The notes beneath the pieces are model-generated. The model was not told the origin of the DNA. It did no database searches and saw only the letters and a list, made by a program, of their open reading frames with translations. From contig CAVUUR010000007.1 in NCBI GenBank assembly GCA_963744715.1, positions 64,001-128,000 on the forward strand: a DNA stretch of 64,000 bases. The letters are read 5' to 3'. The translations under genes and the position numbers were made by a program. The stretch is from an uncultured bacterium (lineage in GTDB: Bacteria; Babelota; Babeliae; Babelales; JACPOV01). Shown here in pieces: positions 1-64,000 of this stretch (positions within the stretch are counted from its first letter, which is position 1; each line of letters begins with the position of its first letter).

Positions 1-1
1 A

Positions 2-991
2 TACATATGTATTGACGTAATCAACACAACTACTTTGAGGTATGATTATTTCATTATTGACTAAAGAATTTTGAGACTCAATGACTGCATTTTTTTTGCA
101 TGCAAGTTTATGTTGTGTATATCGATCATAATATATCCTAGCAATAATAGCATTACTGTGTAGGGTTGTTTTGGTACCTGGTTCCTCATACAACATTTTC
201 TTTTCATAACGATCGACGATAATCCGTGCTTCATCAAAATCACCTTTTCTACATAAATCACGTACTAGTAAAAAATCTCTATTAATAAAGTTTTCTTTAA
301 CTTTTTTCTCAAAATTATTTTTCTTAAAACAAGCAAAATTATGCTCATTTGGTTTGATAATTGTGTTAACAATCGAATAATAGTAATAGGTTTTCCATTT
401 CTCTATTTTTTTGAAATATTCCGCAATAATTTTCTTAATTTTTTTATGATTTTCTCCATACGAGGATTTCAGCATGCCTTTACAATCAAAAATTAAAGCA
501 GATAATTGTTGTTTTGTATCAAGAAGTACTTTATTTAAGTAGGGTTCTGGAATAACTAGGTCAAAAAAATCCAAACGTCGTTCATAAATAAAACAATTAA
601 TAACTTCCGTGGCAAGGGCATTAAAAACATTCTCTACCTTTATAAAAGCTGATTCAATTTCTTTAATTTTTTTTTCAAGCAACGGCTGATATAATGCATC
701 ATGCATCATATACATAAAATTGTACTGATCGCATTGCCTTTCAAAATACAATTCATCTATTTTATTATTGGCATAATGCAATAATCTATGTAACGGCAGG
801 GGCGTTGTGCAAAAATGGCTTTGATAATTTATTTTATATTTTTCTACGGCTACATCAGATATTAGATTTGAATTTTCGGTTAATAATAATTCACCATTTT
901 TTCTTATTGATGCATATGCACTAGAATTGTACATCCCATAGGTAACAAAAATATTATTAAAAACAATTATACAAATGTACTTCTTTACCAT
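2..991 (-). CDS. Hypothetical secreted protein, 3' end outside window (not in ORF track)
   Basis: Manual translation from ATG at 991 (MVKKYICIIVFNNIFVTYGMYNSS...DYVNTYV) is open to the window edge; N-terminus is hydrophobic. Confidence 0.75.
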   Translation of the reverse strand, partial: MVKKYICIIVFNNIFVTYGMYNSSAYASIRKNGELLLTENSNLISDVAVEKYKINYQSHFCTTPLPLHRLLHYANNKIDELYFERQCDQYNFMYMMHDALYQPLLEKKIKEIESAFIKVENVFNALATEVINCFIYERRLDFFDLVIPEPYLNKVLLDTKQQLSALIFDCKGMLKSSYGENHKKIKKIIAEYFKKIEKWKTYYYYSIVNTIIKPNEHNFACFKKNNFEKKVKENFINRDFLLVRDLCRKGDFDEARIIVDRYEKKMLYEEPGTKTTLHSNAIIARIYYDRYTQHKLACKKNAVIESQNSLVNNEIIIPQSSCVDYVNTYV

Positions 992-1122
992 CACAACTCT
1001 TCCCTAATTTATTAGCAATAAACTTTAGGAAAATGTCATAATAATTTTCTAAAAAAGTCAAAAATTAATTATTAACAAAAAATATTAAATTTTTTCATAA
1101 TGCACAATTTATTTTATACTTA

Positions 1123-1374
1123 CTAGACTTGATTTTGATCAATCAATCTATTTGGATATTCTCGAAAATTGCTCACGATACCGCATTCTTGAAAATATTT
1201 CATAACTTCAAGAAAATACGTATGCAAATCCGGAGCAACAAAAAATTCAAAAATACTTTCCTCTTTATTCAACGTACGGTCGAAAACAAGATGTTCATAG
1301 CTGCGCATAATACCAACCAGTAACCATGCTTTGCTACGTTCTACCTGCGCTTGATAATAAAAACAATATTTCAT
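1123..1374 (-). CDS. Small hypothetical protein, DUF4911-like
   Basis: MKYCFYYQAQVERSKAWLLVGIMRSYEHLVFDRTL...FEFFVAPD resembles the DUF4911 pattern; start moved to the internal ATG. Confidence 0.55.
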   Translation of the reverse strand: MKYCFYYQAQVERSKAWLLVGIMRSYEHLVFDRTLNKEESIFEFFVAPDLHTYFLEVMKYFQECGIVSNFREYPNRLIDQNQV

Positions 1375-1658
1375 CGTTAACCAAACAGTGCTCATTTAAA
1401 CTTACTAACAACTACAATAAATCGAATTACAAGAACATTTTAATATCTACAAAAAAAATAGTTCTTTTTTTTAGAAATCATTATACAAATTATACTATCT
1501 AACGTAAAAAAAATTACATTCAATAATATCATTATTTAGCTATAAATACCTATTTCTTATAGTACTTCAATTTTATACAAAACGATATCCAATTGACGAA
1601 CGAGTCTTAAAGATGCTATAAGGAAACAAGAAGCTCCTTACTTATAGAAAGGATAGTA

Positions 1659-3047
1659 ATGAAAAAGTTCTGCGCATATTTTTTAATGTTATTAGCTTTT
1701 GTAATAAATATAAATCTTGTCGGTATTACAACCTTAAATAAAAATGACCCCTACCCACTGTATAATAGTTTATATCCGTACAGTTACTTACTGAAAAGAA
1801 CACAAAATTTTTTAAAATGCATCACACAAGATGATCATCCAGAATTATTTGGTGTAGCTGCTTCAGTATTTCATCAAAAAGCAAATCGTGGTAGAGATTA
1901 TGAAAAGCAGCGCCGATTACTGGGCGATCTGGAAGGCCGCTGGGATATGTTAGCCATGACCTACGGACCATTACCGATAGGCGCATCATTAAGTAACACC
2001 GAATTAGGACGTGCAAAAGTTGCTATATGGGATGGATCACTCGTGCCCCCTAATAATCCCAATGGCGTACTACCTTTTGATCTGCAAATTACCGATAGCA
2101 ATTGTAGAATTGGTTTTTTTGAAGTACCACTCAGATATAGAAAAACAGGTATGCGTTTTGAAATATCAGTACAACCTTTTGAAGATTTTGGTTTCACCTT
2201 CCAATCTGGTTTTGCCGAAATGAAGCAAACATTAACACAATTTGTTGATTTAACGCCAACGGCGACACTTTACGATGGATTTACACTGGCCCTTACTACA
2301 TCGATAGAAACATTTTTAATGAACCCACCACAAAATATTTTAACCTTTACCGGCCAGGGCCTTGAAGTGTGTGATTTTAGAAGCACTTCCTTTGAAGATG
2401 TCCGTTTGTTTGTATGGTGGCGCCATGTTTTTGAGGCCAATGCTTGTAATTGCGAATGGCCTCATTTCTTATTTATTCCTTTTGTCAATTTTGAAACAAG
2501 TTTACCAACGGCAAAAAGACAAGAGCGCAGAAAGGCCTTCGCACTTCCTTTTGGTAACGATGGCCATGTTTCATTAGCAGCAACGGCTGGTTTTCATATC
2601 GATTTTATAGAAACAGTTGAAATTGGCTTTTACGGTGGCGTAACCCATTTTTTACCGAGAAATATAGCAAATTTTAGACTTCCTACGAGCATTATTCAAT
2701 CAGGCGTATTTCCGTTTAGCACTGAAGTGCGAAGGAAACCAGGCCGCAATATTAACTATGGGCTTCTGTTCAATGCCTATCGCTTTTTGGATAAATTTTC
2801 ATTTTTTGCAGAATATGCCGTCATAAGCCATGGAGAAGATACTATAAAGTTAGTAAACCCCGACCCTGCCTTTATTCCTCGGCAACAGGAATGTCTCTCT
2901 AAATTTAGCGTTCATCTTCTTAATACGGCCCTGAACTATGAAATATCACCCAATTTCACCTTAGGCGTCGCTGTACAATGGCCTTTGGTCCAGCGCAATG
3001 CCTACCGAACAACCACGGTATTGGGAACCATTCAAGTAACTTTTTAG
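1659..3047 (+). CDS. Secreted, probable outer-membrane beta-barrel protein
   Basis: Signal peptide, amphipathic strands, C-terminal ...GTIQVTF; AAGGA RBS; shares motifs with 12329..13765. Confidence 0.6.
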   Translation: MKKFCAYFLMLLAFVININLVGITTLNKNDPYPLYNSLYPYSYLLKRTQNFLKCITQDDHPELFGVAASVFHQKANRGRDYEKQRRLLGDLEGRWDMLAMTYGPLPIGASLSNTELGRAKVAIWDGSLVPPNNPNGVLPFDLQITDSNCRIGFFEVPLRYRKTGMRFEISVQPFEDFGFTFQSGFAEMKQTLTQFVDLTPTATLYDGFTLALTTSIETFLMNPPQNILTFTGQGLEVCDFRSTSFEDVRLFVWWRHVFEANACNCEWPHFLFIPFVNFETSLPTAKRQERRKAFALPFGNDGHVSLAATAGFHIDFIETVEIGFYGGVTHFLPRNIANFRLPTSIIQSGVFPFSTEVRRKPGRNINYGLLFNAYRFLDKFSFFAEYAVISHGEDTIKLVNPDPAFIPRQQECLSKFSVHLLNTALNYEISPNFTLGVAVQWPLVQRNAYRTTTVLGTIQVTF

Positions 3048-3164
3048 GGTAAACCATGATAAGAAGTAGACAAATATAATAAAAAATTTATACTAAACCT
3101 ATAGTAATCAAAACTTAGGAACGTTTCCCTTAATAAATCTTATCTGGAAGGATATACGAGCAAC

Positions 3165-3377
3165 ATGAGCAAAAGAAGAGCAAATATTGTCATCAATGTA
3201 AGTACCAATGTAGAAAAGGCACTTAAGCAGCTTAAGAAAAAAATTGAGCGCGAAGGCATTGTTCGTGATATGAAGCGTGTTGTTTATTTTGAATCTCCAA
3301 CGCAAAAAAAACGTAAACGTCTTATGCGCGCCATCAAACAAAATTATATTAGAATGGCTTCCCAAAAACTTATCTAA
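3165..3377 (+). CDS. rpsU: 30S ribosomal protein S21
   Basis: VEKALKQLKKKIEREG...YFESPTQKKRK. Confidence 0.93.
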   Translation: MSKRRANIVINVSTNVEKALKQLKKKIEREGIVRDMKRVVYFESPTQKKRKRLMRAIKQNYIRMASQKLI

Positions 3378-3391
3378 CAACTGATAATTTC

Positions 3392-3763
3392 ATGATACTA
3401 GTAGCCCCCAAAAAAGTTTCTGACATAAAAAGAGCTCAAAAAGAGCGCCTTCTTTTTAGAGAAATATCGCAGCTTTTTCAACACGCAACGCTTGAAGATG
3501 CTCGGCTGCGTGATTTTTGGATAAGCCGTGTTTCCTTATCGGCTGATAAAAGTATTTGCTATGTTTTTTTTGTTACGCAAAAAGGCATAGAATATTTTAA
3601 CGAAATGTTAGGAATTCTTAAACTGTATAAGCCTTCATTGCGAAAAGCAATTGCAGATGCTATCGCTTCCCGTTACACCCCGGAAATAGTATTTAAATAC
3701 GATGATCAATATGAAAAAGTAGAAAAAATAAATCAACTTATTGATCGGGTCAAAACAGAATGA
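3392..3763 (+). CDS. rbfA: Ribosome-binding factor A
   Basis: REISQL...DARL...SRVSLSADKS...RYTPEIVFKYD. Confidence 0.9.
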   Translation: MILVAPKKVSDIKRAQKERLLFREISQLFQHATLEDARLRDFWISRVSLSADKSICYVFFVTQKGIEYFNEMLGILKLYKPSLRKAIADAIASRYTPEIVFKYDDQYEKVEKINQLIDRVKTE

Positions 3764-4539
3764 TCATCAGTGACCTTGCTAGCATTATTATTTTTTTATG
3801 CTGGGGGTCATTTCTTAATGTTATTGCCTACAGACTTATATTTAGCGATCATTTCTGGGCTCTGCGTTCATACTGTCCCCACTGTAAAAAAACTATCGCT
3901 TGGTATGACAATATTCCGGTAATTTCCTGGTTGTTATTACATGGTACATGTCGCTACTGTCACAATACTATTTCTTATTTGTATCCGCTTATTGAACTTT
4001 TTACGGCCCTTGTTTTTTATGCATTAATTCATACGGTTAATCCTCACCACTGGTTTGGGTATGCAATATTTTTTTCTGCTCTTATTATTACCATCCGCAC
4101 CGATCTTGAAACAATGCTTATTTCGAGGGAAATTACACTGTGGTTGGTTCCCGTCGGTGCTCTATGCAGCATGCTACATCTTATTCCCCTTTCAATACTA
4201 GATAGTGTAATTGGCGCAGCTTCTGCGTATCTTTTTTTATATTGCTTGGCAGTACTCTATCGCGCGATTGCAAAACGAGATGGCATGGGCTTAGGAGATA
4301 TTGATTTGCTTGCTTTGATCGGTTCATTTTTAGGATTACAAGGTTGGTGGATTAGTTTGTTAATAGCTTCTCTCACAGGCACCATTATCGGCGTATTATA
4401 TTTGGCCAGTAAACAATTAAGCAAATCCACACCAATACCCTTCGGACCATTTCTCGCCTTTGGTGCACTTGTGTATGCGCTCAACGGACCATTAATAATG
4501 CCACTAATGAGTTCAATGAATTTAATAGTACATCCGTAG
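3760..4539 (+). CDS. pilD: Prepilin peptidase (A24A)
   Basis: GSFLNV, CPHC...CRYC, GMGLGDIDL, IPFGPFL. Confidence 0.93.
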   Translation: MIISDLASIIIFLCWGSFLNVIAYRLIFSDHFWALRSYCPHCKKTIAWYDNIPVISWLLLHGTCRYCHNTISYLYPLIELFTALVFYALIHTVNPHHWFGYAIFFSALIITIRTDLETMLISREITLWLVPVGALCSMLHLIPLSILDSVIGAASAYLFLYCLAVLYRAIAKRDGMGLGDIDLLALIGSFLGLQGWWISLLIASLTGTIIGVLYLASKQLSKSTPIPFGPFLAFGALVYALNGPLIMPLMSSMNLIVHP

Positions 4540-4622
4540 GATTTAGGTTCGACTTATCTCTTGAGTTTTGTAATACTTTATGACTAATTGTAGTACGTAT
4601 AGTAATCATAACGAGAATAATC

Positions 4623-5903
4623 ATGCATAAAACATTGCTCATCATTACGTTGTTAATAACCCACTCATTATTTTCAATGGACTCAATGCACCAATTAAGT
4701 AAAGCATTGGAATTTAAAAAACCAATGCAACTCATTCAGTTTCCTTCATTGCAAGAACTATGTAGCAAGAAGGTCCTAACAATGACCAGAAAGTATGTTA
4801 AACAAGAATTGCACACTAAATCCATAGATTGGAAGGCTGAAGAAACAGAGGCAAAAGTAAAAGAATTCTTAGGCAGTATTCCTACAAATCTCATGGCAAA
4901 AATGATCCCGCATGCGCAAGAAATTGATATTAGCAAAGAGCCGACATTGGAGCCTTCTTTGAATGGATTATGTTACGTTGACAAAGATCACACTCGCTTT
5001 GTAACTATCGAGAGATCACATTCCGAATCCATGGACACGAAAACTTTAATATCAGTGTTGGGTGAGAACAATAATATAACAACATCTATACCTATAGAGG
5101 CTTTTGTACATAAGGCAGTGCTAGCACCTAACCAAGATTATGTAGCAACGGCCGATTTCAAAAATATAGCAGTCTATGCTATTAAATCAAAGCCTCTACA
5201 AATTGCAACTACACATTTGGGTATAAGTGGTGATATATATGATCTGTTATTTTTTCACGATACATTATTAATTGCCGATTTTGATGGTATACGCATATGG
5301 AACTTTCTAGAAAATAAACCACCTATTCCATTTGTTACTTATCGAGGACTACATAAAAAAATGTGCTTACTCAATGACAACATTGTTTTTACTAATGACA
5401 ACGAAAAACCTACTATTAACATAGTCACTGATACCGGTTTTATTAAAAAAACATTATATGGTCATACGAGAACAATTAAAGATATATCATCTCACCCAGC
5501 AACAAATAAGCTCGCATCCGCAGGTGAATATGATTATACCGTACGCGTATGGGATACCAAAAAAGATCCCGAGGATGCCTGCATAGCCATATTGCCCCAT
5601 GAGTTTGGCGTTGAATCCGTAGCCTTTGACCCTTCTGGCAATAACGTTATTACCGGAACCAATGGCCAAGATCATACTGTATACCTTTGGAATATAGAGT
5701 CAAAGACAAATACTAAGCGAATACAATTGGAGGACTATCCACCTATTACCTTTCTTTCTTGGTCGAAGAATTCAATTATTGCTAAAAATGGCCGCATCGA
5801 CGTATACGCGTGGAAGCCGCAACGTACAGAACTCGGCAAAATTCTTGAAACCATGGTTGAAGAACAAACTAATCTTCAACAACGCAGCAAACGATTACCT
5901 TAA
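4623..5903 (+). CDS. Secreted WD40-repeat protein with N-terminal BC/SOCS-box-like motif
   Basis: Signal peptide; PSLQELCSKKV; WD repeats GHTRTIKDI...LASAGEYDYTVRVWD and SVAFDPSG...TVYLWN. Confidence 0.85.
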   Translation: MHKTLLIITLLITHSLFSMDSMHQLSKALEFKKPMQLIQFPSLQELCSKKVLTMTRKYVKQELHTKSIDWKAEETEAKVKEFLGSIPTNLMAKMIPHAQEIDISKEPTLEPSLNGLCYVDKDHTRFVTIERSHSESMDTKTLISVLGENNNITTSIPIEAFVHKAVLAPNQDYVATADFKNIAVYAIKSKPLQIATTHLGISGDIYDLLFFHDTLLIADFDGIRIWNFLENKPPIPFVTYRGLHKKMCLLNDNIVFTNDNEKPTINIVTDTGFIKKTLYGHTRTIKDISSHPATNKLASAGEYDYTVRVWDTKKDPEDACIAILPHEFGVESVAFDPSGNNVITGTNGQDHTVYLWNIESKTNTKRIQLEDYPPITFLSWSKNSIIAKNGRIDVYAWKPQRTELGKILETMVEEQTNLQQRSKRLP

Positions 5904-6011
5904 TATTTATGATTAAACGTTGATCACTCATAAAACCAGCGCCCCCTTTTTATTTTTTTCAAATATGATAATATATACTATTATTTACTTATATTATGCA
6001 TATTTATTCTT

Positions 6012-6896
6012 ATGAGGTTATTTTCCATGAAACGTATTCTTTTGCTTATCTTGGCTAGCTTTTTTATATTATCCGCAAAACCTATTGAACAGCAAGATAA
6101 TGATCAAGCAATTATCGATGAACTGACCGAAAAATATAAAAAACAGTATGATGCTCATGAAGCAGACCCTGTAATTAATGATATTGTGCAAGAAGCGCTA
6201 AAAAAATGTGGCATTACAAAGCCCATTATCGTTTTACAATACGATAGTGGGTATATTTCTCATGCCGTTTGCACACCGGCAAAACACCCTCAAGAATATA
6301 TTATTGTTGGCACTAAGCAATCTTTAGATGCCATCATTGCGGCTATTTATCATGAAATTGGTCATGTAGCACACGATGATGTATCAACTAACACCATAAT
6401 AAAAGATACTATATACCATTATGGGTCTAGAGGTTTAAGTTTATTGGGAGGAGTAGTTACCCGGCAAAGTTTTCAAAAATATGTAAAGGAAATGCCCGTG
6501 GTAAGCACGGTGGTGGGAGCTCTAGCAATAATAACAACATTCTTAACAAGTGCTGTTTTTTTACCAAAATATAAACATAGCATTATGGAAGGTGATGCCG
6601 ATATTTTTGCCTATGAAAATTTAATAAAACACCAAAGACTTGATACCGCAATTGGCAAGATTAGTGATCATTTATATCAACATGAATTTGGGCTTAAATC
6701 ATTGCCACCATGTGTAAGTGGTTATCCAACTGACTTTGAACGAGCAAACCTTGGCATTATCGCGTTACAAAAACATGGTATTAGTATCACACACCTCATT
6801 GATAATTTACCCGACACCTTAGATGAAGGTCTTAAAAAATATTTTCCTGCCCAAGTAAGAAAATTTTTCCAGCAGATACTTGAAGAAAAGAAATAA
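6012..6896 (+). CDS. Secreted M48-like zinc metalloprotease
   Basis: YHEIGH (HExxH), downstream EGDAD and YPT..ER motifs. Confidence 0.65.
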   Translation: MRLFSMKRILLLILASFFILSAKPIEQQDNDQAIIDELTEKYKKQYDAHEADPVINDIVQEALKKCGITKPIIVLQYDSGYISHAVCTPAKHPQEYIIVGTKQSLDAIIAAIYHEIGHVAHDDVSTNTIIKDTIYHYGSRGLSLLGGVVTRQSFQKYVKEMPVVSTVVGALAIITTFLTSAVFLPKYKHSIMEGDADIFAYENLIKHQRLDTAIGKISDHLYQHEFGLKSLPPCVSGYPTDFERANLGIIALQKHGISITHLIDNLPDTLDEGLKKYFPAQVRKFFQQILEEKK

Positions 6897-7281
6897 TAAT
6901 ATACGCAATACTGGTCAGTGAATAGTTAATTGAGTCTGATAGTCACATGCAGCTTAGTTGCACTGCCACGGCTCTTAAATAAAAACGCAGCTACATATTT
7001 AATTATATAATTGTATTTATTACATATAATCATCAATATTATCGTTTCTGTTTATCGTTACTTACTGCACTTATATACAGTTAGACTAATTATCTATCGA
7101 CAGATTACTTGTATTTTACTATAATTAAGAAATAATACAGAGTTTTTGAATTTGAAATATTTTACTACAAGTAGAATAAATTTTAAAAAAATCAGTACAT
7201 AATGTGTTTTTAACGCGTTATCTGATATTTTGATCTAATTTTGATAATAAACAAACCTGAACTAGTAGGTATGGGGATATT

Positions 7282-9966
7282 ATGAGACAAAAAATGCGTC
7301 AGAATCCATTTGCCCGTGGGCCAAAAAATCTTTTATTTGTTGTTTTTTTCTTTGTTACGTGTATTGCATTATTAACAAAACTTACTGATTATACGCGCCA
7401 TGTAAAAAACATGAGCTATTCTTCCTTTATGAAAGCAGTAGAAAATAATGAGGTGAAAGCAATACATGTTTCTGGACAAGATGTATACGGAATTTTTAAT
7501 GACGGAAGCCGTTTTGAAGCCGTAATTGCCGACAATTCTCACAATTGGGATCTTTTGCGTGAGCATAAAGTAGATATTTCCTTTGCTGCAAGCTCTGGAC
7601 AACTTACCATGTGGCATATGTTGTTATTGTTTGCCTTATTAATAGTACCGCTCGCCGTATGGTATTTCTTGCGCCAAACGCGTAGGATCAGGTAGCGGAA
7701 GCAATATTTTTACTATGGGTAAAAGCAGAGCTCGCTTGTTTATGCCATCAATGATCAATGTAACTTTTGATTCCGTAGCCGGAGCTCACGAATCAAAACA
7801 AGCTCTCAAAGATATTGTAGATTTTTTAAAAAATCCTGAAAAATATAAACGCTTAGGGGCTAAAATCCCACGAGGTGTTTTATTGGTTGGTGAACCGGGT
7901 AATGGTAAAACTTTATTGGCAAAAGCAGTTGCCGGCGAAGCTAATTGCCCATTTTTTAGTATTAGCGGTTCTGATTTTATAGAAGTTTTTGTTGGTGTTG
8001 GTGCTGCGCGTGTGAGAGATCTTTTTGCACAAGCACGTCGGAATGCTCCAAGCATTATTTTCATTGATGAAATTGATGCTATTGGTCGTCAACGTGGTAC
8101 TGGTTTTGGTGGCGGTCATGATGAACGTGAACAAACATTAAATCAATTACTAACGGAAATGGATGGTTTTGAATCTTCCAATTCCCCAGTTATTGTTTTA
8201 GCCGCAACAAATATGCCTGATGTTCTTGATAAAGCCTTGTTGCGCCCAGGAAGATTTGATCGTTGGGTTAATGTTCCTTATCCAGATCTTGCAAGCCGTG
8301 AACAGATTTTAAAAATTCATGTAAAAAAATAAAAATGAGTCCTGATGTTGATTTATCGGCCATAGCAAGTCAAACAGCAGGTTTTAGTGGCGCTGATCTT
8401 GGCTGATTTAGTTAATAAAGCAGCTATTAATGCTTCAAAAAATAATCAAGATGTCGTAACGATGGCATGATTTATTAGTTGCGCATAAAATTATGCTGCA
8501 AGCTGGTCAATCCATGAATGGTATGAGTAATAATCAGAATTGCTAAAGGTACTAGCAAACCTAAAATGTTTATGCCTTCACAAGTAAAAGTAAATTTTGA
8601 TTCTGTTGCAGGTAGTACCTGAAGCTAAAGAAGAACTTACAAGATGTAGTTGATTTTTTAAAAAATCCGGAAAAATATCGTCGACTTCGGGGCAAAGTTG
8701 ACCCGTGGCGTATTATTAGTTGGTGAACCAGGTAATGGTAAAACATTATTAGCAAAAGCAGTTGCCGGCGAAGCAAATTGTCCATTTTTTAGTGTAAGTG
8801 GTTCTGAATTTGTTGAAATGTATGTTGGTGTTGGTGCATCACGTGTTCGTGATTTATTTGCACAAGCACGTAAGCATATGCCCAAGTATTATTTTTATTG
8901 ATGAAATTGATGCGTTAGGTGCCAAACGTGGCAGGATTTGATGGTGGTAATGAAGAACGTGACAAACATTAAATCAGTTGTTAACTGAAATGGATGGCTT
9001 TAATACTGATAATGCTTCAGTTATTGTTATGGCAGCAACTAATAGACCTGATGTTCTTAGATAAGGCGTTATTACGCCCAGGGCGATTTGATAAACGTAT
9101 AGAAGTTACCGTATCCCAATATAGAAAGTCGAGAACAAATTCTTAGCAGTTCATGCCAAAAATATTATTATGATGATTCAGCAGTTGATTTACATATTAT
9201 TGCACGAGGAACTCCAGGTTTTTCTGGCGCTGATCTTAGCAAATTTAGTTAATGAAGCGGCTATTAATTGCACCAAAAAAGAATCAAGATATTAGTTACC
9301 ATTTTTGATTTTGAAGAAGCTCGTGACAAAATTATGCTTGGCAAAGAAAGAAAGTCCGTGGTGCCGACTCCTGAAGAACTCAAAGTTATTGCTTTTCATG
9401 AAGCAGGACATACGTTAATTCGTATATTGCTTGGCGATGTTGCTGACCCGTTACACAAAGTAACGATTTTACCTCGGGGATTAGCGTTAGGTGTTTCATA
9501 CGCCTTACCCGATAAGGATAAATTAACGCATTCAAAGGATGAAATGATAGCCCTCATTACTATTTGTATGGGTGGCCGTGTTGCAGAAGAATTAGTATTT
9601 AATATACTATGTAATGGTGCACATAGTGATTTTGACAAAGCAACTGAGCAAGCACGCAAGATGGTATGCCTTTGGGGTATGACCAATGAATTAGGCCCTG
9701 TTACCTATGATCAGGGAAATGGTTCATTCCAATATTCTCAAAAAACAGCCGAAAAGATCGATGAATTAGTACAAAAAATAATTGTCGATGCTTACAACAA
9801 AGCACGAGAATTACTGGAAAAACATCGTGATAAATTAGATATATTGGCGCATGCATTATTGGAAAAAGAAACTATGTATGCTGATGAAATTTATGCATTA
9901 CTTGGTTTGGAACCTCGTGAAAATGTTCGATGGGTACGTAGCGATGCTACCACGCAACAAGCATAA
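7282..9966 (+). CDS. ftsH: FtsH ATP-dependent zinc metalloprotease with two tandem AAA modules (many apparent frameshift errors)
   Basis: Two TM segments plus periplasmic domain; two GEPGNGKT / IFIDEIDA / LLRPGRFD sets; C-terminal HEAGH and GGRVAEE. Confidence 0.9.
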
Positions 9967-10123
9967 TTATTAAAAAAATATGACAATTAGCCCACATGAT
10001 AATTCTGTATATGGCTAATAAACAGTTTGTTAAATGTAATAAAAATCATTTATAGGTATTGAAAAAAGGCATTTTTTTAGTATCCTTAGATAGATAAGTT
10101 TTATAGAAAGGATATTGATCATC

Positions 10124-10327
10124 ATGTCTAGAGTCTGTTGTTTATGTGATAAAAGCCCGCAGGTTGGAAATTTGGTAAGTCACGCTAATAACCGTGTTAA
10201 ACGTTGGATTTATCCCAATGTACATACCATGCGTTTTTCACTCGTAGGAAAAATGCCAAAAAAAGTCATACGCGGCGCTGTATGTACTAAATGTGTCAAA
10301 GCTGGTAAAATTGAAAAAGTAGTATAA
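10124..10327 (+). CDS. rpmB: 50S ribosomal protein L28
   Basis: [10 protein letters not shown]...[18 protein letters not shown]...VCTKC. Confidence 0.95.
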
Positions 10328-10352
10328 CGTTAAATAAGGTATTATATATATT

Positions 10353-10628
10353 ATGGCAAATATTAAATCAGCAAAAAAACAAGCTAAAAAAAATATTGCT
10401 CAACGAAAAAAGAATTTAGCTCGTAAAACTTCTCTTAAAACTGCATCAAAAAAAGTTTTAACTGCCATTGAACGTGGTGATAAGATTGAAAAAATTCAAG
10501 AATTATTTAAAGATGCAGAAGCAAAATTAGCTCGCGCAAAGGGCAAAAACGTTTTGCATCCAAAAACTGCGTCACGCAAAATTAGCCGTTTAGCAAAACG
10601 AGTACAAGCTCAAAAAAAAGCTAAATAA
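10353..10628 (+). CDS. rpsT: 30S ribosomal protein S20
   Basis: MANIKSAKK...LHPKTASRKISRL. Confidence 0.96.
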   Translation: MANIKSAKKQAKKNIAQRKKNLARKTSLKTASKKVLTAIERGDKIEKIQELFKDAEAKLARAKGKNVLHPKTASRKISRLAKRVQAQKKAK

Positions 10629-10647
10629 TAATTAGTAACTTGATTGT

Positions 10648-10688
10648 AATAAAAAGACAGTTGCTTATATGCAGCTGTCTTTTTTATT
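10648..10688 (+). terminator. Intrinsic terminator after rpmB-rpsT
   Basis: aaaaagacagttgc-ttatat-gcagctgtcttttt hairpin with T tract. Confidence 0.8.
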
Positions 10689-10885
10689 TACGCTGATCCA
10701 ATCAATAAAATTATTATTACTGTTGCCACTAAATTTATTGTTCCGTTAATGATATGCACTATATTCTATTGATTTAAATGTTTTTCTTGTTAACATTAAA
10801 TAAAAATTAGAAAACATTCTATAAAAAAAGCATAATTTAGTATTTAAAATTAATAATCAAAAAAATATCAATAGGTTTTATTAAC

Positions 10886-12298
10886 ATGAATAACATCAAA
10901 TATTATACCCTTATCGCCTTACTCCTCGTAAATCCATTACATGCAGATTTCGATCTTAGTGCTATTTTCAAAAATATTGATCCTTCTTGTATAAAAGGAG
11001 CAATTGGAGGAGTAGCCACTACCCTAGGAGTTGGTGTTATCTATTCTCTCTATTCAAATGATAGCGAAAAAAAAGCTGCTATGAAAAATATTCATGATCT
11101 TAACATTGCTATTGAAGGATACACATTACAGTATAACGATGAATGCAAAGTAGTTAATTCTACCAATACTGATCAAACAATAGAAACTATTGCGTCAATG
11201 CTCATACACAACAATTCTTCAACCGAAAACTATATCAAAAAAATTGAATATCATGTAACCACACTGAAAAAGTATCTTATTTCTGCTCAAGAACTTTCAC
11301 AAAAAATTTCAAGTGATGAACATAAACAGATCGCGCAATCAGCACAAAAGAATGTCAAAGAACTCATAGATAATTTACAAATTTTATACACTAACCTACA
11401 ACAAGATGCACCATTTATTGAGCTTATTATTGCACAGCGCAAAGAACAGGATCGTTATAAAGAATACGAATCTATGGTATATAACGGATCACGGTTTGCA
11501 CATATGGATGTTGTTAATCGCCAAAATAATGATAAACAATGCATAACAAACTTGATACAACAGGCAAATAATCTATGTCAGAACAAAGACTGCACCCCAT
11601 TCAAAAAAATTCTTCTATCACAAGGAAAAGGTTTGCTCGCAACGATCGAAAAAAAACAAAAAGAACTTGTTAATTCAAATAATTTTATAAAAGAGCGTAA
11701 AGAATTTGAACTATTCCAAGAACAACAACAAAAGTTAAAAAATGAACAATTATCTTTAGAAATTAAATATAACCAAGGCTTATCTGAACAAAAACAACAC
11801 GATATTAAACTCAATGAACAACGCATCACCCAAGAGAAATTACGCCAATATGATGAACAACTACGCCAAAATGATGTAGTACTAAAAGAAGGACTTTATT
11901 TTGAACCTCAAAGAAAGGCTTATGAGGAAAAAATTAGACAGTATAAACAAGAAAAACATAATTGGGAAACCTACCGCTCAAATGTTAAGAGCGCCATTGA
12001 TCGAATGGAACGTTCCGTTAATTCTTTAGAAAATGATGTAAAAATAAAAGAAACTGAATTTTCAAATCTTAGTACGTTATTTGATAATCTTACTGAACAA
12101 GCAAATAAAGATAGCGCTGCATTTCAACACATTAAAAATTTAGTCACTCAATTAAATGAGTATCTCGATACCCCACCTATTAATCCAGATTCAGAAAAAT
12201 GGTTTAAAGATTTTTTTGAAAAACTACGTGGCTGTGTAGATGAACTACTACACAACGAAAGAATTTCACCACCTCAATCTAAGCCTCAAGCTAAATAA
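10886..12298 (+). CDS. Secreted or membrane-anchored coiled-coil protein
   Basis: Signal peptide, Gly-rich hydrophobic segment, long Q/E/K heptad region. Confidence 0.7.
   Translation: MNNIKYYTLIALLLVNPLHADFDLSAIFKNIDPSCIKGAIGGVATTLGVGVIYSLYSNDSEKKAAMKNIHDLNIAIEGYTLQYNDECKVVNSTNTDQTIETIASMLIHNNSSTENYIKKIEYHVTTLKKYLISAQELSQKISSDEHKQIAQSAQKNVKELIDNLQILYTNLQQDAPFIELIIAQRKEQDRYKEYESMVYNGSRFAHMDVVNRQNNDKQCITNLIQQANNLCQNKDCTPFKKILLSQGKGLLATIEKKQKELVNSNNFIKERKEFELFQEQQQKLKNEQLSLEIKYNQGLSEQKQHDIKLNEQRITQEKLRQYDEQLRQNDVVLKEGLYFEPQRKAYEEKIRQYKQEKHNWETYRSNVKSAIDRMERSVNSLENDVKIKETEFSNLSTLFDNLTEQANKDSAAFQHIKNLVTQLNEYLDTPPINPDSEKWFKDFFEKLRGCVDELLHNERISPPQSKPQAK
12158..12298 (+). repeat. Direct repeat copy 1 (3' end of the 10886..12298 gene)
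   Basis: 55-bp block 12211-12265 is identical to 15304-15358; 26-bp block 12273-12298 is identical to 15363-15388. Confidence 0.92.
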
Positions 12299-12328
12299 AA
12301 AAAGAAATGTATGGTCTAGAAAAATAAA

Positions 12329-13765
12329 TTAAAAACGAACGTCAACGTTTACCCATACGGAAACAATGCTTACAGTATTATTATTGGTAGCACCTTCATA
12401 AGAGGCATTGATGCCAAAATCAAACCTGTCATAATGATACCCAATTGACCCAAATACAGCATTTGAGCATGAAGCGGCTTGTGCACCACTCCAAGTATTA
12501 ATATTCGCTGCAGTCACCAATGTGTACGATGCATCGCGTGGCATTTGATATTTGTTGGGATACACGCCTTCGGAAATAGTGGCATTGCTTGAGGTAGTGA
12601 CAGTAACCGGCATTGGATTGGCAAGCTGTGCGATGCCAACAAGATCGGCTATGCCAACGGCTGGAAGGTTAATGCATGGGCGTACCTTTTCTGCTTGGCG
12701 GTACCAAAAGTTGTAACCAAGTTCAAAACTAAAATCTCTTAATTCGACGTGCGCTGCTAAAAGCAAATCAAATGAATTGCGCGGTGTAACATGTGCTTTA
12801 AAAGTAAGATCGTTGATAGCAAAAAATGGATCGGCTGTTGCTGTTGGTGTAGTGAATAATAAGTAACGTGACCATTGGCCGTTTGGCACCATATCAAATG
12901 ATCTTCTTTCTTTTGCTTTAAAAGCATAACGCCATTTACATTCGCTATATAATGAAAATTGATTGCATGCACCAAAGTCAAATGATTTTTCAATATTAAG
13001 ACCAAGTCCAACTTGCGCATGCTTTGATCCAACAATTGGTTCAAACAAGTATACTGCTTTTGAGCCGTGGCCTGTTGGTATTCCAACTAATGCGTAGATA
13101 TCAAAAAATAATGATTCATTTTGACACGGCCTAAAATTTTTGAGTAATTTTATCTGCACATCATCAAAGCCTCCTTTTGATCGTGCACCACAAATTTTGC
13201 CATACTTCATGTCTGTGCTTGTGAATGCTTGAGTGAGAGTAGAAAATCCCGGCACTTGTCCAAGATCACCCGGAGTGGTAATTCTCTCGCAAATATGCAT
13301 ATTGTTTTTTCGTGTAACAGCGGCGGTGTTTATGGTTAATGCAAAATCTGCGGGCAACATCCATGCAAGATAGATCATAGTGCCATATGTTTTTTGCACA
13401 GGGCTAAATGACAACGTTGAAGAATAATAAGTACCGGGAGCAGAAATAACTTGGAACCATAATGAATCAATATCTCCCGAACCATCTTCTCGTACATTCA
13501 TGGAGGATAAGTGATTGATGTTAAAATATTTTTTTATAGATTTGCCAACAGTTTGTGTATAAATGGGTTTAACTGAAAACAAAAATTGATCATCCATATT
13601 TGCATATTCATAAAAAACAAGTGCATCTTCATACAGGGGATTATATGCCATTTGGCGCGGCACGAAAATGGTATGTGCATAGCAATCCAAACGTAGCATT
13701 TGCGCACACAAGCTAGCGAGTGCAAATATGGTAAGTAAACATTTTTGAATAAAGAGCATATTCAT
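12329..13765 (-). CDS. Secreted, probable outer-membrane beta-barrel protein
   Basis: Signal peptide, C-terminal ...VWVNVDVRF; paralog-like to 1659..3047. Confidence 0.6.
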   Translation of the reverse strand: MNMLFIQKCLLTIFALASLCAQMLRLDCYAHTIFVPRQMAYNPLYEDALVFYEYANMDDQFLFSVKPIYTQTVGKSIKKYFNINHLSSMNVREDGSGDIDSLWFQVISAPGTYYSSTLSFSPVQKTYGTMIYLAWMLPADFALTINTAAVTRKNNMHICERITTPGDLGQVPGFSTLTQAFTSTDMKYGKICGARSKGGFDDVQIKLLKNFRPCQNESLFFDIYALVGIPTGHGSKAVYLFEPIVGSKHAQVGLGLNIEKSFDFGACNQFSLYSECKWRYAFKAKERRSFDMVPNGQWSRYLLFTTPTATADPFFAINDLTFKAHVTPRNSFDLLLAAHVELRDFSFELGYNFWYRQAEKVRPCINLPAVGIADLVGIAQLANPMPVTVTTSSNATISEGVYPNKYQMPRDASYTLVTAANINTWSGAQAASCSNAVFGSIGYHYDRFDFGINASYEGATNNNTVSIVSVWVNVDVRF

Positions 13766-13796
13766 TATTGCTTTCTTTTAAGAGGATTTTTGTTAT

Positions 13797-15114
13797 TTAT
13801 AATAATGGTCCATATTTTTGTTCAAGTAATCTTACAAATAAATTTGCCGCCACTGGAGTCGAATAAAATGATGCATAGGCATTTGAGTCGTTACCATCTA
13901 ACCACGTAGCAATAAAACCTTGTGCATTAGCACTCAAGCCAACAGGTCCTCCTATTGTCGTTGATGAGGTAGGCAAAATAGAACAGACGGGCGTAAAATT
14001 GAATCCATTATTATTGGTCAATGTCCATACAGGAGATCCAGGACTACCTTGACTGGCCCCAACAATCCAAACGGACATAAAACCGGCTTGATTGGCAGCA
14101 ACCCACGGACCGGCATCAGGATTATCGGGATTTGATGCAAATGGTGAAAATGTTGCCCAGTTGGAAGAAATAGTAGCCGTTGAAAAATATGTTTGGCCTG
14201 CCGCACCTGCATTAGCTCGCGCGACTGCCATAAAGTATCCATTCAGTTCCGCTACAATAGGAACACTTTCAAAAAAACCTACGCTAAGAATGGGATAAAG
14301 CGGTCGTTGATGAAAAAGGATTAATTGATGAAAAATAAGCTGAATACGTTGGAAATAAATTGTTAATCCAAGCAAGCATACAACTATTTCCTACAACAAC
14401 GACACTCACAAATCCTCTTCCTGTTTGAGAATTCGTATTTTGAGCCAATACTGAACCATCAAAGGTTACTTGCGTTGGAGGGCTCCAAGCTGCAGTTCCT
14501 ATCGAAAAACTTACATAGGCATTATTATCAGCTCCTATCATGGTGGCAACAAAACCTGATGATCCTCCACCTACATACACATCGGCGTTAGCATTGAGTG
14601 ATAACGTATTAGGATTTATTTGAATTGCTTGACTCCAACTCGTACCATTGTCAGTAGAAAAACTTGACCAAGCATTATTCGCATTGTCCATCCAAGTCAC
14701 CATAAAGTCCGTGGCATTACCACCCGCAAAGACATCTGAAGCGGGAGCAACATGCCCCTCAGCAGAGGTGATTAAACCACTTGTCCATGTCGTTCCATTA
14801 TTTGAAAAACTATAATGAGCATTGTTTGCAGCATCTGCCCAAACCGCCATGAATCCGGCCGGTGTTCCAGCAGAAAATATATTGCTCGTTATGTTACCGG
14901 AATTACTTAAATTGACGGGAGTAGTCCACGGTGTAGTTGCGGGGCATAATGCATATGATAGTGATGAAGTTAGTAATAGAATGAGAAACAAAAAAAAATT
15001 TTTTAAGAAAGTAAATCTTTCGCTTTTTCCTGAACTTCTTTTGCAGAATTTTTTCTGGAGGACTTCCGGTATACGACTCCCATTGAACAGATGTCTGTCA
15101 CGTATCATAATCAT
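13797..15114 (-). CDS. Secreted Asp-box/BNR-like repeat (beta-propeller) protein, one frameshift near 14295
   Basis: Repeated GFMAVW..A.NNA..SFS.DNG.TW units in both ORF halves (14284..15114 and 13797..14375). Confidence 0.7.
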
Positions 15115-15220
15115 CGTATATATCCCTCTTTATGTAATAACAGGTTATGTAAATAAAAAACGTCTTATTCGTTGATATACCAAAGATATACAGCTGTAAT
15201 CAAGAAAATCAGAAGAGATT

Positions 15221-15388
15221 AGTGAAAAAAAGATTCAGCAATATAAGGATGAATATTTAAATACTCCGCCTATTAACCCAGATTCGGAAGGATTATTTAA
15301 AGCTTTTTTTGAAAAACTACGTGGCTGTGTAGATGAACTACTACACAACGAAAGAATTGCTTCTCAATCTAAGCCTCAAGCTAAATAA
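15221..15388 (+). pseudogene. Start-less remnant of a paralog or allele of 10886..12298 (direct repeat copy 2)
   Basis: Translates EKKIQQYKDEYLNTPPINPDSEGLFKAFFEKLRGCVDELLHNERIASQSKPQAK*; in-frame TAA upstream at 15197. Confidence 0.85.
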
Positions 15389-15401
15389 CTCTATAAAAAA
15401 G

Positions 15402-16265
15402 TTAAGCTACGCTTTCCTTGTGTTTCTTTTCGTTTAATTTTTTTACGCAGGGCTGACATTGTTTAAAAAGATCTTCTCCCTCTTGCGCAAGAGCTTCATT
15501 ATGCGGCAAGCCATATTGCCTGTAAAAAGCATGCACAACTAACTGATAGGTTTTAGCATCATCCCTCATGATATATCTTCCATGCTCACCGTAATTAAGT
15601 TCTAACAAATGCACATTGTTTCTACCTTGGTTGCGCAAAATAGTATACAGATTGCGTGAACTTTGATACGGAATCAGCTCATCAACTTTTGAATGAATAA
15701 GCAGTATCGGAATATCGTTATTAATGCGATCGATTACCTTAAACGGTGCTATTCCTTTTGGATCATAAGCAGGATAGATATGTGAAACAACTGAATTGCC
15801 GAGCATGGCAATGCCCGGAAGCCATTTTAAAAAACCTGCTTTATGCAAAATTACGGAATCAACGGTATCAAAAGGAGATTCAAGAATTAATGCTTTAATA
15901 TCCGTTGGTTGATGTGTTGCCATGTACGTAATAATCGCTGAAGCCCCCATAGAAACTCCGAGCAATATTTTATCACCAACTACTTTTTTACATTCAGCAG
16001 CTAAGGTATTAATTTCAATATTTTGTGCTAAAGAAACTTTGCTTTGATCTACAATTACTGTATTGTCAGTACCTATTAGTACATGAGGAAAGTTAAAGCT
16101 ATGAAAAGCTTGCTGCACGTTTCCTTGTAATACTTGATAATAACGCACATTATATTGATTACCGCCAAGCCCATGCGCAAAAACAACGGTAGGGTTATGC
16201 GCGTGCAGGCTACCTAATAATAGCGTAGTCAATAACGCTAAACGGTGAACTATAGTTCTAATCAT
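15402..16265 (-). CDS. Secreted alpha/beta hydrolase
   Basis: HGLGG, nucleophile GVSMG, LILESPF, HSKVDELIP, GEHG. Confidence 0.88.
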   Translation of the reverse strand: MIRTIVHRLALLTTLLLGSLHAHNPTVVFAHGLGGNQYNVRYYQVLQGNVQQAFHSFNFPHVLIGTDNTVIVDQSKVSLAQNIEINTLAAECKKVVGDKILLGVSMGASAIITYMATHQPTDIKALILESPFDTVDSVILHKAGFLKWLPGIAMLGNSVVSHIYPAYDPKGIAPFKVIDRINNDIPILLIHSKVDELIPYQSSRNLYTILRNQGRNNVHLLELNYGEHGRYIMRDDAKTYQLVVHAFYRQYGLPHNEALAQEGEDLFKQCQPCVKKLNEKKHKESVA

Positions 16266-16381
16266 ACGTAATCCCCATTAAACTTTTATTTCTATTAATA
16301 AATAATACCTATTGTAAAATAAAAAGAATAGGTTGTCAACCGCCTTAGAACAGATCATGGGAACAATCAATGTTAATAAAC

Positions 16382-16963
16382 TTAAAAACGTGATTTAATC
16401 TTTTTTTTTGTTGGCAGAGAATGTGTCGCTTTTTTAGAAGCAATTAGATCATCCCCCTTTTGAAAATGCTTAAAGGTATTGGCAGGAACCTGCAATGCGA
16501 TAGCAAGCACATCATCTGGTATGCCCGCTAATGCTTCCGTAATACCAATATCATCGGGCATCTCATTATCAAAAATAACAAGAAATTTAAGCTTTCCATG
16601 ACCAATGTTTTCAATGTAATGAAAATAACCACGTGGAACAAATGCGATATCACCAGCTTCAACCGTTATGGTTTCTCGTTGGTTTTCGGGGCTCACAATA
16701 GTCATGCGTGCTGTGCCTTCTACACAATAATCAAGTTCAGCCGCATTAGGATGCCAATGAGGAATGCGCAAACCACCTTTTTCAAGAATAAGCGAATAAA
16801 TAGCCATTCCTCTTAGAATCGGAAATGCGTCCTTTTGTCCTAACCGTACTTGCCCACCAATAAAATCTTCAGGTGGTAAATCCATTAACTTACATTTATG
16901 CGTAAATTTCTTTTGAGTTTGTGCAGAAACATTATTTTCTTTGATCACTTTTTTTATAGCCAT
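16382..16963 (-). CDS. Single-domain cupin, oxalate decarboxylase-like
   Basis: RIPHWHPNAAELDY...GDIAFVPRGYFHYIEN; GGAGG RBS before the ATG at 16963. Confidence 0.85.
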   Translation of the reverse strand: MAIKKVIKENNVSAQTQKKFTHKCKLMDLPPEDFIGGQVRLGQKDAFPILRGMAIYSLILEKGGLRIPHWHPNAAELDYCVEGTARMTIVSPENQRETITVEAGDIAFVPRGYFHYIENIGHGKLKFLVIFDNEMPDDIGITEALAGIPDDVLAIALQVPANTFKHFQKGDDLIASKKATHSLPTKKKIKSRF

Positions 16964-17111
16964 GTTACCCCTCCCCAATAATTGAATATTCCATATCCTA
17001 TCACATCATTATCACATCTCATGAAACGTTGCATAGAATTTGATTGTAAAATGCTCGCACGCCTTCAATTTTTATAGTAGCTTCAAAAAAAAGCAGAAGA
17101 AAGGAAGTGTA

Positions 17112-19040
17112 ATGAGAACCAATTGTTTTTTGATCATACTTTGGGTTATTTCTTGTGCTGCGCAGGAAACACCTTTTGATAAACGGTTCGGCAAAAAGTC
17201 CACTCACGGTTTTCTTGACTGTAAAACTACAGAAAATAATGTTTATGCTCGACGCATAGAATGTGCAGATCGTTTGCACGACATAGTTAAATCAACAGCT
17301 CAAGATCTCGATTACCGACCAGAATATTATCTTGTGCCCATAGAATCAGTACCATTTGCTGAACGATATCGCAGTAACATCAATGCGACGTATAAAATTA
17401 CTGCATCATCACCGCAAGAAGTACATGCCGTTGTCCAAGAGCTCATTGAAACTCCTGCAAGTCCGCCATTGGCAACTCTTGATTTTCTTATAACGCGTGC
17501 CGATGGCAGTCAGCCAATTCGGAATACTTTTTTTAATGAACAAGGGTTACTCAAACAATATTCTTACGCCAACAAAAACATTGAACAACATCCTGAAGCA
17601 TGCCGAGCCTTAACCTTTTGTGCATTAGTATTACCTGACCCACAACAACATATTCATCAACAGGCCCTGCAAGCATGTACCGCCATTAATGAATATTTGA
17701 GTTCTGATGAACTTCCCGGACCTCCCGGAAGTTATGCGAGTGTGCTCTATGATTTGTTACGTACCTGCCATCCAGAATTAGAAACTACGTTGCAGCATGA
17801 ATGCGATGAAGTTGCAACAATCTTTCTTGAAAATCATGATTATTACGTTGAAAAAAATACTATTTCTGATGCACGAGAACAAGCAGCAAAAATATATCAC
17901 GAAGAACACGGCACAAAGCGCCAACATTTCGTTCAATTACATGCAACATCGCGCGATCTCCTGCGCCAACGTCAATATGATTATCGCAAATTTACGTTCA
18001 TCAATGGCAATGCATTACAACGTCAACTGCTTGATGAAACCGGCCAACTGATTAATCAGATTGCACGTTATCCCGAGTTACATAACGAACCAATTACGCA
18101 TTTGTTAGTTGACATGGCCGATGTTGCTGCCGAATGCAATCACGCAGGCGCTATTAAAAAAGGTTACGAATGTGCAAACGTTGGTTGGTATATTCTTGAT
18201 ATTATGCAAGCAGTTGGGCTTGGCATTATAGATGGGGTGATCGATGGTGTTTCTCTAACAGCTTCCTACGCGCTAGAACATCCCATTGAACTTATTTTAA
18301 CCGCCATTTTTACCAAGCCTATGCTCATCTATCATCTTACAAAATTAGCATGCTATGGAACCGCTGCTGCTTTTAATCAGTTATCAACTATTGATTATGA
18401 ACACGCAACCGCTGATGACATTATCAATGCATTCAATAATTCAAAACAAGCCTGCCTTCAAAGCTATCTTGATCTTAGGCAGATGCCACTTAGAACGCTG
18501 GTCTCCCGTGGCGTTGCTTTTGCTACTGAGTTTTATTTGCAAGGCAAGCTCAACAAAGGGGTCTCAAATTTCTATGAAAAAACACAAGAAACGATACTCA
18601 AGCATGCACAAAAATTTGATTGGAAAGCCCATTTTAATGATCATCTCAGACCCGGCTTTATTGATATTTTTCCTCGGGGTAAGCAACCAAATGTTAAAAC
18701 ATCACAGAATTATCATGAGAAGCTATTAGAACTTGAAATACAACACCCTGTTATTAATAGTCCGAGAACCGGAAAAGCACTCAAAACTGATCCATACCAC
18801 GCATTTAATGATATAATTGATAATTATGCACGTTATGCTCAAGAATTTGAATTATTTGATCACGCAACAAAAGCAAATCCTAAACTTACTAAAAAACTTT
18901 ATCAAATTGAAGGCTCACTGGATAAAGTCAGTGGAATTTTTGAATGGATAGTTGAACAAAATTTTAAAAACAATAGCGTTGTATCACATCGAAGATTTAT
19001 AAAGGAAGGTAAAATTAATGGAATACCCAATGGAAAGTAA
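17112..19040 (+). CDS. Putative secreted polymorphic toxin with C-terminal toxin domain
   Basis: AAGGA RBS and signal peptide; C-terminus RTGKALKTDPYHAF...LYQIEGSLDKVSGIFEWIVE...SHRRFI...GIPN; followed by an immunity-like gene. Confidence 0.75.
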   Translation: MRTNCFLIILWVISCAAQETPFDKRFGKKSTHGFLDCKTTENNVYARRIECADRLHDIVKSTAQDLDYRPEYYLVPIESVPFAERYRSNINATYKITASSPQEVHAVVQELIETPASPPLATLDFLITRADGSQPIRNTFFNEQGLLKQYSYANKNIEQHPEACRALTFCALVLPDPQQHIHQQALQACTAINEYLSSDELPGPPGSYASVLYDLLRTCHPELETTLQHECDEVATIFLENHDYYVEKNTISDAREQAAKIYHEEHGTKRQHFVQLHATSRDLLRQRQYDYRKFTFINGNALQRQLLDETGQLINQIARYPELHNEPITHLLVDMADVAAECNHAGAIKKGYECANVGWYILDIMQAVGLGIIDGVIDGVSLTASYALEHPIELILTAIFTKPMLIYHLTKLACYGTAAAFNQLSTIDYEHATADDIINAFNNSKQACLQSYLDLRQMPLRTLVSRGVAFATEFYLQGKLNKGVSNFYEKTQETILKHAQKFDWKAHFNDHLRPGFIDIFPRGKQPNVKTSQNYHEKLLELEIQHPVINSPRTGKALKTDPYHAFNDIIDNYARYAQEFELFDHATKANPKLTKKLYQIEGSLDKVSGIFEWIVEQNFKNNSVVSHRRFIKEGKINGIPNGK

Positions 19041-19045
19041 TAAAA

Positions 19046-19579
19046 ATGCCTAATTATACCTTAGATATTTTCAAAACTGGTTTAGTTCCGTGTTCATGGC
19101 CAACAATGTATGTTGGAAATAATCTTAAACTGTTAAGTTATGATGAAATATCTCGCTACGCAATTGAATATTTGTTACAGCATCCTAATTGCACAAATCA
19201 ATATATTGTAGAATTAGCCTATGGATTGAAAAGAGATGAATTTGATATATTTTTAAAAAAAATACTAATCTCTCTAAATTATTCATTAATCGAAAAAGAT
19301 GACCCTCTTTGGAATTTAGAGAAAAAAAAATGGCGTTATTGTATTTTGAAATCTATAGTTGATACAACACCTAATATAGATAAATTAATTGATGCTATCG
19401 AATCAGTTTATTGTGATTTTGAATATCCTGATGATATGAATAATTTCATCCATTATAGACCCGAGGCTGGATTTCGAACTCTTATAGGAAATGCACTATT
19501 TATCAACGTTCCCGATAACTATTTAAATAACTTTAAAAAATATTTAGATAATGAAAAAAAACAAATAGATTTTCAATGA
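19046..19579 (+). CDS. DUF2247-like immunity protein
   Basis: W..MYVG...YAIEYL...ELA...KWRYCIL...IESVYCDFEYPDDMNNFIHYRP; 5 bp after the toxin stop. Confidence 0.8.
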   Translation: MPNYTLDIFKTGLVPCSWPTMYVGNNLKLLSYDEISRYAIEYLLQHPNCTNQYIVELAYGLKRDEFDIFLKKILISLNYSLIEKDDPLWNLEKKKWRYCILKSIVDTTPNIDKLIDAIESVYCDFEYPDDMNNFIHYRPEAGFRTLIGNALFINVPDNYLNNFKKYLDNEKKQIDFQ

Positions 19580-19586
19580 AGAAATT

Positions 19587-19949
19587 ATGATGCAAACTTT
19601 AAAACTTATAAAATCTCAATGCTGCTATAATAAATCTTTAGCTTACACTGAAAAATTATGGACGCTGGCTGAATTTTTACTTGATTGCGGTGGCAGAAAT
19701 GTTGAAGATGTTAAAACAACTATTAAAAATTATGGAGATTATAATGCTAATGCTACTCTTGCTGACTTACAAGGTAATACCATTGTTATCAGCCATTGGT
19801 ATGCGGGCTCTCCTGACTTTATAATACAATACGACACCTTTCTTAAGTTCCTTGATGAATGGAAAATTGTCTATGCAGCAAGACCTTCAGAAATTATCGT
19901 CACCATGGATGATCAGCACCAACATTTTACTATTGAAGCAATTCCTTAA
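19587..19949 (+). CDS. Small hypothetical protein, possible orphan immunity protein
   Basis: 120 aa, 7 bp after the immunity gene, no signal peptide. Confidence 0.55.
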   Translation: MMQTLKLIKSQCCYNKSLAYTEKLWTLAEFLLDCGGRNVEDVKTTIKNYGDYNANATLADLQGNTIVISHWYAGSPDFIIQYDTFLKFLDEWKIVYAARPSEIIVTMDDQHQHFTIEAIP

Positions 19950-19993
19950 ACGAAAGTATTACACTGACATTATTGTTGCTGATTAACGTTTCC

Positions 19994-20391
19994 TTATGTT
20001 GAATGTTTCGTCGGTTGAACTGATGTTATTACATGGTGCAGCGCACTCTTCCGCGCCGTAAGCTCAGTGCAACAATGTTCAAGCTTGATTACTTCATCAG
20101 TGAGATTGTTATCATATTTTTGTAAGGTAGTTTTATCAGCTTTAGCAAAAAAACTATTCGCGTCCTGTTCTAATATTTATACATTTTTGCAATACTATGT
20201 TGTTCTATGTGCGCAAGTTTTTCATGCATATCAGCACATAATTTGGTTATTTGGCCATATTGATGCGCAATCGATTCGGTAGGATTTTTTTTAACTACCG
20301 ATTTTTTCTTTTCTTTAACAAATGATTCATCGCTAACTAAACAATGCGTAATTAATGTTATCAAAAATAACAATCTAAAAAGGTAATACAT
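19994..20391 (-). CDS. Hypothetical secreted coiled-coil protein, frameshift near 20175
   Basis: The 73-aa ORF continues in another frame as ILEQDANSFFAKADK...QPTKHST*. Confidence 0.55.
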
Positions 20392-20401
20392 ATATTTTCT
20401 T

Positions 20402-20999
20402 TCAGATCAAATTTAAATAGCGCAATCCTAGCCGAATATAGTCAAGCAGTGCTGCAATAACAAGTATTATTAATAATACTATTACGGCATAGTAGGTTTT
20501 GATTGGATGTAAATCAAAAAAATAACAGACAAAAACCCAAATAATAAAAACTACCTGTGCAAACATTGCATATTTGCCAAGCAATCTTGGTACAATATCC
20601 AATTGTCCCTCATGGTATACAATAAACCACGATCCTCCTAGCACGATCAATTCTTTGATCGCTATTATGGCGACGAACCACCAAGGAATACTAAACAGTG
20701 GCGATTGTACTAACGCTAGCGTAAAAAAACAGGATACTATAAGAATTTTATCGGCTATCGGATCAAGAAATGCGCCTAAAAAAGTTTTTTCATTATACCA
20801 CCGTGCAAGCAATCCATCCAAAATATCGGTTGACGCGGCTACCAAAAAAAGAATAAACCCCATCGTCCATGCATGCATAACAAATGCTGCTACAATGAAT
20901 GGGTTAATATAATACGAACTATCGTAACTACCGTTGTACGGTAATTTTTTTTTCATGCGCAGGTAATGTTGTAAAAAATGAGCTTATGGTTTGTTTCAT
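20402..20999 (-). CDS. pgsA: CDP-alcohol phosphatidyltransferase (5' frameshifts)
   Basis: TDILDGLLAR...GAFLDPIADK; upstream frames give TVVTIVRIIL. Confidence 0.85.
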
Positions 21000-21070
21000 A
21001 CTATATTATTTCAGCAGTATAGGTATTATGTTTTTTATCAGATCAGTATAGCACGTGCATCATACTACTA

Positions 21071-22139
21071 CTATAGTAACGACGAATTATTAATAACACC
21101 ACCACCAAGACATTCATTACCATCATACAAAACCGCAAATTGCCCAGGTGCAATGCCTTGATCGCGTTCCGCTAATTGAATTCGTGCATGATTATCATTA
21201 ATAAAATCTATGGTACACGGATAACTATGGCTTCCGTGGCGCAATTTTACCTCAAGAGCTGTTTTTTGTGGCGCAGTGCCCGTAATCCAATGGCAGTTAA
21301 CGATCTCAAAGTGGTCACGAATTTTATCTTCTTGGTAATACGCGCGCGAAATATACACAATATTAGCAGCGCTATCTTTTGATACTACATACCACGGGCC
21401 CCCTGCAAGCCCAATTCCCTGCCGTTGCCCAATGGTGTAATACCAAAATCCTGCATGCGTTCCCATTACCGTTCCGGTTTCCATTTCAACTAATTGACCA
21501 ACTCGTTCCCCTAAATGAAAGCGCAAAAATTCTGAAAATTTTAATTTGCCCAAAAAACAAATTCCTTGGCTATCTTTTCTGCTTTTATTCGGGATATCAA
21601 TGGCATGCGCATACGCACGCACTTCATGTTTTGCCATGTGCCCTATGGGGAAAAGCGCCCGTGACAATTGCTGCTGACTGACGTGCGACAAAAAATAAGT
21701 CTGATCTTTAATAGGGTCCGGCGCTTTTAATAATCGCGCAACACCCTGTTCATTACTTGTTTGGGCATAATGTCCGGTTGCAACAAATGCAAAATCAGTA
21801 CCAATTTTCGAAAGAAAGGCACCAAATTTAATGCGTTGATTACACAAAATGTCGGGATTGGGAGTTCTGCCCTGCTTGACTTCAGCAATGGTATAAGGAA
21901 ACTACTTCTTGCCAATATTCTTTTTGTAATGAAACAACTTCAAGCGGCACTTCAAGCATAGCGCACACCGCCTGCACATACGAAAGATCTTCCTGCCAGG
22001 GGCACGTTCCTAAAAAGGAAAGCTCATCTTCTAACCAGATTTTAAGATAAAAAGCGGTAATATCGTATCCCTGTTGTTTAAGGAGTGATAATGCAACAGA
22101 GCTATCAACACCACCTGAAACCAGAACTGCTATTTTCAT
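21071..22139 (-). CDS. mnmA: tRNA 2-thiouridylase (frameshift near 21898)
   Basis: SGGVDS, GRTPNPD..CN, ATGHYA, KDQTYFL, DSQGICF, PGQ. Confidence 0.95.
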
Positions 22140-22270
22140 ATATTGTTACGTTAAATTGTATGTAATGCCTATGGTTATTATATAATTATACAATACTATA
22201 AAAAAAATTGTACTGTGAATTCGGGAGGAGATAACAAGTGAAAACATAAGATTAATGCAAAACTGAAATA

Positions 22271-23515
22271 TTAATATTTTATAATTTTATCGGCATTTTG
22301 CTTTATCATCTCTTTTCTGTGTACAATAACATAGGGCTTGTTGTCCGTTTGTGCACGTATTTTATTTTGACCTAAAAACCGCCCATCTATTTTACAATAG
22401 CAGCCATCATGCACCGGTGCTATTAAAGGATAAACATGTGGATTATATTTTTTTGTACCAGTAGGTAGCTTTGTAGGATAATAATAAAATAATGTAGAGA
22501 TTCGATTACATGGCAAAGTGTACTTAAGGAGATTTGCTTTTACTTGAAAATTATCCCTTAACGATTGAATTCTCTTTGTACCTTCCACATCTTTACTACC
22601 TTTTAGCATTTGTTCTGTTTTTATTGATTCCTCTTGGCCTCCATATTCTTTTCGTAACCCATTAGCTGCTTTTTGAAATTTTACATAGCGCGCATAATCT
22701 GCTGGATGAGGATCGAGCATTGCATTTGAAAAATATTTTATTCTATCAAAAATGCCTTTTGATTTGCTTCTTTGGTTATCATCAATAGCTTTGAAGAAAT
22801 AGGCCATTTCATCTAATATTTTTATTGCTTTTTTTACTTCAATATTTTTTTTTACAATATTTTGTTTAAGCTTTTTTATCGAAAATGTATCTGCATTAGA
22901 TTCAGACATATATCCAAAGCCCATCTTTAAATACTGTCCCATCTTTACGCCTAGATATATTCCACCCAAAAAAGTAATAAATTCTTGACCATTAGTTTTT
23001 TCCCTCTGCTGCATTATCAAATTTGGAATACCTAGTGCGCCTGCAAAAACAATATTTTGTAACGGTAACCGATTTTTATCCCATACACAATGGCCATATT
23101 CATGCAAAAGGAGTCCTTGAGCGCACGCAATGTAATTATAAGCATAAGGAAGATACGGATGATCAGGACATTCTTCACCATTATTTTTGATAAATTCAAA
23201 GTTAAACTCTAAATTTTTGGTTTCCTTTTCACTAACTATAATAGTATCGGATGAACCACTAACCATCGCTGCATAGGGGGATGTTACGTCTTTGGTTACT
23301 ATAGTTTTTGTGTTATTAGGATCTCTTCCTGCTAACAGAGCTTGTTGTTTTACAAAATCATTAATCTGTTTAGAACAGGATTTAGTATTATAGCCAGTTG
23401 CTAATTGGACAGCGGTTTTAAAATCACCTAATGAATCTCTTAATGTATCCATGCAAAAGCTTGTATGGATACTAAAAAACAGTAGTATTGCTGTATAGTG
23501 TGCAACTTTTATCAT
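22271..23515 (-). CDS. Secreted M48-like zinc metalloprotease
   Basis: LLHEYGH, ESNAD, HPADYAR. Confidence 0.65.
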   Translation of the reverse strand: MIKVAHYTAILLFFSIHTSFCMDTLRDSLGDFKTAVQLATGYNTKSCSKQINDFVKQQALLAGRDPNNTKTIVTKDVTSPYAAMVSGSSDTIIVSEKETKNLEFNFEFIKNNGEECPDHPYLPYAYNYIACAQGLLLHEYGHCVWDKNRLPLQNIVFAGALGIPNLIMQQREKTNGQEFITFLGGIYLGVKMGQYLKMGFGYMSESNADTFSIKKLKQNIVKKNIEVKKAIKILDEMAYFFKAIDDNQRSKSKGIFDRIKYFSNAMLDPHPADYARYVKFQKAANGLRKEYGGQEESIKTEQMLKGSKDVEGTKRIQSLRDNFQVKANLLKYTLPCNRISTLFYYYPTKLPTGTKKYNPHVYPLIAPVHDGCYCKIDGRFLGQNKIRAQTDNKPYVIVHRKEMIKQNADKIIKY

Positions 23516-23779
23516 TAACTTTCCCTAAAAAATTGAATTCCCCAAAAAATAATATAACTATATTAAATATTAGAATATTTGCTGATAAATTGCAAATTTG
23601 ATTTATTTCAAAAAAGAGTCTAGATGCGATAAAAACATAATCCAAAATTCGAGAATAATAACCTCGCAATTCAACCCCAAAGGATGCGTGTTTAGATTCA
23701 CCTATCCCTACCACAATTTTTATGATAAAATGCTAGAAGTTATTAAATTTTCCTAAATTTAAAGGTCATGTAATTTATT

Positions 23780-25433
23780 ATGAACCCGATAGAAACGATT
23801 CAAAAAAGTTTTTTACAGTTTATTCAACAACAGTTTTCTCTTAGCGCGCAAGAGTGTTCTTCTATCTCATTTTCTATCAATACTGATGAACAAAAACAGG
23901 CTTTTGGTGATATTACGAGTAATGCTGCACTAATTCTCGCAAAAAAAATACACAAAAATCCTCACGCCATTGCGCAGGAAATCAGCTCAAATTTTATGCA
24001 TGAAGCTATTGAAACCATACACATCGCTGGTGCTGGATTTGTTAATATAACACTCAAGCACAGCTGGTGGGTAATGATAGCCGAACAACTCTTTAACAAT
24101 AAAGAATCTTTTTTTAGATTAGATGAAAGTGTTCCTAAGCACTACGTTTCGATTGAATTTGTCAGCGCGAACCCTACCGGGCCATTACATATTGGGCACG
24201 GCAGAGGAGGCATTATCGGCGATGTTTTAGGAAATGTTTTTTCATTTTTAGGCCACAAGGTTGTAAAAGAATTTTATATCAATGATGCCGGCTCACAAAT
24301 AACCAAATTAGGTATGTCATTTAAAATACGTTGTCAGCAACTGTTAGGTATGTCCGTTGAGCTTCCGGAAGAATCGTATCATGGTGAATATCTGATTCCC
24401 TTAGCACAGAGCTGCGTAGACCAGTACGGCGCTGCATTGCTTCAACAACCGGATATTTTTTTTGCACAGTATGCAAAAGAACACTTATTAGAACATATTA
24501 AAAAAACATTATCTGATTATGGTATTACGTTTGATTGTCTGGTTTTCTGAAAAAACATTGCATGATAGTGGTGCTATTGCTACGGGCATTTCCCATTTAA
24601 CTGAACAAGATACAACTTACCAAAAAGATGATGCACTTTGGTTTAGAGCAACCACCTTTGGTGATGATAAAGATCGTGTACTGCGTAAAGCAAATGGTGA
24701 ATTAACGTATATTGCAGCCGACGTTGGCTATTTAGAAAATAAAATAGCGCGAAATTTTGATCATCTTATTATAGTACTTGGCCAAGATCATCATAGTTAC
24801 GTAGCGCGCTTAAAAGGTATTTTACAGGCTTTGAATCATGATCCTGCCATTCTTGATGTTATCTTATTTCAATTGGTAACCCTCAAAGCAACCGGACAAT
24901 TATTACGCATGTCAAAAAGAACCGGCAATATTGTTACGCTCGATGATCTGATTGAAACCGTTGGTAAAGATGTTGCTCGCTTCTTTTATCTCAATAGAAA
25001 AGCTGACGCACATTTAGATTTTGACGTTGATTTGGCATTAAAAAAAACTGATGAAAATCCAGTATACTACATACAGTATGCCTACGTGCGCACTAAAAGT
25101 ATTTTGCAAAAAGCAGAACAAGAACCTGATTTACGAGTTATTAATGACCGTGACACCGTAGGGTTAAGTGACGCAGAACAATTATTGCTCAAAAAGATTA
25201 TTTCTTTAAATCTACTCTTGCAATCTATTACCAAACATTATCAAACGCATACGCTGGCTTATTATGTTCTTGAATTAGCGCAACTATTTCATGCGTATTA
25301 TGCTAAAAATCGTATTATTGATCCGGAAAAAGTAACACAAAGCAGAGCTCGTTTGTTATTGGTTACTATTGTCAGAAATACGTTAGAAACATGTCTTAAT
25401 TTACTCGGCATTAGCTGCCCTGAAAGCATGTAA
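23780..25433 (+). CDS. argS: Arginyl-tRNA synthetase (frameshift near 24536)
   Basis: SANPTGPLHIGHGR, MSKRTG, NPVYYIQYAY. Confidence 0.96.
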
Positions 25434-25592
25434 ATACGATGAGTTCTCCCCGTGATTATTCCAATATTATAATTGCATATTGAAAAATAGATTTTTTTTA
25501 ATGATTATTAGTTGAATACTATCTCAATCATATGCATTATGGTATACTATTAATAAATAAATTATATATACTATTTTACCTACTTTTAAACT

Positions 25593-27242
25593 ATGAATCT
25601 TAATCTTGCAAGAAAATGGCGATCACGTAACTTTGACCAAATCATCGGTCAACAATTGTCAATTAGAATACTTAAAAATAGTCTTTACCGAAATCATTTT
25701 TTTCCGGTGTATCTCTTTTCTGGCCAGCGCGGCTGTGGCAAAACAACCACGGCGCGAATTTTTGCCGCTGCGGTTAATTGCAAAGAATTAATACCCTTTC
25801 AACAATCTCCTAAGGATAGTTCTATCCCCTGTTTGGCCTGTACTTCTTGCCAGGCAATGATGCATGGCCGACATCCGGATTTTATTGAAATTGATGCGGC
25901 ATCGCATACCGGTGTTGATAATGTACGCAATATTATTGAGGCAGCATCCTTTTTACCATTATTGGGAACAAAAAAAATATATCTTGTTGATGAAGCACAC
26001 ATGTTAAGCAAAGCCGCTTGTAATGCCTTTTTAAAAATTTTAGAAGAACCGCCAACCTCAGTTTTTTTTATTTTAGCAACCACCGACCCGCAAAAAATAC
26101 CGGATACGGTAAAATCACGCTGTTTCCAATTATTATTTAATGCGGTTGCAGCTGATGAGGTGCGCGATCATTTACAAGCCATTTGTAATCAGGAATCGAT
26201 ACCATGTGATACCGAAGGATTACAAACTATCGTTAATCATAGTGGCGGATCAGTGCGCGATGCTATTAACTTATTAGAACAGGTTAGATTTTCTACTGAT
26301 TGCGTAACTAAACAGGCGGTATTAGCCGTTATTGGTTATATTGATGATCATCAAATGCAAAAACTTTTAGACATTTTAATAACAAAGAATACTGAAGATC
26401 TCGTGCAATGGTTACACCATAATCGTATTGAAGAACACACGGCCATCACCGTATGGAATTCATTGCTTGAACTTATTGGCTCAGCATTATGGAATTCTTA
26501 TGGTGTTAGTTCAAAAGAAACCGTAAACCCTGAACATTATTCTGCATCAGAATTATGTTCATTATTACAAATGCTCTATGATTACGAACTATTATTATTG
26601 AAAACAACCTCGCAACATCGGCTACTAGAAAACATTTTTTTTATTATGTGCCAACAACACCAAGAATTACCGCCATCAACCATAGTAAAAAAAACGGAAG
26701 TATCAGTAGATCGCCCATCAGTTGCAAGCGTTAAAGAAGAGATTAAACCACAACTAATTGCAAAAACATCTACCGTTAACCAACAATGGAATCTTGCATT
26801 GAATCAGATTGAAACACTTAATGATCCATTGCTCGCCTCTATTTTTAAGCAAGGGCGTTTTGTAAGCTTTGATGAAGCTTCGGGTAACCTTGAGCTACAT
26901 TTTGCTAAAGATTTTTCTTTTTTTAAAGAAAGGCTTGATAGCACGATCACCTTATGGAAACCATTGTTACAAAAAATTTTTGGGCAACGGGTACAATGCA
27001 ATGCACATTTTATTGAGGAACAAAAAAATATTGGAAGCGATGCTCCCGATAAAAAAATGGAAACACCAATGCCAGTAGGGCAAAAGAATTCTACGGCAAA
27101 AACCGTCGTTGATAATTTTATTGCAAAAAAAGATCATAGAAAAGAATCCGGGGTAAATAATTCTACGTCTGAAAAAGCTGCTATGCTTTTAAAAATATTT
27201 CCGGGCTCTATAACTGAAATACCTAAGGAACATCATGAGTAA
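25593..27242 (+). CDS. dnaX: DNA polymerase III gamma/tau
   Basis: LARKWRSRNF, GQRGCGKTT, EIDAAS, DEAHML, LEEPP, SRC. Confidence 0.96.
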   Translation: MNLNLARKWRSRNFDQIIGQQLSIRILKNSLYRNHFFPVYLFSGQRGCGKTTTARIFAAAVNCKELIPFQQSPKDSSIPCLACTSCQAMMHGRHPDFIEIDAASHTGVDNVRNIIEAASFLPLLGTKKIYLVDEAHMLSKAACNAFLKILEEPPTSVFFILATTDPQKIPDTVKSRCFQLLFNAVAADEVRDHLQAICNQESIPCDTEGLQTIVNHSGGSVRDAINLLEQVRFSTDCVTKQAVLAVIGYIDDHQMQKLLDILITKNTEDLVQWLHHNRIEEHTAITVWNSLLELIGSALWNSYGVSSKETVNPEHYSASELCSLLQMLYDYELLLLKTTSQHRLLENIFFIMCQQHQELPPSTIVKKTEVSVDRPSVASVKEEIKPQLIAKTSTVNQQWNLALNQIETLNDPLLASIFKQGRFVSFDEASGNLELHFAKDFSFFKERLDSTITLWKPLLQKIFGQRVQCNAHFIEEQKNIGSDAPDKKMETPMPVGQKNSTAKTVVDNFIAKKDHRKESGVNNSTSEKAAMLLKIFPGSITEIPKEHHE

Positions 27243-28551
27243 ACTGCCTAAAGTAGTAATTGTTGGCAGAACAAACGTTGGCAAATCAACCTTATTTAAT
27301 AGATTATCGGTCGACGTAAAAAGTTTAATGCTCGATTATCATGGCGTTACGCGAGATTTTATTACCGATACTATTTGTTGGCAAGAAAACTGTTTTGAAC
27401 TCATTGATAGCGGTGGTATCAGTTTACAAAAAACACAGGACGAATTAGCCGCCAAAGTGCAACAGATTGTATTCCAACTTATTGAATCGGCTGATATTAT
27501 TCTTTTTGTATGTGACGGTACTATTGGATTGCTTCCGGAAGATCGTGAAATCGGTAATTATTTGCATAAGCTGAATAAAAAAGTCATGTTAATCATTAAT
27601 AAAATTGATAGAAATCAAGCACAGCAACTTTCGTATGAATTTCTGAAGCTCGGTTTTGCTCATGAATATAGTATCTCCGCTCAACATGGTCTTGGTATTC
27701 ATGATGTATTAAATGGCATTATTCCGTTACTGCCAAAAAAAATAACCGAAGATACGGAAAAAACTACTTCATACAGAATTGTTTTATTGGGTAAACCAAA
27801 TGTTGGAAAATCTTCGTTAATGAATATGCTTTTGGAGCGCGAGCGTTCGTTAGTGAGTACTATTGCAGGAACAACTCGAGAAGCAATAACCGAACCATTA
27901 ACCTTCTATCAAGAAACTATCGCGCTAACCGATACGCCCGGTATACGCCGCAAGCGATCGGTAGGAGAACAACTTGAACAGATGATGGTTAAAACGTCAT
28001 TTCGGGCACTCGATCACGCTGCAATTGTTTTATTACTTATCGATGCCGCATCAGGAGTTTTGAGTGATCAAGAATTAAAATTGGCTTTTTATGCTTTTGA
28101 ACAGGGAAAAGCGCTGATTGTGTTATTCAATAAAGAAGATACCATGAATCCTCAACAACGCGCTGATTTAGACGTTGAGATGGATCGATATGATTATTTT
28201 ATCAAAAAAATTCCGCATCTTTTTATTTCATGTAAAACTGGAAAAAATATTGGGCGCATTTTACCACTCGTTAAAAAAGTATGGGAACGGCATAGCCAAT
28301 GGTTGCCTGCAGAAGAATTGAATCGAATCTGCAAAGATGCATTAGAGAGAACTCCTTTGTATCATCAATCGCACAAATTAGTAGTTCATAAGGCGGAGCA
28401 AATTGCCACGGCACCGGTAACCATATTATTAAAAGTAAACCAACCATTATGGTTCGGACCAAGCCAACAAGCATTTTTTGCCAATGTTATTCGTAATCAC
28501 TATGATTTGTTAGGTGCTCCGCTGATTATGGTACCAAGAAAAAAAGGCTAA
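27235..28551 (+). CDS. der: Ribosome biogenesis GTPase Der
   Basis: Two G domains: GRTNVGKS and GKPNVGKS. Confidence 0.96.
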   Translation: MSKLPKVVIVGRTNVGKSTLFNRLSVDVKSLMLDYHGVTRDFITDTICWQENCFELIDSGGISLQKTQDELAAKVQQIVFQLIESADIILFVCDGTIGLLPEDREIGNYLHKLNKKVMLIINKIDRNQAQQLSYEFLKLGFAHEYSISAQHGLGIHDVLNGIIPLLPKKITEDTEKTTSYRIVLLGKPNVGKSSLMNMLLERERSLVSTIAGTTREAITEPLTFYQETIALTDTPGIRRKRSVGEQLEQMMVKTSFRALDHAAIVLLLIDAASGVLSDQELKLAFYAFEQGKALIVLFNKEDTMNPQQRADLDVEMDRYDYFIKKIPHLFISCKTGKNIGRILPLVKKVWERHSQWLPAEELNRICKDALERTPLYHQSHKLVVHKAEQIATAPVTILLKVNQPLWFGPSQQAFFANVIRNHYDLLGAPLIMVPRKKG

Positions 28552-28615
28552 AAAAAATCAATATTGCTTTTGTTAATTACTTTATTGTACCATTACAATA
28601 AAATAAGGAGTTGGT

Positions 28616-28948
28616 ATGAATAAGCGAATTTTTTTTCATGAAATGGAACGTTCTGTAGCAATGGAACGCTATGCTGATGAACAATTAGAAAAAATTGTTA
28701 AATTTTTAGAACATGAACGAGAACCTATTTATTTGGATTTAACGATAGAAGCCGGACGCCCGCATGCTCATCACAAGGTCAATCTTCTATTAAAAACACC
28801 ACACTATGAGCTTATCGCTCAAGATGAAGGCCCTGAAGCGTACAAAGTACTCGATACGGTTATTGACACTATGTATAAGAATCTTCGTAAAAAGAAAGAA
28901 GAACGTGTTGATAACCAAAAAACTACTAATTGGTACAAAGGAACCTAA
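28616..28948 (+). CDS. hpf: Ribosome hibernation factor HPF/RaiA family
   Basis: Size and pattern YADEQLEKI.KF...Y..LD..ID.M...LRK.KE. Confidence 0.75.
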   Translation: MNKRIFFHEMERSVAMERYADEQLEKIVKFLEHEREPIYLDLTIEAGRPHAHHKVNLLLKTPHYELIAQDEGPEAYKVLDTVIDTMYKNLRKKKEERVDNQKTTNWYKGT

Positions 28949-29110
28949 TCTTTTTAGATAGTGCTTAAAAACGATAAAGACCTTAATTACAAATCATTTC
29001 CTATCTGAAACTACCCATTTGATTAATATATAAAAATCATGTAAAATTGTATTATAGATTTAATACTAATAATCAAAGAATAATAACTGTATTGTTGCAT
29101 AAAGGTAATC

Positions 29111-30079
29111 ATGAGCAATAGCATACTTCTCGTTAAACTAATTTTTAACTTTGTTATCGGTTTATTTAGTAGTTCTCCCTTTGATATTACCTTGATTGAC
29201 CCTAATACTCTTTCTCAAGAAGCTACGCTCGAATTAAAAAATTTTGAAGCATCTTTTAGTTATCCATTCAGTAATACCGAAGAGTTTAAAATTCAACATG
29301 GCAAAGATGGTAACTACTTTGCTTTTTTTGAACGCCTTGGAAAACCTTATTATTACATGGCACGAAACAAAGAAAATAAAAAATTCACTAAAACCGTTGA
29401 TAATGAAACGGTAACTCTTGAGCACAAACGAGGAGAACTTGCTGCGGTAGGATGCGGAATTTTAAGGAAACTCAAAACATATAATGGTACATCAATTAAT
29501 GCTTGGTATATCTGTGATTTAAAAGTTAATACATCGTATCAAGGCGAGCACTTACCGTTAATAATGACGCAAAAGGCACTCGTACCGAGATTTGTACAAT
29601 GCCCTAGAGGCTTTGGTATTTGCATGAATCCACCATCAGGAGAACCAAAGGCGGCCGGTATTTTTAAAAAACATGGCCCAATTCCAGGGCTCGATACACA
29701 GACACTAAATCTCTATACCTTATCTGCACAAGATGTTAAAAAACATCAAGCATCTATAGAAGATTGTCTCAAAAAACATGGTTACCTGAATGAAACTATG
29801 CAGATTAATTTTGTTTCAACCAACGGCGCCAAAGATTATATTATTTTTGATAAATCTGGCAACAATCAACGTCCATGGCATTTGTTTCATATGAACGTTG
29901 ATACAACGAGAACTACCGAATATCACCACGATGGTTGTTATATGATTTCTTCGGTAGATACAACGCCGCTTGATACTGAGTTAAAATCTATAATAGGTTC
30001 GCCATCTTCAACGGCTCAAATCGTTAGTTTTGGCATGAAAGATGTTGATTTTAATTTTTTAACGTCAGATCAAATTTAA
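29111..30079 (+). CDS. Hypothetical protein, GNAT-fold-like
   Basis: AAVGCGILR...AWYICDLKVNTSYQGEHL resembles GNAT motif A. Confidence 0.5.
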   Translation: MSNSILLVKLIFNFVIGLFSSSPFDITLIDPNTLSQEATLELKNFEASFSYPFSNTEEFKIQHGKDGNYFAFFERLGKPYYYMARNKENKKFTKTVDNETVTLEHKRGELAAVGCGILRKLKTYNGTSINAWYICDLKVNTSYQGEHLPLIMTQKALVPRFVQCPRGFGICMNPPSGEPKAAGIFKKHGPIPGLDTQTLNLYTLSAQDVKKHQASIEDCLKKHGYLNETMQINFVSTNGAKDYIIFDKSGNNQRPWHLFHMNVDTTRTTEYHHDGCYMISSVDTTPLDTELKSIIGSPSSTAQIVSFGMKDVDFNFLTSDQI

Positions 30080-30101
30080 ATTTTTTTGATCATTATTGTT
30101 T

Positions 30102-31883
30102 TTATATACTGCTCATCAACTCATTGATAAATAGTTCAGCGGGCATAGTATATAATTCACTTCCCCACTGTTTAATAACTTCATTAGTAACCGGATCAAC
30201 AAGAAGGAAGGTAGGAAATCCTACAATAGTATAGTTGTTTTTAAGCGTGTTATACGGTTCTGCTTTTTCATTGGTACCATCTACACTCAGCGGAACCACA
30301 AGATTTAATGCTTGCATAACATTCTGATCTACTAACAATGTTTTGTTAATGGCAGTACATATTGAACAAAACTGTGCCCAAAAATCGATAAATATTTTTT
30401 TATTTTCTGCTCGTGCTTTGTGCAAAGCATGTTCGTACGAAGTGTGCCAGATACTAGCATGATTACTATATTTCTCTTGATACCGCATTTTAAATGATTG
30501 CGTTAACAGCACCACCGAAAGTGCTATTAACAACATACCAAAAATATTATTTATTGTTTTCCACATTGAGCGAACCATCGGTTGCGTGCTGTACACATAG
30601 TAGATGCCAACAACGAGAATTATCAAAGAAGTAATAAACATTAAAATATGTAAGGGTACAATATTACTTAAATAATATAAGCAAACACCTATCAGCATAA
30701 AGCCAAAAAACTTTTTAATTTCAAGCATCCAAGAACCGGTTTTTGGAAACATGGTTAGTGAATTGGAAAAAGTTCCTATAACTAACAACGGTGTACTCAA
30801 TCCAACACCAAAGGAAAATAACAATAAAAACCCTAAAAGCGTATTGCCCAAGGTGGCTACAATACTTAATAAAAGAGCCAATCCTGGCGAAACGCATGGT
30901 GAAGCAATAGTGCCACTCGCAGCGCCAAAAATAAATGCCGATACCAAAGAACCGTTAGTTTTGATGTTATGTTGTGATTGAAAAACACGCGGAATATATA
31001 ATTCATATAATCCAAACATTGAAAATGCTAAATAAAGAAGAATAATAACGATAAACGCTACCGATAGCGGATGTACGAGTAATTTACCATATAAAGGACC
31101 ACTACAACTTGCCAAAAGGCCAAAACAAGCAAAGGTGGTTGCCAATCCCATCGTGTAGCAAAATGCTAAAAAAAAGTTATAGATAAATGACGAACTTCGT
31201 TGTGCTTGCAATATTCCTACGGTGATAGGAATCATAGGATAAATACAAGGGGTTAAACTCAAAAGTATCCCCAGTAAAAAAACAAGCAAAATACGTATTG
31301 GCGTAGATTTAGTTTGCTCGATCAACGTTGATACATATTTTGCATAATTCCATAACACCTGCATTATTGATTTCTTTGGTGAAGACTTAGCAGCAGGTTC
31401 ATGCTGAGTCTTTTTTTTAACCGTGTCAGCTATTATGGTTTGCTCTTCTGTTTTTTGCACCAGCGTTGAGGAAGCATTAGCTATACTAAAAGAAAGCGGT
31501 ATAAGTTCGATCTGAGGCGATTGCTGACTGTAATGATACGTAACGTGCAAAAAAGCATTATCGACAGCTTTGTCAGTACTATTTTCAACGATAAAAGTTA
31601 TATAAAAATCTTCATCAAAAACTAATTTCGTTTCTTTACTTACTTCATCATAATGGTTTACCGCTTCTCGGCTACTAGACCAATCGGATAGTACAATCTC
31701 CGGACTATCAACCGAAACATTAAGAGAATCTTTATAGAGATAATTGCCGGTTTTTATTGCAAAAAATACCGTTATTTTCTGTTTTTTCAGATCAATGCTT
31801 TCATGTTTAACCGTTATTGAAGCAGTAAGAACCATGCTCATAACTAAAGAAAAAACTGTAATAAAAAATCTACTGGTATTCAT
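30102..31883 (-). CDS. dsbD: DsbD-like thiol:disulfide interchange protein
   Basis: SLTPCIYPMIP, SPC, G.WM, C-terminal DFWAQFCSIC...GFPT. Confidence 0.9.
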   Translation of the reverse strand: MNTSRFFITVFSLVMSMVLTASITVKHESIDLKKQKITVFFAIKTGNYLYKDSLNVSVDSPEIVLSDWSSSREAVNHYDEVSKETKLVFDEDFYITFIVENSTDKAVDNAFLHVTYHYSQQSPQIELIPLSFSIANASSTLVQKTEEQTIIADTVKKKTQHEPAAKSSPKKSIMQVLWNYAKYVSTLIEQTKSTPIRILLVFLLGILLSLTPCIYPMIPITVGILQAQRSSSFIYNFFLAFCYTMGLATTFACFGLLASCSGPLYGKLLVHPLSVAFIVIILLYLAFSMFGLYELYIPRVFQSQHNIKTNGSLVSAFIFGAASGTIASPCVSPGLALLLSIVATLGNTLLGFLLLFSFGVGLSTPLLVIGTFSNSLTMFPKTGSWMLEIKKFFGFMLIGVCLYYLSNIVPLHILMFITSLIILVVGIYYVYSTQPMVRSMWKTINNIFGMLLIALSVVLLTQSFKMRYQEKYSNHASIWHTSYEHALHKARAENKKIFIDFWAQFCSICTAINKTLLVDQNVMQALNLVVPLSVDGTNEKAEPYNTLKNNYTIVGFPTFLLVDPVTNEVIKQWGSELYTMPAELFINELMSSI

Positions 31884-31993
31884 AACGTTCCTGACACTAG
31901 TGTTGCTATTTTATTAAGCATTGTTAAACTTTTAAGAGTATTTCTTCCGTTAAGAATACATCAATTTAACATTTTTTTAAATTTAAAAGTTTT

Positions 31994-32069
31994 GGGGTTG
32001 TAGCTCAGTTGGTAGAGCGCATGGATGGCATTCATGAGGCCACCGGTTCGATTCCGGTCAGCTCCACCA
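31994..32069 (+). tRNA. tRNA-Ala(GGC)
   Basis: Cloverleaf GGGGTTG/CAGCTCC, anticodon loop ATGGCAT, TTCGATT, encoded CCA. Confidence 0.95.
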
Positions 32070-32181
32070 GTTTTTGACTGAAATTGATCAAACACTACAT
32101 TTTATTTTCGATGCATAAAAGCTGTCATGCATTTTTTATACTTTTTATCTTAGCGCTTTCAACATAACCAAGAGACACCTT

Positions 32182-32697
32182 ATGAATAATTTTTTACGTA
32201 CAACACTTTTTATAAATATATTAACCGTATTATCTTGTGCTGGCATGGATAAAGCAATTCTTCCCCTATTTCCCTCAATTAGTAAAGCTAATGATGGTGA
32301 TTTTAATAGAATCTTAAATGGTATGCAAAATATAAAGCTGAACAAAGATACTCGCGCTATATTAAAAAATTTTGCTACATACCACAAGCAATCATTAATC
32401 TATCAAGAACAAAACTCACCACAATCGATATTAGATGATCCTACCTCCAACTTATACATCAAAGAAATTTTAGGGTTGACTGTGTTTGGTGTTGCAACAC
32501 TAGGCCTCGTCTACGCTTCAACGTATCCTGAAATATTGTCACGTAAACATATGATATTATATCCAGCAACTTTTTTATCTGGTTACGTATGCATAGAAGG
32601 ATTAAAAAAAATATTCTGTCGAGATAATTTAAACAATCAAATAGCAAGCCTTGAAGTCATAGAAAAAACGTTAGATAACTATAACGTTCAAGATTGA
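32182..32697 (+). CDS. Hypothetical secreted/membrane protein
   Basis: Signal peptide and two hydrophobic segments. Confidence 0.6.
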   Translation: MNNFLRTTLFINILTVLSCAGMDKAILPLFPSISKANDGDFNRILNGMQNIKLNKDTRAILKNFATYHKQSLIYQEQNSPQSILDDPTSNLYIKEILGLTVFGVATLGLVYASTYPEILSRKHMILYPATFLSGYVCIEGLKKIFCRDNLNNQIASLEVIEKTLDNYNVQD

Positions 32698-32703
32698 AAT
32701 CAA

Positions 32704-32735
32704 AAGTGAAACAGCTCAAAAAAGCTGTTTCACTT
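32704..32735. terminator. Hairpin between convergent genes
   Basis: aagtgaaacagct-caaaaa-agctgtttcactt perfect 13-bp stem. Confidence 0.75.
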
Positions 32736-32748
32736 ACAAAAAAAATTG

Positions 32749-34167
32749 CTAACGTCTTTCATTAAGCCATATTTCACTAACCATTTTACTTAACTGGCTA
32801 CGCTCACTGTGATGCAGGAATACGGTTCCAAAAAGTGATTGTCCTTTAAATTTGTTGCTGGCAACTACCAATCCATTGCTACTGAAATCCAAATACGGCA
32901 AATCAATTTGATACGGATCACCAACAAGAATAATTTTACTGCCCTCGCCCACACGGCTAATTAATGTTTTAACTTCATGCGGCGTTAAATTCTGTGCCTC
33001 ATCAATTAAAATATATTGATACGGAATTGATCTACCACGCATGTAGGTGATAGCTTCAAGACTTATTTTGCCTTCTTTTATCAGCACATCTAATGATTCC
33101 AATTTTCTTTGTGATCGATCGTGCCGTTTTTGCTTTTTATGACGCGAGCCACCCTTATCAGCATACACCATAGCACCTTCATATGATTGCTGCTCCATAG
33201 TGCCCGTGCTCACCGCATGAACAATAAAATCCATATTATCATAAATTGGTTGCATCCAACTGTGCAGTTTTTCTTCAATAGTTCCGGGTAGATAACCGAT
33301 ATCAGCGCCAAGGGGAACCACCGGCCGCGAAACGAGCATTTTGCTAAAATCATCGAGCGTTAAGACTTGATATAATCCTGCCAATAAGGCAAGAAATGTT
33401 TTACCCGTGCCTGCTGGACCGAGCAGATTAACTAATTGGATCTGCGGATCGAACAATAAATCGAGTGCCATCACCTGTTCAATGTTGCGTGCTTCAAGCG
33501 GCCACTGCAAATACGGTGCTTCGACTTTTTTAAATTGTGAACCGCCTAAATAACGAAATAGTTTATAATTGAAGGGATTATTCTGGCTTTCCAAAACTAT
33601 AAATTCATTAACAACTAAATCATAATGCTCAGGAATTTCTTCTAACTCTCCAGGAAATTCTTTTTTTAATGAAATTGAGGGGACTGCAACATGCACCCAT
33701 CCTTTATAAAAATTTTTTGGTGATGTATGTTCTTTTAAGTAATCTTGCGTTGCAATGCCAAGAACATCTGCTTTAATACGAGCATTTAAATCTTTTGAAA
33801 TAAAGATAACTTCGCACCCCCTGCTCTGTAACTGGGCAACGGTATACAAAATCATATTATCAACGATATTTAAACTCAATTCTGCTGGTAATGAAATAGT
33901 TTTCTCCGGCACAAACAATACCCTAAAGATACCACCATTATCAAGGGGAACTCCGTCTCTGAGCGAACCCTTAGACCGTAACGAATCAAGATATCGAATA
34001 ACTTGACGTGCATTATATCCACGATCAGTATTTTCTTCTTTAAACCTATCGAGCTCCTCTAGCACCAATATAGGGATTCCTAGCGTAGCACAATTAAAAG
34101 AAAATATTGATTCTGGGTCATGGAGTAACACATTAGTATCAAGAACATATATTCGTTCTGAAATCAT
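32749..34167 (-). CDS. PIN-PhoH fusion (PhoH2/YlaK family)
   Basis: YVLDTNVLLHDP PIN domain; GPAGTGKT, MRGRS, DEAQN. Confidence 0.93.
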   Translation of the reverse strand: MISERIYVLDTNVLLHDPESIFSFNCATLGIPILVLEELDRFKEENTDRGYNARQVIRYLDSLRSKGSLRDGVPLDNGGIFRVLFVPEKTISLPAELSLNIVDNMILYTVAQLQSRGCEVIFISKDLNARIKADVLGIATQDYLKEHTSPKNFYKGWVHVAVPSISLKKEFPGELEEIPEHYDLVVNEFIVLESQNNPFNYKLFRYLGGSQFKKVEAPYLQWPLEARNIEQVMALDLLFDPQIQLVNLLGPAGTGKTFLALLAGLYQVLTLDDFSKMLVSRPVVPLGADIGYLPGTIEEKLHSWMQPIYDNMDFIVHAVSTGTMEQQSYEGAMVYADKGGSRHKKQKRHDRSQRKLESLDVLIKEGKISLEAITYMRGRSIPYQYILIDEAQNLTPHEVKTLISRVGEGSKIILVGDPYQIDLPYLDFSSNGLVVASNKFKGQSLFGTVFLHHSERSQLSKMVSEIWLNERR

Positions 34168-34341
34168 ATACTCCTTCCTGACTTTTTTTAGTAAAAATCA
34201 TAGTCACTCCCTGAACCCTATCATACTGTTTCCGGAGTAGCAATCATCAACGTCAAAGATTTCTTTTTTCATGAACATTCCTATAAACATCAAAACTGAT
34301 ATACTAAGATATACTTGTTGAGCACCTTAAGGAGTTAATGT

Positions 34342-36051
34342 ATGGATAATAAAAAAAATTTACAAAATTTACGCCATTCAGCTGCACATTTAATAGCTCA
34401 TGCTGTTAAAGAATTATTTCCTCAAACACTACTTACTATTGGACCAGCTACGCAAGAAGGTTTTTTTTATGATTTCCTTCCTCAACATAATTTTAAAGAT
34501 GAAGACCTTCCGCTCATCGAAGCAAAAATGCAGGAAATAGTTGAACGAGATTTACCACTTACTCATAAAGAAATTTCAAAAGATGAAGCTCGTACATTAT
34601 TTGCAAACAATCGCTTTAAGCTCCAGTTGATTGATGAAATTCCTGGGCAAACCGTAGGTTTATCGCAACAAGGAGATTTTTTTGACCTGTGCAAAGGGGG
34701 ACATGTAGCTTCAACTAAAGAGCTCAAACATGTTAAATTATTAGGTATATCCGGTTCTTATTGGAAAGCAGATAAAAATAATCAAGCTTTACAGCGAATA
34801 ACGGGTACGGCTTTTTTCACGCAGGAAGAGCTCGCAGCCTTTTTGCATAGAAAAGAAGAAGCGTTATTATATGATCACCGTCGGCTCGGCAAATTACTCA
34901 ATCTTTTTTCATTTCATGATGAAGGTGTCGGTTTTCCTTTTTTTCATCCTAAAGGCAAACTCATTATTAATATTCTGATTGATTATCTCAGACAGCTTCA
35001 AATAAAAAATAATTATCAAGAAATATCGACTCCCATATTGTTAAATGATGAGCTATGGAAGCGATCTGGGCATTATGCACATTACAAGGATAATATGTAT
35101 TTTTGCCAGATTGATGATCAAAGTTATGCCATCAAACCCATGAACTGTCCCGGAGCATTCTTAGTCTATGGGGAACGCCCTCATTCATACCGTGAACTTC
35201 CGGTTAGATTATCTGAGTTTGGCCTTGTTCATAGACACGAACTTTCAGGAGTTTTGCATGGATTAATGCGCGTAAGGGCATTTACTCAAGATGATGCCCA
35301 TATTATTTGTACTTTCGATCAACTGGAAGAAGAAATTCAACACGTTATCAACCTAACCTATACGGTATTAAAACGATTTAATTTTAATCAGGTAAGGGTT
35401 GCTATCTCAACAAAACCTATAAATGCTATGGGCAGTGATGATTTGTGGGAAAAAGCAACTAAAGCTCTTAAAAATTCTTTAGACAAGAATAATATTGAAT
35501 ATACCATAAAAGAAGGTGAAGGGGCATTTTACGGGCCAAAAATCGAGTTTTTAATTCAGGATTCGATGGAACGTGAATGGCAATGCGGAACCATCCAAAT
35601 TGATTTTTTCCAATCACATAACTTTGACCTTACGTATATTAGTTCTCAAGGCACTAAAGAGCGCCCTGTTATTATTCATAGAGCCATCTATGGTTCATTA
35701 GAACGTTTTTTTGCTATTTTATTAGAACATTACAAGGGAAACCTTCCATTGTGGTTGGCTCCAGTTCAACTAAAAATACTAACCATCACTGATGAACAAA
35801 TCTCCTATGCCCAAACTATTATGCAATTTTTGCAACCACATGGGTACAGGGTGGAATTGGATCAATCTTCGGATCAAATTTCAAGTAAAATTAAAGCCGC
35901 ACAGCTCGAAAAAATACCGATTATGATTATTATTGGTAAAAAAGAAGCCGCCAACGGCACGGTTACGCTCCGTTATAATGATGGCAAACAAGAATTTAAT
36001 GTAGAAAAAGAAACGTTATTAGCAACTTTACATGCTTTACAACAAGCATAA
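34342..36051 (+). CDS. thrS: Threonyl-tRNA synthetase (no N-terminal TGS domain)
   Basis: RHSAAH, DHRRLG, KPMNCP, FTQDDAH, GAFYGPK. Confidence 0.97.
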   Translation: MDNKKNLQNLRHSAAHLIAHAVKELFPQTLLTIGPATQEGFFYDFLPQHNFKDEDLPLIEAKMQEIVERDLPLTHKEISKDEARTLFANNRFKLQLIDEIPGQTVGLSQQGDFFDLCKGGHVASTKELKHVKLLGISGSYWKADKNNQALQRITGTAFFTQEELAAFLHRKEEALLYDHRRLGKLLNLFSFHDEGVGFPFFHPKGKLIINILIDYLRQLQIKNNYQEISTPILLNDELWKRSGHYAHYKDNMYFCQIDDQSYAIKPMNCPGAFLVYGERPHSYRELPVRLSEFGLVHRHELSGVLHGLMRVRAFTQDDAHIICTFDQLEEEIQHVINLTYTVLKRFNFNQVRVAISTKPINAMGSDDLWEKATKALKNSLDKNNIEYTIKEGEGAFYGPKIEFLIQDSMEREWQCGTIQIDFFQSHNFDLTYISSQGTKERPVIIHRAIYGSLERFFAILLEHYKGNLPLWLAPVQLKILTITDEQISYAQTIMQFLQPHGYRVELDQSSDQISSKIKAAQLEKIPIMIIIGKKEAANGTVTLRYNDGKQEFNVEKETLLATLHALQQA

Positions 36052-36154
36052 TATTCCTCATATAATTTTTTCACGGGTAATAGATACAAATAAAGTATAA
36101 AATATTTTTTTTTAGTAAAAATAACAAAAAATTAAAATTAAAATATAAAAAATA

Positions 36155-36184
36155 TTGACTTTTAAAGTTTAAAGTATGTACCAT
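36155..36184 (+). promoter_or_regulatory. Candidate sigma70 promoter for the histone-like gene
   Basis: TTGACT-18-TACCAT preceded by an A-rich UP-like tract. Confidence 0.4.
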
Positions 36185-36236
36185 CAATAATGAAGATGAA
36201 ATATGTATTATTAATCCTTTACAAAAGGGAGTAGTC

Positions 36237-36407
36237 ATGGTTAAAAGAAAAGTTGCAGCTAAAAAAGCCGCTCCAAAGAGAAAAGTCGCTAAAAGAGCCG
36301 CTTCAAAAAGAAAAGTTACCAAGAGAGCTGCTACAAAAAGAAAAGCTGCTAAAAGAGCACCTGCTCGAAAAGGTCATGCTGCTGCTAAAAAAGCTGCAAG
36401 CAAATAA
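36237..36407 (+). CDS. Histone H1-like Lys/Arg/Ala-rich protein, 56 aa (below ORF track cutoff)
   Basis: MVKRKVAAKKAAPKRKVAKRAASKRKVTKRAATKRKAAKRAPARKGHAAAKKAASK*; AAGGGAG RBS; own terminator. Confidence 0.88.
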   Translation: MVKRKVAAKKAAPKRKVAKRAASKRKVTKRAATKRKAAKRAPARKGHAAAKKAASK

Positions 36408-36423
36408 TCTTAATTCGTTAAAC

Positions 36424-36460
36424 AAAAACGCTGTATTCCAGTAATGATTACAGCGTTTTT
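36424..36460. terminator. Bidirectional terminator
   Basis: aaaaacgctgta...tacagcgttttt between convergent genes. Confidence 0.8.
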
Positions 36461-36466
36461 CTATTT

Positions 36467-37069
36467 TTAGCGACTTTTTGTTACATCAACTCTTTTGCAA
36501 AGATCAAAAAGAGGACATTTCGAACACCAGGGAGAGATAGGAACGCAAATATTTTGTCCCCACATTACTAAAAGTTCATTAAATTCAATCCAATGGTGCT
36601 CCGGTACAACTTTTTTAAGGGCTCGTTCCGTTTCCTCGGGAGTTTTTGTTTTAATAATACCGAGCCTATTTGAGATTCTATGCACATGAGTATCAACACA
36701 CAGTGCGGGAATGCCAAAGCCAATTCCTAGAACTAAATTAGCCGTTTTTATGCCAACACCAGAAATAGAACGTAATTGTTCTTGCGTATGGGGCACCACG
36801 CCCGCAAATGTTTCAATAATATCCTTACTCACACTATGAACTAAGAGCGATTTGCGCCGATAGAAACCTAAGGGATATAAGATACGATGAAGTTCATGTA
36901 ATGGAATGGCAAGAAGTTCTTGGGGCGTTTTTGCTTGCTTAAAAAGTTTCCTACAAACCGGCAGGCATATGATATCTTTCGTTCGTAATCCGAGTAAACA
37001 CGCGATAAGTATAAGAAAAGGGTCTCGACCAAATTCTTTAACGATATAATACATCATCGGCTTTGTCAT
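36467..37069 (-). CDS. nth: Endonuclease III (frame is open upstream to about 37147)
   Basis: HhH GVGIKTAN, VDTHVHRISNRLG, C..PWCSKCPL..LC Fe-S motif. Confidence 0.93.
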   Translation of the reverse strand: MTKPMMYYIVKEFGRDPFLILIACLLGLRTKDIICLPVCRKLFKQAKTPQELLAIPLHELHRILYPLGFYRRKSLLVHSVSKDIIETFAGVVPHTQEQLRSISGVGIKTANLVLGIGFGIPALCVDTHVHRISNRLGIIKTKTPEETERALKKVVPEHHWIEFNELLVMWGQNICVPISPWCSKCPLFDLCKRVDVTKSR

Positions 37070-37414
37070 ATTCTTGGTATGTTCACGTAAAATTGCAATA
37101 ATTTTTTCAATATGAACATCTACCAGGGATTCCGATAATCTATTAATGTTTGATCCTTTTTAACTGATATTTGTAATAAGAAGATAGCTGTGTTAGAATA
37201 ACAAGGCTAAACTGTTATTGACATATTTCAATAAAATCCGCATCAACTGGTGGAACGACGGTCAAGGGAGAAATTAAACTAACAAACATTATAGCAATCA
37301 CTACTAAACTATAGTTTTTTTTGCTTACCATAAAGGCCCCTTCAAAAAATAAATTTAAATGATAATTAAGGACTAAATATAAGCATTTTTACGTAAAAAA
37401 GCAAGAAAAAGAAT

Positions 37415-40156
37415 ATGACATTTTTAATAGATCCTCTCTATCAAATAGTTAGTAATTTTTATTTTTTATTATCCGTATTATCGGTAACTTTTTTATTAAA
37501 AACGGGTTTATTAGTATTAGCTATAATTCACGCCTCACGTTCAGAAAAAATAAAAAAACCATGGTTTTTTTTGTTATTAGTATTAATTGGATCTATGTTT
37601 TCAGATGCTACTTGGATTATAACCATATCAAAAAAGTTGTTTTTTGATTATGTTGAATATAAAACCATGCTAATTTTGTTTGTGCGTTTATCATGGGCCT
37701 GGCATATTATTGAATACCAGTCGCTATGCTTATTTATTGAAACATTAACCGAAAAAAATTATATAAAAAATTATAACAAACTCTTCGTTGTAGGCAGTTT
37801 TGCATTAACCCTAATGCATACCTATTTTGCAGTATTTAAATTTTATGATGTACATGATAGACCGCCCTTTGAATATACCTTAACACAAATCAGTTCTTTA
37901 TACGTTTTTGTTATTATGATGCCAACTTTATATTTTGCATTCAAAAATATACGGTTAAAAAAATTACCAAAAATTTTAACGAAACAATTAAAAATACTTA
38001 TTCAATTTTTAATATGTCCCTCACTGATATCAGATTTTCTTCAAATGTATCCCTTTTCATTCTACCCTGGCTACAGAGCCAGTAACTATGCTGCTGTTAG
38101 TATTTCAACGATACTTTTAACCTTTGCCTTTTATTTCTGCGCAAAAAAAATGATAGGGTTGCGATTCCTTAACTTTAATAACCATGTACAATCACCGGAT
38201 AGATTTAATTTTATTAATGATTTTCAGATTGTGCTTGAGCAACTGAGCCAAGTAACAAACCTTAAGGAATTGGGGCATATAACACAGGCCTTTTTTAAAG
38301 AAGCATTTGGTATACAACCGAGTAGAACGTTGCTCTACTTACGCAACCTTGAAACTAATAAAAAACACGAAGATGAGATTGATGCATCCAATTCACTCGG
38401 TTCGGTTGTAGAACATTTCATCCGTAGAGATGATAACAGCACCGCCGATTCAGTTTCGTCATTTCTTTTTCAAACCAAAATTCTTATCGCTGATGAATTA
38501 GCATTCAGTAATTTTTATGACGAAACCTCTTTGAGCCAAGAAATTCTTTCATTCCTCAATCTTATTAATGCCGATATTTTCATACCAATTTACGAAAAAA
38601 AAATCATTATTGCTTATATCATTGTAGAACGTGAAGCTCGCAATAATGAATTTTATACCAAAATGGAACATGATGAAATGACGGTGTTTGCAAGTTATCT
38701 TGCCAACGTCATTAATTTATTAAAAAATCGCAATCTTAATTCACTCATCCAACAAGAAAAAGAAATGCGTGAAGAACTTTATATAAAACATCAAGAAATT
38801 AATCAATATAAAGAAAGCATCCGTTCATTTTTACATGATACACAACAACGCAAAATCGGTATTATCTTTTATAAAAATCGAAAATTTTCGTATGGTAATC
38901 AAGCGGCCAAAGAATTCATTGACATCAATCCTAACACGCAAGATGGCCATTCATTGACTAAAGCACTAAAAACTATTGTGCATAATGTACAAGAATATAA
39001 AACAGCGCAAACATTATTAGTAAAAGATACTCAAGGTAACAAAATAGTAATTTCGGGTATTTCTAATTTAGAGGAAAATAATATCATTATTACTATATAT
39101 TATCCGGAAATTGCCGATATCTTAAAAGAACAACTCTCGCAAGCAAAAAATCCAAGCGAATGGGATTATATTCTTTACTTAGAAACTACGCAAACGGGAA
39201 AATTAATTAATCATCTCATTCCCGGAACTGGGCAGCACTTACTGAATTTTAAAATAGAACTTCTCAAAATGTCACTCAGTAAAAAAGCTTTATTACTTGA
39301 TATTCCTGAGCAGGATTTAACGGGAACCGTTGAGATTCTACACCATATCAGTTTGCGAGAAACCTTATATATGCTTAAATTGCAAGCTTATGAAAAAAAT
39401 CATGATACTGCCATTAAGCTTTTTGGTATTAATCCCATTTTTGGTAAAAGTCATGAACAACCGCTGCTTGAAAGACTCAATAACAATGGCACCTTATTCA
39501 TTCAAAATATTAATTTTTTATCACTGGAAACGCAGGAACATTTAGTTGAGTTTATTTGTTATGGTTATTATCATATCTTCAAAAGCGATCAAAAAACTAA
39601 TAGCAACGTACGTATCATTTGTTCTGCAAATCAGAATCTGCAAACACTGGTACAAGCGGGGAAATTTTCAAAAGCATTATTTAATGAATTAAAACAAACA
39701 ACGTTATCAATGCCCTCATTAATAACCTTGCCTGAAAAAGAACTTAATGAACTAGCACAGGGGTTTACTGAACAGGCTATAAAAACACAAACATTCAAAA
39801 ATCTTCTTGAATTAACACCGCGAGAAAAAGATAAACTTGTTCATGCGCGCCCGGTAAGCTTAGAGGAATTTAGAACGAAAATACAAACCATTCTTGTGCA
39901 CAAATCAAAGAAAAATAAAATTCTGCAAGAAACACAGTTCGACCCTGCGTATAATATTACCGACCCGGAATTAATTGTTGCAGCACGTTTAGGTAAAAAA
40001 GCATTAAAAGATCCTAAAATAATGGCTCTTTTATGGAATAAATTCAATAACCAAAACAAAATAGCAGCATTTTTAGGCGTCAATCGCTCGTCAGTTAACA
40101 GACGTTGTAAAGAATATGCTCTTGATACCACGGTGCAATCCGCACCGGCGACTTAA
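37415..40156 (+). CDS. Multi-TM sensor fused to GAF-like, degenerate sigma54-activator-like AAA and Fis-type HTH domains
   Basis: About 7 N-terminal TMs; KLFG...NNGTLFIQNI..LS.ETQ..L...NVRIICSANQNL..LV..GKF; NQNKIAAFLGVNRSSVNRRCKEY. Confidence 0.75.
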   Translation: MTFLIDPLYQIVSNFYFLLSVLSVTFLLKTGLLVLAIIHASRSEKIKKPWFFLLLVLIGSMFSDATWIITISKKLFFDYVEYKTMLILFVRLSWAWHIIEYQSLCLFIETLTEKNYIKNYNKLFVVGSFALTLMHTYFAVFKFYDVHDRPPFEYTLTQISSLYVFVIMMPTLYFAFKNIRLKKLPKILTKQLKILIQFLICPSLISDFLQMYPFSFYPGYRASNYAAVSISTILLTFAFYFCAKKMIGLRFLNFNNHVQSPDRFNFINDFQIVLEQLSQVTNLKELGHITQAFFKEAFGIQPSRTLLYLRNLETNKKHEDEIDASNSLGSVVEHFIRRDDNSTADSVSSFLFQTKILIADELAFSNFYDETSLSQEILSFLNLINADIFIPIYEKKIIIAYIIVEREARNNEFYTKMEHDEMTVFASYLANVINLLKNRNLNSLIQQEKEMREELYIKHQEINQYKESIRSFLHDTQQRKIGIIFYKNRKFSYGNQAAKEFIDINPNTQDGHSLTKALKTIVHNVQEYKTAQTLLVKDTQGNKIVISGISNLEENNIIITIYYPEIADILKEQLSQAKNPSEWDYILYLETTQTGKLINHLIPGTGQHLLNFKIELLKMSLSKKALLLDIPEQDLTGTVEILHHISLRETLYMLKLQAYEKNHDTAIKLFGINPIFGKSHEQPLLERLNNNGTLFIQNINFLSLETQEHLVEFICYGYYHIFKSDQKTNSNVRIICSANQNLQTLVQAGKFSKALFNELKQTTLSMPSLITLPEKELNELAQGFTEQAIKTQTFKNLLELTPREKDKLVHARPVSLEEFRTKIQTILVHKSKKNKILQETQFDPAYNITDPELIVAARLGKKALKDPKIMALLWNKFNNQNKIAAFLGVNRSSVNRRCKEYALDTTVQSAPAT

Positions 40157-40316
40157 TAGTATAGCTAGCAAAAACGCATTTTTTTATTTTTAAATTTTTT
40201 TTATATTCATCACATCAATTTTTTTAATAATAATATCCAAAAACAATAAAGGTATTGCTCTTCCATCAACAATTCTTTATGTTATAAGCATATTTTTTGC
40301 CAGAAGGATAATTATT

Positions 40317-41237
40317 ATGAATTTAGAAGAATTTAAATGTAAAAAAGATGAATTTCTTATTTATTTAGATGTTGAAAAAAATCTATCAATTCATACTCAA
40401 CGAGCTTACCAACATGATCTTGAACAATTTTACCATTTTTGGCATACCTTAAATACCAAAGAAAAAAAAACACTCACTATTCGCCATGTACTGGATCGTT
40501 TTTTTATTGCTCTTTACAATAAAAATATAGAAAAAAGCTCTATTGCTCGAAAAATTTCTTGTTTACAATCATTTAGAAAATTTCTTAAAAATCATGGGAT
40601 TATACTCTCTTTACAGTTAACCCGTCCACGCATCGATAAAAAATTACCAATTTATTTAAGTATAGATGAGATTTTCTATCTTCTTGATTCGATTCAAAAT
40701 CATGCCTTGCCGACAAGAAAACCGTATCGCGATAAAGCAATTTTTGAATTATTGTACGCAACCGGTATACGATGTTCAGAATTGGTAATGATCAAATTTT
40801 CTGATCTTGACCTTGAACATAAAATTATTCGCATCATCGGTAAAGGGAAAAAAGAACGCATTGCTCTTTTCGGTCAAAAGGCCAAAGACATTTTGTTGGC
40901 ATATTTATCACATGAACGAATACCCATGAAAGATCCTCATGAGCGTCTTTTTATTAATTATCGTAACGAACCACTCACAACACGATCCATTCAACGTATC
41001 ATCGAAATGTTCAGAAAGTTTTTAAAGATAAAACGCATTATCACGCCACACAAAATAAGACATTCTTTCGCAACGCATCTATTGCACCAGGGAACTGATC
41101 TTCGTATAGTACAAGAATTGTTAGGGCATAAAACATTAGCGAGTACTGAAAAATATACTCATGTGGAAAATCAACAATTAGCAGAATTATGCGATACATT
41201 ACATCCTTTTAATACTTTTAATAAAGTAAAAAAATAA
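40317..41237 (+). CDS. xerC: Tyrosine recombinase XerC-like
   Basis: RDKAIFELLYATGIRCSE, GKGKKER, HKIRHSFATHLL, VQELLGH...TEKY. Confidence 0.9.
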   Translation: MNLEEFKCKKDEFLIYLDVEKNLSIHTQRAYQHDLEQFYHFWHTLNTKEKKTLTIRHVLDRFFIALYNKNIEKSSIARKISCLQSFRKFLKNHGIILSLQLTRPRIDKKLPIYLSIDEIFYLLDSIQNHALPTRKPYRDKAIFELLYATGIRCSELVMIKFSDLDLEHKIIRIIGKGKKERIALFGQKAKDILLAYLSHERIPMKDPHERLFINYRNEPLTTRSIQRIIEMFRKFLKIKRIITPHKIRHSFATHLLHQGTDLRIVQELLGHKTLASTEKYTHVENQQLAELCDTLHPFNTFNKVKK

Positions 41238-41244
41238 TGTATGA

Positions 41245-42972
41245 ATGAACAATATGCTTACCGCCACTGATTATAAAATAAAAATCATATGCTCTTGCTT
41301 TCTACTAAGCCTTATCTTAATTATGGGGCGACTTTTTTATCTTCAGATTTATTTGCATAATAACCTTATTAATCGCGCACACAAAAATTTTTATCGTACC
41401 GAAAAAATTTCCTCACGCCGTGGCAATATTTTTGATTGTAAGGGAAATTTATTAGCAACTAATAGACCGGTTACCATGATTTATTGGCAAGGCATGGAAC
41501 ACGGTGCAAAGGATGATTACCTGGCAACCCTTGCGCAACTAGAACAAATTTTAAAAAAGCCGATTATTAATACGGATCTTCACAAAGCGATTAAAACTGC
41601 CCAGAAACGTGGGAAAAAAGTACTGCTTCACTGCGATACCACCTTTGAGCAGTTAAGTAAAATTAAAGAACTATTCAGCACAAACCCGCATATTATTGTT
41701 ACTACTGACTTTAAGCGATATTACCCGCACCAAACATTGGCAAGTCATATTATTGGGTATATCAACACCTTTGATGAAAAAGCACATGGGAAAATGGGAT
41801 TAGAAAAAATGTTTGAAGATACGTTAAAAGGGGAACATGGCACGTTAATAAAAACAATTAACTCAATGGGAACCAGTTTATTAGAAAAACAAACAAAACA
41901 AGCGCTTGCCGGGCAGGATATTATTACCACCTTAGATTTATCACTTCAACGCATTGCCGAAGACGCATTTCCTCATGATCAGGCGGGTTGCCTTATCATT
42001 ATGGATCCAAAAACAGGAGCATTGCGCACGTTAGTTTCTAGACCAACCTTTGATCCAGATATTTTTCTTAATCGCATTTCCTTAGATACTTGGAATAGCT
42101 TACAAGAGAAAAAACCTTTCTTAAATCGCGCATTAAGCGCGTGTTATCCCCCTGCATCAATTTTTAAATTAATTACGCTGAGCGCCGCTCTTGAACATCA
42201 TATTATTGATTCCGATATGACATTTTTTTGTTGTGGATTTGTAGAATTTAAAGGAAGAAAATATTATTGTAATCGCAAACTCGGTCATGGCAATCTCTCT
42301 ATTGCAGAAGTCATTGCACAGTCCTGTAATATTCCTTTTTTTGAAATAGCCAAAACAATATCCATTGATACCCTTGCTGATTATGCACAACGATTTGGAC
42401 TTGGCATAAAAACAAATATCAATTTTCCTGAACTACAAGGACTCGTTCCTTCAACCCTATGGAAACTACAAACATTAAGCGAAGATTGGTGGCCGGGAGA
42501 AACGCTTTCGGCCGCTATAGGGCAAAGCTACCTTCTTGCTACACCATTACAAATTGCACGCATGATAGCAAGTATTTTTACCGGCTATCTGGTCAATCCG
42601 CGCATAGTAGAAGATGAGCCAATAACACAAATTCCGTTACAGATTAAGGATGAAACAAGAAAATTTTTAAAAAAAGCGATGAAACTTGGGGTAATACACG
42701 GAACCTCTAAAGGCGTTAGCAACATTAATGATTTTAAAATTTATGCAAAAACTGGCACGGCCCAAGTAATTTCATTATCAAAGCAGCAATCCAATGAGCA
42801 CTACCGTGAACATGCTTGGTTTGTAGCCCACGTACAATATCAAGATGAAACCCCACTTACCATAGTAATGTTGGTAGAACATGTAGGATCATCAAAAGAA
42901 GCAACCAAAATTGCTAAAAAACTATTAGTTAATTACCGCACCTTTATGCGTAAAAGTAAGATTTATACCTAA
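41245..42972 (+). CDS. mrdA: Penicillin-binding protein 2
   Basis: RG.IFD, PASIFK, SCN, KTGTAQ. Confidence 0.9.
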   Translation: MNNMLTATDYKIKIICSCFLLSLILIMGRLFYLQIYLHNNLINRAHKNFYRTEKISSRRGNIFDCKGNLLATNRPVTMIYWQGMEHGAKDDYLATLAQLEQILKKPIINTDLHKAIKTAQKRGKKVLLHCDTTFEQLSKIKELFSTNPHIIVTTDFKRYYPHQTLASHIIGYINTFDEKAHGKMGLEKMFEDTLKGEHGTLIKTINSMGTSLLEKQTKQALAGQDIITTLDLSLQRIAEDAFPHDQAGCLIIMDPKTGALRTLVSRPTFDPDIFLNRISLDTWNSLQEKKPFLNRALSACYPPASIFKLITLSAALEHHIIDSDMTFFCCGFVEFKGRKYYCNRKLGHGNLSIAEVIAQSCNIPFFEIAKTISIDTLADYAQRFGLGIKTNINFPELQGLVPSTLWKLQTLSEDWWPGETLSAAIGQSYLLATPLQIARMIASIFTGYLVNPRIVEDEPITQIPLQIKDETRKFLKKAMKLGVIHGTSKGVSNINDFKIYAKTGTAQVISLSKQQSNEHYREHAWFVAHVQYQDETPLTIVMLVEHVGSSKEATKIAKKLLVNYRTFMRKSKIYT

Positions 42973-43097
42973 TTCATAATAATTGAAGATTCAACATACA
43001 CCGAACCCGATTTTTTTACCTTAAAACCACAGTAAGATATAACAATTTTTATCTTTATTTATCTATTTATAAGCTAAATATATCATATCTTTTCTAA

Positions 43098-43125
43098 TTG
43101 ACATTATTTTTAATACTGATATACT
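43098..43125 (+). promoter_or_regulatory. Sigma70-type promoter
   Basis: TTGACA-16-TATACT with extended TGn. Confidence 0.55.
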
Positions 43126-43196
43126 CAGTATTAATCAGGTTAAAAAAAAGGTTAATATTTGTGATTTATAGATATTCACATGAAAGGTAAAAAAAT

Positions 43197-43748
43197 ATGA
43201 ATAAAAACATACTAAAATCAGTATCAGCTCTATTGTTAATGAGCCATATTGCATACGTTGGCGCAAGCCAAGAGAGCAGTACTGGTGCAGAACAAGCAAA
43301 AGCATCTTACACTGATAACGAACAATCTGAATATACGGTTGATCAAGATGAGCTTGATAATTCTCACAATCAGTTTTGGGATCAACTGCTGAATCAATCT
43401 CAGCAAAGTGAACTTGAAAGGGAACTTGTTCAATGGCAAGATGCTATTAAGAACAAAAAATTCCTAAAAAATATGAATAAAACAATGATCTTACAAGGCA
43501 TTGGTCTTTGTAGCGTAGCTTTGGCACTTGGTGCAGGAGCTGTATGGATAATCAATGATATGTATCAAACAATAACTAATGAACCTAATCTAGGATTTAA
43601 TCAACCGTCTGCTGGACATGGCATGTGCGTTGCTTACGGATGCGCTGGAGCTTTTTTATTAGGACAAGCAGGTATTGAACAAGTAGTTAACGGATGGAAT
43701 TATACTAAATATCTTACCCAAACTATTAATGATCGTAATAAGAATTAA
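43197..43748 (+). CDS. Hypothetical secreted/membrane protein
   Basis: Signal peptide, acidic N-region, two Gly-rich hydrophobic segments. Confidence 0.6.
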   Translation: MNKNILKSVSALLLMSHIAYVGASQESSTGAEQAKASYTDNEQSEYTVDQDELDNSHNQFWDQLLNQSQQSELERELVQWQDAIKNKKFLKNMNKTMILQGIGLCSVALALGAGAVWIINDMYQTITNEPNLGFNQPSAGHGMCVAYGCAGAFLLGQAGIEQVVNGWNYTKYLTQTINDRNKN

Positions 43749-43777
43749 ATCTAGAAAAAACTCCTAAGAAAACAAGC

Positions 43778-43863
43778 AGGGAAGCTTGTACAAGATAGTA
43801 GTGCTTTTTGCTGCTTCCTTTCGGACCTGACAAGTTAAACACGCTACCTTTACAAACTTCCCT
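43778..43863 (-). ncRNA. ffs: Small SRP RNA (4.5S)
   Basis: Minus strand has GTCAGGTCCGAAAGGAAGCAGC (helix 8) inside a long hairpin AGGGAAGTTTGTA/TACAAGCTTCCCT. Confidence 0.93.
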
Positions 43864-43885
43864 TATTTTTATGACGTTTTTTAAG

Positions 43886-43977
43886 TGGCGGAGAGAGAGG
43901 GATTCGAACCCTCGATGCCCTTTTCAGGACATACATGATTTCCAATCATGCTCTTTCGACCACTCAGACATCTCTCC
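43886..43977 (-). tRNA. tRNA-Ser(GGA)
   Basis: GGAGAGA acceptor, anticodon loop TTGGAAA, long variable arm, GCCA end. Confidence 0.95.
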
Positions 43978-44000
43978 AAATAATCATTAATTACGTAACG

Positions 44001-44921
44001 TTATTTTGTACGGGTTGTCTTAGAGCTTTTACCTTTTTCCTGTCTCCATTCTTTTCCAGGACCAGTCTTAGCTAATTTCCCCTCTTCTTCCTCTTTTGCC
44101 TTAATTAATTCTTTTTTCTTAGGGATTTTTTTTGTATCAACTTCTTCAACCTCTTCAGAAGCAATTACTTCAGGAACGATAATCTCATGTTCCAATTCTT
44201 TTTGTGCTTGAGCAGCTTGTGCTGCTGATTCTTTCTTTTGAACTGCTTTTTGTTGTCCTTGTTTTACCGCGTCAGCTAAATAATCAAGAACAACCTTAAT
44301 TGAACTTGCTGCATCATCGTTGCAAGGAATAATATAATCTAACAATGAAGGATCACTATTAGTATCAACTAAACCAACAACAGGAATACCCATGGCCGCT
44401 GCTTCTCTCAAAGCTGTTTGTTCTTTTTTAACATCAACAACAACAACGGCGCCTACTGGCATAGAAAAGCCTTTTATGCTGCCTACGTTTTTATTTAAAC
44501 GGTCGGCCATCTTTTGGAACGTTACTAATTCTTTTTTGGTATACGAAAATTGATGCGCTTTGTTAATAATATCTTCAAAATGCAATAATTTGGTAACTGA
44601 TTTTCTTACTTGAGAATAATTGGTCAAGGTTCCGCCAATCCATCGATGAATAACATAGGGTGACCCAAGTTCTGTACCTACTTGTGCAACAAGTGCTTGA
44701 GCAACTTTTTTAGTTCCGACCCATAAAATTGTTTTGCGTTCAGCGGCAACTGATGTTAAAAATTGTGCTGCTTTTTCTAAATGTATCGCTGTTTTTGCTA
44801 CATTAATTAAATGGATCCCATCCTTGAAACCCCATATAAATGGAGCCATCTTAGGATGCCAACGGGAAGCTTTATGCCCAAAATGAACATTAGATTCAAT
44901 AAGTTTTTTAATTTCAATCAT
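44001..44921 (-). CDS. rpsB: 30S ribosomal protein S2 with charged C-terminal extension
   Basis: VHFGH, WVGTK, RWIGGTLTN, DTNSDP, PCNDDA. Confidence 0.97.
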   Translation of the reverse strand: MIEIKKLIESNVHFGHKASRWHPKMAPFIWGFKDGIHLINVAKTAIHLEKAAQFLTSVAAERKTILWVGTKKVAQALVAQVGTELGSPYVIHRWIGGTLTNYSQVRKSVTKLLHFEDIINKAHQFSYTKKELVTFQKMADRLNKNVGSIKGFSMPVGAVVVVDVKKEQTALREAAAMGIPVVGLVDTNSDPSLLDYIIPCNDDAASSIKVVLDYLADAVKQGQQKAVQKKESAAQAAQAQKELEHEIIVPEVIASEEVEEVDTKKIPKKKELIKAKEEEEGKLAKTGPGKEWRQEKGKSSKTTRTK

Positions 44922-44934
44922 GAAAAATGCCTTT

Positions 44935-45000
44935 CTGGGTTATAACAACTACTTCTTGGTTGATCTTGATAAGACCATACCACCCACAATAAGAAGTAGG
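44935..45000 (-). promoter_or_regulatory. Candidate rpsB (S2/t44-like) autoregulatory leader
   Basis: Stem CTACTTCTT/AAGAAGTAG enclosing GGGTG, plus downstream TAACCC that could form the S2-leader pseudoknot. Confidence 0.6.
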
Positions 45001-45098
45001 AATTCCTATTATTTGTAAAAAATTACGTTTGAATAAAAGTTTAACAAAAAACCAATAAAAAACAATACGTACGTTCTCTTGGTTTTTTTATATTCCCC

Positions 45099-46490
45099 TT
45101 ATCCTATTACTTCATTATTAGCAATTGCTTTACTATACCTTTTGCCTAATAAAATTGCAGTTACCGTCCAAATAGCTACAACAACGGCAAAAAACACTGC
45201 GTGTAAAGACATGAAGAACGCGGAACCTAATAATTCAGCGAAAATATTAAACCCAGATGCTGTGGCGCGTGCCAATTTTGCACCAAAAGCATCAATCCAT
45301 GATTTTGACTTAAATTTCATTTCTTTAACCGTAGGAATATATAAACTTTCACGTACTGGTTGAGCAAATGCATAATTAATAGATTTAAATAAAGTATATA
45401 CTACTGACAATGAAAACCAATCATACGCCAACATACAATAGAGCAATAAAAGACCGGTTGAAAGGGGAACTAGTAATAAACACTTTTCTTCACCCAATTT
45501 TTTTAATAATGCTCGCGTACCTATGAGCGAAATCAAAAACCCAGATAAATGTAAAAAGAAGGATTGTTGAAACAGAAAACAACTTAAATCAGAAATGTTA
45601 TTAGAAGATGAGTGCGCAACACCCAATCTTTGATAACTTAACACTTTATTGACCATCTCATAGAAAAACAACATGCCAAAAATGCCTAAAATATAGGGCC
45701 ATTTTATCATCATAGAAAGTCCTGAAAAAACTCCCATAGGCTGCTGGGATTCGGTACTTTCTTCACTGCGTTGTTTTTCAAATTGATATACGGCTTCATA
45801 ACCATGCAAATTTTTTCCTGGTACCTTTTTAATAAGCATGTAAATCATAAAAGGTACAAAAAACGCTAATAACGAGAAGAAAATGAGCAAAATCTGGTGA
45901 TTCGTGACATCAGAAAAAAAACGTGCCCCGCCAAATTTAGGCGTTAATAAAATCCATGCCAATCCAGCACTTAACATACCACCTATTTTGGACATAGCTA
46001 CCATAAGACCATAATTATTTTTAGCAGCTTCTGGACTATTTATAGAGTTAGCAAAAGCCCAAAAAACGCTGACAACAAAAGGGGTAAAGCCTTCAACAAA
46101 AAAATAAAAAAACCACCCAAATAAACGAACAGGGCTTGTCTGCGTATTATGTAAACCGATTACCGGGTCACCGAGCAAATAGGCACAGGCAAAACCAACA
46201 ATACTATAAAAAAAGCTGTAAATATACAGCAACTGATAGCGCCTAACTTTATCAACAAGAAATGAATAAAAAAGCACCGCGGGTATTAAAACAACAAATT
46301 CTAATAAATTAGCCCAAGGAATATATTCTCTACCAACAATGGCGATAAAAAAGGAATCTCTAAGGTCTCTAATTATCGTGTATGCACCAATAACCAAAAA
46401 AAAGGTAGCCGATAATAATATTAATTTTAAATGTTCACCTTTGTCAGCCACTTTAAAGGCAGTAAGTTTTCGTGCAAAATTAAAACTCAT
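45099..46490 (-). CDS. NTT/Tlc family nucleotide (ATP/ADP) translocase
   Basis: About 12 TMs; LRDS, FWAFAN, INYAF.QP..E.LYIPT.KE.KFK.K.WID. Confidence 0.88.
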   Translation of the reverse strand: MSFNFARKLTAFKVADKGEHLKLILLSATFFLVIGAYTIIRDLRDSFFIAIVGREYIPWANLLEFVVLIPAVLFYSFLVDKVRRYQLLYIYSFFYSIVGFACAYLLGDPVIGLHNTQTSPVRLFGWFFYFFVEGFTPFVVSVFWAFANSINSPEAAKNNYGLMVAMSKIGGMLSAGLAWILLTPKFGGARFFSDVTNHQILLIFFSLLAFFVPFMIYMLIKKVPGKNLHGYEAVYQFEKQRSEESTESQQPMGVFSGLSMMIKWPYILGIFGMLFFYEMVNKVLSYQRLGVAHSSSNNISDLSCFLFQQSFFLHLSGFLISLIGTRALLKKLGEEKCLLLVPLSTGLLLLYCMLAYDWFSLSVVYTLFKSINYAFAQPVRESLYIPTVKEMKFKSKSWIDAFGAKLARATASGFNIFAELLGSAFFMSLHAVFFAVVVAIWTVTAILLGKRYSKAIANNEVIG

Positions 46491-46550
46491 ATAGCTTCCT
46501 ATCAATTCTTATGCAATATGCCTAGCAAATATTAATTTTGGTGTATCTAC

Positions 46551-46594
46551 AAAAAAAGCCTTCTAAACTCCTAGAATTTAGAAGGCTTTTTTTT
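46551..46594 (-). terminator. Intrinsic terminator between the NTT paralogs
   Basis: aaaaaaagccttctaaa...tttagaaggctttttttt. Confidence 0.85.
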
Positions 46595-46623
46595 CATATA
46601 TTCAGCTCGTTTTCATATAACGA

Positions 46624-48036
46624 TTAAACTACGATACGATTTTCGTCAACCGCTTTATTAAATTTCTTTCCTAGAAACAAGGTTATGGGGAACCAAACGC
46701 CAATGATTATTAATGAAGCAACCGTACAGGTAGTAATAAATTTATTCAATCCTGCTACAGCGCCATAATTAGCCATATAGGTTTTACGCCACAAATTCAC
46801 GGTTGATCCTAACGCTTTTGAACCACGTGAACCGTACGTTTCAATAAACGCTTGCGATTTATATTTAGCTTCTTTACTGGTTGGAATATACAGTTGCTTC
46901 ATGGTTGGCTGATTTAAACCATAATTGATAGCCTTTGAAAGCACCATAATCCAGAATAAAACACTGATGAAAGGATATGCTTTAAAGGTCAATACAACAC
47001 ATGCTACTAGTATTGGTAAGGATGCTAATGCAGCACCAAGCCCTAAGTATTTTTGAATATTATTAATTTTCAACGAAATACTTAAAAGAGAAATAAGCCC
47101 TACCCATATACCGTAGTAACCTAGGTACACGGTTGCATCATGCGGATTAGGGTATACATCGTTAACAAAGGTCTTAAAATTGAAGTCGAGCACCGTAATA
47201 ATTACCTCATACGAAGTAATTATGGCAAAAATACCAAGCAAATATGAAGAAGAAAGAATTAACCACAAGCCTTCAAAAAAGCCTGGTTCTTCATGATTTT
47301 TTTTATCATTTTTACCGTGATATCCTACTAACTGCTCCTTAGGGACTACTGAAACAAAATAACGAATTAACGCAATGATAACAAACATCATAGCAGCAAC
47401 AAAAACAACTGATCCTGCTAATACTGATGCGCTCGTTCTAGCAGCTTCTGCCGATAATTCTCCTTCAGGGCCAACCTCTATATGAAATAATTTTGTCATA
47501 ATCAAGATTAATGACAATGGGCCAAAAATGTTTCCTAATTGTCCGCCAAAAGCTACAACTGGATAACCACGCTCAGCTGATTCTGGTAACGTTGTATCAC
47601 CAACAAATGCCCAAAATAATGCAACGATGAGTGAACCAAAACTTTCAACGTACACATACCATGCCCATCCCCACCATCTATAAAAATTTGCAGGCCCAGA
47701 ACTTAATCCAAGTGATGGACTCCAGATAAGAAAGGCGAATAGCAATGCTATTGATCCGTAGATGGTACATAATGCATAAAACATTTTTTCACGAGGAAAA
47801 ATGTCTACCAACTTAGAATAAATTAAAATAAGAGGGAAAACGACAATCATCGAAAGAAATTTTGCTTGAGGAATATAGTTAGCCCCCACAACGTTCATAA
47901 ATACTGAATCTTTAAGTGGACGCAAAAACCAGTACGATCCAATTACTAATCCAAATATAAATGATAAAAGTCCAAACTTTTTAAGTTCTCCTTCTTTAAA
48001 ATCTCCCCACCACAAGCGAGTAATTTTGGCAAACAT
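46624..48036 (-). CDS. NTT/Tlc family nucleotide (ATP/ADP) translocase
   Basis: ELKKF, LRPLKDS, ESFGSL...LFWAF, YGLNQP...LYIPT.KE.KYK.QA.IE..GSR..KA. Confidence 0.9.
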   Translation of the reverse strand: MFAKITRLWWGDFKEGELKKFGLLSFIFGLVIGSYWFLRPLKDSVFMNVVGANYIPQAKFLSMIVVFPLILIYSKLVDIFPREKMFYALCTIYGSIALLFAFLIWSPSLGLSSGPANFYRWWGWAWYVYVESFGSLIVALFWAFVGDTTLPESAERGYPVVAFGGQLGNIFGPLSLILIMTKLFHIEVGPEGELSAEAARTSASVLAGSVVFVAAMMFVIIALIRYFVSVVPKEQLVGYHGKNDKKNHEEPGFFEGLWLILSSSYLLGIFAIITSYEVIITVLDFNFKTFVNDVYPNPHDATVYLGYYGIWVGLISLLSISLKINNIQKYLGLGAALASLPILVACVVLTFKAYPFISVLFWIMVLSKAINYGLNQPTMKQLYIPTSKEAKYKSQAFIETYGSRGSKALGSTVNLWRKTYMANYGAVAGLNKFITTCTVASLIIIGVWFPITLFLGKKFNKAVDENRIVV

Positions 48037-48469
48037 ATAATCCTCTCTGTTATACCATTATTTTAATATATTTTTACTTAAGTTATATTTTCACGAATTA
48101 CTATATTAAAGATTAATCATTTGTAAAAATTCTGCAAGCATAGTCTACAAAAACCCTTTTTTCATACCATTTTTTTAATTTCAATTATATACCATTCTAG
48201 CTTTTATACTATCAAAAATAGCTAATTTAAGGAATAATACCATAATTTTATTAATACTACCCATTATGACATTTACTAACCATCTATTCTTTGATACAAT
48301 TAAACTATCTTAAAAAAAATTATTAAGCAGCTTTCCTGAATGAAATAGGCAATAAAAAAGCTGTAGCTTTAATAATTACCGTAAAAAAATTAATTTAGAA
48401 AAATATATCGTTTTTCTATTATTTTTATTATCAAATAGAAATTGTTGTATCTTGAAATTAAGGCGACTT

Positions 48470-50921
48470 ATGACAGCAGATGAAATAAAACATCAACAAG
48501 AGGATTCACTTTCTGAAAAAAATAGCCTTTTGTTGCCACTTCTTCCGTTAAAAAATATTATTATTTTGCCAAAGAGCATACATCCCATTATTGTTGGAAG
48601 AGCTATTTCAATCAAAGCAGTTGAATATGCCTTAAATCATGATAAATCTATTTTTATTTCAACGCAAAAAGATCAAAAAGTAGAAAATCCAACCGAACAA
48701 GATGTTTTTGAATACGGCACCCGCGCTACTATTTTACAGATGATGCGCATGCCAAATGGATCATTAAAAATTTTAGTTGAAGGCATTTGCCGAGCAAAAA
48801 TAATCAAGGCTGAACAAATCAATGGTTTTTTGGCAGTGCATTGTCATGATTTACCAACTATAAATTTAGAAAAAACCATAGAAATAGAAGCATTATGGCG
48901 TCATCTAAAAAAGCTATATGAAGCTTACACAAAACTTAATGAAAAAGTGCCATTAGATCTTATGACCATGGCAAAAAATGTTGAAGACATGGATGCTATA
49001 GCCGATACCTTGGCAGTGCATTTAAATCTTTCTTTTGACGAACGCCAAGACATTTTAGAAACCAATGATTTACAAGAACGGCTTATTAAACTTAATAAAT
49101 TTTTGTCTAAAGAAATCGAAATTCTTGAAACGGAACAGCGCATCAAGGGAAGAATTCAAACGCAAGTTGAAAAAAGCCAACGCGAATATTATTTGACTGA
49201 ACAAATTAAAGCTATTCAAAAAGAATTAGGCCGCGAAGATCAACAAAGCAGAAATTCTACAAATACGCGCTAAATTAAAAACATTAGGTCTTTCACCAGA
49301 AGCTGCTGAAAAAGTTGATAAAGAGCTTCGCCGCTTGAACAAATGCCCCCGCTTTCATCAGAAGCGGTTGTTTCTCGCCATTATATTGATTGGATTATTT
49401 CATTGCCATGGAAAAAACAAAGTAAAGACACCATCAGTCTTCCGCAAGCAGAAAAAATTCTTAATAAAAAACATGCGGGGCTTATAAAAGCCTAAAGAAC
49501 GTATTATCGAGTTTTTAGCAGCAAAAAAATTTTCTAAAACAATTGAACGATCTCCTATTATTTGCCTTGTTGGCCCTCCTGGTGTTGGGAAAACATCACT
49601 CGCACATTCTATTGCAGAAAGTTTAGGTCGAGAATTTGTACGAATTTCATTGGTGGTATTCGTGATGAAGCTGAAGTACGAGGACATCGAAGAACATATA
49701 TCGGCGCACTTCCTGGCAAAATTATTCAAGCAATGAGAAAAGCAAAAACGCTCAATCCGGTCATTTTCCTTGATGAAATAGATAAGATCTCGCGTGATGT
49801 ACATGGCGATCCGGCAGCAGCATTACTTGAAGTACTTGATCCGGAACAAAATAAAGCATTCGTTGATCATTTTTTAGAAATTGAATACAATCTCTCAAAA
49901 GTAATGTTTATAGCTACGGCAAATATGATTGAAGGGATTCCTTTTCCACTTTTTGATCGAATGGAAATTATCACGCTGCCTGGTTATACGGAAGCATGAA
50001 AAGGTAGACATTGGCCACCAATTTCTTATTGCCTAAAAATTTACAAGAATATGGCCTAACTTCAAGACAATTCAAAATTTCAAATGACATTATTGCAGAT
50101 AATTGTTTCACACTACACCAAAGAAGCTGGCGTCCGCCAACTTGAACGTATCATTGCGAAATTAATGCGTAAAACTATTCAAGTTTTATTAAATGATAAA
50201 GAAGTAAAAAGTGTTACTATCACTCATGACCTATTAAAAGAATGGCTTGGTCAACCTAAATTTAAAAAAACAGTCCTTGATCAAACCAAAGAGCGCATTG
50301 GATTAGCAACAGGACTTGCTTGGACAGAATTTGGTGGCGATGTACTTGAAATTGAAGCAACGGTGATTATCAGGCAAAGGCGCGCTTAACCTTAACTGGT
50401 CAACTTGGTGAAGTCATGCAAGAATCTGCTCACGCAGCTTTAAGTTATATACGTTCACGCGCAACAGAGCTTAGGACTTTCCAATGGCGTTTTATGCTTC
50501 AAAAGATATTCATATTCACATTCCTGAAGGAGCTACACCAAAAGATGGTCCTTCTGCAGGCATAACCATGTGCGTTGCTCTCGTTTCAGCACTTACAAAA
50601 AATCCAACGTTACCTGATGTTGCTATGACTGGAGAACTTACCTTGCGGGGAAGAGTTCTTTCTATCGGGGGACTCAAAGAAAAACTTCTTGCCGCCCAAC
50701 AACATGATATTAAAACAGTGTTGGTACCAAAAGAAAACGCCGATGACGTCGATGAAATCTTAAAAGAAATTAAGATCAATCTTAATATTGTTTTTGTTGA
50801 TAATATGGATGAGGTATTAAAACAGGCATTGTCACACGATCCATTCAAAAAAAATAATAGTAAAATAGCGCATGAAAAAAAACGCAAAGAACTGAGTAAT
50901 AAGAAAAAATCACGTAAATAA
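48470..50921 (+). CDS. lon: Lon protease (multiple apparent frameshift errors)
   Basis: LON N-domain, [36 protein letters not shown]. Confidence 0.95.
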
Positions 50922-50952
50922 TCACCAAATAAAATATAATATTCGCATATTC

Positions 50953-53481
50953 TCATCTGCTATTCTGTGCTTCATTATTGCGATATTTGTAATAGAGGCA
51001 TTTAATGGTTTCCGATGTAACAAAATAGCAAACAACTAAGAAAAAAATAAAATAGAGATGTGCAAGAGGCATAGGAGTAAAGGTAAAAATTCTTTGCGCC
51101 CACTCGATATAAGGCAATATAACAGCCAATAAAGCCATACCCAATGAAAGCATTATCATTACATACGATGGCCTTGGAGCTTTAAAAAAAAGACCTTTTG
51201 TGCGTATCGAAAAAATAAAAGCTAACCCACACAAAACACTAAACGTAAACCAGCCCGTTTGCACCATATTAGGAATATTTTTTTTAAAAAATCCAAAGTA
51301 GATACTATCAAACACCGTACAAACAGTTCCTAATATTGTCGCAATGATAATAATATCACGTACATTCATTACGGTTCGATGTTTGACTTCTCGTGTACTA
51401 ACGGTATCGAGTGAAATAGAAATCATCGGCAAATCAGTTAATATATTTGCTAACAATAAATGAATCGGCAACATCGGCAAATAATCAATTATTAATGAGA
51501 TCAGTGCAACTGAATAAAAATTACCAAACGTTGTTGAGATCGTAGTTCTTAAATATTTGAAGGTGTTAATAAGAATAATACGGCCCTCTTCAATACCATT
51601 CACGATAACGAGCAAACTTTTTTTGAGTAAAATAATATCAGCAGTTTCACGTGCAATATCAACAGCATCCTGCACGGCTAAGGAAACATCCGCTATTTTT
51701 AAAGCAGGAGCATCATTAATACCATCACCCATATAACCAACTTCATGATTATGCTGTAACAATTGAATAATTTCGTATTTTTGCTCTGGCAACACGCGTG
51801 CAAAAACGCTGTACTGCTCAACTAATTTTCTTTTTTCATGCATGCTTTTTTTAGAAAATTCAAATCCAGTTATTACCTCATTGCTATCTTCAATTAACCC
51901 AATATTATAGGCAACGGTGCCGCACACTTCTTTACTATCGCCACTTAATACTTTAATAATAATCCCTAGTTTTTTGGCCTTTTGCACCGCTTCAATCGCC
52001 GTAGGCTTTAACGGATCAACAAATGAAATAAAACCTAAAAACGTTAAATTCTTTTCTTCATCAAGTATAGAACTATTTCCAGGAATAGTTCTATGTGCAA
52101 TGGCAAGAACACGGTTACCTTTTTGCCCTTCTTGATTAAGATAACGCTCAACCATATGATGATTTGAAATAGTACATAAAGAAATTACTTCTTCAGGCAT
52201 TCCCCGCACAACCAGTTCATAACTATGATTTTTTTTCACAACGACAGAATTTTTTTTGCGTAATGGATCAAAAGGAAGTTCTGTAACTCGTGTATATGAT
52301 ACTATTTTTTTTTGTTGTTCTTCGGTTAAATAATTCCATAAAACATGATCAAATCCTTTGGTTTGTTGTGGCAAAAAATCCCATGATGATTCTGCTCCTA
52401 ATGTCGCATAAAAAACGGTTTTTTCAGGATTTTCACTTTCAACGTTTGCTATGGTTAACACATTCTCAGTTAAGGTACCCGTTTTATCGGTACATAATAT
52501 TTCAACGCTGCCTAAACTTTCTATTGCAGATAACCGTTTAACAATAACTTTTTTCTTGGCTAACCGAGAGACTCCTTGTGATAAACAAAAAGTAACTACA
52601 ACAGGGAGTGCTTCCGGAATAACCGTAATGGCTAACGCAGTAGAAAAAATAAATAAGCTAATAACATCAATTTTTCCTTGCTTAATCCATACATTACCAA
52701 TGAAGACAACTACCAAGGTTATGAGGATTAATTTAATAATAAACTTGCCCAGTTTACCTACATCTTTAGCAAAACTACTTTCACGCATCGTTGCTACGGT
52801 TAATGATGCAATTTCCCCCATAGCGGTATCTTTGCCGGTGGCAATGATGAGAGCTTGTGCCTTACCAGTAACAACGGTTGTACCAGCAAAACCTATATTG
52901 GAAGCTTCATACACGGTTAAATTTTTTTTTGACAATATAGTACTTATTTTTTTTACGGGTGCAGATTCACCCGTTAATATCGATTCATCTACCAATACAT
53001 TTTCTGTTTGGACAAACCTAACGTCGGCTGGAATTACCGTACCAGGTGTCAGCATAACAATATCACCAGGAACCAAATCATCATGCGAGATTTCTATCTC
53101 TTTACCATCACGAATCACACGTTCGACATGAATTAAATATTTTTTTAATAAATATAGCGATCGTTCTGCCCTATATTCTTGAAAAAATCCAAGACTTACA
53201 TTAACCAATAAACATAGAAAAATAACATAACCATTATAGTGCTCACCCGCTAACAATGAGACAATGGCGATTCCTAAAAAAATAAAAAAAAAGGGAGATT
53301 TTAACTGACGCCACAATACTACTAAGGCTGATGTTTTTTGCTCGCCAAGTTTATTTAATCCATATATTTTTTGACGATGTGCGACTTCTTTTGATGATAA
53401 CCCATCATATGATGAATCCAATTTTTTTAGCGCTTCATCAACGGAATTATTACTATATAAAAGAAATGTATTGTTACTCAT
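50953..53481 (-). CDS. P-type cation ATPase, MgtA-like
   Basis: TGES, PEALP, DKTGTLT, GDGINDAP, NFYS. Confidence 0.9.
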   Translation of the reverse strand: MSNNTFLLYSNNSVDEALKKLDSSYDGLSSKEVAHRQKIYGLNKLGEQKTSALVVLWRQLKSPFFFIFLGIAIVSLLAGEHYNGYVIFLCLLVNVSLGFFQEYRAERSLYLLKKYLIHVERVIRDGKEIEISHDDLVPGDIVMLTPGTVIPADVRFVQTENVLVDESILTGESAPVKKISTILSKKNLTVYEASNIGFAGTTVVTGKAQALIIATGKDTAMGEIASLTVATMRESSFAKDVGKLGKFIIKLILITLVVVFIGNVWIKQGKIDVISLFIFSTALAITVIPEALPVVVTFCLSQGVSRLAKKKVIVKRLSAIESLGSVEILCTDKTGTLTENVLTIANVESENPEKTVFYATLGAESSWDFLPQQTKGFDHVLWNYLTEEQQKKIVSYTRVTELPFDPLRKKNSVVVKKNHSYELVVRGMPEEVISLCTISNHHMVERYLNQEGQKGNRVLAIAHRTIPGNSSILDEEKNLTFLGFISFVDPLKPTAIEAVQKAKKLGIIIKVLSGDSKEVCGTVAYNIGLIEDSNEVITGFEFSKKSMHEKRKLVEQYSVFARVLPEQKYEIIQLLQHNHEVGYMGDGINDAPALKIADVSLAVQDAVDIARETADIILLKKSLLVIVNGIEEGRIILINTFKYLRTTISTTFGNFYSVALISLIIDYLPMLPIHLLLANILTDLPMISISLDTVSTREVKHRTVMNVRDIIIIATILGTVCTVFDSIYFGFFKKNIPNMVQTGWFTFSVLCGLAFIFSIRTKGLFFKAPRPSYVMIMLSLGMALLAVILPYIEWAQRIFTFTPMPLAHLYFIFFLVVCYFVTSETIKCLYYKYRNNEAQNSR

Positions 53482-53608
53482 GCATCACCCTAAAATAAGG
53501 TAGAATTCAAAGTAACTATATCGGTTTATACTTCCATAAAGCAATAATAACCCAAATATATAGGAATTATTACATCAACGAAAAACCCGAGACCTATGAA
53601 ATTACAAA

Positions 53609-54166
53609 CTATGGTTTGCTATTCTGTGCCGCTTTCATCATTTTAACGAACTCTGAATAGGCCTTGAATTTCATCGCACAGCGGTAATTACCAACATCAT
53701 TAGTGCTCACTTGGGCATATGTTTGACAGGTTGTATGATCATCTGGATGTGAAAATCTTACACGTTCACGAGAATCTGGTAACTGACCAAACACTTTAAC
53801 AGAAACTTTAATTTCTGCAGAATCATCATTTTTGGAAATGCCTGGCGATTCGACAATACTAAAATCAGCAGCTATTGGGCCCTCTACAAGAGAAAAATTT
53901 TTCTTGTCATCGTTGTACCACGTAATATTGGTAGGCGATTTAAGGTTTTCATAGTACCTTATCCTAGCTTTTTTAGCAGCAGATGTATTGGGGAAAAGAA
54001 AAAAATATAACTGTTTCAGCTTTGAAACCTCATAAAATTTACCAGATGCGCATGCTGCATCCATTTTTTGCAATAAAAAATTAGTCAGCTCATCATTTGA
54101 TCTGACTATACAAAAATTAGACAGGATCAGTAGCGATGCTATTAGTATTATGTGTTGTTTTTTCAT
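53609..54166 (-). CDS. Hypothetical secreted protein
   Basis: 185-aa ORF with signal peptide. Confidence 0.55.
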   Translation of the reverse strand: MKKQHIILIASLLILSNFCIVRSNDELTNFLLQKMDAACASGKFYEVSKLKQLYFFLFPNTSAAKKARIRYYENLKSPTNITWYNDDKKNFSLVEGPIAADFSIVESPGISKNDDSAEIKVSVKVFGQLPDSRERVRFSHPDDHTTCQTYAQVSTNDVGNYRCAMKFKAYSEFVKMMKAAQNSKP

Positions 54167-54393
54167 ACATGGTTCCTATAATTAAAAAAATAAACCTAAA
54201 GTACTATATCAATAGTACCTTATAAATCACAAAATTTCAATCAGGATATTAAAATAAACGTTAACAAACGCCCTATTGTGAATAAATATAAATCCTTTCT
54301 ACGTATACCAAAATACCCTTTTGCACTATAATTTTTTACCTATATAATAGTAATAGTAATGTTTTTATATTGATCATCTTAATGGAGATTATT

Positions 54394-54771
54394 ATGAATC
54401 GTTTCTTAATCACAACATCAGCCCTTGCTCTGCTCACCTTACCAATCTATGGTACTCGCACAAACTCAATCGATCTGGATGTGCGTGAATTGATTTATAA
54501 TGCGCATAAAGCTAAAGCAGAGACTAACCGTTTGATTGAAACGTTGTATGTCTACAGCGAAAATAGAATAGTAAAACTAACAAAAACTAGACTCGTACTT
54601 TTTGGTGACAACGCAATGTCCTATGCATGCGCAATTACGTTTATTAAAAATCTTGAAATAGATGATGACCCGACTGCTCATACGTATGTGAAGTACAATG
54701 CATCACGAAAAGAACTTGAAGAATTATTTTACCTCGCTAGAAAATTTTACACAACGACCATTTCTATTTAA
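54394..54771 (+). CDS. Hypothetical secreted protein
   Basis: GGAG RBS, signal peptide. Confidence 0.55.
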   Translation: MNRFLITTSALALLTLPIYGTRTNSIDLDVRELIYNAHKAKAETNRLIETLYVYSENRIVKLTKTRLVLFGDNAMSYACAITFIKNLEIDDDPTAHTYVKYNASRKELEELFYLARKFYTTTISI

Positions 54772-54795
54772 ATAATACTAAGATAAAGGAATTTT

Positions 54796-55221
54796 ATGGA
54801 TTTCACTTTTTTATCACAGATCAATTACCTAGCCGTAGCAGTATCATCAGTTATATTCTTTGTGCTTGGTTCTTTATGGTTTTCTGCATTATTTGGCTCT
54901 ATCTGGGCAGAAGAATTAGAACGCCATAATGTTGTTATAAAGCAGCCTACAAAAAACTCATTATTTATGAAGATGTTGTTAACCTTCGCTACCAATTGTA
55001 TAGCTTCTTTTGCAATGGCATGTTTAGTTGCTATGACCGGTTCAACAACCGTAATTTCCGGAATCATTCTTGGCATTATCGCAACGGTTGGTTTTGCTGC
55101 AACTACCCTTGCATCAGTTTTTAATTGGGAAAGCAGATCATTAAAACTCTTTTTAATTGATATTGGCTATCCTGCACTTGGTATTATTACAGCAGCCATT
55201 ATCCTTTCGGTATGGCACTAA
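54796..55221 (+). CDS. DUF1761 family membrane protein
   Basis: INYLAV...LGSLWFS.LFG..W...LFLID.GY. Confidence 0.85.
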   Translation: MDFTFLSQINYLAVAVSSVIFFVLGSLWFSALFGSIWAEELERHNVVIKQPTKNSLFMKMLLTFATNCIASFAMACLVAMTGSTTVISGIILGIIATVGFAATTLASVFNWESRSLKLFLIDIGYPALGIITAAIILSVWH

Positions 55222-55234
55222 TCACGCAAATCTG

Positions 55235-55270
55235 ATCAAGGAAAACATCTGTTATGATGTTTTCCTTGAT
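55235..55270 (+). terminator. 15-bp perfect hairpin after the DUF1761 gene
   Basis: atcaaggaaaacatc-tgttat-gatgttttccttgat. Confidence 0.6.
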
Positions 55271-55386
55271 TGCATAACGCTCTCACTATCAAATACCCTC
55301 GTTTCAGCATAATACTTGATTTCATTAAACCACTTATCTATATACTGTAATTCATGTTTATTAACCGTATAACAAAGGGTAGGGTA

Positions 55387-55998
55387 ATGAATTATAAAAG
55401 GCTCTCGGCAGATTCTGCTGCAGTATTATTTATCGATCATCAAACAGGCTTAACGTCTTTAGTACAAGATTTTCAACCGTATGCATTTCATAATAGTGTT
55501 CTTGCTCTTGCTAATATAGCGAAATATTTTAAGCTTCCTGCAATTTTGACCACGAGCTTTGAAAACGGACCAAATGGCCCCATTATGCCTGAACTAAAAA
55601 CACTATTTCCTGACGCCCCCTTTATTCCTCGCCCTGGCCAAATTAATGCTTGGGATAATGATGATTTTGTACACGCGGTCAAAAAAACTAATAAGAAACA
55701 ACTCATTATTGCCGGCATCGTTACTGACGTTTGTGTTGCTTTTCCAAGCCTATCTGCAATAGAGGCCGGTTATGAAGTTTTTGTTGCCGTTGATGCTTCC
55801 GGAACACTCAATGAAGTAAATCGCTACAGCGCTTGGAATCGTATGGCGAATGCTGGAGCACAATTGATGAGTTGGTTTAGCATTGCGAGTGAATTACAAC
55901 GTGACTGGCGTAATGATCCTCAAGGTTTTGGCAATCTTATCAATCAACATCTTCCTCCCTATAAAAATTTGACTGATAGTTATAAAGCTAAAAAATGA
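55387..55998 (+). CDS. ycaC: YcaC-like isochorismatase-family hydrolase
   Basis: IDHQTGL, GPNGP, RPGQINAWDN, TDVCVAFP, ELQRDWR. Confidence 0.9.
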   Translation: MNYKRLSADSAAVLFIDHQTGLTSLVQDFQPYAFHNSVLALANIAKYFKLPAILTTSFENGPNGPIMPELKTLFPDAPFIPRPGQINAWDNDDFVHAVKKTNKKQLIIAGIVTDVCVAFPSLSAIEAGYEVFVAVDASGTLNEVNRYSAWNRMANAGAQLMSWFSIASELQRDWRNDPQGFGNLINQHLPPYKNLTDSYKAKK

Positions 55999-56089
55999 TC
56001 ATATTCTATTGAGAAAAGGTCAGTATTTTTATTACACTATTTGTAGTATAAAATTTTGGTAGAAAACAATAGCACCAGTAAAGGTTGTC

Positions 56090-56524
56090 GTGAAGAATGA
56101 TGTGCCTCTTAAAAATGGTATTGTTATTCCTGGTTATGAGTTTGAAATAACAACCAGCAGATCTGGCGGCGCCGGCGGTCAGCATGTTAATAAAACAAGC
56201 ACACGCATCACCATTCGTTGGAACGTTAATAAAACAACGGCATTAGATGAAGAAAGTAAAAAACGTATACTTGAAAAACTTCAAACAAAGTTGACCAGTG
56301 AAGGCGATCTAATTGTTCACAACAGCGCATCACGCAGCCAACAACAAAATAAGAAAATGGCATTTATGCAGCTTGCCAGAGAACTAAATAAAGCTCTTTA
56401 TATTCCTCAAGAACGAGTGGCAACCAAGGTAACAAAGGCTGCAAAAGAATCCCGTTTACAGAAAAAAACGCATCGAAGCGCTATAAAAAAAATGCGCATT
56501 AAAAAACATTACGCGGATGATTAA
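56090..56524 (+). CDS. arfB: Alternative ribosome rescue factor B
   Basis: SRSGGAGGQHVNKT, RSQ..N, basic C-terminal tail. Confidence 0.92.
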   Translation: MKNDVPLKNGIVIPGYEFEITTSRSGGAGGQHVNKTSTRITIRWNVNKTTALDEESKKRILEKLQTKLTSEGDLIVHNSASRSQQQNKKMAFMQLARELNKALYIPQERVATKVTKAAKESRLQKKTHRSAIKKMRIKKHYADD

Positions 56525-56527
56525 TTA

Positions 56528-56836
56528 TTATTTTGTAAGCCATTTTACAAAATCTTTACTAGAAACAATAGTTTTCACACCTCCTGCTACAAAACAGAAT
56601 GAGACGCAACTGCTTAAAAGATTCCCCGCACGCCCCGGACCTACTGCGAATCCCCTTAAACCTTTTTGGCAAAAATAAATACCCGTTGCTGCAGTGACAA
56701 ATCCTAATCCTGTAACCGCTAACACGCGTGGATCATTGTTGCTTGGTCCTAGCAAGGAGTCCGTGAAACTCCCCGCATGGATTATGCTGCTTGCGTATAA
56801 ACTCGATATTATCATTATTTTTTTTACGATATTCAT
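56528..56836 (-). CDS. Small hypothetical membrane protein
   Basis: Signal peptide plus two TMs; overlaps the tsaC stop. Confidence 0.55.
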   Translation of the reverse strand: MNIVKKIMIISSLYASSIIHAGSFTDSLLGPSNNDPRVLAVTGLGFVTAATGIYFCQKGLRGFAVGPGRAGNLLSSCVSFCFVAGGVKTIVSSKDFVKWLTK

Positions 56837-57486
56837 ATATTTTTCTCACTATTAATTAATAACGTACCAGTTATTTTTTCTAATTTCTCAATAGAATAGG
56901 AACCTTTGCGAATAAGTTTAACCTTATTGCCTGAACAATCCAAAATTGTTGAAGCTTGCAATGATTGCTGTGCATCTTCACCATTGATGCAATATTCTAC
57001 CTGTTGCAAAATTTCTGGATTAACTTGTTCAAAGCCTAATGGAATAGGTTCTCCCGATTGGTTAGCACTTGTGGAAAATAGAGGTCCAACACGTTGCATA
57101 AGTTTTTGTAAGCCGCTATGATCGGGAACGCGTACGGCAATGGTATCATTAGACCCTTTCATATATACCGGAATATGCTTATTTGTTTTAAGAATGAGCG
57201 TCACCGGCCCAGGCCAACATTGGCGCATAATGTTTCTTATGTTTTCAGGTAGAAAATTTTTATCAATAAATTCAAAAATAAAGCTTTCTGACTGAAATAA
57301 TGCAATATAGGGCTTATCAACTCTTTTTTTTATGACATTTAGACGATTTAATCCTTCCTGGCAAATAATTGAAAATAATCCAAAAACAGTATCAGAACTG
57401 CCTATTGCAACGTTTCCACCCCTTAAATATTCTGCCAATGTATCAAGATCTTGATCGCAATTCCACCGTAGCCTTTTGTTATTCAT
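56833..57486 (-). CDS. tsaC: L-threonylcarbamoyladenylate synthase (TsaC/Sua5)
   Basis: SDTVFGL, KKR..KP, WPGPVT, AVRVP, STSANQSG. Confidence 0.92.
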   Translation of the reverse strand: MNNKRLRWNCDQDLDTLAEYLRGGNVAIGSSDTVFGLFSIICQEGLNRLNVIKKRVDKPYIALFQSESFIFEFIDKNFLPENIRNIMRQCWPGPVTLILKTNKHIPVYMKGSNDTIAVRVPDHSGLQKLMQRVGPLFSTSANQSGEPIPLGFEQVNPEILQQVEYCINGEDAQQSLQASTILDCSGNKVKLIRKGSYSIEKLEKITGTLLINSEKNI

Positions 57487-57682
57487 TTTTAATCTTTTGT
57501 AAATAAACCTTTGGTTTTTAAACTATAATTCATTGTTTGACATTTTTAAAATATATAGTATCCTTTAAAATAAAGTGTGTAAATATAAACACAAAAGATT
57601 GTTGTGAAAAACAATGAGTCTCATTTATACAGTACTATCCCTGAAGGCTCAATAAGAAATAAACGAATTACATGGAGAACAT

Positions 57683-59113
57683 ATGATTAATCAAAACAAA
57701 CAAACCCAGCCACAACAAAAAACCGTTGTTCCGGGAAATCAAAGAAACTACAATGAAGTAGTTGAGTTTCTTGACGCACGTTGGCAGTTAAAACTTAATG
57801 ACAAGGAATTGCATAATATTAAAGCTTTGGATAAGGCCCTTGGCAACATTTCTAAGCAAATACCAACTATTTTAGTTGGTGGAACCAATGGAAAAGGTTT
57901 AACTATTAATTTTGCCGCTACTCTTCTCAAAGAAGAAGGCTTAAAAGTTGGTGCTTTATATTCTCCGCATATTCTTACGTACAACGAACGCTTAACCATC
58001 AATAATGAAACAATTTCTAATAAAGCGTTTACTGAAGTTGCTAATGAAGTAATTAATGTTGCCGAATCTAATAACATTAAAGCACATTCTCTTGAATTAT
58101 TAATTATGATGGGATTGCTCTATTTCAAACAAAGCGGTGCTGATCTTGCTATATTAGAAATAACTGATGGTACCGTATATGAACCTTTAGCTATTTTTAG
58201 CCCTAATATTATCGCGATAACTCGTGTTGTTGATAATAATACCGTAGTGCCAAACCCGGCTGTTATGGAAAAAACCATTAAAGAAATCCTTACTATAGCC
58301 AAAAAGAATACCTACGTTGTTTCTGCTGATCAAAGCAAGGCAAACTTGCAAATTATGCTTGAAGAAACAAAGAAACATGATGGTGTTTGGTCTATGCCAA
58401 TTCGTAAATTAGCACAATTAAGCTATCCTTTTGAGCAATTACACGGACGTTGTGCTGCACTTGCTGAACGAATTTGCCAAATTTATATCAATCATGTTGC
58501 TAATAAAAATGCGGTTGTAGTAGAACATAGTTTATTAGCAAAACAACCGGGAAAACGTGGTCGTCCAACGCTCAAACAAAAACAACAAGACGCCATGAAC
58601 CCTAAGAAAACCGTTGATCAATTTTGGAAAGAAATTACAACATCGTTGCCAGCGCATTTCCAAGTTCTTGATAAAGAAAAACCAACCATATTATTGGATA
58701 ATGCAAGCAATATCGATGCATTAGAAAATCTTCTTTTAGGGATTAGATTATTACATTATCGACGTCCATTAAAAGGATTGACCTTCATTTTTGGTTGCGA
58801 TAAAAATACTATAAATACTGAAGAATTTTTACGACTCCTTCGTTATTTTTCAAAGAAGAACTCAGGAAATATTATTTTCTGTCCTATTAACAATAATATT
58901 ACTGGCATCAAAACTGAATCATGGGATGTTGAACAAATTACCAATGATGTAAAAAGCTTGAAAATTAAAGCAAAATCAGCCAAAAACTTTGAAGATGCAT
59001 TTGACCAAGCTAAAAAATCAAATGTTGATGAACGTTATGGTTTGATTGTTATTTCAGGTTCAAAGTCAATTATTTCTGAATACTGGCATCTTAAAGGGAT
59101 AAAAAAACTATAA
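57683..59113 (+). CDS. Divergent FolC-like Mur-ligase-fold protein
   Basis: GGTNGKG, YSPH...NER..IN, D.AILE, ILLDNASN, V.SGS. Confidence 0.7.
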   Translation: MINQNKQTQPQQKTVVPGNQRNYNEVVEFLDARWQLKLNDKELHNIKALDKALGNISKQIPTILVGGTNGKGLTINFAATLLKEEGLKVGALYSPHILTYNERLTINNETISNKAFTEVANEVINVAESNNIKAHSLELLIMMGLLYFKQSGADLAILEITDGTVYEPLAIFSPNIIAITRVVDNNTVVPNPAVMEKTIKEILTIAKKNTYVVSADQSKANLQIMLEETKKHDGVWSMPIRKLAQLSYPFEQLHGRCAALAERICQIYINHVANKNAVVVEHSLLAKQPGKRGRPTLKQKQQDAMNPKKTVDQFWKEITTSLPAHFQVLDKEKPTILLDNASNIDALENLLLGIRLLHYRRPLKGLTFIFGCDKNTINTEEFLRLLRYFSKKNSGNIIFCPINNNITGIKTESWDVEQITNDVKSLKIKAKSAKNFEDAFDQAKKSNVDERYGLIVISGSKSIISEYWHLKGIKKL

Positions 59114-59389
59114 TTGATTATGATTAGTTTTTTCTCTTTTGTTTTATCAGTATTAGTTGGTATTACAAGTGGTAGTATTTATGGGCTTTTGTTTTTGCGA
59201 ACAAAAGCCCTTCTCTTTTTAACGCAGAAATCATCAATATTTTTATCATACCTGATTCCGATAGTACGGTTTATAGTAATAAGTTGTTTTTTTCTCTATA
59301 TATTGCGAATCTCTTCTATTCATTCTATACTCGTACTAATAATCTTTTTAAGTACATTTTGGTTTATACTAATAAAAAAGGTCCTCTAA
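59114..59389 (+). CDS. ATP synthase accessory membrane protein (AtpI/AtpR-like)
   Basis: Three TMs, immediately upstream of atpB. Confidence 0.55.
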   Translation: MIMISFFSFVLSVLVGITSGSIYGLLFLRTKALLFLTQKSSIFLSYLIPIVRFIVISCFFLYILRISSIHSILVLIIFLSTFWFILIKKVL

Positions 59390-59390
59390 C

Positions 59391-60131
59391 ATGAAATCTT
59401 TTGAGGGATTAGAACAAACTACCTGGAATCCCTTAAGTATTTTTGGACTGCATTATGAATTAGCAGAAATTAATATATCAACCATCATTAATACATGGGT
59501 AGTTCTAGGTATATTAATTACCTTATTAGTCCTGTGTCGAATCCTGATGCGCAACAGACGGGGGATTATCCACTATCTGGTAACGTCAAGTATCGTATCA
59601 TTTATGGATTTAGTAACACAGACCTTAGGATCTTTTATATATCCCTATTTCGCCTTAGTTCTTTCATTATTTATTTTTATTTTATTATGTAATTGGGCCA
59701 GCATCATTCCTTGGATGTCAGAACCAACTAAAGATCTTAATACAACCTTGGCGCTCGGACTAATCTCATTTTTTTATAAAGAAGTCGAAGGCATACGAGT
59801 ACGTGGATTTAAAAATTATTTAAAAGAATTTTTACAACCTTTTTTCATAATGTTTCCCGTTAACATTATTGGTCATTTCTCTAAAATAATTTCCATATCA
59901 TTTCGTTTATTTGGTAATATTTTTGGCGGATCAGTAATTATGGAACTGTATCAACATGCAATGGCCAGCTCTATACTGGCACAACTAGTAGGACTTTTTT
60001 CAGGAATTAATTTTCTTATTATTCTTTTTTTTGGTGTTTTTGAAGGCCTTATTCAAGCATTTGTTTTTGCTATGCTTACCTTAACCTATTTAACTATAGC
60101 TGTTTATGATGAACATGCAGGAGAACTATAG
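59391..60131 (+). CDS. atpB: F0 ATP synthase subunit a
   Basis: PTKDLNTTLAL, SFRLFGNI, IQAFVFAMLT..Y. Confidence 0.95.
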   Translation: MKSFEGLEQTTWNPLSIFGLHYELAEINISTIINTWVVLGILITLLVLCRILMRNRRGIIHYLVTSSIVSFMDLVTQTLGSFIYPYFALVLSLFIFILLCNWASIIPWMSEPTKDLNTTLALGLISFFYKEVEGIRVRGFKNYLKEFLQPFFIMFPVNIIGHFSKIISISFRLFGNIFGGSVIMELYQHAMASSILAQLVGLFSGINFLIILFFGVFEGLIQAFVFAMLTLTYLTIAVYDEHAGEL

Positions 60132-60133
60132 CA

Positions 60134-61090
60134 ATGACTGAATATATACATCTTTTTAATTATATCAGTATTGCCGGCATCGTAGGATGTACCACACTGG
60201 GCGTTGGCATAGGCAGTGGAAAATCAAGTTTTGCTGCATTACAAGCAATGAATATACAACCAAGTGCAAAACAAGAAATAACAAAAGCTACCATTATTGG
60301 ATTAGCATTAATTGAAACCGCAGCAATATTAGCATTGATCATTATTTTTTTAATATTTCCTTGGCAAGTTTCTTCTAATGAATATCAAGCACTTGCTAAA
60401 GTTGGCATAGCCTGTGCAATAGGCATAACAGGATTCATGTCGGGATTAGTTTCGGCGTATCCTCTTTCACAAGCATGTTACGCATTAGCACGCCAACCAT
60501 TTTTTAGTCAAAAAATTATAAATTTAATGCTCATAACGCAATCAATTATACAAACACCCCTCATCTTTGGATTTCTTGTTTCTCTGGCCATTATAGGGCA
60601 ATTAGAATCTATCAACACACTTACACAAAGCCTTATGGTTATTGCCAGCGGCCTTGCCATAGGAGTTGGTTCAATAGGCCCGATTATTGGGTTAGCAAAA
60701 TTTGCCCAAACCGCATGCCAAAGTATTAGTATTAATAAAAAAGCATATAATCAACTTATACCATTTACCTTTATGAGCCAGGCAATCATAGAAACACCTA
60801 TTATTTTTGCCTTACTTATTTCTCTCATTATAATAGGAAGTTTACATCGCACTAATATAACATTATTAACGGCTGTTCAGGCATTAGCAGCATCGCTATG
60901 CATAGGAATTGGCACTATTTCTCCGGGATTAAGCTCAAGCAAGACCGCCTCAAATGCTTGCAAACAAATCGCCCTTAATCCGCAACACTACAGAAAAATT
61001 TCTCAGATAAGTCTCTTTGGACAAGGCCTTATTGATGCTGCCGCTGTGTATGCTTTACTCATTTCACTTTTTATAGTATTGCTTAAATAA
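60134..61090 (+). CDS. atpE: F0 subunit c with four fused hairpins (8 TM)
   Basis: Four roughly 80-aa c repeats: GLALIETA, QSIIQTP, QAIIETP, QGLIDAA; (R/I)QP loops. Confidence 0.88.
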   Translation: MTEYIHLFNYISIAGIVGCTTLGVGIGSGKSSFAALQAMNIQPSAKQEITKATIIGLALIETAAILALIIIFLIFPWQVSSNEYQALAKVGIACAIGITGFMSGLVSAYPLSQACYALARQPFFSQKIINLMLITQSIIQTPLIFGFLVSLAIIGQLESINTLTQSLMVIASGLAIGVGSIGPIIGLAKFAQTACQSISINKKAYNQLIPFTFMSQAIIETPIIFALLISLIIIGSLHRTNITLLTAVQALAASLCIGIGTISPGLSSSKTASNACKQIALNPQHYRKISQISLFGQGLIDAAAVYALLISLFIVLLK

Positions 61091-61117
61091 AATACTGATT
61101 CCCTAAAAGAGTGGTAT

Positions 61118-62257
61118 ATGAAAAAGGAGATACAAGTTGTATACATTATCACTAAGTTAGAGCTTGGTGGTGCACAAAAAGTATGTCTTTCTTTACTTGA
61201 AGAACTTCAAAAAGCTGGGCAAATAACCATACTTATATCAGGCAATGAAGGAGTTCTTGTAAACGATATAAAGCACAACAAAAACATTTACCTTTTTGAT
61301 CATTTTAAACGCGAAATCTCATTAGCAACTCTCTACAGCGAATTAAAAATTTTTTTTACTCTTATAACAACTCTTAAACAATTAAAAAAACAATATGCGC
61401 ATCTTATCGTACATACTCATAGCACCAAAGCCGGATTAATTGGACGATGGGCAGCATTTTTTGCTGGAATAAAAAATAGAATTCATACCGTGCATGGTTT
61501 TGGTTTTCATCCGTATCAAAATAAAATTGGCTGGATCATTAACTATATATTAGAATTATTAACCAATGTAATAACTACCCATTATGTATGTGTTTCTTCA
61601 TATGATGTAAAAACAGGCATTGCATTATTACCCTCTTTTGCTCACAAACATTCTATCATTCGAGCTGCCGTTACCTTTGAATATCTACCCGCGTACCAAT
61701 TGACGTCATTTCCTCCCGATGATGAACCATTTATATTTGGTACCGTTGCATGTTTTAAAAAACAAAAAAATATTGTAGATTTATTAAAAGCATTTACAAA
61801 GGCTCACCAACACAATCCCCATATACAACTGCAAATAATAGGCGACGGTCATTTACGCCCCCTTATCGAATCTTATATCGATGAACATGCGTTAACGGAT
61901 GTCGTTACACTTCTTGGATGGCAAAAAAATGTTGTTCCTTTAATGAGTACATGGCATGCCTTTGTTCTGAGCTCATTGTGGGAAGGACTCCCATGCGCTA
62001 TTGTTGAAGCGCGTCTTCTAAAACTTCCTATTATTTCTTACAAAACCGGCGGTATTGCCGATGTAATATCAGATGGTGAAAACGGTTGGCTGTGTCACCC
62101 AGGCAATTGGCAACGTTTAGCACAATTAATGTTGGATATAAGCAAAAATAAACCGGTTTATGAACGTTTTAAATATTGTAATGAAGATTTAAGTAGTTTC
62201 CACACTACCACGATGATTAAAGATCACATTCAACTTTATCGCTCTTTATTAAAATAA
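61118..62257 (+). CDS. GT4 glycosyltransferase
   Basis: GGAQK, VHTHS.KAG, SSLWEGLP..IVEA. Confidence 0.92.
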   Translation: MKKEIQVVYIITKLELGGAQKVCLSLLEELQKAGQITILISGNEGVLVNDIKHNKNIYLFDHFKREISLATLYSELKIFFTLITTLKQLKKQYAHLIVHTHSTKAGLIGRWAAFFAGIKNRIHTVHGFGFHPYQNKIGWIINYILELLTNVITTHYVCVSSYDVKTGIALLPSFAHKHSIIRAAVTFEYLPAYQLTSFPPDDEPFIFGTVACFKKQKNIVDLLKAFTKAHQHNPHIQLQIIGDGHLRPLIESYIDEHALTDVVTLLGWQKNVVPLMSTWHAFVLSSLWEGLPCAIVEARLLKLPIISYKTGGIADVISDGENGWLCHPGNWQRLAQLMLDISKNKPVYERFKYCNEDLSSFHTTTMIKDHIQLYRSLLK

Positions 62258-62338
62258 TTTTTCAGTGACATCTGAGCTATTTTCCGTTATTTTCTATATA
62301 CTTTTTAGACGTAGATTTCAATTAAAAAGGATCAACCT

Positions 62339-63250
62339 ATGACCTATAAAACGTTACTAGAAACAATAGGTAACACCCCATTGATTAAAGTTAATTTCGG
62401 AACACCTTCATTGGTTTTAGCCAAGCTTGATTATCTCAATCCTGGCGGCAGCCTCAAAGATCGATCAGCATTATATATGATAGAAGAAGCTGAAAAATCC
62501 GGATTGTTAAAACCCGGAGGGACTATTATTGATGCATCATCAGGCAACCAGGGCATTGCAAGCGCCATGATTGGTGCAATAAAAGGGTACAAGGTTATTA
62601 TTACCGTTTCAGAAAAAATTAGCCAAGAAAAAATGCAAACCCTTAAAGCTTATGGCGCGCATATTATTATTTGCCCATCTACTCAACATCTTGAAGATCC
62701 ACAAAGCTATCATAGCCAAGCTGTTGCACTTCATAAAAAAACTCCTAACTCGTTCATGCCAAACCAATATTTTAATTGTTCAAATAGGGATGCCCACTAT
62801 CATTCCCTGGGCCCTGAAATTTGGCAGCAAACAAACGGTTCCGTTACCCATCTTTTTGCGGCCGCCGGAACTGGTGGACACGTTAGCGGTCTTGGCCGTT
62901 ATTTAAAAGAGAAAAATCCTGCCATCAAAGTAATTGCTCTTGATGCCTTAACCTCATGGCGATCAACGGGTGGCAACCCCAAACCGTACAAAATCGAAGG
63001 AATAGGCGTTGATTTTAAATCACCAGTACTGGATGAAAAGATAATTGATGAGTTTATTGGCGTTAGTGATGAACAAGGATTAGGAATTCTTAAAGAACTC
63101 GCACATAACCATGGTCTGTTAGTTGGTCCAAGTAGTGGAGCTGTTGCCTATGCAGCGCGAGAGTATGCTAAAAATCTTTCTAACGATGCTGTTGTTGTTA
63201 TGATTTTGGGTGATTCAGGTCGCGCATATCTTACGAAAAATTTTTACTAA
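62339..63250 (+). CDS. PLP-dependent cysteine synthase/cystathionine beta-synthase family
   Basis: IGNTPL, NPGGSLKDR, SSGNQG, GTGG, IEGIG, GPSSG. Confidence 0.92.
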   Translation: MTYKTLLETIGNTPLIKVNFGTPSLVLAKLDYLNPGGSLKDRSALYMIEEAEKSGLLKPGGTIIDASSGNQGIASAMIGAIKGYKVIITVSEKISQEKMQTLKAYGAHIIICPSTQHLEDPQSYHSQAVALHKKTPNSFMPNQYFNCSNRDAHYHSLGPEIWQQTNGSVTHLFAAAGTGGHVSGLGRYLKEKNPAIKVIALDALTSWRSTGGNPKPYKIEGIGVDFKSPVLDEKIIDEFIGVSDEQGLGILKELAHNHGLLVGPSSGAVAYAAREYAKNLSNDAVVVMILGDSGRAYLTKNFY

Positions 63251-63447
63251 AAAAATGGCCTACACTACCTTGATTAAGCAAAAAAATAACTCTCTGTAAA
63301 AATAGAAACCCCCATCCAGACAAAAAGTCTTGGACAGGGGAAATGGAGGTTATCTAGTTATTTTTTAAGTTATTAATTAGTAGGAGAATACAGTAACCCT
63401 TCATAAAAATCAAATTTTTTATACCACAGACCTGTTATTTTAAAAAT

Positions 63448-63999
63448 TCATTTAGAAATATATTCATAGAGTTTAACGTATTCATTAATCATTCGTTTAC
63501 TATTAAATGACGTTATAACGCTCGCGTATGCTTCCTTCCCCAGTTGTTCAGCTAATGCGCTATCTTCAATCAGCATTGTTAACGCTTGAACTAACGCATT
63601 AACATTTTCACAGGGCACTAACAATCCATTTTTTTTATTAACAATAACATCATGAAATAATTCTTGATTAGTAACAACGCACGGCAGTGAACAACTCATA
63701 GCTTCCAATAACGCCAGTGAAATTCCTTCTTTAAATGATGACAGTGCAAAACAATCAAGTAACGGATAATAACTACATGCATCTTGACCTATAATAAAAC
63801 TAACTTCCTCTTCTATGCCTAATTTTTTTGCTTGCATACGCAAGGCATGTTCCTCGGGCCCTGATCCCATAAGCATCAAGCGAGCATGAGAATGTTGTTC
63901 ATGTACTTGTTTAAATGCATTAATTAATAAAGGATAATTTTTAATTGGTACAAATCTACCAGCTGAACCAATAATAACATGTTCATCAGAACAATGAAC
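63448..63999 (-). CDS. GT4 glycosyltransferase, 5' part outside window
   Basis: Frame open to the edge: GSAGRFVPIKNY...SSFKEGISLALLEAM. Confidence 0.88.
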   Translation of the reverse strand, partial: VHCSDEHVIIGSAGRFVPIKNYPLLINAFKQVHEQHSHARLMLMGSGPEEHALRMQAKKLGIEEEVSFIIGQDACSYYPLLDCFALSSFKEGISLALLEAMSCSLPCVVTNQELFHDVIVNKKNGLLVPCENVNALVQALTMLIEDSALAEQLGKEAYASVITSFNSKRMINEYVKLYEYISK

Positions 64000-64000
64000 A

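Follow-up and report, generated by a model that had tools for sequence, protein, structure and literature searches.

The housekeeping FtsH of a bacterium of the Babeliales carries two AAA+ modules in tandem, apparently the product of a duplication, ahead of a single M41 protease domain, and we consider it probable, at roughly two chances in three, that six such chains form two stacked, probably active ATPase rings above one zinc-protease ring. The gene lies in a 64,000-nucleotide stretch of DNA (hereafter the window) from a protist-parasitic bacterium of the Babeliales (Dependentiae/TM6), whose relatives' records are named Candidatus Babeliales or Dependentiae. According to reviews, FtsH-type enzymes have a single AAA ring set on a single protease ring, and a double ring is the hallmark of p97, NSF and ClpA/B. 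The double-AAA FtsH is a real, conserved and apparently unpublished variant: no description of a multi-module FtsH was found in the literature searched, which covers few subscription journals.

As assembled, ftsH is split into short frames, and once 17 indels are bridged it reads as 889 codons (Table 1). Its pieces match, in order, the Pfam families FtsH_ext, AAA, AAA and Peptidase_M41. In a frameshift-aware alignment with end-to-end coverage, 609 of 889 aligned residues (68.5%) are identical to P0001, an intact protein of 890 residues (L031:6780-9449) from a genome of the same family, which itself comprises FtsH_ext, two AAA, two AAA_lid_3 and one M41 domain. The FtsH_ext match (PF06480, E 6.8e-8) covers residues 17-85 and is flanked, in the predicted structure of an intact relative, by helices 14-39 and 110-134, giving the N-terminal membrane anchor with an extracytoplasmic domain that is typical of FtsH/M41 proteins. 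Equally typical is the M41 protease on the same chain, with its HExxH motif and conserved aspartate: residues H705, E706, H709, E768 and D782 are invariant in 115 of 115 aligned relatives, Asp782 being what we take to be the third zinc ligand. The three intact double forms scored against TIGR01241 reach 1199.9, 1200.5 and 1112.7 bits (cut-off 600), values inflated by the second module. Every motif that the earlier note had named was located in the DNA of both modules, together with HEAGH, and intact orthologues establish the single gene that it had proposed, with a TM-periplasmic-TM anchor, two diverged AAA+ modules and one M41 domain. The linker between the modules spans 14-24 residues with a mode of 20 (58 of 120 relatives), measured between boundaries that we set ourselves. 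A promoter scan upstream gave no evidence of a promoter, the best site (7097-7125, 11/12) being one of 14 found where 19 were expected.

Table 1. Features of the double-AAA ftsH and its downstream neighbours, in window coordinates.
Feature	Position	Strand	Basis or remark
ftsH, two AAA+ modules	7282-9966	+	frameshift-aware alignment; intact orthologues
N-terminal membrane anchor: TM1, periplasmic FtsH_ext, TM2	7282-7690	+	boundaries approximate
AAA module 1 (D1), membrane-proximal	7733-8500	+	
D1 Walker A GEPGNGKT	7889-7912	+	
D1 pore-1 EVFVG, inside FIEVFVG	7976-7996	+	
D1 Walker B IFIDEID	8057-8077	+	
D1 pore-2 GGGHDEREQ	8108-8134	+	
D1 DGF inter-subunit motif	ends 8170	+	
D1 sensor-1 ATNMPD	8204-8221	+	
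D1 Arg fingers ALLRPGRFD	8234-8260	+	
D1 altered lid TAGFSG	8374-8391	+	
Variable Ser/Ala/Gly-rich linker, ~20 residues	8501-8562	+	
AAA module 2 (D2), protease-proximal	8563-9342	+	
D2 start KMFMPSQVK	8563-8589	+	
D2 Walker A GEPGNGKT	8722-8745	+	
D2 pore-1 EMYVG, inside FVEMYVG	8809-8829	+	
D2 Walker B IFIDEID	8891-8911	+	
D2 drifted pore-2 GGNEER	8943-8960	+	
D2 DGF motif	ends 9001	+	
D2 sensor-1 ATNRPD	9035-9052	+	
D2 Arg fingers ALLRPGRFD	9066-9092	+	
D2 lid ARGTPGFSG	9202-9228	+	
D2 hinge RDKIMLG	9322-9342	+	
M41 zinc metalloprotease domain	9343-9900	+	PF01434, E 4.6e-57
M41 HEAGH	9397-9411	+	
M41 GGRVAEE	9571-9591	+	
M41 conserved Asp in HSDF	9622-9633	+	
rpmB (ribosomal protein L28), downstream neighbour	10115-10327	+	PF00830
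rpsT (ribosomal protein S20), downstream neighbour	10353-10628	+	PF01649

Seventeen frameshifts in one gene with intact neighbours could mean that the window copy is an artefact, namely a chimera joining two ftsH genes, or else a pseudogene undergoing decay, a reading that the following evidence makes very improbable. Relative to P0001, the frameshifts comprise eleven of +1, one of +2, three of -1 and two of -2, the first at 7684 and the other 16 between 8325 and 9291; the description as single-base indels in the earlier note thus holds for 14 of the 17, the remaining three being of two bases. The read-through has no in-frame stop, and two further relatives used as reference give 17 and 18 frameshifts, again with no stop. 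It also retains 129 of the 132 columns that are invariant in 115 relatives, the three misses sitting on frameshift positions. Intact, colinear orthologues with both modules occur in relatives with the same synteny, which carry the double form at this locus rather than only a single-AAA FtsH, and a chimera is therefore excluded; since these orthologues carry both modules and the modules themselves are diverged, neither is the repeat an assembly duplication. No second intact ftsH was found in the genome: within this assembly, which is 86% complete, no M41 gene besides the window gene was found to have an intact HExxH. In a comparison with about 410 kb of a relative, 131 genes had an orthologue, and 23 of them show a frame change or stop; realignment of 15 of these 23 gave 106 indels (73 insertions) and a single stop, with 14 indels in gyrB, 18 in uvrA, 9 in lepA, 3 in gyrA and 2 in dnaE. 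Because gyrB, lepA and uvrA show the same bursts, we judge the indels of ftsH to be assembly errors and not decay.

The insertion-biased bursts are patchy over several contigs of this assembly (gyrB, uvrA, lepA and both lon genes), and most genes are clean. Both Lon genes are broken here and intact in four of four relatives, and other findings of broken genes from this assembly are likely errors. A second M41 gene, on the minus strand of contig C12 of the same assembly (about 29300-31700, an 810-residue frame), reads GPTRTGKS and HQAGH and is likely a divergent, protease-dead paralogue in which the catalytic glutamate is replaced.

Intact double-AAA FtsH proteins, for which the earlier note had proposed a search, are present in related genomes. 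A two-module ftsH of 884-943 residues is intact in eight of nine genomes of the same family, and in the ninth both Walker A motifs are present in a gene cut by a contig end. In other families, 7 of 31 genomes have the double form; 20 of the remaining 24 were examined, and all have a single-module protein of 604-651 residues. Across the phylum, a strong match is found in 248 of 261 genomes and two or more strong matches in only 56, so that most lineages live with one module; among 30 of these 56 that were checked, 26 have doubles and four have singles with a further match elsewhere. All of the best 120 protein hits to the junction region contain two Walker A motifs, spaced 269-279 residues apart between the modules. 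The rpmB-rpsT pair follows ftsH at 15 of the 16 double loci and at 19 of the 20 single ones. The double gene is therefore the housekeeping ftsH, orthologous by synteny to the single-module ftsH of the same order, and not an extra paralogue: at the ftsH-rpmB-rpsT locus, the double form takes the place of the single one. We note that one genome (G121) has four strong AAA matches, with one double gene (L088) examined, and may contain a second.

Motifs were counted in 120 proteins with the two modules aligned separately. In all 120, each module retains the Lys and Thr of Walker A, the Asp and Glu of Walker B, the Asn of sensor-1, the two Arg fingers and the DGF motif, and the pore-1 residue is aromatic throughout (D1, Phe in 118 and Tyr in 2; D2, Tyr in 102, Phe in 17 and Trp in 1), so that both modules have the full set of motifs of classical-clade AAA proteins. 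In AFG3L2, the DGF motif and the Arg fingers act across subunits, according to the structural study of that protease (10.1101/551085), and both modules are therefore predicted to pack into rings. The same study assigns the positioning of pore-loop 2 to Arg R416 and Asn N432 (10.1101/551085), and the residues that match these two, located by counting from the numbering of that paper, are invariant in both modules. The dN/dS ratio is 0.015-0.071 for D1 (seven of seven close pairs) and 0.013-0.074 for D2 (six of seven, one being saturated); both modules are under strong purifying selection. With the motifs invariant and dN/dS below 0.08, there is good support for the prediction that each module works as an ATPase and can form rings.

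The two modules differ in which further features they keep. Within one chain, D1 and D2 are 60% identical (49-72%), compared with 70% between D1 modules and 66% between D2 modules. D1 keeps the pore-1 (EVFVG) and pore-2 (GGGHDERE) loops of the single-module form, with the pore-1 Phe in 118 of 120 and the pore-2 Arg and Glu in all 120. It has lost the RDKIxxG hinge, where Ser replaces the Gly in 86 of 120, as well as the ARGTPG lid, the NEAA Glu and the Arg after sensor-1 (the TNR Arg is present in 12 of 120). Lid and hinge features are instead kept by D2, with the Arg, Glu, Asp and Gly in 118-120 of 120 proteins (TNR Arg 118, NEAA Glu 118, hinge Gly 119); the hinge glycine matters for coupling to the protease. 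Its pore-1 reads E[MK]YVG, its pore-2 has drifted (Arg in 60 of 120, without the conserved Glu), and its start has newly conserved Gln (111 of 120) and Lys (117 of 120) residues. E. coli FtsH has both sets of features, and in HMMER alignments its residues 28-292 align to the front of D1 and 289-593 to the back of D2 and the protease, so that the split is a derived state. Judged from these alignments, the ancestral features are split, module 1 having the pore loops and module 2 the lid and the protease hinge. In 26 genes, no sign of ongoing gene conversion between the modules was seen (the DNA of D1 and D2 is 61-71% identical, and exact matches run to at most 13-30 bases).

We next consider how the modules are arranged. 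The AlphaFold model of a full-length intact relative has a mean pLDDT of 81.9 and a pTM of 0.54, and a model of D1-D2 only, built from 26 sequences, has a pTM of 0.51; in both, the pLDDT of the linker is below 50. D2 and the protease of the full-length model superpose on substrate-bound AFG3L2 (6nyy_E) with an rmsd of 2.2-2.3 Å over 447-470 positions. In the same model, D1-D2 lies 5.8-8.6 Å from NVL/p97 over about 490 residues, as against 16-17 Å from the same chains for the D1-D2-only model; the two predictions disagree, and the D1-D2 geometry is not reproducible between them. The double ring put forward in the earlier note is consequently favoured on grounds other than the modelled geometry. 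Because FtsH-type domains form stacked hexameric rings, the protease is fully constrained and a four-module relative (P0128) cannot fit one ring, stacking of the modules as a hexameric double ring is the likeliest arrangement.

Three chains could instead build one pseudo-hexameric ATPase ring in which D1 and D2 alternate above only three protease domains. In engineered single-chain ClpX, linkers join neighbours within one ring, and the flexible linker here, about 20 residues long, could span ring neighbours in the same manner; the retention of cross-subunit motifs in both modules, the D1-D2-only model, which is not p97-like, and the divisibility of six by two and by three modules are all compatible with such a ring. 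Yet both the AAA and the protease domains of FtsH-type enzymes form hexameric rings that stack, as reviewed in PMC7226402, the protease domain is under full constraint, and the full-length model is roughly p97-like. Moreover, four modules could not close a six-membered ring, a limit from which stacking would be free. On this evidence the pseudo-hexamer is quite unlikely. The variable linker differs from that of p97, which is described as conserved (PMC4730245), and this counts against a p97-like form of stacking.

The closest known relatives are canonical FtsH and AFG3L2/YME1 (M41; TIGR01241; PDB 7vhp, 2ce7, 3kds, 6nyy and 6az0), which share the two-TM anchor with its periplasmic domain, the classical-clade AAA motifs and the zinc site of HExxH plus Asp; the D2-protease geometry is also alike in AFG3L2 (rmsd 2.2 Å, predicted model). 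The double form differs in its second full AAA module and in the division of ancestral features between the copies, and solved FtsH chains match one module of it at a time. Canonical FtsH has one AAA module per chain; with two, the protein is therefore classed as an FtsH variant and not as canonical FtsH. Pore-loop 2 of AFG3L2 contacts the protease (10.1101/551085), yet in the double form it is the loop of the protease-proximal D2 that has drifted. Like the double FtsH, the type II AAA+ proteins p97/Cdc48/VAT/NVL (TIGR01243) have two tandem classical-clade AAA modules, with 35-40% identity over D1-D2. Unlike in p97, both modules are FtsH-derived, a membrane anchor replaces the N-domain (the N-terminus is FtsH_ext with membrane helices), and the protease is on the same chain; scores against the CDC48 profile TIGR01243 are 448-463 bits, below its cut-off of 802.65. 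ClpAP and ClpCP, in which two ATPase rings in series feed one protease, the serine protease ClpP, offer a working analogy only. The modules of the double FtsH are paralogues of each other, anchored in the membrane and joined to a zinc protease in one chain, unlike those of ClpA, whose D1 and D2 belong to different clades and whose partner ClpP is a separate protease (PMC7226402).

Within the same phylum, Babela massiliensis has an expanded set of 'ATP-dependent Zn proteases' (Pagnier et al. 2015, PMC4378268). Its canonical FtsH (Babela_gene_680) has 602 residues and one module, and the available portion of that genome paper mentions no two-module FtsH (PMC4378268).

The history of the duplication was traced with quick IQ-TREE trees. 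In the tree built from the sequence outside the AAA modules, with 27 doubles and 47 singles, the two forms are interleaved, and the double state needs five changes, at least three of which are forced by strong branches. In whole-module trees, 26 of 27 D1 and 25 of 27 D2 modules group by position and not by family. When the modules are halved, a branch with SH-aLRT 88 has all 27 D2 fronts on the same side, the singles lying among D1, and a branch with SH-aLRT 99 has all 27 D1 backs on the same side, the singles lying among D2. We favour one old duplication inside the Babeliales followed by reversions to one module through crossover; the half-module pattern could also reflect convergence after several duplications, and long branches could pull the D1s and the D2s together. 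A single AU test on all 101 rows does not reject duplication at the family level (p 0.197), and AU tests on 39 rows that we selected reject it in five of six cases; the exception is G025, the double of which may be an independent duplication. A candidate natural revertant is the single-module ftsH of G051 (L078:324-2162), which is sister to two doubles (support 95), reads D1-type ATNIPEVL followed by a D2-type lid and hinge, and alone among the 47 singles has a D1-type Ile following sensor-1; the case, made on few residues, is suggestive. Under the favoured history, the old duplication would have been followed by several returns to one module via recombination between the repeats, each product joining the front half of D1 to the back half of D2.

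The interleaving of doubles and singles, and a single that appears to have reverted without harm beside two doubles, would also be expected if the second module adds little, i.e., if a near-neutral duplication was locked in by partial loss of features in each copy, with D1 as an auxiliary or loosely attached ring and activity equal to that of ordinary FtsH. The complementary losses in D1 and D2 are what duplication followed by degeneration predicts, and the linker is flexible. Such near-neutrality is hard to reconcile with catalytic and ring-contact residues that are invariant in both modules at dN/dS below 0.08, with the newly conserved residues at the start of D2, and with multi-module forms in at least six separate groups outside the Babeliales (below), which suggest repeated benefit; we regard it as unlikely.

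Returning to two active stacked rings, position in the chain suggests a division of labour. D1, beside the membrane and with FtsH-type pore loops, would capture the substrate and start pulling, and D2, with the lid motifs and a glycine hinge into the protease, would pass the chain to the zinc sites. The weakest step is the gain from the extra ring, which by analogy with ClpA would be a longer grip and less stalling, in a lineage where neither ClpP nor ClpX was found; for ClpAP, the D1 ring is reported to limit stalling and slipping (10.1101/585554). Added unfolding or extraction power is therefore offered as a hypothesis. Whether FtsH is limited by weak unfolding is disputed (PMC9601784), and the fact that most Babeliales genomes manage with the single form weighs against added power as a need.

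ATP-dependent proteases are unusually few in the Babeliales. A search of 41 Babeliales genomes (G000-G040), single and double alike, found neither ClpX nor ClpP, and HslV was not found in the five genomes examined, all five of which have Lon, with two genes each; FtsH and Lon thus appear, from gene content, to be the ATP-dependent proteases of the order. Loss of Clp, considered as the cause of the duplication, finds no support as a correlate, because single-module genomes too yielded no ClpP or ClpX.

Multi-module proteins also occur outside the Babeliales. Among the best 150 representatives at 50% identity, 35 have at least two AAA modules, in 30 cases before one HExxH; full Walker A motifs number three in five proteins and four in one (P0128). 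In a quick tree, the modules cluster according to the protein that carries them, in six groups with strong support that are separate from the Babeliales, which points to at least six separate origins of multi-module forms there. Two of the 20 clusters looked up have organism names (Thermoleophilaceae and Ca. Melainabacteria). Inspected by eye, confinement of the hinge glycine to the last module gives a mixed picture in these lineages. P0128 (1367 residues), P0127, P0129, P0132, P0134 and P0149 carry three or four AAA modules ahead of a single M41 domain. In P0130 (1428 residues), a whole FtsH is duplicated in the chain, with two AAA modules, two HEAGH motifs and membrane segments between.

More broadly, FtsH may be a modular motor whose ring number evolves up and down: in the Babeliales a double ring, with D1 capturing and D2 delivering, would do the work of Clp and revert by recombination, and other bacteria would stack three or four rings. 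This wider proposal is tentative, and we put its chances somewhat below even. If it is true, a layout of three or four rings would be unlike any solved AAA+ chain matched here. Why some machines need two rings is hard to isolate, because one-ring and two-ring enzymes usually differ in all other respects as well. Orthologues at the same locus that are about 65% identical in the motor and have one or two modules are a natural test of the second motor, and with the apparent revertant and the three- and four-module forms they would allow direct measurement of what an added ring contributes. The double form also illustrates a route from a type I to a type II motor, through duplication and division of features.

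Several neighbouring observations concern other genes. In G013 (L098:1306-3192 and 3291-4973, which adjoin each other) and G019 (L099:1200-3095), genes encode proteins that begin with what resembles a signal peptide and contain two FtsH-like AAA modules without a protease domain; their best profile is TIGR01241, below its cut-off, and they are possibly the 'CDC48-like AAA ATPase' family reported as expanded in Babela (PMC4378268). Near ftsH in the window lie three long ORFs, 1659-3047 (+), 10886-12298 (+) and 12329-13765 (-), the first two of which have no Pfam match. The first and third give the impression of outer-membrane barrels, with alternating hydrophobic C-terminal stretches and a terminal Phe. 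Finally, ORFs 14284-15114 and 13797-14375 (-) share a Ser/Thr/Asn-rich repeat character and overlap at a frame change, and may be one gene split by an indel.

Follow-up and report, generated by a model that had tools for sequence, protein, structure and literature searches.

The locus

The window, a stretch of 64,000 nucleotides from a parasitic bacterium of the Dependentiae/Babelota, contains a gene (atpE1) encoding a 318 aa F-type subunit c with four hairpins (Table 1). The stop of atpB and the start of atpE1 are 3 bases apart. A Pfam scan found four stretches of PF00137 (ATP-synt_C) in the protein (E 8e-28), the number expected in the initial annotation, and the four c-like repeats with E, Q, E and D at the carboxylate position that it had described directly after atpB are confirmed. 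The fused gene directly follows atpB in all 80 loci found in relatives, and the Mur-ligase-domain gene, which we take to be FolC-like, precedes atpI-atpB-atpE1 in 73 of the 80. These loci were recovered by an alignment scan of genome contigs; a single-protein scan returned none. The 91 aa protein encoded before atpB has no Pfam or NCBIfam match, and its Atlas score of 0.83 to an ATP-synt_I cluster is a lead only. A promoter scan was uninformative, with 27 sites against 25 expected. A terminator-like hairpin (12 pairs and a T run) lies inside the atpI-like gene at window 59183-59210 (+); such hairpins numbered 6 in the scanned region against 3.2 expected. The NTTs reported earlier in this window are also present as two NTT-like genes. 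Both lie above the Pfam TLC cut-off and below that of TIGR00769, and there are three NTT-like genes in the whole genome.

Table 1. Positions of the subunit c genes and of neighbouring features. Coordinates refer to the window unless a contig is given.
Feature	Position	Strand	Remarks
NTT (TLC)-like gene, second	45099..46505	-	
NTT (TLC) nucleotide translocase-like gene	46624..48036	-	ATP-import context
Mur-ligase-domain gene	57683..59113	+	
91 aa hydrophobic protein, probable AtpI/AtpR	59114..59389	+	Conserved position before atpB
atpB, F-type subunit a	59391..60131	+	Sole one found in the genome
atpE1, four-hairpin F-type subunit c, 318 aa	60134..61090	+	Pfam, NCBIfam, AlphaFold2 model
Hairpin 1	60137..60355	+	E61, codon 60314-60316; inner ligand column S28; Tyr column lost (L66)
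Hairpin 2	60380..60610	+	Q140, codon 60551-60553, no carboxylate; QTP..F
Hairpin 3	60620..60847	+	E220, codon 60791-60793; ETP..F; Na+ ligand set incomplete
Hairpin 4	60863..61081	+	D301, codon 61034-61036; Y306
atpE, canonical single-hairpin subunit c, 80 aa	G000:C6:25366-25608	-	Fifth PF00137 match in the whole-genome search

Two peculiarities of the assembly were recorded. Genes that by their motifs are presumably Rho-like, SecF-like and Lon-like are in pieces (G000:C3:16290-18710; window 50084-50921), which suggests either assembly frameshifts or decaying genes. The small contigs G000:C1 (GC 0.61) and C8 (GC 0.46) differ from the 35-37% GC found elsewhere, and are possibly contamination or rRNA.

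The fused subunit c

F-type c models of NCBIfam score up to 104 bits against the fused protein, versus 34 for V-type K. An AlphaFold2 model of the chain (114 aligned sequences; mean pLDDT 96.7, pTM 0.93) is wholly helical, and the predicted helices can be read as four hairpins. The carboxylate column is occupied by E61, Q140, E220 and D301, within the motifs LIETA, IIQTP, IIETP and LIDAA respectively. Pairwise identity among the four hairpins is 26-35%. This divergence, together with a single open frame of 314-351 aa in 80/80 relatives' loci, led us to reject an assembly artefact. Contigs of run X1, which extend over window positions 59000-60334 and hence into hairpin 1 only, are 95-99% identical and free of indels. 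We rejected a recent 2x2 duplication on the same divergence, and because hairpins 1+3 and 2+4 do not pair and the hairpin positions are each monophyletic. In a quick tree of 66 columns the latter held across the 14 genomes sampled, and therefore the four-hairpin fusion is older than the sampled radiation. Longer c fusions (581-2000 aa) gave no hit at E<=0.001 in what was a weak search.

The fused subunit is real and phylum-wide. A total of 522 homologs were found, the named ones being Dependentiae/Babeliales; records labelled, for example, 'uncultured Pseudomonadota' group with Dependentiae homologs on the atpB tree. Among the 120 listed of these 522, residues at the carboxylate position of hairpins 1 to 4 were E118 D2, Q119 E1, E120 and D109 E11. 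The 81 genome-derived copies comprised EQED (55), EQEE (13), EMED (6), DQED (4) and other patterns (3). In 123 divergent full-length representatives (150 listed minus fragments and 10 evident non-Babelota or over-long rows) the patterns were EQED (66), EQEE (21), EEEE (16) and other (20), with EEED in 3. The E/Q/E/D pattern of the initial annotation is thus conserved, being that of 55/81 genome-derived copies, but it is not universal, as the EEEE and EEED representatives (16 and 3 of 123) demonstrate.

Particular residues are more strictly kept. E220 is present in 81/81 copies and D/E301 in 80/81, the Tyr of the Y306 column occurs in 81/81 with no other hairpin keeping a Tyr, and an RQP loop is near-invariant in hairpin 2 alone (78/81). 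The inner ligand column of hairpin 1 is Q or E in 64/81 relatives. In the clade of this genome both this ligand (S28) and the Thr of hairpin 4 (A302) have been lost. On the atpB tree the two losses coincide in a single event; residue 28 was also lost by itself, about five further times. We considered the joint loss as proof of a contact from hairpin 4 to hairpin 1; having a single origin, it is not decisive.

A second subunit c gene

The initial annotation started from the premise that the fused protein is the sole subunit c. This premise fails, since the genome also encodes an 80 aa monomeric atpE (Table 1). Its motif, Q30..E63-T-S-x-x-Y68, is a complete Na+ motif as defined in the accessible text of the ProAD paper (PMC11738941), and likewise in that of the Fusobacterium structure paper (PMC3692424). 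The monomer is first in the gene order atpE-b'-b-delta-alpha. The two c genes lie on separate contigs here (fused C7, monomer C6), and no monomer match was seen in the flanks of the fused gene in 80/80 relatives' loci. A monomer nevertheless accompanies the fused gene in 49/50 tested relatives, taken from the 80 loci. Residue E63 is kept in 50/50, mean pairwise identity is 63% for the monomer versus 43-58% for the fused hairpins, and the monomer loop is KYP in 41/50, as opposed to the RQP of fused hairpin 2. In most relatives the gene immediately upstream of the monomer is deoxynucleoside-kinase-like (L001:1795-2529 (-), most of L086-L134).

Across 251 genomes of the phylum, PF00137 matches (counted by hand, and with five read as 4+1) numbered five in 208, four in 34, fewer in 9 and more in none. 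Among the 43 genomes with fewer than five, 37 do have the monomer. Of the six monomer-less genomes, four were looked at more closely. Alpha is missing as well from three of these and in the fourth lies 1.4 kb from the start of a contig, so assembly gaps account for the absent monomers of these four. The remaining two are 64% and 70% complete.

The rest of the enzyme is F-type. Subunit a, with its essential Arg, b', b, delta, alpha, beta, gamma and epsilon were all found in the genome, and a stand-alone Fo module is therefore rejected. Arg172 of subunit a is kept in 78/78. Of 151 genomes searched for subunit a, 149 gave a single match, one gave two and one gave none. This genome has one each of a, gamma, alpha and beta and a 79 aa epsilon, so that two kinds of c would serve one enzyme. 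About 5 kb downstream of the intact atpC (epsilon) gene there is a partial copy (G000:C2:9923-10157), 93% identical with a one-base gap; no second match was seen in 58 relatives.

Ion sites

Under the ProAD rule, as given in the accessible text of PMC11738941, a site is formed by a hairpin's own Q/E and E with [ST][STQ]xxY of the previous hairpin, and thus the Tyr of hairpin 4 would serve the next hairpin in the ring. We scored 50 genome-matched pairs of fused and monomeric proteins by the strict rule and then by a relaxed one (+2 residue). Monomer-monomer sites agreed with the Na+ rule in 32/50 (strict) and 43/50 (relaxed), hairpin 1 after a monomer in 21/50 and 33/50, hairpin 1 after hairpin 4 in 9/50 and 36/50, and a monomer after hairpin 4 in 10/50 and 37/50. 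Hairpins 2, 3 and 4 agreed with the strict rule in 0/50 each. The grammar suggests that the ends of the fused chain face neighbours, and by itself does not tell a monomer from a second fused chain. With S28 and A302 the fused chain of this genome would have no complete Na+ site of its own.

The motifs indicate that the enzyme is likely Na+-type. The coupling ion, which the initial annotation had left undecided, appears better resolved now that a monomer with the complete Q..E-T-S-x-x-Y motif is at hand. A membrane pyrophosphatase (G000:C6:174505-176649 (-)) has the pattern A12.46/G12.49/E6.53, by a residue numbering that we placed from known motifs and presume to be correct. Table 1 of PMC10897367 assigns this pattern to Na+ or Na+,H+ pumps, which lends support to the Na+ part of the reading. 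The same pyrophosphatase is called a proton pump in the TM6 comparative paper. Hairpins 3 and 4 have carboxylates without Na+ ligands, and the rotor may thus combine Na+ sites with H+ sites. The narrower proposal, in which the monomers of one rotor would bind Na+ while hairpins 3 and 4 of its fused chain would serve solely as H+ sites, is doubtful. The dual-ion case of Methanosarcina acetivorans has promiscuous sites, all of one kind.

Direction of operation

In seven TM6 genomes Yeoh et al. found no electron transport chain, and they proposed that the ATP synthase holds a gradient through hydrolysis (PMC4776705); the accessible text of that paper does not mention subunit c. We found no match to COX1, the complex I 49-kDa subunit or the Rnf/Nqr families in this 86%-complete genome. 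Epsilon is 79 aa long here; 60 relatives were searched, and the 58 with a match have open frames of 79-123 aa. According to the accessible text of PMC9317440, such a short epsilon would be without the C-terminal helices that carry inhibition; the truncation occurs in many alpha-proteobacteria too, and hence is not specific to pumps. Taken together, the absence of respiratory-family matches, the NTT-like genes and the short epsilon make it likely that the enzyme works as a pump driven by ATP, and to this extent the ATP-hydrolysing pump of the initial annotation survives.

The lowered ion/ATP ratio that it had predicted also survives, as an estimate. For every 3 ATP, a ring assumed to have 11 hairpins including one fused chain would present 10 carboxylates and no more than 8 Na+-motif sites. 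This would give 3.3 ions per ATP if all carboxylates count, or 2.7 for Na+-motif sites only, versus 3.7. Fewer ions per ATP would allow a steeper gradient per ATP.

Comparison with known rotors

The top PDB match of the fused protein is c1 of A. woodii (4BEM chain J; sequence E 5e-10, Foldseek E 3e-5), whose hairpins read ETS..F then QTT..Y. In A. woodii one c1 copy is found among nine monomers, a 9:1 mixed ring (accessible text of PMC9171764 and PMC8904574), and the mixed ring needs its own AtpI (PMC8904574, likewise). As in Babelota, where the gene before atpB is a probable atpI, the fused c of A. woodii and Clostridium aceticum follows atpI-atpB and there is a separate Na+-motif monomer (accessible text of PMC7911925); in A. 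woodii c1 the first hairpin also has E-T and the second Q-T, and the Tyr is in the last hairpin only. The Babelota protein differs in having four hairpins rather than two and three carboxylates rather than one, two of the three carboxylate sites being without Na+ ligands. Its monomer is in another operon, whereas the c genes of described hybrids are linked, and its host is an ATP-importing parasite rather than an acetogen. Since it lacks two defining features, two hairpins and one operon, we do not class it as an A. woodii-type c1.

The K subunits of V/A enzymes (Enterococcus hirae NtpK, 2BL2; the 13-hairpin c of Methanopyrus kandleri) also have fused hairpins and lost sites, and Foldseek matched the fold of 2BL2 to two hairpins of the fused c. 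However, the fused c scores far higher with F-type models, and its partners (a, b', b, delta, alpha, gamma, beta and epsilon) are F-type. The three PF00006 matches in the genome are alpha, beta and the gene in pieces that we take to be Rho-like, and none is an A or B subunit of a V/A enzyme. In N-ATPases one operon holds all the genes in the order beta-epsilon-X-X-a-c-(b/delta)-alpha-gamma, and delta is either fused or missing (accessible text of PMC11738941), whereas the Babelota enzyme has a separate delta and four scattered loci, namely atpI-B-E1, atpE2-F'-F-H-A, atpG and atpD-C.

In its accessible text, the literature searched describes no subunit c of Dependentiae and no four-hairpin F-type c, and reports no co-assembly for any four-hairpin c, although ProAD tables and 2026-preprint supplements may list such proteins. 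One preprint (10.64898/2026.10.01.756066) mentions 'several multi-hairpin structures' and, in the accessible part, does not name this phylum. Related papers, likewise accessible in part, concern multiple atpE copies in Desulfatiglandales (PMC13343851) and a c duplicate with a long extension in Alkaliphilus (PMC4154653); PMC3543383 belongs to the same literature.

Multi-hairpin subunits outside Babelota

A profile search retrieved F-type proteins of 3-5 hairpins from other bacteria, and a metagenome scan with seven of these outside proteins gave at least 520 loci, the best 80 of which (L135-L214) are described here. Some are cut by contig ends. They have 2 (8 loci), 3 (21), 4 (44), 5 (5) or 6 (2) hairpins. 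A monomeric atpE follows the multi-hairpin c directly in 64 of these best 80; 9 others stop at a contig edge and 7 have a monomer within about 1.5 kb. Named members are from Deltaproteobacteria/Thermodesulfobacteriota, Cloacimonadota and Cellulosilyticum. We found no paper describing this 2-6-hairpin family, which is known from database sequences alone. Three loci (L160, L212, L214) have a rearranged gene order, and in four (L146, L149, L177, L204) the usual carboxylates are apparently lacking or altered.

The family shares with Babelota the order atpB-multi-hairpin c, the succession E-x-A..F / QTP..F /.TP..F / last-hairpin Tyr, and a hairpin 2 with Ser at the inner column and an RQP loop. It differs in its adjacent monomer, in having mostly one carboxylate, and in its identity to the 318 aa protein (25-31%). 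The 44 four-hairpin proteins among the best 80 loci are EQQQ (26), EQQE (10), EQEQ (4) or other (4), and all 44 have the last-hairpin Tyr. Hairpins 2 and 4 of the outside proteins find their best match in the Babelota hairpins of the same number, with 1 and 3 ambiguous; the true hairpin order ranked second of 24 permutations, and the quick hairpin tree does not resolve the link. A common origin is plausible. The Babelota arrangement resembles an operon of the outside type that was split between its two c genes.

The profile search also listed two much longer proteins from other lineages. P0206 (968 aa, 12-member cluster) is an F-type c with 13 hairpin motifs and a Glu in each; its 91 Trp versus 45 Gly suggest that TGA=Gly (code 25, Gracilibacteria/Absconditabacteria-like) was read as Trp. 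It may be a whole F-type rotor in one chain, the bacterial counterpart of that in Methanopyrus kandleri. P0255 (1139 aa) is an A-type K from Asgard archaea (Promethearchaeota/Hodarchaeota) with at least 14 hairpin matches in one chain.

A probable hybrid ring and its alternatives

We think it fairly probable that the fused c makes up a minor part of a hybrid ring. The ATPase would be Na+-type and likely driven by ATP, its operon having been split between the c genes. This reading is favoured by the coexistence of fused c and monomer in this genome and in 49/50 relatives, and by the single subunit a (149/151 genomes). It is also favoured by the match to A. woodii c1, which has the same motif grammar and a known mixed ring, and by the monomer directly after the multi-hairpin c in 64 of the best 80 outside loci. 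Moreover, the Tyr is confined to hairpin 4 and no internal site agrees with the Na+ rule, while monomer-monomer sites do in 32/50 and monomer-hairpin 1 sites in 21/50.

In such an enzyme, host ATP would be imported via the NTTs and hydrolysed by an F1 without the epsilon C-terminal brake, and gamma-epsilon would turn the ring past Arg172 of subunit a. The fused chain would fill four adjacent positions among Na+-motif monomers, each monomer site carrying Na+. Position 2 of the chain would be empty, and positions 3 and 4 (in this clade also 1), with a carboxylate and no Na+ ligand set, would carry H+ or nothing. More weakly, as only hairpin 2 of the chain keeps the RQP loop, the fused chain may nucleate the ring and fix the register of gamma-epsilon docking.

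Against a hybrid ring, the c genes are unlinked in Babelota, unlike those of described hybrids. Three of the four hairpins have carboxylates, two of them nearly invariant (E220 81/81, D/E301 80/81), and a ring of fused chains only could work. Under the relaxed rule the predicted hairpin 4-to-1 contact is as frequent (36/50) as that of monomer to hairpin 1 (33/50), and residues 28 and 302 were lost together in this clade as if serving one site. Lastly, the outside family is linked neither by the hairpin tree nor by a first-ranked hairpin order.

Some of these points would suit two alternative homo-rings that share one subunit a and one F1 and replace each other according to condition or life stage. 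One would be a Na+ ring made of monomers; the other, mostly H+-type, would consist of three fused chains with 12 hairpins and 9 carboxylates in all. Unlinked genes would be separately regulable, the three carboxylates would have a use, the joint loss of 28 and 302 would fit a hairpin 4-to-1 contact, and in 19/123 divergent representatives, with EEEE or EEED, every hairpin carries a carboxylate. We nevertheless regard this arrangement as unlikely, given that the fused gene always follows the only atpB (80/80), that like-patterned outside proteins in the best 80 of 520 loci are mostly EQQQ and beside monomers, and that the joint loss was a single event.

It is also quite unlikely that the fused chain serves chiefly as a template for assembly or as a structural insert (a ring nucleus, gamma-epsilon docking site or AtpI partner), with carboxylates that take no part in ion transport and a possible departure from the ring once this is mature. 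Its being encoded together with the atpI-like gene and atpB, the loss of internal Na+ ligands, the RQP loop of the empty hairpin (78/81, versus KYP in 41/50 monomers) and the dependence of the A. woodii mixed ring on its own AtpI (accessible text of PMC8904574) would all agree with such a role. However, E61, E220 and D/E301 are conserved phylum-wide, and so too the Q/E of hairpin 1 and the Tyr of hairpin 4, residues that would face neighbours in the finished ring.

The rotor of the initial annotation, built from the fused chain alone as a multiple of four hairpins with at most three of four sites active and the monomer unused, is very improbable: the three carboxylates and the confidently predicted four-hairpin structure would allow it, but the monomer is intact, better conserved than the fused hairpins (63% versus 43-58% mean identity), invariant at E63 (50/50) and at the head of the b'-b-delta-alpha operon. 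That annotation had itself named a canonical monomeric atpE forming the ring as evidence against its model, and the gene now found comes close to this.

Implications

The survey of Brandt & Muller (2015) reportedly covered only operons with several c genes. A survey limited to operons with two c genes would miss the Babelota case, because here the c genes are unlinked. Hybrid F-type rotors are, in the accessible text of the literature searched, those with the two-hairpin c1 of acetogens. A hybrid ring in Babelota would add a four-hairpin version fixed across a phylum without a respiratory chain, with 2-6-hairpin relatives in several other phyla, and would correct the view that the Dependentiae rotor consists of fused chains only. 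These proteins would form a natural series for how many consecutive empty or foreign sites a rotor tolerates, and for how ion/ATP gearing may be tuned by fused inserts versus ring size. Should the doubtful two-ion proposal be true, one F-type ATPase would move both Na+ and H+ at a gene-fixed ratio, phylum-wide in ATP parasites.
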